Assembly (NCBI RefSeq): GCF_018977255.1
Contig: NW_024704760.1
Location: forward strand, 4,526,001-4,590,000
Direction: 5' to 3'
DNA length: 64,000 nt
From: Callorhinchus milii
Taxonomy: Eukaryota
In this document: positions 1 through 64,000 of the stretch, piece after piece
Layout: each line of letters opens with the position of its first letter
How positions within the stretch are numbered: position 1 is the first letter of the stretch
The notes under the pieces: model-generated
What the model was told of the DNA's origin: nothing
Database searches by the model: none
The model's input: the letters and a program-made list of their open reading frames with translations, nothing else
Position numbers and translations under genes: made by a program

Positions 1-2089
1 AAACCAATCGTGCCGTTTGATTTTACAATCAGACAACCGAGGTTTTCCGGGAGCACCACGACAGCAACAAACACGTGCATTTATACAGCGCCCTTCACAC
101 GGAGCAGGGTCTCGGAGCGCTTAACGCCTCAAAGAGGATACTTTGGTTTTCGCATTGCTTCACTTTCGCCCCTTTCTGTGCCGAAAGAAAGTTTAAAGAC
201 ATTCTCTGCTTACGCGTGGAATTACTTCTGCATTTTTAATGTCCGCAAAGAACTGATAATCCCACTAGCTCTTCCCTAAGACTTAAAATGTAAGTGGTAT
301 TCAAGTGTTGCTCCCTCAAGCTTGCACAGTACATATATGCGAACAATATAGCTGAGCCACATAGTCTACAAACCTGCGATTGTAGTGTGTTGTGACATCC
401 CAGGGCAGTTAACCCTCTAAACTGGCAGCTATACACCGGGGCAGTTAATGTGACTCTCTCGACTACGCCATTAAGTGGAACACAGTGTTTCACATCAGGT
501 GACCCCAATGAAGAATCTCGCAGTACAGGATGAAAATACCGACTCAGTGAATCTTTTCCAGGGCAAGTACGCCCCGTGATGGGCATCGGACTTTATTGAC
601 ATCAGTTGTAGAATCTTTATGCATATTTTATAAGATAATTAGCAGTGTCAGTGTGCCAGCATCTTATTAAACTCCACTGAAGGTATCGCTGCCAGATCAA
701 ATGGGAACAGGGCTCAGTGATATACAGATTTAATCTACAGGAAGCGGACTTGTAAAATTTCCCATTATGCAAGTTTCTTCCTGCCCCGCATGATGCTTGT
801 TTGAAATGCTTTACTGCCCCATGACTTACGATCCCTCTAAAAGAACTGAAGGCATTCATCGCAGGAGGGCACAGACATTAAAGGAATATAACTGCTATTT
901 GGTCAGTCTCTCTTCTAAACAACGTTAGCTTGTTTTCCGAAGGTTTCATTGTTTTCTGCGGAAGCATTTTGGTCAATGACATTCCTCTCCCCCACCCCAC
1001 CCACCCCACTCTCCCACCGCCACCATCCCTTTTTCTGGTAAATGCAAGAGGTGTAACTTACTTGCTCATCTGCATTGAAATAGGCGTCACGAAACAGATT
1101 AAATATTCAGGTCGTGAAAAATACAGTATTGCTGCCTACCGACACTCAAGAGTAGTGTAGCTTAGGTAGTAAGGATATTGTATGTCATTTTCCCCCATTG
1201 AGGGGGCCAAGCCTTCAGCTCCTACACCACTAACCTTTGAACTCCCTCCCTCTACCACCCTGTCTCGCCCCGTCTCTTTAAATCCACCTCAAATCCTCCC
1301 CTCCGAATGTGCCTAAGGTCCCCCCCCTCCCTCTCCATATCCAACCCCGTCCCTGAGCGCTCTGAGACGTGACCCTAAGTGAAGGGGAGCTATATAAATG
1401 CAAGTCGTCGTTGAGATAATAAGCCTTGCGTTTGATACAGCGCCTTACCAGGTCTTGCAGACGTCTCAAAGCGCTTCACGGGATTTCACTGTCAAGCGAA
1501 GTGGCTGTGTAGTCATCAGCAAATGAGAACCACAGTGCACCACACACAGTTATGACATGACATAATATTATTTAAGACAAGCAATCTCTGCAATCTCCTA
1601 TCTTCAGAAGCAGCCGAGCAGAAACAATAGGACTCAATTCTGCCCAGGGTGACAGAACGACCCAGATAAGAAAGTGGAGTCACGTTTGCCGTGCGAGAGG
1701 TTAAGTTAAATTGATTAATTAATTTAATTAAATTACCCCCACCCTCCCCCAACCCCCCAAAAAAATCAAGCAACGGATTAAAACGTATGCACAGATCAAA
1801 AAAAAAATCAGCATTTGCAGAGCAGTTGTTTTTTGAAAAAAACCTAAGCCTTTCAAACACATATGAAATATGAATCAGGTACCACTCGAAATCAAAAGAA
1901 GAAAAGCACCGCTTTTTATTGACAGAGAGAAAAAAAAGATTTGTTCGAAAGATACAAAGGGCCCACCCAGGAAAATACAAAGGATGGTTTTGCAACCGAA
2001 TGTGCATTAACAACATCGCTCATGTATTTTCAGTTTGTTGCTGTAGGCTGTTGGGTCAAACGTTAATTGAAGATTTTTTTAAAAAACAA

Positions 2090-2143
2090 AGAGAGAGAGA
2101 GAGAGAGAGAGAGAGGGGGAGAGAGAGGGAGAGAGAGAGAGAG
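2090..2143 (+). repeat. (GA)n microsatellite
   Basis: Direct observation. Confidence 0.9.
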
Positions 2144-3084
2144 GGGGAAATATCGATGCCAGGAATAAAAGGCTAGAAAGAGAGCTTTCTGCAAATATTT
2201 CTTTCGGCAAAGATTTCTGCCCTTTCAGAATTTTGTCCATTTCACCAATTTATAGCAACCAGTGGCGGGGGGTGGGGGGGGTAGGAATCCTAACGTCCAG
2301 AGACCATAAAGAGTTAAATCTTATGCATAAATTTCAATCTGTTGCTTGAATATGTTTTTTGGGGGTTGGATGGGGGTGGGGGGGGGTTGATGGAGGGCTT
2401 TAATTTAATAAAATTAATGAATGCGTTTCATTTAAAGCTCTTGTACTGCAAAAGGGACTCAGTTTTCTTAACTGGAGTCGTTCTGTTACCACTACCCCTC
2501 TCCCCCACCCCTATTAAACGCAGTTTGCCAGCTGTGCAGATAGAAATTAAGTGTGGAAAGAATGAAAGATTATACTGTTTACCCTCCGCCCCACACACAT
2601 GCCATACATCCCACTATTGCATTATCAGACAGATCAAGTCCTTACAAACAGAGACCAGGTTAATGCAAAGTAGATTTTATCGAGCTGTCAATTGAAGGGA
2701 GAGACCGGATTAAAATGCAAGTAACAATGTGGTCGAATTTCTTAAAGAGATTCCTGGCATCTCTTACAAGATGTTAATAGGGAGAGAAGTTTACAAGAGG
2801 AGCAACATTTTTAAGAGTGAAAGAAAGACACTCTTCCCTCCCCACCCAACCTCTCCTTGACTTCCAAAGGGAGTGTGTGTATGTGTGTTAAAAAAAACAA
2901 ATCCCAATGAAATCTCAGCGATTGCTGCGGATGTTGAAAACTAGAGTATTTCTGGCACATTGAGAGAAAGATGGTGCAAGTGGCTCATTGAGACAAAGTG
3001 GTTTCAAACTCCTGATGATGCAAACTGCTTGACTGTTGATTTCAATTAGGAAGGATTTCAGCAGTCAGTCAGCCCAGCTCAGTC

Positions 3085-3430
3085 TCCAGCTTCTGAGTCA
3101 GGAGATTGTGGGTTTAAACCCCACATTGAGACACAAACTGAAAGCCTAGTCCGACTTTGCAACAGGGCAGTGCTGGGGCGGGAGTGAGACATGGTCAGAG
3201 GTGCTGCCCTTTGGCTGAGACATTAAAACCGAGATCCCATGGCACTGTAGAGTTTCTCCCGGCCAACAATCCTCCCAAAACAAAATTGACGGTTGGCTTT
3301 GCGGCTGTTTGTGGGGCGTTGTTGTGTGCGAATTGGCTGCCTCGTTCGCTTACAAATACACAATCACTACACTTTCCAGTAAAAGCCCTGTCAAGTGCTT
3401 CGAGACGTCCTCCTGTGCAGCTATATGAAA
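3085..3430 (+). mobile_element. Older DeuSINE (SacSINE1/AmnSINE-like)
   Basis: tRNA-like head (TCTGAGTCAGGAG..GTGGGTTTAAACCCC), TCAGAGGTGCTGCCCTTTGG..GAGAC..TAAAACCGAG, Deu domain. Confidence 0.65.
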
Positions 3431-4123
3431 CACAGGATTCTTGAGCTCACAAAACATACAGTCAATCCACTTTACAGTATATTCTGCAAAGCGCTTTTGA
3501 GACGTCTCGAAGACGTGATGAGGAGCTATATCAAATGCAAGGTTTATTATTATACATGTCGGACTGGAGGCATGTGCTCAGCATTATCTTCTAGCCAGCA
3601 CTATTGATGGAGAAGAGCTTTCACTCTCACTCCTTCACGCACACACACAGCAGCTTCAGCTTTAGACAGTTTTAAGCACAACATTTGCACTCACTAACTG
3701 GAAAGAAAACGTGAATGAATTTTGAACTGCTACCACCACGCCACACCACAAACTCAATTCCGAGCTATTCCAACACTAAGTGAAGAAAATATCTTGGTAA
3801 CACGGTGTCAAGACGTCGGTACGCAGTGCGTTACAAGTGTATTTTCAAGTATTTGAATAGGAAGAGGTTTTATTTTTCCCATGCACTGTTAAAATCGCCT
3901 TGCATTACCCAAATGTAGGGGTGGGGTAACTTAACGATTTGCGTTCCTTCTACATAAAACTTAATAATAGACCCACGACAAATAATGTCTAGGAACTGAA
4001 GGGATGACAGTCACTGTCTCTCTTTCTTTCTTTTTCTCTCTCTATCCATATACATCCACATATATATATATATATATTTGTATCTGAGAGAAACTCTAGA
4101 GCATCTCACAGCAAAGCACGTAC

Positions 4124-4230
4124 CTGCAAGACACTGTGATCTCTACTTTAGTGGCTGGGATATTTCCTTGGATGGGATCGAAGTCGCTCACAGAAGCCAT
4201 ATCATCGAATTTGTCCATAGCGTCTTCCAT
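4124..4230 (-). CDS. CPNE5: Copine-5-like, first coding exon (rest of gene lies beyond left edge or was not found)
   Basis: Reverse strand reads MEDAMDKFDDMASVSDFDPIQGNIPATKVEITVSC(R), ending AG|GTACGT in phase 2, with an in-frame TGA upstream of the ATG. Closely matches the recalled CPNE5 N-terminus (DMASLSEFDSLAGSIPATKVEITVSCR), better than CPNE8. Not in the ORF track. Confidence 0.88.
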
Positions 4231-4378
4231 CGGAATTCAGTAAATCCAGGCTGGCTGTTCAGCACTAACGTCATGCCACAACACAAAAAAATCCCTAAGC
4301 ATCAGCTGTTTAAAGGCAAGTTGCACCTAGTGGGAAAGGCAGGAATCAAGAGTTGAGGGCTGACTGGTCACACTGATG

Positions 4379-4399
4379 ATCCCTGTCCCTGGTGCTGAA
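4379..4399 (-). promoter_or_regulatory. RE1/NRSE (REST binding) motif
   Basis: Minus strand TTCAGCACCAGGGACAGGGAT: both RE1 half-sites with canonical 2-nt spacing, ~150 nt upstream of the copine ATG. Confidence 0.75.
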
Positions 4400-5559
4400 A
4401 CACTACTGCAGAGAAAGTGAGAGAAAAAAAAACATTGCACAGGGTTTATCTTGAGTAGATTTACAAAGCCCAGGACATCCTCCTAAATTACAGTTCATGG
4501 ACTGAAATGATGCTCCACCCTCTGTTAACCTCACCATCGCCTGTCAGTTCTGTGCAATGCAACTGCAGACTGATCACTGGAGCATGATCTAACAGGACTG
4601 CACAGACATTCTTGCCTCTATCCAGATGAATAAAAATCACATTGTGAGATGTGTGTGTGTGTGTCTGTGCCTAGAGTATGAGAGAGAAAGAAAGAAAAAA
4701 AAAGCCTATGCAAACAATAAATTAATCCAGCTAACGATGCCTTGCTGTTCACCTGAATCTGGACAGTTTCTTGATAACTGATTTTGACAATTTGTGTATC
4801 ACTGTGGTTCGAAATACATTGATAGAAGCAGTGGACCTTGCAATTCATGGGTTATTTCCCAGGGTTTTGAAAACACATGACTAAAATCACAGCAAGCTGA
4901 ACTAAAATCAAATCTATTGATACACATCCACTGGCTTTGTAAATCTACTTGATAGCCCAACCAGCTCTGCAGTCAACTAATCCACAGGCGAAACCCTCCC
5001 CTAGACCAACTATTTAAGAAAAATAAACGAGCCAACATTGAAATTGCACCTCACAACATGACAACCACCCACCTTGTAGTGGTCAGCATCTTTCCTTCCA
5101 GGTAGAAATTGCTGCTTTCTTTGTATTTTGGGGCACGTTTTAAATGCAACTTTTCCTCCTCAAAGACATTTTTGTAGCACCTGATATTTTGACCAGCAAA
5201 TGAAGCATGCCTCTTAGAGGACAAACGTGGTTGTACAACTACAAGCCTTGACAAAATCACTTCCTATCAACAGGCAAACTGGATGGAGGTCTATTAGCAA
5301 TGTATTACCCCCCGTTAGTTTAATTAAACTGGACTACACCAGCTTTGGGAAAGCATGCAAGCATTTTATGTAGAAGCAACTACTACACTGCCAACATCAC
5401 CCAAAATAACATGGAAGAAACTCTCAAAGTTTTACATCGACTGCTGGCTTGCTCTGATGCAAGTTTTGTCGTTTGATATGAGTCCAGCAACCTGTATTGA
5501 TTAAAACTCATGGCACAAGAAACTGAGATCTTCAACAAACTTGCTCCATTTCCATTTGC

Positions 5560-5720
5560 TGTGCGCAATTGGCTGCCAATTGCCAAACAAAACTGGCTGC
5601 CGCGTTTCGCCCACAAAATATACAGTCACTACACTTTACAGTATATTCTATGAAGTGCTTTGAGACGTCTTGAAGACATGATAAGGCGCTATATCAAATG
5701 CAAGGATTGTTATTGTTACA
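5560..5720 (+). mobile_element. SINE 3' fragment
   Basis: Deu domain + tail. Further + strand copies near 3450, 8010, 13000, 23830, 41100, 41950, 42590, 58420 and 59350; further - strand copies near 55675, 57380, 60680 and 63940. Confidence 0.75.
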
Positions 5721-7148
5721 AAACGATTTATACATACAGTATTGTAATACAATGATAGGTGCTTTTGCCTGCAAATGCATAGCGACTGCACTTCACAGCA
5801 AATTCTATGAAGCATTTGAGAACGTGATAATAATAATAATAATCCGTGTGTTTGATATAGCGCCTTATCACATCGGAGATAAAACTGTATATGAAATGCA
5901 AACATTGTGTATTATTACAATAAAATATAAACTGATAGTTCATAGTATTTAAAAAAAATTCAGCTGGAGCTGGTATCATTTAAATGCTCTAATGTTATCA
6001 GAATTTACAATTTAGGAGCTGGTCATTTCCAAATGAATTTATTCCTGTCGTTTCAAGCAGCTTTTATGGTTAAATGTAATATTTGCCCCTACTTTGCCCT
6101 TACGTGTGTAAATTTGGAAGGTAAGCCAAATTTAATTAGATACACAGGCACACATTATATATACTTAATGTGTGTGTGTGCAGCACAGTTGGCTAAAATG
6201 TTTAGTAAATAAAGGATAGATCTAACAGGGTAAAATAATATGTTTAGCAAATAATTATCCAATAGCAAATGCAGTTGTAGCAATCCTTGCATATCATTGC
6301 AATCCTTGAAATTGACCAGATTATCAAGAGTATCAAACTAACAGCAAGTCCTGGTGACGGTAATGAGATGGTGAAACCAGATGCACTTTGTTACTTGACC
6401 TTAAATTGCAAACTGGGATGAGTTGGTGGGATTACGGAAAAAAGAAATTAAAAAAAAAATTGGGGGCCTTTAAAAAAAGGACCAAATGGAGATTGCAGGA
6501 TGGAATGATCACCAAAGGATGGGCAATTGGGCTCATAGATCCGATTCCCCACTTACATTTTGGAAGTTAATAACAGATGCGTTTTAAAGAGGGGTTGCGA
6601 GATCTGAACCAAATCAGGATCAGTATCCAAAAATGTACTCAGATGTGTTATTTAGACGCTCGTTATGTCAACGACTTAGCCAGGAGGCAACACAGTATTA
6701 CCATTCCACTGCTAAACTCCATTAGCAAATTTGACATTTGTAAAATTGCATAAGTAGCCTAATTTATACGGCTACGGGCTTATTTGAGGGGTGGATACTC
6801 ATTTCTAATGCATTTGCTTTTAGCCAAATATTGCTTTGAAATTACGCAGTGAAAAAAAATTGCAATTCTTTGTGTCGGAAAAAGGCCAAGAGCGCATAAA
6901 GCTTCTTATAAACTTCGACCGTGCCTTCGATCACCCCGCCTTTTCCCCTTCTTCCCACTACCCTCCGCCCTCTCTGATCCCGACCCCCGGCTCGGGTCCG
7001 AAATACTGATTGTCCAGCGCCTTGGGACGTCCTCCCGACGTGAAAGGCGCTTAACAAATGTAATTTTCTTGCTGCTGCTGTTGTTGTTGTTATCAGTCAC
7101 AGAATTACTGATGAAACAGTGAATACTGTGGGACATGCTTTGTCGCCA

Positions 7149-7166
7149 AGCGCCCCCTAGTGACCA
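7149..7166 (-). promoter_or_regulatory. CTCF core motif
   Basis: Minus strand TGGTCACTAGGGGGCGCT vs consensus TGGCCACCAGGGGGCGCT. Confidence 0.65.
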
Positions 7167-8784
7167 AGTTAAGTACCTGCTACAAGGACTGAGTTCCTTG
7201 CACGGAAATTAGTGCCCGACACTTATGTTACTAAGTCAATCAACACTAGACTCAGCTAACGATTGCTGGCTAAGGTAATGTAAATAAATTACAGCCCACA
7301 CTTGTTGCATTTGCTCTGTTCTTGTTGTATGAAATAAGTATTGCGCTCATAGTAAATCTTGCATTTGATACGGATCCTTTTCACGTCGTCGAGATGGTTC
7401 AACGCGCTTTGTAAAGTGCAGTGACTGTGCTTTTGTAGGTGCATCCGGCAGTCAATTTGGGCGTAGCAACGTCCAACAAACAGCCATGAAGCGAATAACT
7501 AATTTTATTTGGGGGATTATCAGCCAGAACACTGGCCATTCTCCTTTCAAATACTGCCACCGGATCTTTAATATCCACCTGACTATATTGGTAGAAACTT
7601 GGTTTAGTTTCTCATCCAAAGGATAGCACCTCCGACAATACAGCACTCGCCCAGCACCACAACGAGTTCAAAACCCTGCCCTTCAGTGTTAACTTCACAG
7701 GTGCTCCAGGGATCTGTGTGTATCTGTATAACTTTAATGTTAGTGTTTCTTTGAGCATCGCAGGGTATGACCTGAAATCCACTAAAAACACCCAGACCAG
7801 AAAATAGCTAACTCTCTGCACCTGTTCCTGAAGCATGAAGGCTATTATAAGACATCCTTCCTTAGTTTGGCATTTAAAATAGGATTTGATCACACCGGTA
7901 AGATACATGAAAACTTCCCTTGTGAAATAGGAGTTGATCTTGCAAAAGCACCCTCCTTTGCTGACGCTAAATGCTCAATATAAGAATAAGTTCTCAGTAA
8001 TCTCTCAAAACACAATTGGACAACTGGTTGCCACATTTCGCCCACAGTTACACAATCAATCCACTTTACAATGTAATATATCCTATGAAGCGCTTTGAGA
8101 CCTCTCAATGATGTGTGATAAGGGGATATTTCAAACGCAAGGCTTATTATTATAAACATCAGAGTATTGGAAAGACACGGTTGGATTCTCCCCGCCCTCT
8201 CCCCACAAAAAAATAATCAGGTTGCCAGCACTGTATTCCTGCTATTATTTTTCTTGTTTTCAATAAATCATTTGAGCAGGGTACCGATTGTCAATCAAAT
8301 GGTAAGAAATAAAATGAATGCAGTTGCAACAATAGAACCACAGGGGCAATCTAAATTTTTCTGCGTTCTATTAACTCGTTTGGGTTTTAAATGCATCCAT
8401 CTAAATGCAAGATGTAAAGTGTTTCTTCAACGTGCATATTTTCTCCATTTTAAAGAATGTCCCGTTCAAAATATCCACCCACGCAGAAAGCGTTGATCAG
8501 ATTAAATCGGCTGAAAAATCAACATTATCGAAAACTCGATATAATAACTTGTGACAAGTTGATGAGCGAGTGGACGTGAGTTAATTGTAGATTGAAAAAA
8601 GTTCCACTGATCCACACTAATCTAGTTTCACAGATTGAACTCTTGGACACACACGCAATGCAATCTTCATTCATTCCTTTTCCCTCAGGAAATTCTACAG
8701 TAACCCATCTCCCTGTTTTATAGCTGGAGGGCAACATATTTGTATTGTTGCTTATAAGGCATCGCCTGTTCTATAATCAATCAA

Positions 8785-9220
8785 TAATCCTTGCATTCGA
8801 TATTGCATCTTTCACATCAACAGGACTCCTCAAAATGTTTTGCAGGATCTATGTCAAGTGTAGTGACTGTTTATTTTATAAATAAGTAAACACAGCAGCC
8901 AATTTACGCACAGCAATTTCCCACAAACTACCGTGATGTGAATGACCAATTTTATTTGGGAGAATTGCTGGTCATGACACAAGGAGAAACTCCCTTGTCT
9001 TTTCAAACAGTGCTACAGGATGTTTGACGTCCACCTGAAAGGGCACAGAATGGACCCCAGTTTTAAAGTCTCATCCAAAGGATGGCACTTCTGATATGGC
9101 AACACTACCCCAGTATTGTATTTCTGTGATAGTCTTGACGATGTGCGTTCAAAGTCAAGATGTGGGGAAGTGAACCCAAACCTTCTGATTCCTAAGCGAG
9201 GGTGCTACCGACCAAATCAA
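8785..9220 (-). mobile_element. Older DeuSINE (SacSINE1-like)
   Basis: Reverse complement of the same family; related copies at 7356-7660 and 18950-19260. Confidence 0.65.
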
Positions 9221-9614
9221 ATGAATTATGACTTGGACCTGGTCTAAACAGTAAAAAATCTAAATACAATACGTAAAGTGTTTCTTCAACTGTACTCGCT
9301 AACATTTTTATTAAAGCCATCAATCAGGGGAGCGCGAAACAGAGAAGTACATTTAGGATGGGAATACTGTCAAGATGATAACAAATTGAAATCTGAAGCA
9401 GAAATGATGTGAAAGATAAATGCACATTATAAAACTAGAGGAAGGAAAAAGAGGGGGCGGAAACAAATGAGAGTTGCACAAAACTACTAATNAAAAAAGA
9501 ATAAATGCATTCAAAATAAGAGCGGAAGATGGAGTAGAAAACAAGGGATGAAAATAAGGCAAAAAGGGTCAAAATTAACCAAAAGCAGGGAAATACCAAG
9601 AGAGGAAAGTATTA

Positions 9615-9971
9615 TATTAATAATAATAATCCTTGCATTTGATATAGTGCCTTATCATGTTGTTGAGACGTCTCAAAGTGCTTCACAGAATACACTGTAA
9701 AGTGAATTGACTCTATATTTGTGGGTGAAACGCATCAGCCAATTACACACAACAGTGTCCCACAAACCATCGTGGATTGCGTGACCAAATTATTATTATT
9801 ATTTTGGAAGGGATTATAACCCCCGGAAAGGGTTCCGCTGATCGACTTAACAACTGGTTCCTATTTACTACTAGGTAAGCAGAGGCGTGTGGAGTCAGGA
9901 AACTTGCCTAAGGTTTCGCCCCGCCCAGGAAACGAACCTGGGTGCTCTAACCAATAACGCTACAGGACTCC
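9615..9971 (-). mobile_element. tRNA-derived Deu-domain SINE
   Basis: Same head, body and tail as the 33274 copy. Confidence 0.8.
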
Positions 9972-10023
9972 ATGAACACAAATTGAAGAGGTTCAGGAAA
10001 TGAACGCAGGAAGAGTCTGGCAA

Positions 10024-10104
10024 ACTGCAAAGTCAGCAAAATATTGGGAGCGTCAGAGTCAACAGTCACAAGACACAGCAAATGTGCCGGGTTAATGATT
10101 ATCT
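10024..10104 (+). promoter_or_regulatory. Putative proximal promoter motifs (HNF4-like, HNF1, GATA) of the 97-aa ORF
   Basis: GGTTAATGATTATC at 10090-10103 is 1 mismatch from the HNF1 palindrome GGTTAATNATTAAC and overlaps TTATCT (GATA). CAAAGTCA at ~10028 is HNF4-like. Confidence 0.45.
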
Positions 10105-10199
10105 CCCGGGATGAAAGGGCAAGGTACTGAGCACAAGGGATCGTGTCGATTGCAGAAGGAGGAAAAGTCACCTAATGTGCTTCACTGGCTTGCTAAACC

Positions 10200-10493
10200 A
10201 TGTTGGAGCAGATCTTTTATGCCGTGGTCGCCTTGATTTACTTTTACAAAGTCGCCACCGGTTGCAAGAAGAATGAGCTGCTCTTGGACAACCGAGCGTC
10301 TGCTAACGTGGCTTGCCTCTTCGTGATCGTCCAGCCTCTCAGCTTGCTGCTGGGGGGATACACGGGCATGTTGGCTTTCTCCATCTTCGCTGTTTTCTCT
10401 TACAACTTTTTGCCCAAGAATCTGGATGTGGCTCGTGGGGAAGAAATGCCAGCCCAACAACACAAACCACCTGCGAAGAAGAAAGTTCACTGA
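10200..10493 (+). CDS. Uncharacterised 97-aa multi-pass membrane protein with C-terminal KKxx motif
   Basis: ACCATG start with in-frame stop just upstream, C/G-rich third codon positions, about three hydrophobic segments, ends KKKVH*. Not repeat-derived as far as I can see. Confidence 0.6.
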   Translation: MLEQIFYAVVALIYFYKVATGCKKNELLLDNRASANVACLFVIVQPLSLLLGGYTGMLAFSIFAVFSYNFLPKNLDVARGEEMPAQQHKPPAKKKVH

Positions 10494-10494
10494 T

Positions 10495-10782
10495 CTCTTC
10501 CCCTTCATTTTTTTACTCCCCTCTCTCTTCCTTTCCGCCCTTCTCCGCCCCCTTTCTTCCTTTCCATCCCTCTCTCCCCCGCCCCCCCCCCTTGCCCTCT
10601 CTCTTCCTCCCCCTTCTCTTTCCCCCAACCCCTCGCCCCCTCCCCTTTCTTCCTCTCACCACCTCCCTTCCTCCCTCTCTCTTCCTCTCACCCCTTCTCT
10701 CTCTCTCTCCACTCCCTCTCTTCCTCCTCTTCTCTCTCTTCCTCCAACCCCTTCTCTTGCTCTGCCCTTCCCCTCCCCTCCA
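10495..10782 (+). repeat. Polypyrimidine/CT-rich low-complexity tract
   Basis: ~290 nt almost purely C/T on the + strand. Confidence 0.9.
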
Positions 10783-13700
10783 AGAAAAGAAAAGTCATTG
10801 AAATTTGCCGGTAACATTGTGTTCAGAACTTTGAACTGCACAGATCAAGGTGCGCCCAAAGGGATTATTCATTTAATGGATTGATTTCAACCAGGTGGGA
10901 TTTTGTTTCAGATCCAGAATTTGGAGCTGGTTTAATTGCACAGAAACAACCCGACTCCTGGAAGCTTCGTCAATTCTACCAATTGAGGTTTGCACATGTT
11001 TGCGATCCTTTTGCAACTCGCTAATCGTTATGTGGAGGCAAAGTGACTGGCTTGAACCCAACATTTTTTTTTCTTGACATTTGAAGCACAGAACACTGTG
11101 AACCAAGTAGATCGGGGCTCCATCACTCCAGCCTTTCTCTCTATGAGTTCCTGAAGCCAACCAGGGTCACTGAACTAGCAACACTTATCTGCAGTGATCC
11201 ATTGCGGGGAGATTATTTTTGTCATGACTGGCAAAAAAAAATCTTCAAACACATTCCACTCAAAGTGTCATGATCTGTAAATCCGCTTCAGTGTCTGAGT
11301 ATATATTGGGGTTTGGATCATGAACACTTGGGACATTAGAAACGGGATATTTTCTGCTTGGATCAAGTTCAAAAGGAATTAAAGATACCACCGCAAAGAG
11401 TACGGAGCTTCTCCCTGTGCTCTGGCCAACCATCCCTCAAGCAAAAATTGGTCAATCACTTTCATGGCTGTTTGTGCGACATTAATTTGTCCACATTGGC
11501 TGCTGCATTTGCCTACAAACTACGCAGTCATTCCATATTATTTTGTTAAGCTTTGAGGTGTTTGAATGAGTGATATGTATCAATATTTGATTGCTATATC
11601 AAATTATTATTATACCATTGTACTGGTTGCTGCTCCTTATACGTCAGTTCAGTTTTGTACTGCGTTGAAGCTAATAAATAATATGGATAATAAGATCCTC
11701 CCAGAGTCAGATGGTATTTTCAAGAACTATTCCATAAGGGACATCTGCATAACATCTTTTATATAGCCTGCAATATCTCTGAAACTTAATTTGCACTGGG
11801 TAAAATGTTGAGTTAATTTTAATCCAGTGAGCGATAGAACTAATGTGCATTTAGTCTCTCATTGAAAATAATGGGAAGTGGAATGTGCAAGCAAAAGACA
11901 CCCTCTATTGATTCATTTTCTCTCTCTCTCACACACACACAGCTCTTTCAGCCGTCTCTCAGTGGAAATATAACATTGAGGTTGCGATAAATATTAACCA
12001 CTTTTCTGCATTAAAAACAAATTGCTTTGGAGTTGGGAGATCTCGGATTCAGTGATTTATTAGCAGTAGTGTGCGTGCCCCTGCACTGTGGAGTCAGTCG
12101 GTCAATTGTGCTGTCCTTAATTCTGAAGCATTCCATGCACTTACAGGATGCAGAGTCACGTAATAATTGTAATTAGCGCATGTTATTTTACGGGTTTCTG
12201 AGCCCACTCGCAAGGCGGAAGTTTGGAAAGCATCCTGCCCTGTAAATCTTTTGACAGCACCTAATTGTAGAAAAAAAAAACGCCTGTTTAGAGGGACCGC
12301 TATCATTTTATCTCTTTGCTTTCACACAGCAATTCCTCCTTGGCAGATGAAGAATGCTCTTGTTTCCAACTATCTCATCCTTCCAGACACCTCCTACCCA
12401 CTAACTGTCCTCCCATCATGGCATCAAGCTGTTTCTTAAGAAATGCGTCTTGGTTTCAACCAGGCTTCCTGATAACCTTTTCCAAAGGACAGCAGTTCTG
12501 ACAGTTCAATTTACACATTATATATTGCCTTACACGTCATAAAGACAAAGTGTTGGGCAATTCTGGCTCTGGGTAAAGAAATATCAATATTTTATATTGC
12601 CCTCTACAACCCTAAACCCGAATCCTCTTGTTTTGCTCTCTCAGTGCATTCGAGCATATTGTTCTGGGTTCACTTCCTCCATCCCATGTCAAATCTTATA
12701 TACTTCCATAAGACATCTTTCGAAGCTGAAGTGCCCTAGCTTGTCGAATCATTGCTCACAGCTCATTCCTCTAACCCTGGAGGAATGCACAGTCAGCCAC
12801 ACAAGACTCACTTACATCTATCACTAGAAAACATTGCTTGTTATGTTTACCCTTCACATCTCGAAACTCGAGGCAAGTTTCCTTGGTCCACACGCCTCCT
12901 GACATGAAAGGCGCTATATAAATGTAATTTGTTGTTGCTGTTAACCTAGCAATAAGTAAAAACCCGGTTGTTCGTCAATTGGCAGATCACTCTCTGGGGG
13001 TAATAGGCCCTCCAAAAATAATAATTAGTCACTCAATCCACAAATGTTTATGGGATGTTGCTGTGTGCAATTAGCTGCCACGTTTCACCCACAAAATATA
13101 CAGTATATTATGTTCTGTCACCAATGTGATAAGGAGCTATATCAAATGCAAGGATTACAATCTCTCTTTCTCTCTCTCCACGTCATATGCCTTCTTTCCC
13201 TTCCCTACCAAAAATGTGCATGAGAGCTCGCAGCTGTGTGTGATCAAATCTTTCCTTTGCTATTGGTACAATACGAGCAGCCATCTTGCCCTATTTGGCT
13301 TGAAACGATTGGCCTCAGAGAAGAAGATGTTCATGAAGGATGACAATTTTCAGCAAATTTAAAAATGGAACTAATTTTAATCTACGGAGTGATTTTCAAA
13401 TCGTTAAGCAGCAATTTAGTGCTGCTAGAGCTGTTTACAATAGATGTGGTGAAGATTGATCTTTGTATTTGTACCCTGGAGGTCTATTTAATCATACCAT
13501 AGGGGGAAATAACTGAGCGGAATTAATGCAGCTATTACGTGGGAGAGGTAAAACATTTCTGTATCGTACACATCACAAAATGCAGTCTCCGTCTCCCAGC
13601 TGTTCACTACCAGGCTTCACTGTCAACAGGGAGTTGAAGATGTCTTTTTTCCATGAGTGATCAATATGGGACACAGTAGGGGGAGACAGATGTCACGCTA

Positions 13701-14789
13701 TCCTGCTCAGCGAGGGAGAAAAGGCTCACTCTCATCACAATCCTCTGTTAAATAACCTGGTCAAAGAGCAGCAGAACCGCTCGGACAATAGAGATCAACT
13801 GTTTGGCAGCGCTGGAGCTCAAAAATATTGTCTGGAGTCAAGCACTCAAGCTAATGCTCATTACCTCCTAATCGAGCCTGAAAGAGAGGCAGTATAGTGA
13901 ATTACAACCACAAGTGCCTGAAAATACAATCCAAGAATTCCTGTGGTTGGCTGAAATAACCTATTTTTTTTTTAAAAAATGGTCTTTAGACGTTATCTCA
14001 AAGCGACCCATAGGAATCCTCCATTGTATAGGGTACAGGGAAAAGACAAGAGATTACATTAAATAGAAAGCTCTTTCAGGCAGTCAGCAAATGCACGATG
14101 CTCTGAATGGCTCCTTACTGTGACGTAAATTTGCAGAGATGATGGGCAATATTCCTTAAAGTCTGGTGTTTGACCAATTATCAAACAACTTTGCCTTTAC
14201 ACTGCGAATGGCACGGAAGCAGATTTTAACCCTTTGTAAGATTTGTTGAAAGGCAGGAGCTGTTTAGATCTTCACAGAAAAGGAAAATGATCCAGACTAC
14301 TTCAGAGGCTTGTCCTTTATGCCCAACAAGTTAAGTAGAATCGATTACAGTTTTTAACAGAAAGCTAATTATGCTGAGCCCACGTACACTGGTCTGCAGA
14401 ATAATAGTGTGTGGGGGGGGGGGGGGGGGGTGTGGGGGGAGAATTGCTTTCAGTAACCCAAATATAGAAGTGACAAGACAGGAATACAGACAATAAATGT
14501 GTTGCAGCCTGGTCAAACTAATGAAACAGTGACTACCCTCATTGTACATGTTGAGCAGGTTTAAATAAAGATTAGCTCAAGTGCAGAAGAGCTTAAGTGC
14601 TTGAACAGTCAAGATTTACACTACTTATGTGTGGACGGGTGCTTATCAATCGGAGATGCTACCTCACATGAAGGGCGCTATATACATGCAACGTGTTGTA
14701 TGAACAGAACGCGTGGAATATATCCACAAGCAATTCACCATGTTAAGAGACTCGGAGCTCATCACTGATCATTAGCAACAAGAAAGCAG

Positions 14790-17700
14790 CATTGCCACAC
14801 ATAACTTTAATATCAGTTGAACAGTATTTACATTCAACAATTGTGTAACATCTTAAATAACTTTTTACACTTGTTACACTTTCTCTTCTTTTTTTACAGT
14901 TTGGAACATTTCCCCCCCAAAAAAGGACTTGCACAATGTAGAAAAATCTTTACAGAAATATACACGCAAGAATAGTAGAATTACAAAAGGCACTTTATCT
15001 TCACAGTAGTGCTTCGGTTATTCCCACGCTCCATTCCCAGTATGCGCTACCATTGACCCGACATTGAAAATGGACAGTGTTTCCTTTTGCCTGCGGTGTA
15101 TGTCATTACAATATACATTGTCCGAAGCCATCACATCAACACATCAAGACTGACGGATCAGCTTCCTATTCCGATCCGCACAGCTTACTAAAGAGAACTA
15201 ATCGCGGTGTGTTCTATGGACAATCTAGGAAGTCTATCAAATAACTCGTGACCTTCTCACACATCTAGGGTAAGGGATTTCACCCTTAAGGAAAAAAATT
15301 ACATTCTAGGAGTCCTATAGGAAATACACTGAAGATTCTGTACAACCACTCTTCCCTTCCTCTGCTTCAAAGACCATCAAGTTTGTTTAACTTAACATCC
15401 GGCGGTGACTTTGTCGATACTGCAAGGGGTTTAAGAGCCTTCAAACTGAAGTAGACCAACCGACACAGAAATAAATACAATGCTATGTCAAAAGTACAAT
15501 GGGCAGAGAGTTTACTGTGCAACACTTGGATGTGTAAGTTTAATTGTCTGCCTCCATTCTCAACCCGAGTACTGAATGGGCAGTAATACGCTCGGTATTC
15601 ATTCAAGTGGTGCATTGCAACACCTGCTGTGTTGCGATCTTAGGTCCAGTGGTAAAATGTTTCAAGATGTCAAGACATAGTATTTCTACACTTATTTACA
15701 AGCAATTCTAAACCCTACTGACTTCTTACATTTACTTACGACTGGCAAACAATTATTCAAGAGTGTTGGACACTTTGCACGTGGCTCAGTAATCTAACAT
15801 GGCACAGTTCTGCAGTCTAAACGATTATATTACAAAGGTACATCCCAGAATAATCAAAACTGTAAACATGAAATAACTTACACTTAACAGTAGTTCTGTC
15901 CAGCTGGGCCAGGCTGCCATCACCCGAACCCAAAGGTTAACTCACACTTGCAATTGGACACAAAAAGACAACCAGTTTTTGCCCCTTTTTTCTCTTGGGA
16001 ATTGCCCCAAAGATTTTTTTCTTTTTTTTTCCCCCACCCCAAAAAAAAAAACATCTTCGAAGCTTGTATTTTGGGTTGGATAAATTACGAAAATGAGTGA
16101 AGTGAGCAGATCCAACCAATCCTTGGGTCTTCCCACAGAATACTGAGCCAAAAAACAAGGATGTTCTTCAATGCTGGAGAGAGCAAATGTGATACCCCAC
16201 TTGTAAAATGCTGAAACCGATGCACACGGTTGTGAACTTGGCAACTTAGCTCAAGTTACTGGATTCAAAAATTACCTTGCAAAATACACCAGAGGAATAA
16301 ATAAAGTGAGGCGTTCCTTGAAGCAAATGCTTGGTTGGACTTCTCTCAGAATAGGAGAGGTAGTTACAAAGTGTGCCCTTACCCTGCACATGCCTGCATT
16401 TGGCATGTGGAATGCTCGAGGAAACTGTGCAATTAAATAAAACGCACCTTAACACAAGGCAGTGAAATCCCAGTGAAATCAGTAGTACGGTTAGTGGGGG
16501 GTTGTCAACTTTGTGGGGTGTGTGCGTGAAAAGAGGTAGTAAAAATGTAACACAATAGAGCAACCCATATTATGACTTCAGATCAGGACTGTCACAAGTA
16601 CCGCAAATGTGAGAAGCAATATTTTAACACTGGTGCGCACAAAAGGTTGACTTTCAAAACCCTTTAAAGAGGGGTTGCAACCTGTAGCAACCAAACTTTT
16701 TAATCTACTGTTTAGCAGAGGTCCACAGATCCCAAAGATCTTGGTTGGAATATTTTTCTCTCTTCCACCGAGGTGTATTGAGGTGGCTCAACAGACGTTG
16801 CCAAATCTATGTTGTGAAAAGTGGACATTTCCCTCAAGGTTTGAAAGGTGTTCAAACACCTCAGAGATGATTTTTCATTTGGGAGATGGAAACAAATTGC
16901 TGCCTGTTGTACCAGTTCACTTCAGTTAAAAAAAACAGTACCCTCGAACACACAAGCTCATCGCAATTTCTCAAAGGCCCTGATGATCAATCCAAGTGTA
17001 ATTCCACACAAGATCCAGCATTCAGACGCACAGAATAGGCAACAGAACCGAGCATTACAGAGTTTGCTTGTGACAGACATTTACTTATTCCTAAATTTAT
17101 GGTCAGGGATTTTCTCCCCTTCTCCCCATCCTAAACGTTTGCATCCACTGAATTAAAGTGATGCTCATTCTCTGGAATGGTTCATTAAGATGAACGGTCA
17201 AGTCAAAATTAAGGTTGGGATTTTATTTCCATCCTAAAACCTCCCCTCCTCTAGTGCTCAGGTATAACCTTCCTAGTAGTTACGGTACAGGGACCAAGGT
17301 TTATGCTTGTAGTTATAATGGAGATAAATTAGATTGTAAAGTAAATGCACATTGTAAAATTCCTTACACTAGGATATGCCTCCATTACTTGCAAAGAAAG
17401 GGATATTCTAGAGATTTGTGATGGGGTGAGAGGAGAAGTTCTGCCCAGGTGATGTTCTTTTTCTTCTTCTTAGCATTTCCTCAACGTTCGAATAATTCTT
17501 AAAATTCAGTCAGCATTTTGAAGCCAGTTTCCTGAACTTCTTACAAAGAAACTCAAGGACAAACTGCTTCAATTAAAAGTGAATCGTCCTGAACAGCCAT
17601 GCTCAGAAATGCTCAGAGAAAGTCTACGTCTAGACTCAGATTGAGGTCCCCCCACCCCACCCCACATACTCCAATAACACGGACTAACAGTCAAAGCAGA

Positions 17701-18268
17701 TATTATGTCTGCGAGGGAATCAATGCTCTAAATTGCAATGTCTAAGTGACAACAGTGTAGGAAGGAAGTATTAGCAATGCATACACTCAGTAGTTCTGAA
17801 TACCTGCCCAGATCATCACAGATTCCCACCTGCTCATGCATCTCAAGAGGAATTTATCCACCTGCAAAACCATCATCTGTTGCCATAAATACAACACAGG
17901 ATTTCATTCAAGTGTTATGCATTGCGTTAAAATTAAACAAATGCAATTGGAGAACCCTCCTGCAGGAGCGAGTCCTTGCACGAAAGAGCCTCACTTGCCG
18001 AACGTGCAGAAAGACTGCACCTAATGTAGGTGTGCAGCTTGTTGTTATCTTGATGGAAGCAAAACTTCGACACCAATCAAGTGGTAGAAATGAGCTACAA
18101 GGCGGTAGCTTGCAAGCTCGTCAGTTCAGAGAGCCACCACCAAAACTGTACTGTTCTTTGGTCAGGACACGAAACACGGCTTTCCAATCTCGCGTCCCAA
18201 TCCTAGTTATTCTTCTGCGAAAGTAACCTTTGAGGAGAATGACGGCAGACTTCGAAACTGCGGACGCA
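14790..18268 (-). other. KIF21B: Probable KIF21B 3' UTR
   Basis: Follows the stop of the distal terminal exon; largely SINE-free; carries Pumilio (UGUAAAUA) and miRNA seed matches. Confidence 0.55.
14806..14811 (-). terminator. Putative KIF21B distal polyadenylation signal (ATTAAA)
   Basis: Minus strand ATTAAA followed by GU/U-rich GTTATGTGTGG...TTTCTTGTTG, at the end of a repeat-poor U-rich stretch. Confidence 0.5.
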
Positions 18269-18347
18269 TCAGTCGGGAAGTGTCATAATGTCCGGCGTGT
18301 GTTCGTTTGACAATCCTTTCGTGATCCAGGTTTTTATTTTGCAGTCA
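18269..18347 (-). CDS. KIF21B: KIF21B alternative terminal exon B
   Basis: TTTTCTTTCAG|T then [25 protein letters not shown]; phase 2, completes the last WD40 strand (D-x-x-I-K-x-W). Confidence 0.75.
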
Positions 18348-21300
18348 CTGAAAGAAAACGTGTGGGGGTGGGGGGGAAAAGTTACTCGGGGTTTCGGACG
18401 ACAGATCTTCGACTCTGAAAGAAGCACGTTCTTCCAAAGTAGTCACTTGATTGAGCCGCGAAGTGTTTTTTTAAAAAATAAAAGCAAATCGGCAATAGAT
18501 TTTTGTAATTTCAAATCCGCCTTATAATAATAATCCTGGCATTTCATGTAGTGCTTTTCACGTCTTCTCGACATCTCAAAGCACTTCACAGAATACGCTG
18601 TAAAGTGAATTGACTGTATATTTGTGGGTGAAACGCGGCAGCCAATTGCGCACAGCGGCGTCCCCACAAACAGGCGCGGATTGAAAATGGCCAATTTATT
18701 ATTGTTTTGTTTTTTGGAGGGATTATTACTAGGTGTGTGGAGTAAGGAAACTTGCCCAAGGTTTCGCCTTGTAGTGACTCCTATGTTTGCGGGGATATTG
18801 GTATGGTCTGAGGAACACCCATTTGTTGTGATTGAGCCCCTCACTCTGTTTTTAACCTGAGCTAATAAAATACCATACTCACCAAGCTCCTGCAGGCAAG
18901 TGGGTGTCTACTAGCAATGTAACAGTCACCAATACTTTCCAACAATAATTCCAGTATTGGATATAGCGCCTTATGTCATCAAGTGCTTCCCACGTTTTAT
19001 TGTGAAGTCTATTGACCGTGTATTTGTAGGCAAAAGCGGCAGCCAATTTGCACCCAGCAACGCCCCCACAAAACAAACAGCCATGAAGTGAACCACCTTT
19101 TTTCTTTATTAATCTGGGGTATTATTGTTGGCCAGGACACAGGGAGAAACTCCCTTTTCCTTTCGAATAGCGCCACAGGATGTTTAACATCCACTTGAAC
19201 TGGCACAGAGAAGGGATCTCGGTTTAACATCTCATCCAAAAGACGGCACCTCCCATCAATGAAGAGCAGCCAACTCCCCCCACTCCCCACCCCAGCAAAG
19301 CGCAGTAGACTCTGGTTTAAGGCAGTGATCAGTTAACATACAAATTTCCAGACTCTCAAGAGATTCAGGGCGGTGCGGTGTTAGCAGGGAAGAGCGAAAG
19401 GCACAATGAAAATGAGTGAAAGAAAGAAAGAAATAAAGTAAAAGGCTGGAGGGAAAATCAAATCTGAACGACACAAATTATGCTTAAAGCCTGAGTTAAG
19501 ATTTTACTCGCTACAAGTTATTGCCCAATCTTTAAAAAAAACCCTACTTATCCTGTATTGATCACCAAGACCGTAACAAACACTGAAGGGACACAGCAGA
19601 GCAAAGGTCATTCAGCCATTTGCACAATTGTCCAGTTTGAAGGTGGCATTGGCAGATCTGTACGTACATGTTGAATTTCGAGGGAGGATTTATGGCTTGT
19701 ATTAGACTCTTTATTCCTTAAGATTTTTTTTTGCATAACATGAGGCAGAAAAACAGTATTGATCCATGTTGGAGTCCACCCACCCGATTCTCCCCGATAA
19801 CCCATTGCAAATGTCCTTACCATGGCAATGAGTGAGTGGGTCATCAACTGTATGGGGAAGTGTGGCATTCAATCAATAGCATTCCACTCAATTAAGGTGC
19901 AATTAGCTCGAGCACAGAACAAGTGCATTAAGACATCAGGATAACTTGTGGAGGAATAGCGTTATAGACCCAAATTTGAGCTTTAACTTCGAGTAACTGA
20001 GCCTCAAGTCAATCAATTCTCCTAAATATGAGTTAATTTATTCCCATGCAGAGAAGGGAAAGCTACTTATCAAAAGCTCTAAAATCACAATAGATTAGAA
20101 AATAAATCTTTGACTTATTGAGTCTCGAAGAGTTTCACAGGATGTTACTGTGAAGGGCAGCGACTGTATATTTGTGGGTGAGTTTGTCGTTTAGGATTTG
20201 TAGCTATCGTTCAGTTAAGCCTGAAGTAATCATTGAGATATCATAGTTGGCAAATCAAATAGCTTGCGGGACATGAAGTTTCAGAAGGAAGTTTAAAGGC
20301 TGTCCAGGCTACGTATATTCAGAAAGGTTGAGAAGAGGATCACCATACCAAAACGAGCAGCAAAGAAGAGTCAAGTACGGACCAGAGCAGAAATCAGGAG
20401 CTTAAGGAACGCTACTGGCACGGCCTTTAATGGCAAGGACGCGGCGAGGCAGACATGGAGTCAGGCCAGCAACATAATTCCACAGCTTCACCCGGCAATC
20501 GCTGTAGGACACAGGAAAGGGAACAAAAGAGAGAGAGAGACATGCAGCGATAAGTTTGGAAGGTAAGAGATAGAGGAAAGTGTGGGGTGGGGGGGTGGGG
20601 TGGGGAGGGAGGGCAGGAGGGAGAAAGAAAGATCCAAGGATATACCGAAGCCTGACACAAGAACTGGAAATATAAAATGGTCGTCATGCGTCAGATCATT
20701 TCCATTTGTTATCGGTTTACAGAACGGGCACCATTATTAAGCGCTTTGTTAAGAGTGCAACTTCTCTTTTAACCTGGGTCGAGGGTTCCCAAAGCGCAGT
20801 ACAGTTCTGGCATGCACAGTCAAACTGAGAGCAAAAATCTTACACCCATTTTATGTCAAACAGATGTCCACAACAGGCCTCTCCCACCACCACCCACCCA
20901 TCGACCAACGCTCAACAGAACAAAGCATGTTTTTCAGACCTGGCAAGTAAAGGATATGGTTTTAATGAGGTCGGTTAATTTCTACTGTACTGCCCAGATA
21001 AAATTCCACTAGGAATGTGCGGAACAGATGAGTTAAATTGGTTATGTTAATATTTATCTGGCAGTTCCAAATCAACCACACAAGTGTATAATAATTTAAT
21101 CAGTGGCCAAACAAAGCAATAACATCAATCCGTGGAAACAAAACTCCTGCAATATTTCCACCTCCAACTTACCGTTCCCCCTCTTATTAATCAAGCCGGT
21201 CCTTTCATGGGGTGATTGATTCATTTAATGGAGTGCTGTAAACCTGCTCTGGTGTTATCTACCTACCTGGAAGCAGTGAAAATCTTGCTGGAATTTGTGC

Positions 21301-24300
21301 AGATGGCATTAATGGGGCTGTCGTGTCCTCGGATCTCTCCCAGTGGTGAGAAGTTGTCTATGTTCCACACTTTGAGCACCCCTCCTCGGCAACCGCTCAG
21401 TAACAGAGAGCGACCAGGTACAAAAGCCAAGGCACACACCCAATCCTTATGGGCATTAGGAATTTGCTAAACAAAATCAAGATACAAGTATTACAGCTCA
21501 GCCCACACAAGGACACAGTTACTACACTTTAACATTAATAATAATACTTACATTTGATAATGCAAACTCTGCAAAGTGCTTTGAGACGTTTCAATGACAT
21601 AACAAGGCACTATGTCAAACACAAGGATTATTATTATTTTTATACATTGCAAAAGCACAAACCAACTAATATAATTATATTAATATTCCATACACTGACA
21701 CATGCATTAGACATCAAATAGACTCTTTACCCTCAACAAGGTGATGTAAATTCAGTGTTGTACCTGTAATAGCTCTTGCTGTTCCAGGTCCCATTTCTTG
21801 ATCCCATTGTCCCGGGAGCCACTGAAGAGGATGTCCTCGTGGATGGCCAAAGACTCGATCCCATCGTAGTGAGGAGGCTCAAAGTTGTGCGTGGGACCGA
21901 CGTTTCCAAGAGTACCTTCTGCAATTTCAAACTTCTGCAAAAAAAAAAAAAAGTGGGGAAAAAAAAGCAAGGGGTTGAAGACATCCTCCTGACATGAGAG
22001 ACGCTGTATAAATTGTTGTTGTTGACGAGTTACAAGAACGTTACCTTCACATAGTGATCCTTTGATCCGGTGATGACTAGGTCATGTTTCGGTGCCATCT
22101 TCTCCACAGTGAGGCACATCACTGGTCCAATGTGACCTGTCAGTTTCCCAACGGGCTGCATTCTGTAAAGAAGAGAGAGGGAGAGAAAAGGAGTGAGAGC
22201 GGTGGAGGAGAGAAAGGGGGGGGTATAAAGGGGTATGGGTGGGGGGTGGGGGGGGAGCGAGATCAAGAAACAATCAGAAGAAAAGAAACAAGACATAAAT
22301 ACTGGAGGAAGACCAAAAGCAGTCCTGAAACACCAAAATTAACTAAAAGATCCTTTGTTTAAGATGGAAAAAGTTCATTTTGAAAGAAACCGAAAAGCAG
22401 GAAATGCGCGACAAATTGTTGAGTGACAAATGAGACGATTGTTTCAGAGTTTATTTTTATTTCAGGTGTCCAGCTGACACTGCATTTTGGAAAAAAAATA
22501 CGGGTTCTTCCGAGCAAGCAAGGTGAGGCATTTATTTATATTACTGGAATAACCCCTGGGTATGAAATCAATCGGTTATTCACCTCATGGCTGTTTGTTG
22601 CGGCTTTGCTGTGCATAAATTGGATGGTGCATTTCCCCTACAAACACACTTGACAGCATTTGCCTGCGACGTGCTATGAAACGCTTTGACGTTCTAGATC
22701 CTGTCTCAGGCAAATACGAGGATTATATATTTATACTCCTCAAAATTAGTTGGAAGGCAATGATCATGCAATATCATCAACTAAAAAACATTCACGGATC
22801 TCAAACCTTTCAATAGTTAAAGCCGTCTTAATCTCAAGCCTAATCGCTGTGTTAAATGTCTTGTTCTGAAACTCCCATGCAGAAAAGGGGATGGAATTCA
22901 AAATCCTCGTCCTTGCCATCGAGGCCGTCCACGGTATTTCCCCTTCCTACTTCAGTGACCTGCTCACCCCATATCAACCTGTCCACTCCCTCCGCTCAGC
23001 AGGCTCTGGCTGGTCCATATCCACCATCCGGCCAGCTTCATCATCGGCAATTGGGCCTTCAGCCTCTCTATATCCCCACCTTCTGGAGCTCCAACCCACA
23101 TTCCCTTCCCTTGCCTCCTTCAAGGCACCTCTCAACAAACCTTCCTTTTCCAACGTGCCTTCAGCCCACCCTCCTATCCTCCCTGCCCTCCACCCTCCCT
23201 CACCCCAATCCCTCCTCCCACCTGGGCTCGGGTCAAATCCCTGACTGTCCAGGGCCTTGAGGCGTCCTCCCAACGTGGAAGGCATTATATAAATGTAATG
23301 TTGTATTGTATTGCATTCAGTAAAGCAATCTTACCTTTTAAGGTCCCAGATCCGAACCGAGTTTCCGGTAGCAGCATAGAGGAGAGTGCCAGCAGGGTTC
23401 AATGCGATCTGGTTGATCTGGTGCTCACCTTGGGCAATGCTGACTGTTCTGCTGGCTGTGCTGGCACACGCATCGCCTGAAATGACCTGACCCGAGGAGC
23501 TGGGCAATAAGGAAAGCAGATGGTCATTCATCTTCAAACTGTTACACACTGGCATTTTGGACCCTACTCAATTTTATTCCAATTGTGGCTCAAGTGCTCT
23601 GTAAATTGGCTTCCCATCCACAAGCAAGTATATAATTAACAACAATAAAACAGCAATGAGGACAAGCCAAAGTTACAGTCGGTTTCTTCCAATGAAGTGG
23701 AAATCTTAATCTCTCCATTGTTCAAAGGTATAGGTTAGGATCAAACGTCCATTTTTAAAATTGGGTTCATGAATCCTAGTTAAAGAATCAATGGTTTAAG
23801 TTTAAATTGATTAGCTTTTCAGATTAGATTTCGCCCACAAAATACACAAGTCAATCCGCTTTACATGTTATCCTGTGACGTTCTTTGAGATATCTCAACG
23901 ATGTGATAAGGTGCTATATCAAATATAAAAATTATTATTACTATTAGATTGAAATTAATGACTAGATGTGTGAATTTCTGCTCAGACTATTTTGATTTCT
24001 TTGACAGAATTCTATGACAGAAACCTACGAGTGATCAATATCTATAAACCTCCCATTTAATCCACTGATGTCCTATGAAGTCTACCGTGACATTACAGCA
24101 ATAGTAAAGCCACAAATAAACCTAATTTGGATTAATGTAAACCATTATTTAAAAGCCTTGAGAATAATTCTTTCTGATGTCTTTATTTAGAGGAGTGCAG
24201 TTTGGACAAGGATTGATTTGTTCACGAATGCTTAGGTTTTGGTTTGAAGACAAGTTTGCTTTGAAGATATAACCATTCTTTATGAAAGAAGAAAAAACAG

Positions 24301-27300
24301 ATACACAAGTAGAAAATAGTGGCGAACAGATAAAAAGATGAAAAAAAATCCAATCACAAATGAATATAATCAAGCAATTCCGAGATGCTATCCAGGGTGA
24401 AGGGCGCTATTTAAATGCAAACCTCTGTTCTCGAAGATAGTGAGATCATGAATATTTATGATGGCATTTAACTGTGCCATCTTTCTTCAGTTTGGCCTTA
24501 AATAGCTCGGCCTTGAATATTGTCAGACTTCCATTAGGAGTAAAATTCCTTTGTTCGCTGTACAAAATATACAGTCGCCATACTTCACATGAATTAAGTT
24601 ATATTCTGTGAAGCGTTTCGAGATGTCCTCCTGGCGTGAAAGGAACGTTTACCAAATGCAAGAATTACTAACGCCTTTATTATGCTTACGTTAGCGTTCT
24701 GATGCACTTGGGAGAATCTCGGATGTCCCACAGTTTAATGTACGATGTTGAAACAGTAAACACCAGGCTGGAGTAGCTGCAGTACTTGACAGAGACCACA
24801 TTGTTCGGATGTCCCTTCAAAGTACTGATTTCCTGGCCAGTGGCCAAATTCCACACTTTACAAGTGCGATCTGAAAACATAACAGCACATGAGGGTGAGC
24901 AGAAGACAGCGAAGACAACGAACATAAGAACAAAACGATTATGAATTAGACTCAAAATCAAAATCTCACAATTCGGCGTCTGCTCTATTTTAAACAAGTC
25001 AAAAGCCGAAAGGATTGTGAAACGGACACTTAACCCGTTCGAGCCCACTCCTTCCTTCAACAGCGAATGACGCACAAGCTAGTCTATCGTGGGTCTCAAT
25101 CAACTCGGCATCTCCCGAGGGAAAGAATTATAAAGGTACTGTCACACCTAAAGGCAAACAATAGCTGCCAAAAAATAATCGTCTATCTCTGCCATTCAAC
25201 CCTTGCATCCCTCCCTCCACAGTCAGCATCCTGCCTCTCCATCCAAAACACACAAACCATTGCATCCCACAAAGTCTTTCATTTCCATCTGTCCATACCC
25301 TATGTCCTCCACTACTATTTGGTACAGAAAATCTTTTGACTATTTGGTTCCAAGATACAACATGAAAGCCAGAGTAAGTTGTAAGTTTAACCCCTTCATT
25401 ATAATCAATTTGCATCTTTGCCACACAATATTATCTTCACCTTTGGATCCAGTGAACAGCAGGTCATCAGTCGCTTCCAGACACAGGACAGGTTTTGAAT
25501 GTCCTTCGGCAACAGAGATGCTTTGGAGCGGGGCAGTCCTACTGCTCTTGGCATTGCCAACTGGGTTAATCACACCCCTGATAAAAGAATACACAGTGGG
25601 TTAAATTAAATCACTCAATGACCCAAAGTGCTGTGGGATTTACTCAGGATGGTCGCTGGGTAACTTAAAAGTGGCTTCTATTAAAATGTAAACCAGAATA
25701 CAGAAGGAAATGTTTGGTGAATACTAAATCTGATCTGCTGCCTATCCTTCACTTAATGTTCGTAAGTGCTACTGAATGCTGACTGAACACGCCCTAAATT
25801 CACAGAGAATTAAAAAGACTTAACCTTCCAAGGAAGAATAAAATAGTGTCATTTTTAAACACACGCATGTCCTAAATAATGAAGCCAGCACGACACAGGC
25901 ATAAGAGTTTGGTGTTGACTTAGCATCCCGAACCACCAGCACCTTAACTGTGAAGCCACTTACACAATGTTATTGCCTCAAACCACGCATCCCTTCACCG
26001 AGGACTTGCCTAAGTGATCCTAGTTACAAAACTCTCCGGGAAATAAGCAAGTTAACTTTCTCCGACACCTACTATTGTTATTTTGATCAAGCGGCTGACC
26101 TATAAACCAGTTAAAGTCTCCTTCACTGGTATGAGAGGGGAAAAAATGCTAACTCCCATCTGATGAGCAAAAAATTAGAAAAACATCTACAGGGAAAGAG
26201 TAATTTTGGGCAAGAATGACTGAAGGTTGTAGAATTCAGATGAATTAAACAGAATAGCTTTCATCCCAAGATATCATGCTTCTATTCATGGTCTATTTGA
26301 CTTTCATCAATCGACTAACAACCGGGTTTAGGTGAACAGAGGCCAAATGGTTGTATTGTTCCCACTGTCCTTCATTGTCAGCAAAAACTAACCACAGTGT
26401 TAACATAACCCAAACTTTACAAGCAGAAGAGTTCAGAAGCTCGCAAGATCAATGTTTACTCTCGAAAGTGAAGCTATGCAACTGAGATGAATAAGCAGTA
26501 TGGAAAGGTGTCCTACAAATCTCAAGAGTGGCCTTTGATGAGTTGCGATCAATAAGTAATAAGCCTTCCAGTCAAAATGTCTCCAGCGTGGATTGCTTTT
26601 TCAAAGAAACAGATCACTGCTGAACGCAAGGGGATACAAAAATGCACCAGCACCACATTTTTGCTGCCAAAGCTTTTTGGTTGCGGGTGTAGGCGTTTTT
26701 AGAATTGTGATTGTTTTTATCCAAATTACAGCTTTATATTTTGGGGAGGTGGGGTGGGGGTCGAAAGAAAATTATGGCAAACATTTGCAGAGGTGTGTGT
26801 AAAAATTGGGCCATCGCAGAAACACGATCAAGTATGGAATTCTCATTTTCTGCCTTCGAGAAAGAACCTTCCTCAATAATTCGAGTGGGCGAGACGTGGG
26901 AATTGAAAAATAACATTTAAGATAAAGCATGGAGTTGGAAAAAAAAAATCTAGAAAAATATTAACTCCTCTCCCCCACCCAAGGGTTTTCTTTCCGTTTC
27001 CACTTTTCGCAGAGAGCAACATAAATCCTAAAAGAAACAAGGCCTACAAAAGCAGATTGATTAATTAATTAATTAATTAATTAACAAGGGGGGAAAAAAA
27101 TACACTTTCCATCTTCTCTTAACCAAGGCGTACCTTCAAAGATTTTTGCATGCTTCACTTATTCAGCAAGGCGCGACGAAAGACTGTACAAGACTGTAAA
27201 AATGCATACGCTTGACAACCTTAACTCATGGAAGACAGATGGGTTTCGATCCAGTTTAAAAATTAACTGGAGGACGCTTTGTGACTTTGGTTTAGAAACC

Positions 27301-30300
27301 AGACAACAAAATAAATCTGCTGCTTCCAGCAATTTTTTATGTATACACACCCACACACACTGTCTGATCATCAATTGATGTTAGAGCCGGTTGCTTTTTC
27401 ATGATAAAAAACATTAGCTGAACGCTCTGTGTTTGCGGGCAGAAACGCAAGTCCTTTTTGCACTGCAGTTTTGCGCAATCAAGACTGTCCGGGTTAATTA
27501 TCCCATTCATTTCCCGTTTGGAAATGTCGCAAATTTCAATTGCGGTGAATTGTGATGGTTTCTAAAGGGATTCCTCAGTACAATACAAAATTACATTTGT
27601 AAAGCGCCTTTCATGTCGGGAGGCCGTCCCAAGGCGCTGAGCAGTCAGGGATTACGACCCGAACGGGAGTGGGGTTGGGATCAGGGAGGGTGGAGGGCAG
27701 GGAGGGTAGGAATGGCCGAAGACACACTCGAAGAGGAGGGTCTTGATGAGGAAAGGGAGTTGGGGATTCTGTCCTGTAAGCAGATGAATGTCACACCAGC
27801 TCGCTTGTTCTAACACGTTGGAAGTAGATGGTGTTAGAGTGGAGATGCCGCAATTCAACACAATGTACATGCCGTTAGAAATCGCTGTCTGTTAAGACGT
27901 GATAATTAATCTGTCGGGTGTGGGTTGGGTGGGGAAACAGAATTTAAGTCTCATACTGTGCTGGCCCATCAGACCGATGTCCATTGGCTTGTGGTTAAGG
28001 TACCATGGTCAGGGTTTTAACCAGGGTTTCAGGACGAGGACAGATTTGACTCAGCATTGAATCTTCGCAAGCTATTCAATAGATTTTATAGCATTCACCA
28101 TCAAATTCAGGAAAGGGGAAAATGGTCAACATGTTGGGGTGTAAAGGGGCAGTAACACTGAAATGCAAGATCCATTCACATGCAGGGTAAAGCCCCAATA
28201 TCTAACTCACAACTCCGCAGAGCTGCAGAATATCGACACCTGCGAAAATCTTCAGGATTAGCTTTCACATCCACACATTAGAATATATTAGAATATAAGG
28301 CACAGAAACAGGCCGTTCGGCCCAACTGGTCTATGCCAGTGTTCATGTTCCACATGAGTCTCCTCCTACTGTTCCTCAACTAAGCCTTCAAGCATAACCT
28401 TCTATTCCTTTCTCTCTCATGTACCTATCTAGCTTTCCCTTAAATACACCTATGCTATTTTTAGAAGAGAAACCTCCATTCTGAATCTAAAACCCTTACG
28501 TCTAATCCTCGAGTGAGCCGAGACTCTCTAAAACAGCTAGAAGCTGAACAGAGCCCGGGCTCGGTAAAGCAAAATCATTTTCCTCGTGTCCGTGTTAGTC
28601 ATTCCGGTGAAAGGTTAACATCACAGGCAGATCGATACGCGACAAATAACGCTAGAAATTTTTTATTGTGACTTTAGCTGCTCTCGTTTATAAAAAAAAG
28701 ACACACACGCTAAATACAAGTTACATCCTCCAAATGAAAAGTGCATGCAATAGATCAGCCCAACCAAGAGACCCCGCACACACACACAAAATATACACAG
28801 AAACCAAACCAACGTAAATAAAACCTCCTTTAAAAGTCAGTGACAATCAAAATGAGCCGACAATCAACCAACCAATGTGTGGGATTTTGTGCCGCTTCTG
28901 GGCACGGGGTGCGATGTTTGACAGATGGAACACAAGACACGTAGCATGCAAGAGGCGAAGCAAAAAAAAACACCAGCTTCATGCGGGCCACAGTGCAGGC
29001 CAGAAGTGAGGGCCTTCCACAAAGCAAGAAGCGACAAAAGAAACTTGTACCTGGGAACCTCCGAGAGAGAGGAGTCACTGTCATCAGACCTATGAACAAA
29101 ACAGCAGCAGGATTATGGGGGAAGAAAGAGGGGAGAGCTCCAGCATGTTGCACTGCGGAGTAGAGAGCGATTGATGGGAACAAATCAGAGCAACAGTAGG
29201 TATGCCAGGTTAGAGCAGTTTTAGCCAGGAAATACCGAGGGCCAGAAAAGACAGCAGGTTATGATATGAGTAAAGGTTTGAGTACACAGTTGATTTTTTT
29301 TTAATGCTTTGCATAATAATATCATCATTAACAGCGTGTGGCTATTACGTCTCCAGAACAAGTTAATCCAGATCCTGACAGGAGCTCTGAAGCGGAGCTC
29401 AATCCAATTGGCTTTTTTCCAATTGAATTGAAAGAGACTTGTCAACTGCTCCACCTAGTGTTGCAGCCGAGAGCCGCTGAAATTTACTGCACTGGCGAAG
29501 AACCTTTTGTGTTCAACCAACGTTCAAAATCCCGACCCTTCGAGTTGCCGTCTTAACAGAAATGCAAGTCTCTGTATCTCTGAAAGCTGCACAGACTGAA
29601 ACCTCAAGGCACACTACGGGACATTTTAAAAACCATTTTCCCAGACCGCATTTTAGTAGCCGTGGGAAGATCCATCTTTAGTTGTTTACGTAAAAAGAAA
29701 CGAGGGATGTGAGGATCCTGGAAAAAAAGGTCATTGCGTACAGTCTCATCTCATTATCACTGTTCAGGAAGAGAACATACAGTCCTTGCCCACCAGTGGA
29801 GTGGAAATGCAAGCTCCGGGCTAAAGGATGTACCGTACAAGCCAGTTAATGAGTACTCTGCCTAACAGACGCACTGACTTAGGAAACTATCTCCTGGAAA
29901 CACATCACAGAATTAGCTTGAGGAGAAAAGATTGGATTAAAGTCGTGTTTCTCCTGCCATATAAGAACACAGTTGCAATGATACCTCAGATCGATACCTC
30001 ATCCCTGGTCACAATTGACCCGCTAGCACATAATCTGTACTCAACAAGACAATTGGGTGGACAAGAATTTAACAAGGCAACTATATTACTGTAGTTGGGA
30101 GTGTACATCTACATTCACACACAGGCACGGACGCAATCACAATAATAATAATAATAATAAGGACATACAAAGGCATTAACAAGCACAAAGCTAATTCCTC
30201 TCCAGGTAACACAAAACCTATTCTGCTGTGGACTCCACCCCACTCCTTCAAACTCAATATCCAGTATGCATACCATCAAGTCTGTTAAATAGACTAAAGA

Positions 30301-33300
30301 AGGAAGGCAGAAGCAGTACTCTAAGGAATCAATCCAACATTATATTACATTTGCTGACACAGCAGCTAAAAGGAGGGTTGACAGAGTCAGAGTGCACTCT
30401 AAACCTGAATAATTAAATGAGAATCCATGATTTTAACTCAATTTATAACTTCTAAAGTCCGGTTTGATCTCGAAATTAAAAAAAGACTCCTTCAAAACAT
30501 TATTCTTTTATTTTGTCTACAAGTTGCTTCCCACCTCCTAAATGGATTCCCGCATTTCTCTTTGATTAAGCTCCATGCTGACTTTACAACTGAACGCTGC
30601 AGCCCATTGCTAAGAAACTTGTTCAGGAGATCTGTAATGCCACACTTGGCTAAGACAACTGACGATTGCCAGGTAATATAAAATAAAAATTCCAATTTTA
30701 AATGAGGTGTTACTTGGCATACCTACACATAGCATAGCAACCAGGACAAGTACACAGACCAGTGTGAAAATGAAACTCTGGCAGTCTAGACCGACAGATA
30801 CTAATGTTATTGGAACAGGCAAACATACAGCATTTGTGGACAATAGACATTAGTAAGAACATGTCCATTTCATAGATAGGCTGGAATGGTCATGGGAAAG
30901 GTCTTGAGATCTGCGAGATAGACAAACATAGTTAAGTTAGCCCTCTTTTCAAAACATTCTGATTTCTAAAAGGGGCTTCATAACCAAGACACAACATACA
31001 TGTATATAGCATATACATGGAATGGGGCTGAACTTTTGGCTGTGTAATACTGACAGATAGGTCTCTTTGATCTGATAGTTTTGAAAATAATTTTAAATCA
31101 TGAGTTGAATTTTGAGTTGAGCGTGTGAAGGAAAGAAGGAATCCATTGGGCAAAACAGCATGAACCAGGTTATAAAGGTTATAAAGCACAGATTCTAAGT
31201 TAAACATTAAAAATAGTCTCATGGTATAGAGGGATTTTGTACTCTGTAACTTTCATGCCATTAGTTGGAAAGCTCGTAAAGTTCAATTAGGAATTGACCA
31301 GGAAATACATAATTTCCATAGACTTGAAACCAGATTTTTTTTAATTAAATCTCTTTTCTAAAGCAATGGACACTTGAGAAAATAATGCCGGATCAATCAA
31401 TTATTCTGTTTGATATACCGTGAGCATTGCACAGACCAAATGATCAGTTAGTTTCTTCAACTGTTCCAAGAAATTCCATTTTGTTTTATATAAAAGAAAA
31501 AAAGAAAAGACAAGTTTTGCGGAGCGGAATTCAACATCGTTCCCTGATAGAGGGAAAAATGTCCATTCTCCACCACTGTTAAATCCACAGCCAAAAAGAC
31601 GATGTTGCAAACTTATTGGATAACCAGGTTTGTATGCCAGTCTCTCTCTTCTGAAGAACACTGGAACATTTAGGATAAAGTTAATTTGACGGAAACAAGA
31701 GAAGGAGCGATCCGGATAAGACTGATCGACAGCATACGAGCAAGTAAGTAAATAAGTGACGTTAACTGCAGATGTCTGTTGTGCTGTAAAGTGACTTTTA
31801 GACTCCCTCTCACCCCTGATCATCACCATTGATTAAATTGAAGACTGAAAGAGAGGATTTGTTACCATTCCTTCCAGTGCGAACTGGCAAGACCCTCTTT
31901 GTGAACGAGCGACGAAAATTCCAATCCCTTTCTGTTATACCCCGAAAGCTTTCTGGTTGGGTCAGACGATTTCCAATCCAATCCCTTGTGCGTAAGAACT
32001 TTCAGGAAATTTACCGCCTCGACGCAGTTAATTTAACACAAGTAACGAGACCAACAACTTCTAGCTCACGTATTACAAGACGTGTGCGTTGCTCTGAAGG
32101 GTAATGTGTTTTTTTTTAAATCATCCTAGAGTTTAATCGGGAGGGAATATTGCCACATGGCTAATGCTTGCCCTGGGGGTTAAACAAACAACTCCTTGCA
32201 ATAACTGGTCAATTGAGCACAAGTGAAAATGCAACACTGCTTAAAAAAAAATCTGAGCTATTTAGGTTTAAATAGTAAACGTTCTTTAACCCTAACTTTG
32301 TTTTCCCCCGTGTTGCTCTTACAATATTGGACCCTAACGCGGTATATTTCTCAGAGAGAGTTTCTGAGAGCCCGTTGGCGCTGTAACTGCAGCTCGCGAG
32401 CTCCCGATCGCTCTAGCTCACGCCAGGCAATGGCTGCCCAGAGCGCAACACTGCCAGAGGGTGGTCCTTACTTGTCGTGGGCGGGGAAGGTCTGCAGTTG
32501 GGTGCTGGTGAGCCGGGAGAAGACGTTCCTGTCATTACGAGACCGGGTCGGAGGAGAGGATGGGGGCGTCAGGTTGATTTCGCTCGACCTCCATTCGGAC
32601 CTGCAAGGAATAGTCATGCGTTGAATCAATGATTTCTCGTCAAAATCAAAACCCCCGTCGATTCCTCCACTTCAGGAGGATGAGCAAGTTGAACGCACAC
32701 GTTCGCTATTATCTATACATCGTCGGAGTTACTATAAAGTGTAGTGACTGCGTGTTTTGCTGGTGAAAAGCTAGCAAAGTTGCAGCACCGTGCTAAACAG
32801 CGTGGAGCCAGATGAGCTGCACTTCACGTAAATTTAAACGGAGGACACTTCATGGAAGGTATTCACACCATGTTGCCATGTTTAGGAGGTATTTGGAGTC
32901 GTCGAGGAGTGGGCAGTGGGCAGAGCATCAGTTTACTATTGATCTTAGGAAATATTGGCAGACTTGGCTCAAAAAGATTGCTTCGAGTCACCAGTTTGCT
33001 CGACCGGTTTTCAGTCGCTGTGTGTGCTGCTCAGATTCTGGACTCAGCGAGGGGAAAGCCCACCACCCTGTGGCCGAGAAGAGAACATCTGAAAATTATA
33101 TTGAGATTTCACGGGTACGGTTGGAGGTTTTAATGTCTCAAATCTACAGCCAGGCCGAGCCTCTCTGCCCCCAACCCTTTGGAACTTTGGACCCGCACTC
33201 TCTTTGTCTCACTCCCTCGCCTTCTTCGAGGCGCGTCTCAAGACCCTCCTCTTCAGTCACCCTCTTACCCCTAATAATAATCCTTGCATTTGACATAGCG

Positions 33301-35102
33301 CTTTTCACGTCTTCTAGACGTCTCAAAGCGCTTCACAGAATATACTGTAAAGTGAATTGACTGTATATTTGTGGGCGAACGTGGCAGCCAATTGCGCACA
33401 GCAATGTCCCACAAACAGTCGTGGATTGAAAATGACCAATTTATTATTGTTTTGTTTTTTTGGAGGGATTATTATTAGTGTAAGGAAACTTGCCCAAGGT
33501 TTCGCCCTCTGCCTGGAATTGAACTCAGGTCTCTCACTTGCAAAGCGAGTGCTCTAACCACTGAGCTACAGGACTCCGATGCGGAGTCCTCCCTGCCTTC
33601 CCTCCCTGCCTTCCACAGGACTCCGATGCGGAGTCCTCCCTGCCTTCCCTCCCTGCCTTCCACCCACTCTCCTTGATCCCGACCCCCCACCCCCCCACCC
33701 CCCACCACAGCTCGGGTCGAAATCCCTGACTGTCCAGGACCTTGGGACGTCGTCCGGACATCAAATGCGCTTCTCAAATGTAATTTTGTTTTGTATTGTA
33801 CAGATGGATAACCACATATCGCTGGGAAGTATTTCATTCAGGGGTTTTACAGCATTGTCTAAAAACGTGATCAAAATGTGAAAGCACACTAGCTCTTGCC
33901 TATGAAATAAATGGCTGACACCTGGAGCTGCCTTTTCTGTTGTTTATTGAAAGAAAACCAGCTTCGCAATTGAAAGCCGCATTTAAGGAGTTTCTAAATT
34001 CTGGAAGCTCTGAAATGCTACATAAATAAAGTTAAACCAGACCCAGGAGCATTTTCTCCTCAAAGATTTATCATACTTGCATCCACTGTACATTATTATT
34101 AATATTGATAATAATTCTTGCATTTGATATAGTACTTTGTCACATTGTTGAGACATCTCAAAGCCCTTCACAGAATATGTTGTAAAGTGGATTGACTGTG
34201 TATTGATTGTACATTACGATACTCACCGGGATTTATCAGAGGACATCTGAACTTTGTCATATGACTTCCTCCTCATGAGGGGTGATGTATCCTGGAATTT
34301 CTTGGTTGACTGCCTGGGACTGTGGACAAAAGTAAAAGATTCCTTGAGCTAGAGAGCAACTGCGTTCTTCAGTCAGAAAAAAAATAACTTGAGTTTTCAT
34401 AGCGCCTGAAACATCAAATCGTCTCAATAAAATTTACATTCCTTTTAATCCTTGCATATAATATAGCGCCTTATCGCATCTTCAAGACGTCGCAAAGCGC
34501 TTCACAGAATATACTGTAAAGTGAATTGACTGGACATTTTGTGGGCGAAAGACGGCAGCCGATTGCACGCAGCAGTGTCCCGACAAACAGTCGTAGATTG
34601 AGTGACCAATTTATTATTTGGTGGTGGAGGGGATAACAGTGATTCTGATCACGGGCCACAACTGTTTTTTTTGAAGGCAAACAGGTTAGCGTGCAGCAAT
34701 GTCCAGCAAACACTCATACGTACACACAGACACGCACAAACAACTCACAAAGTGTTTCCAGATCTGGGCTGGAAACTGTTCGAATCCTTGTCCTTTGGCG
34801 TTCTCATCACCACTTCCGTCGTCTTGACCCCATTCTCTCGCACCTCTTGCGATTTCCCTGGGCTCAGAGTGGAGAGCTCCAAGGCAGAGCCATACCAGTC
34901 TACCTGCGCCTGCTCTGCCCTCTGCTCAGACTGCGAATGACAATCGCGGGGGTTAATTCGCGGGGTTGATTTTAAACAACTAAAACGAGTGGATTAAAAC
35001 CAGTCGGACGTGTCCGACACATTCGTAAACCCATCACCGTGTGTGAAGAATCTCCAAACCAAATGACTGAAGGTTCCACATTTGGTTGACAATACAAGGC
35101 CC

Positions 35103-35133
<31 letters not shown>

Positions 35134-38100
35134 CCCACTACATACAGACACACGCACACACACGCACACGGTGACCAAAAAGTTGTGATACCATTGCAAT
35201 GTCTAATAAGTATTAAAGAAATTATATTTTTTCAGATAACAGGGTAGATATCACAACGTTTTAGTGACCGTGTATATACACGCACGGTGTGTATAATACT
35301 ATATCCCACTATATACATAATATATATATTATATACACACACACACAGTAGTACATCCCATTGAGAAACAAGAGCTGTACCTTTAATCGGAAATCGCCCT
35401 GGCTCAGTGAGTGCTTTGAGTAGGAACTTGATGTTAAGCTGAAATACAAACAGTAACGTGACAATCAGGTGTGCAAAGGCAACGGTGTCAGGCAAGTGTC
35501 TCTACCATGGCGTTGACACTGTGGAAAAACACGTTACTTTCAGATGGGGAGCGTTGGCTAGTATTACTCCTGCAATAATCCATCAGGTGAAGGAACACCA
35601 GTCACTCCCAGCACATTTGGAGTCGAGAAGATTTATTACATAAAAAAAGTGTTCAAGTAGTCCTGCAAGTTTTTAACCTCGAGTCATTTCTACTGGGAAT
35701 ATGCTGGAATATTCACACTGTTGAACAGACCCACTGATCGGTTACAGGGCAAACATCAGGATAGGAAGACGAGAGCCAAACTAGTTCATTTATTAATTAG
35801 TTTGTGTGTGTAACAGAGACTCGTTACAAGCGGGTTCAGTAACTCACCTGTTCTCTAGCCCTGAACTGTACTCAGATATGTCCTCGTCACTGCTCAGTTC
35901 GCCATTTTCTGAAAGGCACATTGAACATTGAAGTGTTAGGAGAGGAACAGAAGTTTCCTTTTCCCTGCTTGAAAGCCAAAGTCGTATAACTTTATACACT
36001 TCCATAGGTCTCAAACGCTCTTCGTTCCCAGCAACTTCTCTCGAAGCTCATGTTCCATAAGAAGTTCGGGGTTCAGTGAATTAACTCCCTTGCAATTTTC
36101 ACACGTGTCTACCTTCAAACAAGAGGACATATCTGCTTGTCCCGAGGCTGACATTTAAAAGATCCCGTGACCCTATTGGCAAAGAGAGTGGAGTTCTCCA
36201 ATGAGTTCTCATTGAGTTTCCTGGGAGACAGATCCCCCCACCCCCAGGGGGCTAAACCTGACCATTTCAAGACCTTCCTCTTCGACTGTGCCTTCGGTCA
36301 CCCTCTCCACCCTCCCGATCCCAAACACCAGAGCGGCTCTCTGACTGTCCAGCGCCTTGAGGCGTTCTCCTGACGTGAAAGGCGCTTATATGAATGCGAA
36401 GTGTATCGTCAATTCACTTTACGGTATATTCTGTGAAGCGCTTTGAGTCGCCTGGAGGAGACGTGATAAGGGTTCTAGACGCCCCCTCCAACCCACTCTT
36501 CGCTCCCTCCCTTCCCTCCCCTCACCCTGACCATTTCCTGGGTCCCGACCCAACTGTCCAGCGCCTTGGGACGTCCTCCCGACGTAAAAGGCGCTCCATA
36601 AATGAAATCTTGTTGTTGTTGTAGATCAAATGCAACGATTGTCATGATTATTATTATTATTAAACTGTACTAATCTGTTGAGCGACCCCGTCTCCAACTA
36701 ATGCTTCGCGAAAGGAAAGGAAAGGAAAGGAAAGGAAGGAGACTGATCGGCGGGTTACCTTGCGAGACGCTCTGAAGCAGCGTCTGGAGTTCGGGGATGG
36801 ACTCGGCCTTTTCCTTCAGCAGGTTCAGCAGCTGAACGGGAGCCACATCGATCATGTCCGACTGCTTCAGTCGACCTTCCAGCAGCTTAATCTGTGCCTC
36901 TTTATGAGCCACCTGCAGACCCTGCAGATAAAATGGTGGTTGCGCAGCCCGGGTCAAACTCAAGAGACACTCAAGTGGGTGAAGCGAACGCTGTTAACAG
37001 GGTTACACGGCTGGGATTGGGCTTCTCTCACCTTGTCGATCGACATCTTGAGGAAATGGTCCAGTAGGTGGCGGGCTTCAGCCAAGGAGCAGGAACTGAT
37101 GACCACAGAAGTGTCCGTCGAGTTAATCTCATCCTACAACACACAAGCAAGAAAGGATGGCGTTTACAGCAAGCTGCCCCCAGTGACTGGGTCACACGCG
37201 GCTCTTCAGACTCCTTTGCCTCTCAACGCTTTCCGGCAGTAAAGTTCCCCACACAAAATCCCTGCCCCCTGGCCGATCGCCCCTCACACTTACTGATCAG
37301 GTCAGCAAGTATTTCTTTACCCGATAGGGTAACTAACGATCGGAACAGGTTACCAGGCAGGGTGGCTGAGGCCAGGATACGGGAGTCATTTAACAAAACG
37401 GGTGGGGAGAGTGTTCTGGAAGGATGAGATCAAATGGGGCTGAAAGGTCTTGTTCATCTGAACCGATCTTGTGTAATTTCACTGCAGATCGTATCATTGC
37501 GACACTTTTCGGGATTTTCCACTCGCCCTGTTCTGCTATAGTCACAAAAGGCTATAATCAATTTCACGCTTGCAGTCAGAAGAACGACAGACGACAGAGA
37601 GAGAAGTTTGCGACGCGTCTCCGGTTTACCTTGGCCTCCTCGATCTCCATAATGGTGGCCTGGCACTCTGAAATGCTGTCGTTGATGTAGTCGATGTTGG
37701 CGTTCAAGGCTTCCAGCTCCTCGTTTATCTCCTGCACCATCTTGTTGTCATCTGGATTCTCCTTCAAAATCCGCTGTTTCTTCCCAACCAGAGTCTCGTG
37801 CAGCCCGATCAGCTCCTCTCGTTTCTGTAGACACAGGGTGGACATCGATCAACCGCCCGAGGCCAGCGGCTGTGGGGCAGTTACCAGTTTGATGACCTTC
37901 TCCTATCTGGCTCTTGTAACTTGGGCTTGCTGCTCTCTCTCTCTCTCTCTCTCCAATCTTTCAACCTCAGAAACTGCCTCGCTCTCTCTCCATTGGTCTC
38001 ATCCCCTCCCCCTTTCTCTTTAGCTGGCTATTAATTTAGCTCTTTCCTCTAATTTCCTGGCCCCTTTAATTTACAGTGGCAATACTGGGACGTCTTCCTG

Positions 38101-41100
38101 ACGTGAAAGGCTCCTATACAAATGTAATCTTGTTATTGTTGTTAGTGCACGCAAGTGCTCGGGCCTTGAGGCGAGAGAGAGAAAGACAGAGAGAGAGAGA
38201 GGGAGAGCGCAGTTGTAGAAGTTATTTGAGTTCAAGCGCAAAAAGCGCAGGGAAGTGGGAGTGAACCTACCAACCTGCCTACTCCCTCCGTTCATCAGGC
38301 TCCAGCCTGCTCCATGTCTCCCTCCCGACCCGCCCTACCATCAGTGGCCAGGCTTTCAGCCTCTCTGCCCCCACACTCTGGAACTCCATCCCACGGTCCC
38401 ACCTCGCTTCCTCCGTTGCCTCCTTCAAGGCCGGTCTCAAGACCCTTTTCTTCGACCGCGCCTTTGGTCTCCCTCCCACCTCTCTGCCTTCCCTCACCCA
38501 TACACCACCCCTCCCCAATGCTCGGGCCCCGACAACTGACTGTTCAGCGCTTTGCGACGTCCTCCCGACGTGAAAGGCTCACTATAAATGTCATTTTGTT
38601 GTCGTTTAAAATGCTAAATAGAGACACAGCAGCTCGAATACCCCGAGCAGCCGATTCATGTCCGCTTCCAGGTTGGAGATAGTCATCCTCTGCATCACGA
38701 TGTCGGTCACTCTACTCTCTAGCGCCTGCCATTTCAGCCGGGCCGCACGGGAGAAATTCTCGCCAGCTCCTTTGCGCTGGGTCTTGATTTTCCTGCATTA
38801 GAGAGAGAGAGAGAGAGAGAGACAGAGACAGAGATGGAGACAGAGAGAGAGAGAGAAAGAGAGGGAGATATCTTTGGTCAGGTTCAGCAGCAATATAAAA
38901 TAATAATAATCCCTGGGTTCGACACTGCAACCTTTAGCATGTAGTCAAGTGCTTCACAAACTCCCTTCTCCATTTGTGTGTGTGAGAAAGAATGAGAGAG
39001 AGTGTGAGAGAGAGAGAGTGTGAGAGAGAGAGAGTGTGAGAGAGTGAGAAAGAGAGAGGGCGAATGCACACACACACACACACTAGTTATCGGACACATG
39101 GGGCAGTTTTGCCCGTGCTGCTGTGGTGTGATCAGTTTAACACAGGTATATAACAGATACGCATCGCACAGAAATAACAGATTGACATGAACCTCTTGAG
39201 AGTTGATGCGACACTCTCCGGATTGCTTACCTGGCCGCCCTCGTTCCGTTCACCACCGAGACAGTCTCGTTCCAGGCTGCATTGAACTTCCGGTTCCACT
39301 GCTTGACGATGTTGGACACGGACCTGGAGGCTGACTCCGGATCTGAAGACGTGGTGCTGGCCGAAAGCTCGGCTCCCGAGTCCAGGAACGTCTGCTTCCG
39401 GGTGATCCGACCGGCAACCCGGTCGGACATTGGCTTGGCTAGCCTCCGAAGAGCGCTGACCTGAGAACAGTTTAATAAAGAAAAGATAATAATAATACTC
39501 CTTACATTTGATACAGCGAACATGCCTGTAAAGTGAATTGACTTGAATATTTTGTGGGCGAAACGCGGCAGCCGATTGCTTGCAGCAGAGTCCCACAAAC
39601 AGTCGGCGATTGAAGTGACCAATCGATTATTTATTATTATTATTATTTTTTTTCGCTTCAACGCTTAAGAGTATCCAAGGCTTAAGAGTATCCACATCAG
39701 ACAAGAGTTCCACAGTTAACGCACGCATCGCGCTTACGCACGGGAATTCTCTGTGTTTGGAATGGAGCGCGAACTCTCTCTCCTGAGGGGATGCATTCGA
39801 CTTATCCAATTCCAGAGAGTATTAGGCACAGGTTTTGGATTCCAGTGTGTGTGTGTGTGTGTGTGCATTGGGTCACTGCTGAAGTTCAACCAGCTAAACA
39901 TCATATAGCTCGCCATTGAGAGCACGACTGAGATCACTGCTTGTCCAGCTAGGACCACTCACCCCAGGCGCTACATAAATGTAAATCTGTAGTGTATTGA
40001 ACTCTCACCTCTTGTGTTTTCCTCCGCAGGACAATTTCTTGCTGCCGCTTTTGAGACTCCAAAGCCCGGATTTGGAACTGAAACAAACGAGCAAAGGTGG
40101 AAACAGTGAATAAGCACCCTCACAACAAGAGCAGCCGGACATCGGCTATAGAAACCTTAAACCGAGCAAGGAAACAACAGAGTGTCGGCCTGGACTGTGC
40201 TGGAGGTTCTCAAGCAGCCTCCCGTTAGTTATCCCATCCCAATCGGAGACTTGGAAATTCACGGGTTTGTTTATAAGGTGAGTGTGGGGTGGACCTGCGG
40301 ACATCTTGCCGTGGTCTAACAATGGCCGGCTTCCAGGTCATTAGGTGACAGCTATCGACCTCATTTCCTACCCTGAGCACGCGCAGGATGTGATTGATGC
40401 CAGTGTTGATCCCCATGACCCAGAATTCGGTCGCTTGCAAAGCACAGCAACATCGCACACATTGGTCACGTCAATGATGTAGAGATCAGCTCCTGGTTGG
40501 GTGCTTATGGACACCCTCCCCACCCTTCGACAACCAGGTGGTTGTAACAGGGGTTCACTGCTCCCACCTCTTGTCGTCTCTGCTCCTTCTTCAGCTGCGC
40601 GATCTCACGGTTCCTCTTGCATTCGATCAACCTCATCCGCTGCTGCTCGTCCCTCATCTGCTTCATGAGCGCCACCTGACAGAGCGAAGGTACAAAAAAA
40701 AAACCACACCCACAAAACACGTTTAAATACCAATTATTGTACTCGAATGGAAAATCTACGAAATAGTTACACAAAACAATTGCAAAACCACGGTTCTGTA
40801 GATGTCCAGCGCCTTGGGACTTGCTCCCGATGTGAAAGGCGCTTTACAAATGTATTTTTTGTTGTTGTTGTTGGTTCACTGCCTGGTATCAAAAAGAGTT
40901 TGTGCCCTTTATCTGCCTGGAGTTATCTAGTCTCAGCATCACTGGGCGACCGGGGTTCCAACTCCTTGTTTACCCAGTGCCCGGGCCAGCAATCCCCCAG
41001 ATAAAAATCATTCACACCCACGTGGCTGCTTGTGGAACATTGCCGTGAGCAAATTGGGCTACTGCGTTCACACACAAAACACAGTCATGCCACTTTGCCA

Positions 41101-44100
41101 TGTACCGCCCACGAGATACACAGTCGATCCACTTTACAATATAACCTGTGAAGCGCTTGGAAATGTCTCAACGACGTGATGAGGCACTATATCAAAGGCA
41201 AGTTTTATTATGATTATTAACAGTACGTCCTGTGAATTGCTTTGAGGAATCTTGACGATGTGATAAGGCGCTGTATCATATGCAAAGATATTTATTATTA
41301 TATCCCGTTTGCTATCACTTTGCGTTGATATTACCCAGTACCCATTACCTTGGTTTTCCTCATCTCGGCCACCTCTCCCTGCAGCTTTCTCAGCTCAACC
41401 TCGTATCGGGTTTGGTTCCTCAGCAGTCGGCCGTGCTCTTTCTGGGCTACCTGGAGTTTCTGCAGCTCGCGGTTCATTTCCTTCAGTCTCTTCTCATAAT
41501 CGGCCTTAATCTTGTTGGCTTTCTCCTCTGTGTAGCACTCCATGGTACCTGGGCAAAGAACCAAAGTTGCCGTTATTTGACCTGAATGTACCAGTTTCCT
41601 ATCGATGTGTGCACAAACGTAATGGCTTACACTTGAACCAACCTTGGCATTTATTGCCTCAATTGCTGGAGTTATTCAAGGTTGGTGGGGGGGTGCGGGT
41701 GGGGGGGGCGGGAGAAGATTTGGAGTCCTGAGGTTATGTCAGATTTCTTCATATAGAAAAAAAATCAGCAAACAGTTTTTATGAGTTCAATTTGTTTAGT
41801 GTGGGTTCAAGCCCCTTATTGGGAACTTTGAGCTCACAGTTTAACGCTGACAATACTTTATCACTGTTTGACGTGTTAAAACAAGCACCTGCTGGGGGTT
41901 AAAGATCCCGTGGCGCTATTCAAAAAAACAAAAGCAAGGGAGGTTCGCCTCTGTGGGGCATTGGTGTGCACAAATTGGCTGCCGCGTTTCGCCCACAAAA
42001 TACACAGTCACAACACTTTACAGTGTATCCTGGGAAGCGCTTTTGAGACGTCTTGAAGACCGATAGGTGCTATATCAAACGCAACGATTATTATTGTTAT
42101 TATTAAAATATAACCCAAGAATCGCTTGGAGAAGTTCTCCTGATGTGAAAGGAGTTGTAACAGATGCCCAGGTTGTAATAGTAACCAGCGGAGAGGAGTA
42201 GCAGAAGGGGAGTCTGTACCAAGGTTTTGGAGAACCCGGTCCCTCTCTAGTTGAGTGTCCCTGATCTTGCTCTGTAACATGATGAGCTTCTGCTCGTACT
42301 GCTGCTTCAGGATGTGCAGTCGGCGTTGACTGTTCTCCAGTTCATCGATGAGCTTCTGTTTGATTTCAATCTCGCAGGTCAAGTCAGCGAGGTCGGCTTG
42401 GTAATTGACTGAGCAGGAAACAAAACACAAGAGCAAACCGTGAGCCGCGAGGCACAAACTTCCAAGCGCAGACCGTCAAGCTTCTATCCCAATCATTCCA
42501 GAAGTTGCTCTGGCTTTAGGAACGTGAAAGGGTGTCTTAACGGTTCCAATATCTGGTCAAACTGCACTGCTGTATGCTACTGCCTGCCGCGTTTCGCCCA
42601 CTAGACACACAGGAAATTCACTTTGCAGTATATTCTGTGAAGCGTTTTGAGACGTCTCAGCGACGTGATAAGGCGCGATATCAAACGCAAGGATTATTAT
42701 TAGTGTTTATTAGGATAGGAAATACTGGCATCCCATGATTGGCCCCACATTTCCTCTCCTGCTTCACAAAAGCAATTTTCCCAAACTCCTGTACGTACTT
42801 CAGGCACGAGACTGAGCAGCAGGTGTGCACTACAGAACCCGGATCAATACCTTTTTCCTCGGATTCTGTATCGGTATCATCCAGGCTTCCGTCACTGTCA
42901 AACTCTTCATCATCTCCGCCTTCCTCCTCCTCCTCCTCGCAACCACTCTCTTCATGCTCTTCCTCCTGGAATTGCAAACAAATGCAACGCAGGTGGATGA
43001 TTGTCGCCAGATTGGTTCACAAAACCAACTTTCTAAAAACCCTTGCACTGACGTTCAATGGCAAGAAAACCTCCTAAATCTTCCAGTGCGTGTGTAAAGT
43101 TCATTTCAAACAGCTAGGAAGGTTTCATGAAGTGGGCATTGATGCAAAGGTAATGCCAAGCATCTAGGAACGAGTCTCATCTTTTCTTACCCCTTCAGCC
43201 TCATTGTCGTCGGTCTCTTCCCCGTTCTCTTGCTGTAGTTTTGTGCCCCTTTTCATTCTCTCTTTCTCCGGACTTGAAAGCGCAAAAAACAAAAACACAG
43301 AAAGAAGAGAATTGGAAAGCAGGACAGATGAGGTTGTATCGGCAGTTACCAAGTCAGAAGGACAATTTAGCTCACGCCCAGCACCGCACTGGAGGGTTAG
43401 CCTAGACCGTGAGCTCAATGTCTCAATACGGGACTTGAACCCACAGCTTTTTGATTGAACTGAGGTCAGAAAGCATATCTTCACCCAGAGGCTTGTGAAA
43501 ATGTGGAATATTGTAGGGCAATGCTTAAAACTGAACAGACGAGGGATTTAGGGAGTATGGTGATAGGACCCAGTATTAGGATTATAAACTGGTGGAACTT
43601 TTATGTCCTAATATTGTAACACACTCAGAAGCGTCCATTATTTGTACGTAATACACTTATGGAATACAGTTACCTATTCCTCTTCTCTCTTCGCTCCTTC
43701 TTCTTCAGCAGCTCCAAGTCTTTTTTGGCCATTTTGACCACCTCACTGGTGTCAGGCTCCAGCGAAACAAGTGGACTCAGCGTCGAGGAACCGATCAGAG
43801 GAGACATGCCGGCGGAAAACGGCGACTTCGCTGACAGCCGGGAGAGGCTACGCCGAAGGGACTCGTTCATCGATTCACTTTCCAACAGTTTAGTCCTGCA
43901 ACAGAGCAGCATCCAGTTCCCCAAAAGCAATAATAAAATAAATACTCCTAAATGCCACCGATGCTTTGCAGATGCACGAGCTGCTCAATAACATCTCCAT
44001 CAATAGATAACATGTTTGGATGTTAATCTGTTGGTGGAGATCAGTGGTGGCAAACATGTGGCCCGCGGGCCGGAAGTGGCCCACTGAGCCATCAAGAAGC

Positions 44101-44916
44101 ACCCCTCTCTCCACCTCCCACCCCCCACCAACATTCGAGCTAGTCCAGGTAAGTCTGTGTTCAATCGGTAGTGCGGGTTCAGATTTTTCTTGATTGAATA
44201 TTTCCTTGATTTATGGCATAACAAAAATCAAGAAATATTCAGCCAAGAAAATGTATTTTGTTGGCAGACCATAAAGGTCGGCCACCACTGATCTGGAGGT
44301 ACAGGACAGAAAGGAAAGGTAGCTTTGCACATTTGTACCAAATGGAAAACCCCTCTGTTTATGAAAGTCTATGGGGTTCGATGAAATTGTCACAATTTGA
44401 TGTACATCATGAGTCATTTTGCGATGCAAATTGGACCTATATAGCTGTGAGACTAAGTTCAAAGTCCTGACGTGGGGCTTGAACCCTCAACCTTCCGACT
44501 CAAAGGCGAGAACGCTACCAAGACTCCAAATACTCCCAATGCGCACAAATATTTTTTTATATGGCCAATATTCAAACCTCCTTAAAGGGAGGGGGTGGGG
44601 GGGGTGGAGAAGCAACTTTCCTGTTTTATTTGTTCATAGCAGAGATGAACCAACCCACAGACTACGTGTGCGACAACCAGCTATGGATCAAGCCAAATGC
44701 ATAGAAAAGATAAGACGCTAAATCACTGACATGACATCAACACTCACACACACACGATTCTCGATCGAAAGCCAACGGACCAACCTGAGCTCTTGAATTT
44801 CTCGGATGTAATTTTGAATTAATTCACTTATTTCTTCATTGCCGTCTCCTGCGGTGTCAAACACAAAGTAAATTATTTGATAGTTTTTTTTAATTTATAA
44901 ATCAGCCAGGCTATCT

Positions 44917-44953
<37 letters not shown>

Positions 44954-47900
44954 GCTCACACAAGAAACACAGTCTGAGACTTTCATGTATGAATGTTTGC
45001 CACCCACCTACACGTGGCAAATGCTAGTTAGAATCAAATTTGGGAATGCGTGGCTGGAAATTGTCAAATCCACCAGAAAAAAGTAATTAAATAGAATGAT
45101 AATCCGGATTAAAAAGAAACATAGGGAACAGTCAATCGCATTCCGAGTTATGGAAGCAATTGCAGAATAACTAAATAAATCATATAATGTACGATTTATT
45201 CACTAGCAATCTACAGTACAAACAGCAATTACCTACTTTTACTGGTCCAGTTTCTAACATCTGGATTCTGTCAGGAAATGACTGCGATAAAACATATCTG
45301 CTGAAAACATTTGGTTTGAATTGTACCGTTCAAGCCTTTCAGACAGCTCGGGGGGTTTTTGGCTGTTAATCTCAAACCATCTGCAGTTATGTCGGCTCAT
45401 TAAATCAGCATTTTAGCTGCCTGATCACCTGCAGTTTCCTGGACTACATTATATTGAAGACACCTAGCGCATAGTGTTGTTTCGCCTGCAAGATATACAG
45501 TCAATTCACTTTACAGTATATTCTGTGAAGCGCTTTGAGTCGTCTCGAAGGCACGATAAGGCGCTATATCAAATGCAAGGATTATTATTACTATTATTAT
45601 TATTATCTGGTCAACACACACACATACACACGTACACAAAGCCCAAGAAGTGTAAACAGCCAAGTCACATAATAATATAATAATAATCCTCACACTTGAC
45701 ATAGCGCCTTATCACGTCTTCGAGACATCTCAAAGCGCTTCACCGAATATACTGTTAAGTAAACTGACTGCATATTTTGTGGGCGAAACATCCATTTTAT
45801 AATTAACAATTAACATGGAACTATTACCTTGAGAGAAATACTAATGCAATATTAACCCACGCGACAGTGTGGAAGGTTGATCCTACCCGCACAGGCTATG
45901 ATCTGATTGGCCTCGTTGCTCAGCAGATCAGTTACTCTGATGTTCAAGGCATCGATGGTCTCCTGCATGGCTTTCACTCTCATTCGCAAATTGTCATTTT
46001 CCTTCTGCAGCATCGCGTTTTCGTGGCACAGATCATTCAATCCCTCGGAACCATCCTCACCGACAACTCGCTTTCCCTTTAGAAAAAAAGATAGACCCAC
46101 CACTTAGCTCGTCAGCTACAGCGCCTTGAGTAACACTTTCGGCTCTGAAGGAAATAACATTCTGAGATATAATACATAAGTAGCTCGGGACATATGTGCA
46201 TGCGACCGCCAGGAAGGTGGAAGGAGAACCAGGTGGACATGTTTTTTCACCTAGCATTTCTTATGAAGGACTTTAGCTTTTTTTTGCGCACAACATAGTT
46301 TAGAAAAGGTTCTAAATTGGTAATAATGATAATAATAATAAACCTTGCATTTGATATAGCGCTTTTCACGTCGGGAGGACGTCCCAAAGCGCTTCACAGA
46401 ACACACTGTAAAGTGAATTGACTGTATATTTGTGGGCGAAATGTGGCAGCTAATTGCACACAACCAGTGTCCCACAAACAGTCCTGGATTGAAAATGACC
46501 AATTTATTATTGTTTTTGGTTTTGGAGGGATTATTATTAGGCTCTGTGTGGAGTAAGGAAACTTGCCCAAGGTTTCGCCCTCTGCCTGGAATTGAACCCA
46601 GGTGTCTCGCTTGCAAGGACTCCACTATATGGGGGATAGCGAGATAAACAATTCCACTTAGACTCTGGATTTATTCTATTTTTCTTGCAGTTGCAGCGTG
46701 TCCAGAATTTGGCAAATGGTTGAATTCAGCCTCGACTGTGCAGTCGTTTTTTGTTTCTTACCGTCTTGTACTCCATCAGATCCATCTGAAGTCGGGCAAT
46801 CTCTGCTCGCAGGGCATTGATCTGCTGGCTGGTCTTGTCCTGATTCACCACCACTTTGTTCTTGATGTTTCGGGCTCGGTTTGCATACTTGAGGGTGTTG
46901 AGTGTCTCCATGAAGTCACGGTCAGACGGGCTGATGCAAGCGATCATGATGGTCCGACTTGCAAAGGAACAAGAGCAAACATCAGCGCCCTCGTGTCGCT
47001 CGCTGGGGAAAGCGCTGCAACTGGGACTCGAGGCTGTGCACCGACGTTCGTAAAGAAATCTGCTCTTGTGAGAAAGTACAGGAGAGCCCTGTTGCAATAG
47101 GCTTCATTAGAAGGCGGGTTCATGGAATTACCGATAAAAGGGGGTCCAGAAAGCCAAGCAGCTCGCTTCAAAACGCCGGACTTTAAAAGGAAAGCCCACA
47201 GCTGGGTCATCTCCTGTTTGCTGCACATAGCATGTGTATATTATAATAATAGTAATTCTTGTATTTGATATAATAATAATAATAATCCTTGCATTTGATA
47301 TAGCGCTTTTCACGTCGGGAGGACGTCCCAAAGCGCTTCACAGAACACACTGTAAAGTGAATTGACTGTATATTTGTGGGCGAACGCGGCAGCCAATTGC
47401 GCACAGCAGCGTCCCCACAAACAGTCGTGGATTGAAGTGACCAATTTATCATTATTATTATTTTTTTTGAAGGAATTATTACCCCCGGAAAAGTGATCCG
47501 CCAATTGACTAACAGCCGGGTCCCTACTTACTGCTAGGTAAAGAGAGGCGTGTGGAGTAAGGACTCAACATTTCGCCCTGCTGGGAATCGAATCCAGGTT
47601 TGTTGTTTGTGAGGTGAAGTGCTCTAACCACTGAGCTACACACACTCTCGCTCTCTTGTACCTGTTTCCGCCAAGCGAGTCTTGAAGAAGCCTGGTTAGC
47701 TTGGAGTCTCTGTATGGCACATGGTGGTTCTTCTTGCTCTGGTCTCCCAAGGCACTGATGACATTTCCTAGCGACAGCTTCAGCAAAAAAGAAATTTAAA
47801 AGAAAGAAAAACATTTTTTTTTATTAATAACGTTGGGGCTTGAAACCACCCAGAGGCCAGAACCCTACCAAAGGAGCCACGTAGACATATTACTGTGTCA

Positions 47901-50900
47901 CCGATTTGTAAATCCATGCACCAGCAAAAATAATAATCGGAGAAAGAGAAAATTACAGCGGTTACGGAGCCCCTAACTATGATCGACTGTCTACTTTCAT
48001 CCCCTCAATTTGCCAGAGGTGGCAGAACAAGAGGACGCGGGCTAAAGGGTTGCAAAGGGGATAATTTCAAGCACAGACCAGTGATTAGTTACCCAGAGGG
48101 TAACTAATGACTGGAACATGTTATAAGGAAGGGTGGTTGAGGCCAGGACACTGGACCATTTGTTAAATGGTTCGATGCTATGATGGGAGGGCGGTGGGGT
48201 GAGTATTCTGGAATGAAAGGCTTGCTTAATCTCAACCGATTTTATGAATCTCTATCTTACACAGCGATTCCCAGCCTAAGGCATCAGCACTGGTGAAGTG
48301 TCACATCGATATACTCTGCGATTCTATAAGAAACACAAGGAATTGCTAAATGAAAGCAGCTCGCTCGACTTTGATTAAAATTAAGGAACTGTTGAGCTGG
48401 GCTTTGCACTGCACTTTGAAGTGATAACGATAACAACAAGATTACATTTGTATAGCGCCTTTCACCTCGGGAGGATGTCCCAACGCGTGTTCATGAATGG
48501 CAAACACACAGTCAAGTTACTACACTTCACAGCAACTGCCTGTGTGAAGCACTTTGAGGTATTTTACCACTGCCTTAGGGTCATGGTAAAACCGTTTTAT
48601 CAGTAACAAACTGGGAAAAAAAATCCCCTTTTGTGGAGAAAGCTGGTGTATTCTGAATGAATGGGAGAGTGAATAAATGACTTGGGATGGTGGTGGTGGG
48701 GGGGGGGGAAAGAACGGAGGATGAGGGAAAGAGTCACATGACACTGCAGATGTCCTAACGAGAAAAACAAGAGCATTTTAGGAACAAAAAAAAGTCTATT
48801 TCAAAACGGTTCAGTGATCATTCTGTGCCGAGAGCTCAGTGGAGCGGCTGAAGATAAATAGCATTCCCAAACCACTTAGCCAGTTAACGGCCTTTTCATG
48901 TGCTCTTAGCAGTCAATGCATTGGGCAGCTTTCAAAATGTCACCATGCCCCCTCGCTCTCTGGATTGAACAGACGGCAGGTTCTCCCCAACCTCTGGAAA
49001 GGCGAAGAATCCATCGCCAAACATTCAAGAACAACTTCTACCGCGCAGAGGGCAGATCCCCCGTTTCCAATACGATTAATATCCCTTAATATATTATTAA
49101 TAATAATCCTCGCGTTTGTAGGGCCTCATCACGTCGATGAGACGTCTCAATACGTTTCCCAGGATATACCGTAAAATAGTACGCCTGTTGCATTTCCTGG
49201 GCAAAAATACCAATGATCAAGGATGGTTGCTTGTACACCAAGCACTCCCGTTACTTAGCAAAGAAAGACCTCCCTCCTCAGGCCTTGAATCTCTCCGGGC
49301 CAGTTGTTGTCTATCCAGTGAAGTGGAGACAGACTCTCCTTTGAGCAATGAACGCATTGGTGGGGGTGGGGGAGGAAGTGAGGGAAACAGCCTCCTGAGG
49401 AAAGGATGTCTGCAGATAGAGATGATGCTCTCCCCCAGTCCCAGTGTGGGTTGAGACGAGCTCATGTGCTGTGCGATTATACAGCTATAACAGTAGTCGA
49501 GTTCAATCAGTATTATGCTGTAAGAATGTCAAAAGTGCCCTCCAGGTATATAAAATCTGACCGTTTCTGGTAAGTCAGCGCGACACGACAAGATGAATGT
49601 GAACGAGACCTCCAAATCGGATCAGTTTCTGCTGCTGGTTTGATTCAACTCAATGCCTGTTGGATCTGGGTCAGCGAGCCACAGTACTTCACCCCAGGGA
49701 ACGACAGACGTTGAACTCACTCACTCACACAGCACATCAGCGAGGTTAGCATGATGCTTCAAGTCGAAATGCACGCATCTCCGGTTTTAGCTGTGGAGCT
49801 CATTGTGAAGCTTTGGCTCAAGTCGGGACCTGGAGCTCACAATCCAGGCTGATGCTCTGGGGAAGTGCTGCACTCTCAGAGGGTGCCCACCTTTCAATGG
49901 GATGGGGTGCAGTGGTGAGAGAAGCTAAGATACCTTATCGGTGGGCTTTGTACCATCGCTACACCACACATAAAGCTGAACACACGGAGCATTATTGACG
50001 ACAGACACGTCCAGGTTATTTTGGGCTCTTTAGAGCAATAAGACGTACCCATGCCTTCATAAAAAGATTAAAAATTCAATAGAATTTTTTCCGATGAAAG
50101 GTCATCGACCCGAAACGTTAACTCACTTTCCTCTCTCTCCACAGATGCTGCCTGACCTGACGCATGTTCCCAGCGACTTCTGTTTCGAAACTCAACAGAT
50201 ATTGGGTTCAAATACCTGGTGGCAGATTTTGCAGAGTGGACGAGGTACAATTTCCCATCCCACTTACCAGGCCGCAGTTGATAGAAATGCCCTCTTTGGC
50301 CCTCTCCCCTGTTGCCCCTGTGCGCTTCAACCTCTCGGAGCCAGCCAGGTCGACAAAGTGGAATTTGGCTGTGAGGGTTTCGTACTCGTTCACTGGCGGG
50401 GCATCGTGTTCGACTCCATTCACCTCCCCATTCACCTGAAGAAGAGCAAAAAAAAAACAAAAAAAACATTGGGTTTACACACAAGCAGCACAACAAGAGG
50501 AACGCTCCATTCATCCAACCTCAAGAAGAAACACATGAGGGGCGGGGGGGCAACTTGCGGTGGTTTTTAACCCTGTTCTCAACAGCTGGTGGCACAAACA
50601 CCACAGATCTGGTGCCTGGTTTTAATTCTGCACCTGGTTGTTGCCGTTGTCCATTATTGCCGCTGATTTTTCTGTCTTAAGTGTCTCATTAAAACGGACT
50701 CCAATCAATCAATGAATCAATGGGAACATATTGCCGTTGTGAGAAAATTTATAGAGTTGAAGCTCGAATGGAAAGAGCGTCTGCAGGTCAGAGCCATCTC
50801 AGTGATCAGTTCCAACTTGAGGCCTGCACTGAGCTCAACACAAAAAGACAACTACAGTTGTTGTCCTTGGCAATCTGGTGGTTGTTTGGTTTGTTTGGCT

Positions 50901-53469
50901 TTCGCAAGCTTGGCCCATTTGATCTCATCCTTTCAGAATACCTACCCTTCTGTCCTCCCTCCCATCACAGCATCAAGGTTTTTTTCTTTAAAAAAAACAT
51001 AGTTCAGTCTGCTGGCCTCAATCACCCTTAATGGCTGCCTGTTTGCGGTGGTTAATTACCCTCTGGGTAAAGAACTGCTTTCCGGTATCTGTTCTGAAAT
51101 TGTCGTTCAGCTTTAACTTTGCCCAGAGGTCTTACCATCTCTGCCCTGGAGCACAGCCTCATTTGGTAGATGTGGATGGTGAAGATGGCATGAGAACGGC
51201 TGCTCTCGGCGTTCATCTGCGTGCTGGCCGTGGTGCGAGAGAGCGCGCCAACCTTCAGGCACTGCATCATCTGCAGGAGGAAAGATGAGACAAGGAAGCC
51301 GTGCTTTCAAAGCAGCCGTTATCTGACCGAGATTAGGGTCAGCATCGTTATCAGTAGCACCGGACACAGCAGCAACTACACACAGGCAGCAACAGCAGCA
51401 GCAATTTACATTTGTACAGCGCCTTTCACATCGGGAGGACGTCCCAAGGCAAGACAGGGCTGCTGAGCTGCTCAATGCTGATTTAGAAGTAGGTCAAACA
51501 AGAACTATAGCATAACTAGATTCAGATCTGCTTCAATGATGTCCGGAGACACATAAAGTTGGAACACTGTCACTCTTCTCTGCTCAACCAACCTCCTCCT
51601 CTGAAGTAACGTTCCGCGAGGTGACTCCTGTGGTATAAATACTCCCATTTGCATCTTCGTGAATTCTTATGTTGCCTTTTCTGTACCGCGAATCCATCCC
51701 ACGGGCTCCGTCAAAGAGGTCCAGAATCTCTTCGTTGTAAAGCTGTCAAAAGAGAAAGGAAAGTCTCTTCACACACCGCTCTGAAGTACATAACATTACT
51801 ATATTAGCACCTTGGGGACACATTATTAATTTAGTTTCAATTTTATCCTGTAATTTACCACCCAATATTTTACTTTCAACATTACTAATGTTTTTGAATC
51901 TTTAATTCGCCCACCTTTGTTGAAATGAATTGGGGGAAGGAGAAATCTACCCTTTGTATTAATTGAAGCTTACCTCCTAACGAGTATATTACAAGTGCGT
52001 TAGTTAGACTTTTTCACCTGTGCTCTTGCTTATGAATCCGACCCAACTTTGAAATTACTTTGTCAAGCCTTGATTCGACTATCCACCATTTCTCTCCTCT
52101 CATTTCCCAAGGCGTTGAACAAAGCTATGGTACCTCTCTGCTGCCTCCTCTAAGTGGCTGTTCGTCCACTTCTTTGAACACGAGCCTTGGCAATACGTTA
52201 GTGCATTGAGAACCTATTGAATATCACATTACGAAATTTTCAACAGAAACCTATTGAGTATCTCATGACCAGATATTCAATAGGTTTCAAAGCACTAAAC
52301 TAATGTTAGGTATTGCTATCCCTACCTTTGTACCTAAATGAGTTCAACAATGCTACATCTGGAAGTATATCGGGAGCTTCTGGAGCTATTAGCACCTGAA
52401 ATATAATGAACATACCTCAAGGAACTGAGCGCTGACTTTGAACTCTGGTGGTGAGGTCCCTAGCGACTGAGCAGCTTGCTTTCGCTCTTTGATCCCAAGA
52501 AACAGATGTTTGATGGCACGTGGAATGATCCCCTTTTCTTCCACGCTGATGTTCAGGTCAAACCCTGTCCCCATGCTGTAGGTCTTCCCAGAACCAGTCT
52601 GGAAGCAAGGAATCAAGAATAGAACAGCTTAGGCCGAAAGCCAATTATAAATAATAATGATAGGATAGTATCAAAACTCTGCATGGTAATTACTGATTCT
52701 CATTTACTGTACTTCTCGTCTGAAGTTAATTAGAAACCTTTGATGAAATTGCAATCTTATTATAAAAAAAAGTTGCCAATTATTGATTTGAATCATATGA
52801 AAAACATTTTACAGGTTGACATTTCACCCTGTTCTCCTGGCGTACTGTTAACAGCTTGTCATGGCACCAAACTGACCGATTATTAATAATGATCCTTGCA
52901 TTTGATATAGTGGCTTGTCACATCTTCGAGACATCTCAAAGCGCTCCACAGAATATCCTGTCAAGTGAATTGACTCTATATTTCCAGGCGAAATGCAGCA
53001 GCCAATTGATCACAGCAACGTCCCACAAACAAACATTGAATGGGCAAATTATTTATTTTTTTTGAAGGGATTATTACCGCCGGAAAAGCAATCCCCCAAT
53101 CTATTAACAACCGGGTTCCAACTTACTGCGAGGTAAATAGAGGCGTGTGGAGTAAGGAAACTTGCCTAACGTTTGGCCCTGCCCAGGAATCGAACCCGGT
53201 CCTCTCAGTCGCGAGGTGAGCGCTCTAACCAATACTCTTCGATTACCTGTCCATAAGCAAACACTGTCGCGTTGTAGCCTTCGAAGCAGCCGTCCACGAG
53301 CTTGTACACGCAGGCATTGTAGATCTCCTCTTGCCTGGCCTCAGTGTCAAAGACAAAGTCGAACGTGAAGGCTTTGTCCTTGCCCAGGATGACTTGGGGC
53401 TCCCCAGGGGTGACGAGGGTACAGATGTGACACCCCTCGACCTTCTCTTTGCCTGACTGTGGGCGGATT
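18269..53469 (-). CDS. KIF21B: Kinesin-like protein KIF21B (multi-exon span; exon 1 not in window)
   Basis: P-loop GQTGSGKT, switch I SSRSHA, switch II DLAGSE, coiled coils and WD40 repeats. GT-AG exons with matching phases. C-terminus [27 protein letters not shown] is KIF21B-specific as recalled. Confidence 0.95.
18525..18770 (-). mobile_element. 5'-truncated Deu-domain SINE
   Basis: Body and tail shared with other copies. Confidence 0.8.
20402..20501 (-). CDS. KIF21B: KIF21B terminal exon A
   Basis: [35 protein letters not shown] acceptor, phase 2. Confidence 0.88.
21267..21466 (-). CDS. KIF21B: KIF21B exon 34
   Basis: [19 protein letters not shown]...[20 protein letters not shown], 200 nt, ends phase 2. 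Confidence 0.92.
21764..21934 (-). CDS. KIF21B: KIF21B exon 33
   Basis: KFEIAEG...[12 protein letters not shown]...[19 protein letters not shown], 171 nt. Confidence 0.92.
22045..22162 (-). CDS. KIF21B: KIF21B exon 32
   Basis: [19 protein letters not shown]...TGSKDHYVK, 118 nt. Confidence 0.92.
22880..23312 (+). mobile_element. L2-clade LINE 3' fragment
   Basis: Encodes [36 protein letters not shown] (L2 ORF2 C-terminus) and SLASFK, then C-rich 3' UTR, stem-loop and TTG/TTGTA tail. Confidence 0.8.
23335..23499 (-). CDS. KIF21B: KIF21B exon 31
   Basis: [12 protein letters not shown]...[12 protein letters not shown]...VRIWDLK, 165 nt. Confidence 0.92.
24690..24870 (-). CDS. KIF21B: KIF21B exon 30
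   Basis: [15 protein letters not shown]...[16 protein letters not shown], 181 nt. Confidence 0.92.
25441..25577 (-). CDS. KIF21B: KIF21B exon 29 (WD40 start)
   Basis: [45 protein letters not shown], 137 nt. Confidence 0.92.
27061..27084. repeat. (TTAA)6 palindromic microsatellite
   Basis: TTAATTAATTAATTAATTAATTAA. Confidence 0.9.
29051..29089 (-). CDS. KIF21B: KIF21B exon 28 (39-nt exon)
   Basis: [22 protein letters not shown]; matches recalled [13 protein letters not shown]. Confidence 0.88.
30714..30722 (-). CDS. KIF21B: Candidate 9-nt microexon of KIF21B (adds Tyr-Ala-Lys)
   Basis: TTGCTATGCTATGTGTAG|GTATGCCAA|GTAACA; phase 2/2, frame-preserving, upstream UGC motifs. Confidence 0.45.
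32472..32600 (-). CDS. KIF21B: KIF21B exon 27
   Basis: [43 protein letters not shown], 129 nt. Confidence 0.9.
33274..33578 (-). mobile_element. Near full-length tRNA-derived Deu-domain SINE
   Basis: Minus: GGAGTCCTGTAGCTCAGTGG (A box)...GAGTTCAATTCC (B box)...TTTGTGGGACATTGCTGTGCGCAATTGGCTGCC (Deu domain)...stem-loop tail + (TTA)n. Confidence 0.85.
33568..33661 (+). repeat. Perfect 47-bp tandem duplication
   Basis: ACAGGACTCCGATGCGGAGTCCTCCCTGCCTTCCCTCCCTGCCTTCC x2. Confidence 0.9.
34227..34319 (-). CDS. KIF21B: KIF21B exon 26
   Basis: [31 protein letters not shown], 93 nt. Confidence 0.87.
34445..34625 (-). mobile_element. 5'-truncated Deu-domain SINE
   Basis: Deu domain + tail. Confidence 0.75.
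34749..34930 (-). CDS. KIF21B: KIF21B exon 25
   Basis: [21 protein letters not shown]...PRSGNTF, 182 nt, phase 0 to 2; divergent low-complexity linker. Confidence 0.78.
35381..35438 (-). CDS. KIF21B: KIF21B exon 24
   Basis: [19 protein letters not shown], 58 nt, phase 2 to 0; required to join its neighbours in frame. Confidence 0.8.
35848..35908 (-). CDS. KIF21B: KIF21B exon 23
   Basis: [20 protein letters not shown], 61 nt, phase 1 to 2, GTGAGT donor. Confidence 0.85.
36759..36921 (-). CDS. KIF21B: KIF21B exon 22
   Basis: [20 protein letters not shown]...[12 protein letters not shown], 163 nt. Confidence 0.9.
37032..37133 (-). CDS. KIF21B: KIF21B exon 21
   Basis: [34 protein letters not shown], 102 nt. 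Confidence 0.91.
37630..37824 (-). CDS. KIF21B: KIF21B exon 20
   Basis: [10 protein letters not shown]...[24 protein letters not shown], 195 nt. Confidence 0.91.
38270..38605 (+). mobile_element. L2-clade LINE 3' fragment
   Basis: Same 3' end (GCTTTCAGCCTCTCTGCCCC..CTCTGGAAC..TTCAAG..CTCAAGACC). Other fragments at ~6920-7090, 33146-33270, 33660-33800, 36230-36395, 36480-36622 (+) and 27585-27750 (-). Confidence 0.78.
38642..38792 (-). CDS. KIF21B: KIF21B exon 19 (regulatory coiled coil)
   Basis: [50 protein letters not shown], 151 nt. Confidence 0.9.
38800..38867 (+). repeat. (GA)n microsatellite forming the polypyrimidine tract of exon 19
   Basis: (TC)n on the minus strand abutting the ...TAATGCAG acceptor. 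Confidence 0.9.
39231..39460 (-). CDS. KIF21B: KIF21B exon 18
   Basis: [18 protein letters not shown]...QWNRK...NGTRAA, 230 nt. Confidence 0.9.
39485..39650 (-). mobile_element. 5'-truncated Deu-domain SINE
   Basis: Deu domain + tail. Confidence 0.7.
40009..40077 (-). CDS. KIF21B: KIF21B exon 17
   Basis: [23 protein letters not shown], 69 nt. Confidence 0.92.
40568..40675 (-). CDS. KIF21B: KIF21B exon 16
   Basis: [13 protein letters not shown]...[11 protein letters not shown], 108 nt. Confidence 0.92.
41349..41548 (-). CDS. KIF21B: KIF21B exon 15
   Basis: [21 protein letters not shown]...EMRKTK, 200 nt. Confidence 0.92.
42220..42408 (-). CDS. KIF21B: KIF21B exon 14
   Basis: [31 protein letters not shown]...DRVLQNL, 189 nt. 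Confidence 0.92.
42851..42965 (-). CDS. KIF21B: KIF21B exon 13 (acidic)
   Basis: [38 protein letters not shown], 115 nt. Confidence 0.88.
43191..43272 (-). CDS. KIF21B: KIF21B exon 12
   Basis: [28 protein letters not shown], 82 nt. Confidence 0.88.
43674..43895 (-). CDS. KIF21B: KIF21B exon 11
   Basis: [19 protein letters not shown]...[11 protein letters not shown], 222 nt. Confidence 0.9.
44042..44290. mobile_element. Non-autonomous hAT-like DNA transposon (MITE)
   Basis: Terminal inverted repeat CAGTGGTGGC...GCCACCACTG (perfect over 14 bp including flanking AGAT/ATCT), subterminal GGCCCGCGGGCC typical of hAT-Charlie/Tip100 MITEs; no clean 8-bp TSD. Confidence 0.6.
44785..44848 (-). CDS. 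KIF21B: KIF21B exon 10
   Basis: [22 protein letters not shown], 64 nt. Confidence 0.9.
44918..44960 (+). repeat. (CA)n microsatellite
   Basis: Direct observation. Confidence 0.9.
45480..45605 (+). mobile_element. SINE 3' fragment
   Basis: CAGTCAATTCACTTTACAGTATATTCTGTGAAGCGCTTTGAG...CAAATGCAAGGATTATTATT. Confidence 0.8.
45672..45790 (-). mobile_element. SINE 3' fragment (inverted relative to the 45480 copy)
   Basis: Reverse complement of the same tail. Confidence 0.8.
45887..46076 (-). CDS. KIF21B: KIF21B exon 9
   Basis: [37 protein letters not shown]..., 190 nt. Confidence 0.91.
46323..46625 (-). mobile_element. tRNA-derived Deu-domain SINE
   Basis: B box GGTTCAATTCC, Deu domain, TTA tail. 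Confidence 0.85.
46762..46957 (-). CDS. KIF21B: KIF21B exon 8
   Basis: [33 protein letters not shown]...MEYKT, 196 nt. Confidence 0.93.
47268..47645 (-). mobile_element. tRNA-derived Deu-domain SINE
   Basis: A box TAGCTCAGTGG, B-like GATTCGATTCC, Deu domain, tail. Confidence 0.85.
47662..47777 (-). CDS. KIF21B: KIF21B exon 7
   Basis: [12 protein letters not shown]...[20 protein letters not shown], 116 nt, AAG acceptor. Confidence 0.92.
50091..50185 (+). mobile_element. Penelope-like element terminal fragment with degenerate minimal hammerhead motif
   Basis: CCGATGA-A-AGGTC-ATC-GACCC-GAAAC-GTTA then TCTCTCCACAGATGCTGCCTGACCTG, a repeat I recall as common in cartilaginous fish. Confidence 0.55.
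50268..50435 (-). CDS. KIF21B: KIF21B exon 6 (switch II)
   Basis: ...[40 protein letters not shown], 168 nt. Confidence 0.93.
51136..51270 (-). CDS. KIF21B: KIF21B exon 5 (switch I)
   Basis: [33 protein letters not shown]..., 135 nt. Confidence 0.93.
51593..51742 (-). CDS. KIF21B: KIF21B exon 4
   Basis: [11 protein letters not shown]...[21 protein letters not shown], 150 nt. Confidence 0.92.
52190..52316. repeat. Fold-back inverted repeat
   Basis: TTAGTGCATTGAGAACCTATTGAATATC ... GATATTCAATAGGTTTCAAAGCACTAA plus an internal third copy of AACCTATTGA. Confidence 0.75.
52416..52598 (-). CDS. KIF21B: KIF21B exon 3 (P-loop)
   Basis: [14 protein letters not shown]...SAQFLE, 183 nt. Confidence 0.93.
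52880..53235 (-). mobile_element. tRNA-derived Deu-domain SINE
   Basis: GGTTCGATTCC B box, body and tail. Confidence 0.8.
53247..53469 (-). CDS. KIF21B: KIF21B exon 2 (motor)
   Basis: [16 protein letters not shown]...[10 protein letters not shown], 223 nt, CAG/GTAATC. Confidence 0.93.
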
Positions 53470-56442
53470 CTGTGGGAAGGGAAGAAGAAAGAAAAATCTA
53501 AAATAAGCGTCTTGGCCGTACAATTTTTTTTACATTAAAAAAAGCGTTCAAAGCAAATATTTCCAGGAATTAAAGCGTACACTGCTCAACTTTTTTACCA
53601 GAAATATTCAAACTCCCTCTTGGTCTGAGCGACCACCTTTTGGGTAACATATCTTTATAAAACTTGTGCTTTAATTGCCCCGTATCTACACATCTTGATT
53701 TTCAAGAGAAATATGTCACAACAAATTTCTGGCTGAGGAAAAACGAACAGGAAAATGTGTTACAATGGTTGGGTCATAGGAAATCAATCACTTCCTATAG
53801 CTAGAAAATTGGGAACAAGGAAAATTAAGGTATAGGACAAGGCGGAGGATTATACGAGACGACAGCAACGGTCTGGGACCTTAATCAGCGGTGGAAAAAA
53901 AATGTCCGACACCTGGGTCATCACATCCCCACTGACATCAACTCCTGCCGGTTGCTCGCTATGCGCAAAAAGTGCTTCTCTCTTCACTTCCTGCCCGCCT
54001 CAGATACGCGCCCGTGTGAGGTGGCAACATCGGCGCTTCCTGCGCACATACGCAGGAAGTGACACCGTTGAAGCACGAGGGGTGCTACACAAATGCAAGT
54101 TGTTGTTGCTTCCTGGACGCAATGCCTTCGCGCGTGGAACAGTACAATCAACCAACGGAACAGAACAGTAAGATGAACCCTGAACGGCATTGGCAATCTT
54201 CTGCCGGGTACAATTCTACAGGGGGAAGGCAGGTGACAACTTTGGGGAGCGGAATGAATTTTTTTTATAAAAAAGCTAAAGCCGCCAAATTCAAATTCCA
54301 GGTGGCATCAGATATGAAGAACAACTACAGCAAAGTCAAAATAATCCTTCTCCCCCCACCAATATTACCGTCATCTTCAATTTAGCAAACGTGTAGCTCT
54401 TTATATTCATGACTGGACACGGCATTTCCATATAGCTCGAGACGCAAGCTGATATTGGGTTTGCTGACCCATCACCTTAAAATGCTGTCACGCAAAGCTG
54501 GGTCGAGAACGGCAGTACATTTTTCTATTAAATCCGCTGAGCCCAACTTATTCTACGAGACAAGACTATTTTGTTTGAAACGTTTAAGAACGTTAAAGCA
54601 AATCTGTAGTAAAATCTTCAAGCCTCAATTTGGAAGCTGGATTCCTTTTGAGAACTTTTAAGAACAACCGGGCTGGAGCGAGGGAGAAAGACTGGTCAAT
54701 TAAGATTGGATTAAAGGATTTTTTTTTTCGGGCGGGACTGGGGCGAGGGACCCTTCTGACCAATCACAAATCTTAAGATTCGTGGTTCTACGGGGTCAGA
54801 CGAGGTGGAATTTCAGGCCATTTACAGCAGATACAATCGGACTCCAGCGTTCCCATCGCAAACAACCAAGTTCCGAGGCAAGCGGACTGTGTTTGCAAAG
54901 TTCAGCAGTGTGAGATATTCACCAGGAAGGTCGTTCTCGATATTATTACTGTGTAGGGTTTCCTGGTATTGTCTAGTTTGTGTAAACACTTCCTCCTTTC
55001 CAGGAAAGATGGAACACATGACCGAGATATAATCCCGACTTTTAGATTTTCCTGCTACAAATGATCGTAAGTCCTGTTGGGGAAAGCCAGGAATATATAT
55101 ATATATATACACCCACACACTCTAAGTGATTGTTAACAAAGGCTAGGCGTTTAAATGGGACATCTCCGTCAGGGAGTGGTAAAGGAAAGGGAATTAGAGA
55201 TGCGCTCCATGGGGGAGTGTTAAACCAAGGAACTACTCTAGTGCTTCATTTAGTGTCTCTCTCCATGTTAGCTGTCCGACTCTCTCTCTATCCCTAATGG
55301 TGAAGCTTCTCACTTCTGTCTTAGGAACCACCTCTTACACACTTCAGTTGATTCCAGTAACACGCTCCCTTTTTACAGTAAGTCTGCACTGGTTGCATTT
55401 TCCTGTCACAATATTTATGAAGGAAGGAAACGCATTAAACCCTTGGGCTCATCGCATGAGTTACGCTTTCAGATGCTGACATTTCGTGAGAGCAAAAATC
55501 ACCTTGAAATTCAAAGATCACGCAGAATGCGTATTTTGTGGGCGAAATCATCTCTCATCGTCTCTAATTGACAGACTTAAGAGAGTGCGGAGTGAATCAA
55601 AATCTTATGATGAATGCTAACACTCTATACCTAAGAAAATCATACTGTGAACTATAAAAGGGTATGAGGATAATGATAATAATCCTTGCTTTTGATATAG
55701 CACCTTTGAGGCACCTCAAAGCGCTTCACAGAATATACTATAAAGTGAAACTGTATATTTTGTGGAGCAAAACTGAAGAAAGGAACTAAACAGATAGCTC
55801 TTTCACTGAGTCAGCATAAGACTCTGTAGCCCAATGGCCACCTTCTATGTATTAAATGGTTCTTTAGCATGTCCATGACCTTCGTATCCAATAGCTCCCT
55901 CCCCTCATCCCCAATGAGAAACCTTCAATGAATAATGGATGGCTCACAGAAACCGATGAGGGAAAAGGCCTTTTGCTGAGTTTTTCTGCACTTTCAAAGT
56001 ACAGTGCTATCGATAATAAATCAATGAATGCTTTTAAGTAATAAGGCATTGGCTTTCTAAAACAAATTGTAAGATGTCAGCCACAACACAATATCCATTA
56101 GCCAGGTTGGTCAAATTAAACCCTCCATTGAGTGATTGCATTCCACAGAATCTTTCTCCGTACTCAAGGATCTTTTACTGCTGATTCAATGCTGATTCAG
56201 CTCACAGTAGCAGCACTCACTGTCTGATTATCCCAAAGAGACGTTGGCCACTGAACCTGACAGGAAGCTCGCTCCCAGTGTCATTACAGACTCCAATTAT
56301 CGTACAGTAATAACAGTATGCTTCAGGAAATCACAGAACGATGTGTCAAGTATGATGCTCAGTTAATGAAATGCCTTAAAATCTACTACATCTGTACAAA
56401 CAGAGAGAGGTTCTATCCAGCCATTTGTTTTGATGGGAGAGT

Positions 56443-56473
<31 letters not shown>

Positions 56474-59400
56474 GGGGCCTGGGTGAAAATTCCTATGCAA
56501 GGTGGCATACATGTGTGGAACTCTAAGTCTGGTTACGATAGTCTTAAGCACAACGATGGGTTTCTGCATGCATCAGGTAATGTGTCAGGCACCCGGCTGA
56601 CCAAAAATAAGTTGTGCCAGCTTGGCTCAGTTGGTAACAGTTCCAAGTCTGCTTCCTGTTTCATCTGTAACTGATCGGAAATAGCATAGAGTCTGACGGG
56701 GTGGAGGAAGGGGTAGAAAACAACAAAGACATGTCTGAAAGTCATTGATGGGTGTGAAAGCTGATGGAATGAGGAAAGGCACTGGTCCATAACAACCAAA
56801 GTAGCTGCTCGTGGTATGCAAAGTCATTCCAGCAAAGTTAAAAACCATTTATGTAAATACCAGCCAATAATTTTGCTGTTGCTTCGCAGATACAAAGCCT
56901 CGACTGTTCCGCAAATAAAATAATTTGCACGGCTTTGAAGCAAATTGAACAAAAGAACTGGGATAAAATCCAGGCGTTTAGCAACTGAACAAGCAACAGA
57001 AAAAAAACCTTAGGAAACTAAGGTAACTACCACATAATAACTTAAGCCAATAAGTTGTTTCTGTGTTTGTGAAGGAACGGTGCACGTCATAATGTACACA
57101 TTTATTAGCAGGTGTTACTGCTTTCTTTTTTAAAGAAAATTCTGTACAACAAGGCTCGAATGCCTTTAGTTTCCAACTCCTGGTCTCCTCCCCCCCCACG
57201 CTGCAAGAGATCACTTAGAACAAAAAAGATTCTGCTGCCATTATCATAACCCACGGCATAAACTTCCACCAACTCCGCCTATTTATATAGTTCCCTTTAC
57301 ATAGAATACTTCACAAAGTCAGGGTCAGACAATGAGCAAAGGGAAGGGGGAAGGGACCAAAGACAAATAGAGGGGGGAATAATAATCCTTGCATTTGAAA
57401 AATCGCCTAAAAACTTCAAAACATCCCAAGGCCTCTTCTACAGGTAATTGGAGTGACTGAACGGTTGTAGGCAGCCGATTTGTGCACTGTACATTGCTGT
57501 CAAGTGCAGTGATTATAATAAAACTCGGATTAGCTTGTATCACCAAACGACGGGGAAAGCTTCACCAAGAGGACAACACCTACCACCCTGACTCGGCGGA
57601 TTCACTTCACAGTTGTTCCGACACTCTCTCTGACCCACACGTGCGTGGGATCAGGGAGCTGAGGGCCTTTGGAGAGAGGCCACGGATTATTGCCAGGAGT
57701 AACATTCCCAGAGAGTTTCCTCTAACAAAAAACAACAACCTTTTGGTGACCAAAGATCATCCACTTTTGCAATCTCTCCTGAAACATTCGGATACACAAG
57801 GGCAGCAGCACGCTTGTTCGATACGTCGCTTAACACGGTCAATGCTCCAAACAGTGCCTTCCTTTACGAGCCAGAGAGAGAGAGAGCTCTGCGCCAACAC
57901 TTTGGATTTTCAGCCACTCTGTTTCCAGATCAGACTTTTCACACAGGAAACAATGGACTTAGCAGCCATCTGTCTGAAACATCCGATTACTTCTCCCGAG
58001 AAACTGCTGAACGCGTTCTCTCAATGGTAAATGAACTCTTTTATGTAATAAACAAGTATCCAAATCAATTAGCACGGGACCTGCCTTAACAGGCACCTCC
58101 ACAGTTTGAGTTGCATAGCATTACTGAGCTACAGCAGGTTTTGACCAGTGTTAAAGTCAAGGCTTTAGAGGGACCCGAGAACAGGTGACGAAGTTCGCTG
58201 AGAGAGTCAGGGCCAGTGACCTGAATCTTCGTCCGCTATGAAAGTCTAGAGTCACACATCTCTGCACTGATGAGGTTTCAGCTTTCGATCTGAAAGCCTT
58301 CAAGGTTTTTCAGGTGGTCACGAAGATATATATAATAATATATAGATGCTAAGTATGGAACCAGCTCTGGAGGTTGGGGGGAATAAGAGAGAGCCTATTT
58401 GTTAACAGCACTTGCACATTTGCTGTCAAGTCACTTTACAGTATATTCCGTGAAGGGTTTTGAGACTCTCGAAGACATGATAAGGCGCCATATCAAAAAC
58501 AAGGATGATTATTATTATTATTATTATTATACTAGAGAACAATCTACCTAGGTTGCTGCTAGGGCAGTGAGGGAGGAGTGCTGTATGGAAATAGATAGCT
58601 GCTCTGCATTGCATCTCACAGCTCAGTTTCCTTTGGAGATGTAACGACACACACGGGTCAAGGGGCATTGGAATTCCCTGTCAAATCTCAATCAAAACTC
58701 TTAGTAGATGCACAAAGCAATGAAATGCTCGCACAGCTAGGAAAACCAATTTCTCAATCCGCGCCAAACCTTGGAGTTCTGCCAGGGCCGGTTCGGTTCA
58801 CAAGATTTCCAATCTAGGGGTCAGTCATCAATGTAAATCATCGGATGCGAATAAAGCAAATTAGCTCTTTTCCGTGATCCCCTTTAGATTAGTCAGCTCG
58901 TCATATTGGGAGGTCAAACGTCTTATGTTGTGAAATGTGATGGAGTGAATTAACCATCTTCCCGACGCGCACCTCTTTCCGCAGTGTGATTCCCTATCGG
59001 ATCCATTGCTGGTTTTTGGACTCTCTTCCTCTACAAAGCCTCTGATCATGTACTGAATATCCTCCTTGTACTGGTTGGACTTAACATTTCATGGAATGAG
59101 CTTCTTCAGGACGCTATCAATAGCACCTTACATTGAGGCAATGAGTGCAGCCATAGACCACAGCGAGGGGAGATGGATGGGAAGGGGGGGTGGGTGGATC
59201 AGCTGGGAAAGATCTGAGAAATCCGGGGGCGGGGAGGGAGAGTGGAGAATCTATTCCAACAAATTTTAATACAAGAACTTCACCTCCACTGCAACAGGAA
59301 GATTGAAGTGACGAGCATTAACCCTAGTTAATGGCAAGATCGCTGTGACGTCGCTGTGCAAAAAATTGGCTGCTGCGTTCGCCCACAAGACACACACAGT

Positions 59401-59939
59401 CACTCCGCTTTACAATGCATCCTGTGAAGCACTTAGAGATGTTCTCCTGAAGCGAGAGGCACTATACCAAATGCAAGGACTCGTTATAGGGACTTCACCA
59501 AGACCTTTCAAAAGAGAGTTAGAAAGTGTTCCTGCAAACCCCAACAAATCTTAACCAGCCAAACAACGGCTGTAACCCGCTATGGCAGGTCTTTGAAAGC
59601 TTATTTGAACTTCACTGTTGCGCGGCGTGGTTTCGAGTTTTAAGGGATAATAAATACTCAATGAATCATTTACACAATGATAATCACACACGAGTTTAAT
59701 GAAACTTCATTGCATTCCTAACCTTTGCAGAGAACAATCGATATTCTTATCGCTCAATCCGAAAATAATTACTGCTCATTTCGAATGTTTTTTCCTGCTG
59801 AAAATTATGTCAATTATGTAGTTGAAAGAGTTGCTTTCCTTCATTCAAACCTGCCCTCCCTTAAATTACTATCAAATTATTTAATTAGCGGAGGATGTTT
59901 ACAGGCAGAATTTACTCACCGTTATCAACATTCAAATCC

Positions 59940-60070
59940 AACATAGAAACCGGAGTAGGCCATTCAGCCCCTCGAGTCTGTTCAGCCATTTTATAAGATC
60001 ATGGCTGATCTGCACCTCAAGTCCAATTACCCTCCACTGCCCCATAACCCTTAAAACCCTGACCTGACAA
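59940..60070 (-). mobile_element. CR1-type LINE 3' end
   Basis: Reverse complement of the 62410 family; related fragments at 28285-28460, 37310-37480 and 48020-48230. Confidence 0.72.
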
Positions 60071-62409
60071 ATAGTTATCCACGAAACCTATCCAACAAAA
60101 GGAATGACTACCCTCGGCACAGACCAAGGATGGGTCCACTACTTTGGGCGGTGGGGGTAAAGCCATGGAACTTTCCTCTCTTAGCCTCAAGCCTGGCTAA
60201 TAGGCGCACGAACAGTAACTTCCCTGTCCTCAGAGGATTCGAGTCAATGATCCCGTTCAGTGATTATTCACTAAACATCAAAGGCAGCTGACAAAACTGC
60301 GCACCAAGACAGCAAGATGTGGACTCTGTTATGTCATCTGGACCACACCAAGCAGATGTCGGCTTTTGCCACGTGGGAAACAAAGCCGTTAGTTAACCTC
60401 TTGTGATGATCCAACAGATCAGATCAAGTGATCCAAAGACAGTCTTAAAATAGCGTGGAATAGATGTATGATGTTAAAACCCTACGTACTGAGCTTGAGT
60501 GATAGTAATTGATGCTCCTAGGGATCTGCAGAGTTTAATGTCTTTGTTGCAAATCACATTTTGTCCTGCTACATTTTGTCTTTGTCACAATAACATTTCG
60601 TTCTGCACTGATGTAATTATCTTTATCCAATTTCACTGTTTAAATCCGCTCCGCTATCCTCCAATTATACTGCCCCGTGATAATAATAATAATAATCCTT
60701 GCATTTGATATAGGGCCTTATGACGTATTCGAGACGTCTCAAAGCGCTTCACAGAATATAGTGTAAAGTGAATTGACTGTAGACTTACGGGCAAATTTGT
60801 AGGTGAGAGCGAGCATCTTGAAGCCAATCCGCTGGGAGGCAAGGGTTCCTGGCAAATACAGGAGCAGGATAGTCATGTGAAGCTTTGTGCGAGAACAAAA
60901 TAATAATAATCCTTGCATTTGATATAGATCCTTATCACAGGATATACTGTAATGTGAAATAACTGCATTTTGCGGGCGAAACGTATTTTTCTCCCAATTT
61001 CTCCACAAATTACTATTGCCTGTCTGGAGGCCGACATAAATACAGCATTTAATTCTTGCGGTGAGTGCCTGTGTGTGCGTAAAACAAAAAACTCCTTTCT
61101 TTCAAATTACACAGTCTGCTGTTTAGAGCATATTTCAGGAAGTCTGTGTGTCTAATTCTCTCAGTCAGTTCTCACTGCCCTAATTCAGTCACACCCAGGT
61201 GCTGGGACATAAACCAGGGCTACTTTTCTCTTTTTTTAAAAAATGTTATCCTCGTGTGGATGAACCAGGATTTATTCACATCCTTTATCTGCTTTTGCTC
61301 AATTGAACGCTTAAACCTCATCACTAAAGCCCTCCAGCACGGCAGCGGTTTTGTGCAACTTGTTCTGCCTTACTCCTACACATTCGACTAAAAGGGCTCA
61401 CTTCACAGAGATGCACAATAAAGCATTTCGCCGGTCAGCAGATCCGAAAATAAATCGCCTTCGATTTTAAGAAGAACTCAAAAAACACGAAAAGCAAAAG
61501 AGTCACACGATTAAAGAGTTGACAAGATAGACCTTGTCCCCCACATTTGTGCTGCATCCTTCCTATGTGGATCATGGATGGTTAACTTTGACTTACACGC
61601 TTAAGGTTTTAAAGGGGATATCAGTTTGGAGCACAAGTCACTGGGTAGGGAGTAAAACAGATATCCCAGTCATTTCTCCCTCTCTGCAGACCAGGCTTTG
61701 CACATAGAGAAATAATAATCCCATCGCAAAGGTGGGAACAGATTGGAAAGCTAACGCAGACCAGGGGTAATCTTCCACTTTATCCTACTGCAGTGCACAC
61801 CCTTTGCCCGGTCATCAAATCACCAATGCCATCTGTTTAGTGTTCGATCAGCTGCGGAGGCTAATGTGCTGGTGGGGTGAGGACATGAGGAAAGGAGAGA
61901 GAGAGAGAGAGAGAGAAAAGCGAAAAACACAAACCAGCTGACATTCACATGCAGCAATTTCACAGCTTCACAAAGAACCCACAGGAAAAGTGGTGATACC
62001 CCAGGCAACATTGAGTCACAGTGCCCCGAGTTTAAAGCAAGGATGCCTTTGAGAATTTGTATTATTTTGAAACAAGATTAGGCTCTGTCATGTTAAAACA
62101 CATTTTAGACAGGGAGGTACCACGCTTCAACAAAAATCGGACGCTTAAGTGTTTAGAAACTGAGACTATTTCTTGCAGAATCGTTTCTCAATCTAGTTTC
62201 AGGTTATCTGCAAGCTGCAAAATGGCTGGGGTCACAGGAAATTCTGCAATGAGCTGCAATTGGAAGTGAAACTGGTTTGAATGACAGTGAAATAAACCAG
62301 TGAAATAAACAGGTGGTGGGGGGGTGGGCAGTGGAACTCGACAGCAACATGGGGGCATTTTCATTTTCACTCTCGTCAGGGCGTGGTGGGAAGTGTTGTG
62401 ACACAAGGG

Positions 62410-62545
62410 TAGATGAGATGGATAGATAATTGTTAGGTCGAGATATCAGAGAGTAATTGGACTTGAGGTACAGATCAGCCATGATCTTAGAGAATGGCAG
62501 AACAGGCTCGAAGGGCTGAATGGCCTCCTCCTGTTTCTATGAAGG
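62410..62545 (+). mobile_element. CR1-type LINE 3' end
   Basis: GATCAGCCATGATC...GGCTCGAAGGGCTGAATGGCCTCCTCCTGTTTCTATG. Confidence 0.75.
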
Positions 62546-64000
62546 AGATCCTGGTTCACTTTAACGAATTATACCATGTGAATCAAATGGCTTCTTAACA
62601 GTCACTAAACGTTCTAAAGTACCAAGCCAGGCTTAGCATAAACTGCTCTCTGGGGACTGTTTGATGATTGAATTTTAAGAGGATGAAAGTTTTCATTACA
62701 AATCAGTCCTCCCACACTCTGGGTGAAGTTTACTGAGGAGGTTAATAAAATAAAATAAAGTTTCATAGAGCGATATGGCACGGAAACAGGCCATTCCTCC
62801 CAACTCGTCCGTACCGGGAGTGACTATTTTGCACACACACGATTCAGGAAACACTGGGCTCATTTAGGAAAAATAGTTTGATGCTGCGATGGGAGGACAG
62901 TAAAATGGATATTCAGGAAGGATGAGGTCAAACAGACCAAAGGGTTCAAACCAATCTTGCGACCCAAGGCCCCAAATTCCACCTTAGCTTGCAAGACGAG
63001 TTGGCCTGAAAATTTAAGATCGTATAGAATAGGAACTATCTTCTATCGATTTAGGTATAACAACAAATTGCAATTGTATAGCACCTTTCAAGTCAGGAGG
63101 ACGTCCCAAGGTGCCTGCGTAGGACCTTTACAGACTCACATTTCTCAATTCTAGCTTCACACTTTTATATTTTTCGTTCTGTAAAAACAGTCACACGATA
63201 TACAGCACTTTCAACATGATCGCACTCTGAGAGGGCACATTAACGGAAAATGGGTTAAATCCACCAAAGTACTTTGTTTTAAAGAAAACAAAACTCAAGA
63301 CAGCGAACGTTATTATACTAACCCCGAAAAATTAAGATTCAAATAAAACATTTCATAACAGCCTGCTGCCTGGGGGCCGTTTTAAAAAGCACCAGAAGCC
63401 ACGCCAAGCAAATCACTCGTCAACCGTAGATTTTAATCAAACGTCTTATTTACAGATTTCGCCTGTGTTTAAAGACAGGAAACAGAAACACATGGCTTGT
63501 CAGATAGCAGCTCCTCCCTGTATTATTAACCTCAGCTCCGAACTTCCCTGATAAGAACACGTGCAAGCTGCAACACAAATTAAAACCAGTCGCTCCGTAA
63601 GATCCCCCTCTAGCTTCACTCGGATACTCTCAGCACGTGAAAAATGCAAAGAAATTCTTCAAAACGTTTTAAAAACTATAGTCTCTTCGCTCGGAAACGA
63701 GCGGCTAATGAGGGGCACTTTACTGTGGCAACAAGATCACAGCCGTAGTCAATTTATTCCCCAGCAGCTGAAACCTGGTACTTCTTATCCTTAAAAATGC
63801 TCTCTCCCCTCCCCCATTGCTTTGAAATTTCCAGAGTGCAGCATTTGAGGTAACACGTAATTAACCAGGCCAGTCTTGGGATTGTGATCACACATTGATT
63901 TCATAGGATCCCAAAGGATTTCAAACATCCTTTCTTAAAATAATAATAATAATCCTTGCATTTGATAAAGCACTTTATTACGTGCTTAAGACATCTCAAA

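Follow-up and report, generated by a model that had tools for sequence, protein, structure and literature searches.

Position and structure of the gene

The window, by which the whole 64-kb stretch of Callorhinchus milii DNA analyzed is meant, contains a single-exon ORF of 97 amino acids at positions 10200 to 10493 on the plus strand. Its predicted product consists of a 73-residue conserved membrane core and a variable basic tail. The first coding exon of a copine gene (4123 to 4230, minus strand) lies head to head with the ORF about 6 kb away, and the last two exons of a kinesin gene (18120 to 21466, minus strand), joined by splicing in run X1, lie tail to tail with it. We take these neighbors to be of the CPNE5 and KIF21B types, names that rest in part on the neighborhood. 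A preliminary description of the locus had placed the ORF between two such genes, and the copine first exon and the KIF21B-type 3' exons agree with this. PPIL1 is located 160 kb upstream on the same strand. The 3' UTR of the KIF21B-type gene appears to extend over at least 3.4 kb in run X1 (14879 to 18347, minus strand). Fragments of high-copy interspersed repeats flank the small gene at 9618 to 9950, 11450 to 11525 and 18570 to 18770.

The start codon stands in the context ACCATG, and the N-terminus is fixed because an in-frame TAA lies just 5' of it (10194 to 10196, plus strand). The GC content at codon third positions was 0.67 in the ORF and 0.40 in the flanks. The translation ends in KKVH (10479 to 10490, plus strand), a motif of the KKxx ER-retrieval type. 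The preliminary description had listed an intronless coding ORF with this start context and upstream stop, coding-like third positions, hydrophobic segments and the terminal KKVH; all of these were found again, and the homologues, dN/dS values and contigs described below agree with the coding status. It had drawn the feature from 10020 to 10493. The end was correct, but the start takes in the upstream region, as the ORF begins only at 10200. Two out-of-frame ATGs occur upstream, and their ORFs, at 10111 to 10236 (41 amino acids) and 10175 to 10276, both on the plus strand, overlap the main start and could damp translation of the main ORF. An antisense ORF of 108 amino acids (10182 to 10508) had no Pfam match and was read as a shadow of the real frame.

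Three helices are predicted in the core, corresponding to the hydrophobic segments. Helix 1 comprises residues 2 to 23 (10203 to 10268), helix 2 residues 31 to 51 (10290 to 10352) and helix 3, which follows G52, residues 53 to 70 (10356 to 10409). Among 73 aligned family members the invariant residues were Y7 and Y14 in helix 1, L29, A33, S34, F41 and Q45 in helix 2 or just before it, G52, and G56 and S67 in helix 3. The helices, with hydropathy peaks of 1.4 to 1.8, are candidate membrane spans. The AlphaFold model, of modest confidence (mean pLDDT 62 to 66), has three helices followed by a disordered tail, and a deeper alignment gave no better model (pLDDT 62).

Neither the ORF nor any stand-alone relative inspected contains the Rossmann motif TGxxxGxG or the motif YxxxK. 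At the curated cut-off no Pfam family, and no short-chain dehydrogenase/reductase (SDR) family, matched the ORF, and a Pfam search with 17 family members returned only three unrelated bacterial families (E 0.013 to 0.057). Foldseek gave a best E of 2.7 for the predicted model and no specific fold match. The best VIA hit (Z 9.3) was to a designed helical cage and is within the helical-bundle background. A PDB sequence search found no relative of the ORF; its matches to KLHDC2 (E 0.12) and GAPDH (E 1.3) were regarded as chance. Matches in the ESM Atlas, only sub-0.9 bacterial hypothetical clusters, were rejected as well. Judged by its motifs, the ORF does not encode an SDR enzyme, in line with the earlier statement that the catalytic SDR domain is missing.

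Family, distribution and selection

The ORF had been called an orphan. This was wrong, since about 100 relatives exist across vertebrates. Word-indexed searches with the single ORF gave no match, which the full HMMER scan showed to be a failure of sensitivity: 18 of its 19 matches were true relatives (E 2e-18 to 3e-4), and the nineteenth, P0015, was a low-complexity repeat and was dropped. With a profile built from 17 sequences, 102 of 2445 candidates passed. The named sources are two lampreys, a sturgeon, many teleosts, a newt, six frogs and the loggerhead turtle. About 100 relatives keep the start, the core and the stop. All stand-alone records are annotated as hypothetical, uncharacterized or unnamed, except for one with the generic entry "Transmembrane protein".

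Two records are fused gene models. P0019 and P0028 join the ORF to other sequence, PPIL1 exons in the Leptobrachium model and a single-pass membrane protein from upstream in the Lampetra one; both are probably annotation errors that expose the neighbors of the gene. The frog model, with PPIL1 exons before the ORF, agrees with the gene order found here.

The matches included none from birds, mammals, sharks or coelacanth, but the 17-sequence profile also missed the turtle protein of the HMMER scan, so members in these groups may have escaped it. The gene was possibly lost in birds and mammals. None of 56 candidate stretches was a prokaryotic relative, and the searches made found no member outside vertebrates. 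In a tree of 22 cores the lampreys stood apart and the frogs grouped together, while most deep branches were unresolved. Protein searches of the fish's own genome gave one locus and no paralogue. The family HMM found nothing in the interval between KIF21A and a copine on C5, nor in 30 kb beside the copine on C12. The KIF21A-copine pair (C5:56,215,497-56,228,806) has the same arrangement as KIF21B-CPNE5, but no copy of the small gene could be detected in the 13 kb between its members.

No description of the gene was found in the literature searched, which consisted mostly of titles and the beginnings of abstracts. Five family locus identifiers gave no match there; small-ORF catalogues and atlases of zebrafish or Xenopus may carry the gene under other identifiers. 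The locus is not mentioned in the available part of PMC13689627. The preliminary term "undescribed" agrees with this, as no source searched gave a name.

At two teleost DNA loci the ORF lies in one exon and ends in TGA. Between these loci dN/dS was 0.12 over 72 core codons, with 6, 5 and 25 differences at the first, second and third codon positions. Compared with the two teleost loci, the ORF of the window gave dN/dS values of 0.09 and 0.21, at a dS near saturation. A likely intron of about 90 bases with a GTGAGT donor is conserved in the 5' UTR of two teleosts (L023:1760-1850 and L024:258-345) and was not seen in the window. Frame conservation and dN/dS in relatives had been proposed as a check, and both came out as expected of a coding gene, with the frame kept and dN/dS at 0.12. 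By this codon pattern the teleost copies are under purifying selection, and the family is real, ancient and unnamed in the sources searched.

Probable transcription of the locus

Contigs of two probable RNA runs, from two studies of the same species, cover a unit of 5' UTR, ORF and about 1 kb of 3' UTR at 10105 to 11525, whose plus orientation is taken from the ORF. Run X1 covers about 10105 to 11525 and run X2 10174 to 11502. None of the runs listed is recorded as RNA; X1 contains RNA, since a spliced KIF21B junction is present, that X2 does is a guess, and the contigs carry neither strand nor tissue. X7 and X9, also probable RNA runs, lack the ORF, so that cover was obtained in two of four such runs. 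In the DNA-like run X3 all 30 of 30 bins were covered. Run X8, from a second organism, gave no cover, which says nothing either way. Two coding variants in X2, at 10208 and 10487, are both synonymous. The covered transcript ends inside a repeat, with ATTAAA at 11378 and AATAAA at 11673. Transcripts had been named as a further check, and with these contigs the ORF is very likely expressed.

Alternatively, the ORF could have arisen by chance, belong to a noncoding transcript or to read-through of the KIF21B 3' UTR, or be the opening exon of a longer gene. The lack of strand in the contigs leaves room for this, as do a splice state known only among the joints listed and the one frog and one lamprey model that fuse the ORF to upstream sequence. 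In these models, however, sequence of other genes stands before an intact ORF. The cover drops to zero at 9984 to 10054 and at 11546 to 11800, and one X2 contig runs unspliced through the whole ORF and its stop, with no joint among those listed. About 100 relatives with conserved start, core and stop and the dN/dS of 0.12 likewise speak against an artefact. This explanation is largely refuted, and we consider it hardly credible.

The dilysine tail

KKxx is described as an ER-retrieval signal of membrane proteins in the available text of PMC1929074. Across the family the tail can be as short as about 14 residues or as long as 64. A KKxx or KxKxx end was present in 79 of 103 rows, the motif finder having left out 11 rows and the repeat having been removed; when counted again with 9 rows left out, the figure was 81 of 105. 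Lysine occupied position -3 in 87% of the 103 rows. After identical ends had been collapsed, the motif was found in 58 of 77 distinct tails, from a teleost-heavy sample of related members, compared with 26.8 ± 3.8 expected from 2000 rounds of shuffling confined to the last 8 residues, the highest of which gave 40. Of the 13 tails from non-teleost or unassigned members, seven had the strict motif and ten the K/R form; six, including that of the newt, were without the strict motif.

Eleven of the 24 misses gained the motif if the sequence was cut at a Trp, and the Trp in these tails looks like a TGA read through by the gene caller. The database versions of P0003, P0005, P0008, P0011, P0049, P0067, P0075 and P0140 run through a Trp past the dilysine end and thereby hide KKxx; these extensions apparently arose from TGA called as W. 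The HSD17B2-like gene of the fish's own genome ends in CKQK, not in a canonical KKxx. The dilysine tail of the preliminary description is present here and conserved in the family, and the protein is likely held in the ER by it.

Upstream motifs

An HNF1 palindrome with one mismatch is located at 10091 to 10103, about 100 nt upstream of the ORF as had been described, and overlaps a GATA motif (10099 to 10104). No other match of this kind occurs in the 64 kb; of 100 shuffled versions of the window, 19 contained one or more. A weak HNF4-like half-site, CAAAGT, is present at 10028 to 10033 on the plus strand. The HNF1 site ends 2 bases 5' of the first covered base, a spacing that we infer to be closer than usual.

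HNF1 sites with up to two mismatches were absent from the upstream regions of two teleosts (1.5 kb and 383 bp scanned). Both teleost promoters share a block of general conservation in which a GATA motif lies near -270 and an HNF4-like element near -215; a strict DR1 pattern had no match there, the HNF4-like element having two mismatches. The HNF1 site behind the term "HNF1-type promoter" is real in the window, where it stands with GATA and the weak HNF4-like motif, but it is not conserved in the two teleosts. An epithelial expression programme is plausible from these motifs.

Comparison with the HSD17B2 and HSD11B2 anchors

Two SDR genes of the fish's own genome, which we take to be HSD17B2-like and HSD11B2-like, each begin with an anchor exon (L019:1525-1803 and L004:1504-1773) followed by SDR exons, and both contain the Rossmann and YxxxK motifs. 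The two genes form a same-strand tandem pair separated by about 20 kb (C14:12,635,000-12,693,000), an arrangement that suggests tandem duplication. Between their anchors the identity is 34%, measured over a region that takes in the beginning of the Rossmann motif. Elsewhere, on C572, two near-identical RDH-like SDR copies (L015 and L016) lie 13 kb apart, and the frame of L016 shifts at the Rossmann motif.

The ORF resembles exon 1 of both HSD genes in its similar length, three hydrophobic segments, basic loop after segment 1, aromatic-x-Gly at the start of segment 3 and confinement to a single exon. Unlike them it lacks a Rossmann motif, YxxxK and further exons, and it ends in a basic tail and a stop. 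Its identity to the HSD17B2-like anchor is 16%, the two genes lie on different contigs (C19 and C14), and the family core is far better conserved than the HSD anchors.

The end-to-end alignment of a profile of 95 family cores to the HSD17B2-like exon 1 needed a single gap and had identical residues at 12 of 74 positions. Its score, 26.7, was equalled or exceeded by 1 of 5000 full shuffles and, with hydropathy preserved, by 5 of 5000 shuffles in 10-residue blocks and 6 of 5000 in 6-residue blocks. Of 881 non-self open frames this exon scored highest, the runner-up having 7.7, and none of 274 windows from 136 membrane-type ORFs, decoys that were all bacterial, reached its score (maximum 16.9); one sequence per HSD was used. 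The HSD11B2-like exon did not score significantly, as it was matched by 165 to 610 of 5000 shuffles and by 11 of the 274 decoy windows. The local HMMER score against the HSD17B2-like exon, 8.7 bits (E=18 at PDB size), was not significant, and one noncoding frame of 4058 outscored it locally. With HH-suite, a two-sequence HSD profile scored 25.0 at a probability of 36%, higher than all 150 column shuffles under both nulls used, while HSD17B2 alone had a probability of 2% and its score was reached by 11 of 150 decoys. The anchor hypothesis preceded these tests, but it had been picked out from among many proteins, so that the effective number of comparisons is large.

The anchor homology proposed at the outset thus fared moderately well for HSD17B2, which stood above all decoys end to end, but poorly for HSD11B2. 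The profile similarity to SDR N-termini that had been called for appeared in the end-to-end scores and not in the local HMMER score or the HH-suite probabilities. A common origin of the family with the HSD17B2-type anchor seems somewhat more likely than not.

A real, ER-retrieved accessory protein of the same kind could also be unrelated to SDR anchors, with a convergent layout of helix, basic loop, helix, glycine turn and helix. This would fit the failure of HMMER and HH-suite to give a significant probability and the position of the gene away from the HSD pair (C19 and C14). It would also fit the high conservation of the family core beside anchors that are only 34% identical, which points to a job of its own. 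Convergence accounts less well for end-to-end colinearity with one gap at a score above all frame and membrane decoys, and for an ORF core that is as long as HSD exon 1 and stops roughly at the point where the exon nears the Rossmann motif. Nor does it readily explain why the HSD pair profile stood above all 150 column shuffles in both nulls. We consider convergence possible, if on the doubtful side.

The protein might instead be a true microProtein that pairs with the HSD17B2 or HSD11B2 anchor and tunes steroid inactivation in non-mammalian vertebrates, via stability, localization or dominant-negative action. HSD17B2 and HSD11B2 act in gut, liver and kidney, and the promoter motifs are of the gut, liver and kidney kind; the same predicted compartment and the possible homology to the anchor would suit such a role too. 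SDR oligomers, however, form through the catalytic domain. Moreover the gene is present in lampreys and so may predate the two separate enzymes, on whose history the literature searched gave nothing. A complex prediction for the ORF core and the HSD17B2-like anchor scored 0.01 with no alignments used and counts neither way. On balance we regard this pairing as distinctly unlikely.

Proposed function and its significance

The preferred reading, which we regard as evenly poised, is that the gene encodes an ER-retrieved three-helix accessory protein of gut-, liver- or kidney-type epithelia, derived from a duplicated HSD17B2-type anchor exon. The protein would insert into the ER membrane with its basic tail cytosolic, and COPI would retrieve it via the dilysine tail, as expected from known KKxx biology. 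The invariant polar or small residues Y7, Y14, A33, S34, Q45, G52, G56 and S67 may form a packing or binding surface, and the protein would pack against an ER membrane partner as a non-catalytic subunit. Expression would take place in gut-, liver- or kidney-type epithelia, as the promoter motifs suggest. The anchor exon of an ancestral HSD17B2-type gene would have been duplicated before the lamprey split, an origin that would account for the colinearity as well as for the length and the single exon. A more specific version is unlikely, namely that a free-standing copy of the HSD17B2-type anchor has persisted for some 500 million years in lineages from lamprey to turtle and acts in the epithelia of fish and amphibians, either as an ER accessory protein or by regulating steroid-inactivating dehydrogenases directly.

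Small accessory subunits of the ER membrane are known, among them DPM2/DPM3, KRTCAP2, DAD1, TMEM258 and EMC6. Like the ORF product they have about 80 to 130 amino acids and two or three helices, are non-catalytic and carry an ER retrieval-type tail. The ORF product differs from them in having no Pfam model at E≤0.001, no PDB sequence and no specific fold match, and its family was seen in vertebrates only in the searches made here. MicroProteins are single-domain derivatives that bind their multi-domain relatives. If derived from the anchor, the ORF product would likewise represent a single domain copied from a larger protein and standing alone. The copied part, however, would be a membrane anchor and not a known dimerization domain, and binding to the parent is hypothetical.

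Vertebrate genes of this age with no name, Pfam model or findable paper are uncommon. As the gene is short, has a single exon and one copy here, and has relatives in Xenopus and medaka, it is open to direct knock-out and localization. If the anchor origin is true, the membrane-targeting exon of an enzyme would have turned into an independent gene, which would hint at a role for the unusual multi-helix anchor of HSD17B2 and HSD11B2. If the gene is truly missing from birds and mammals, it would mark an ER function dropped by those lineages.
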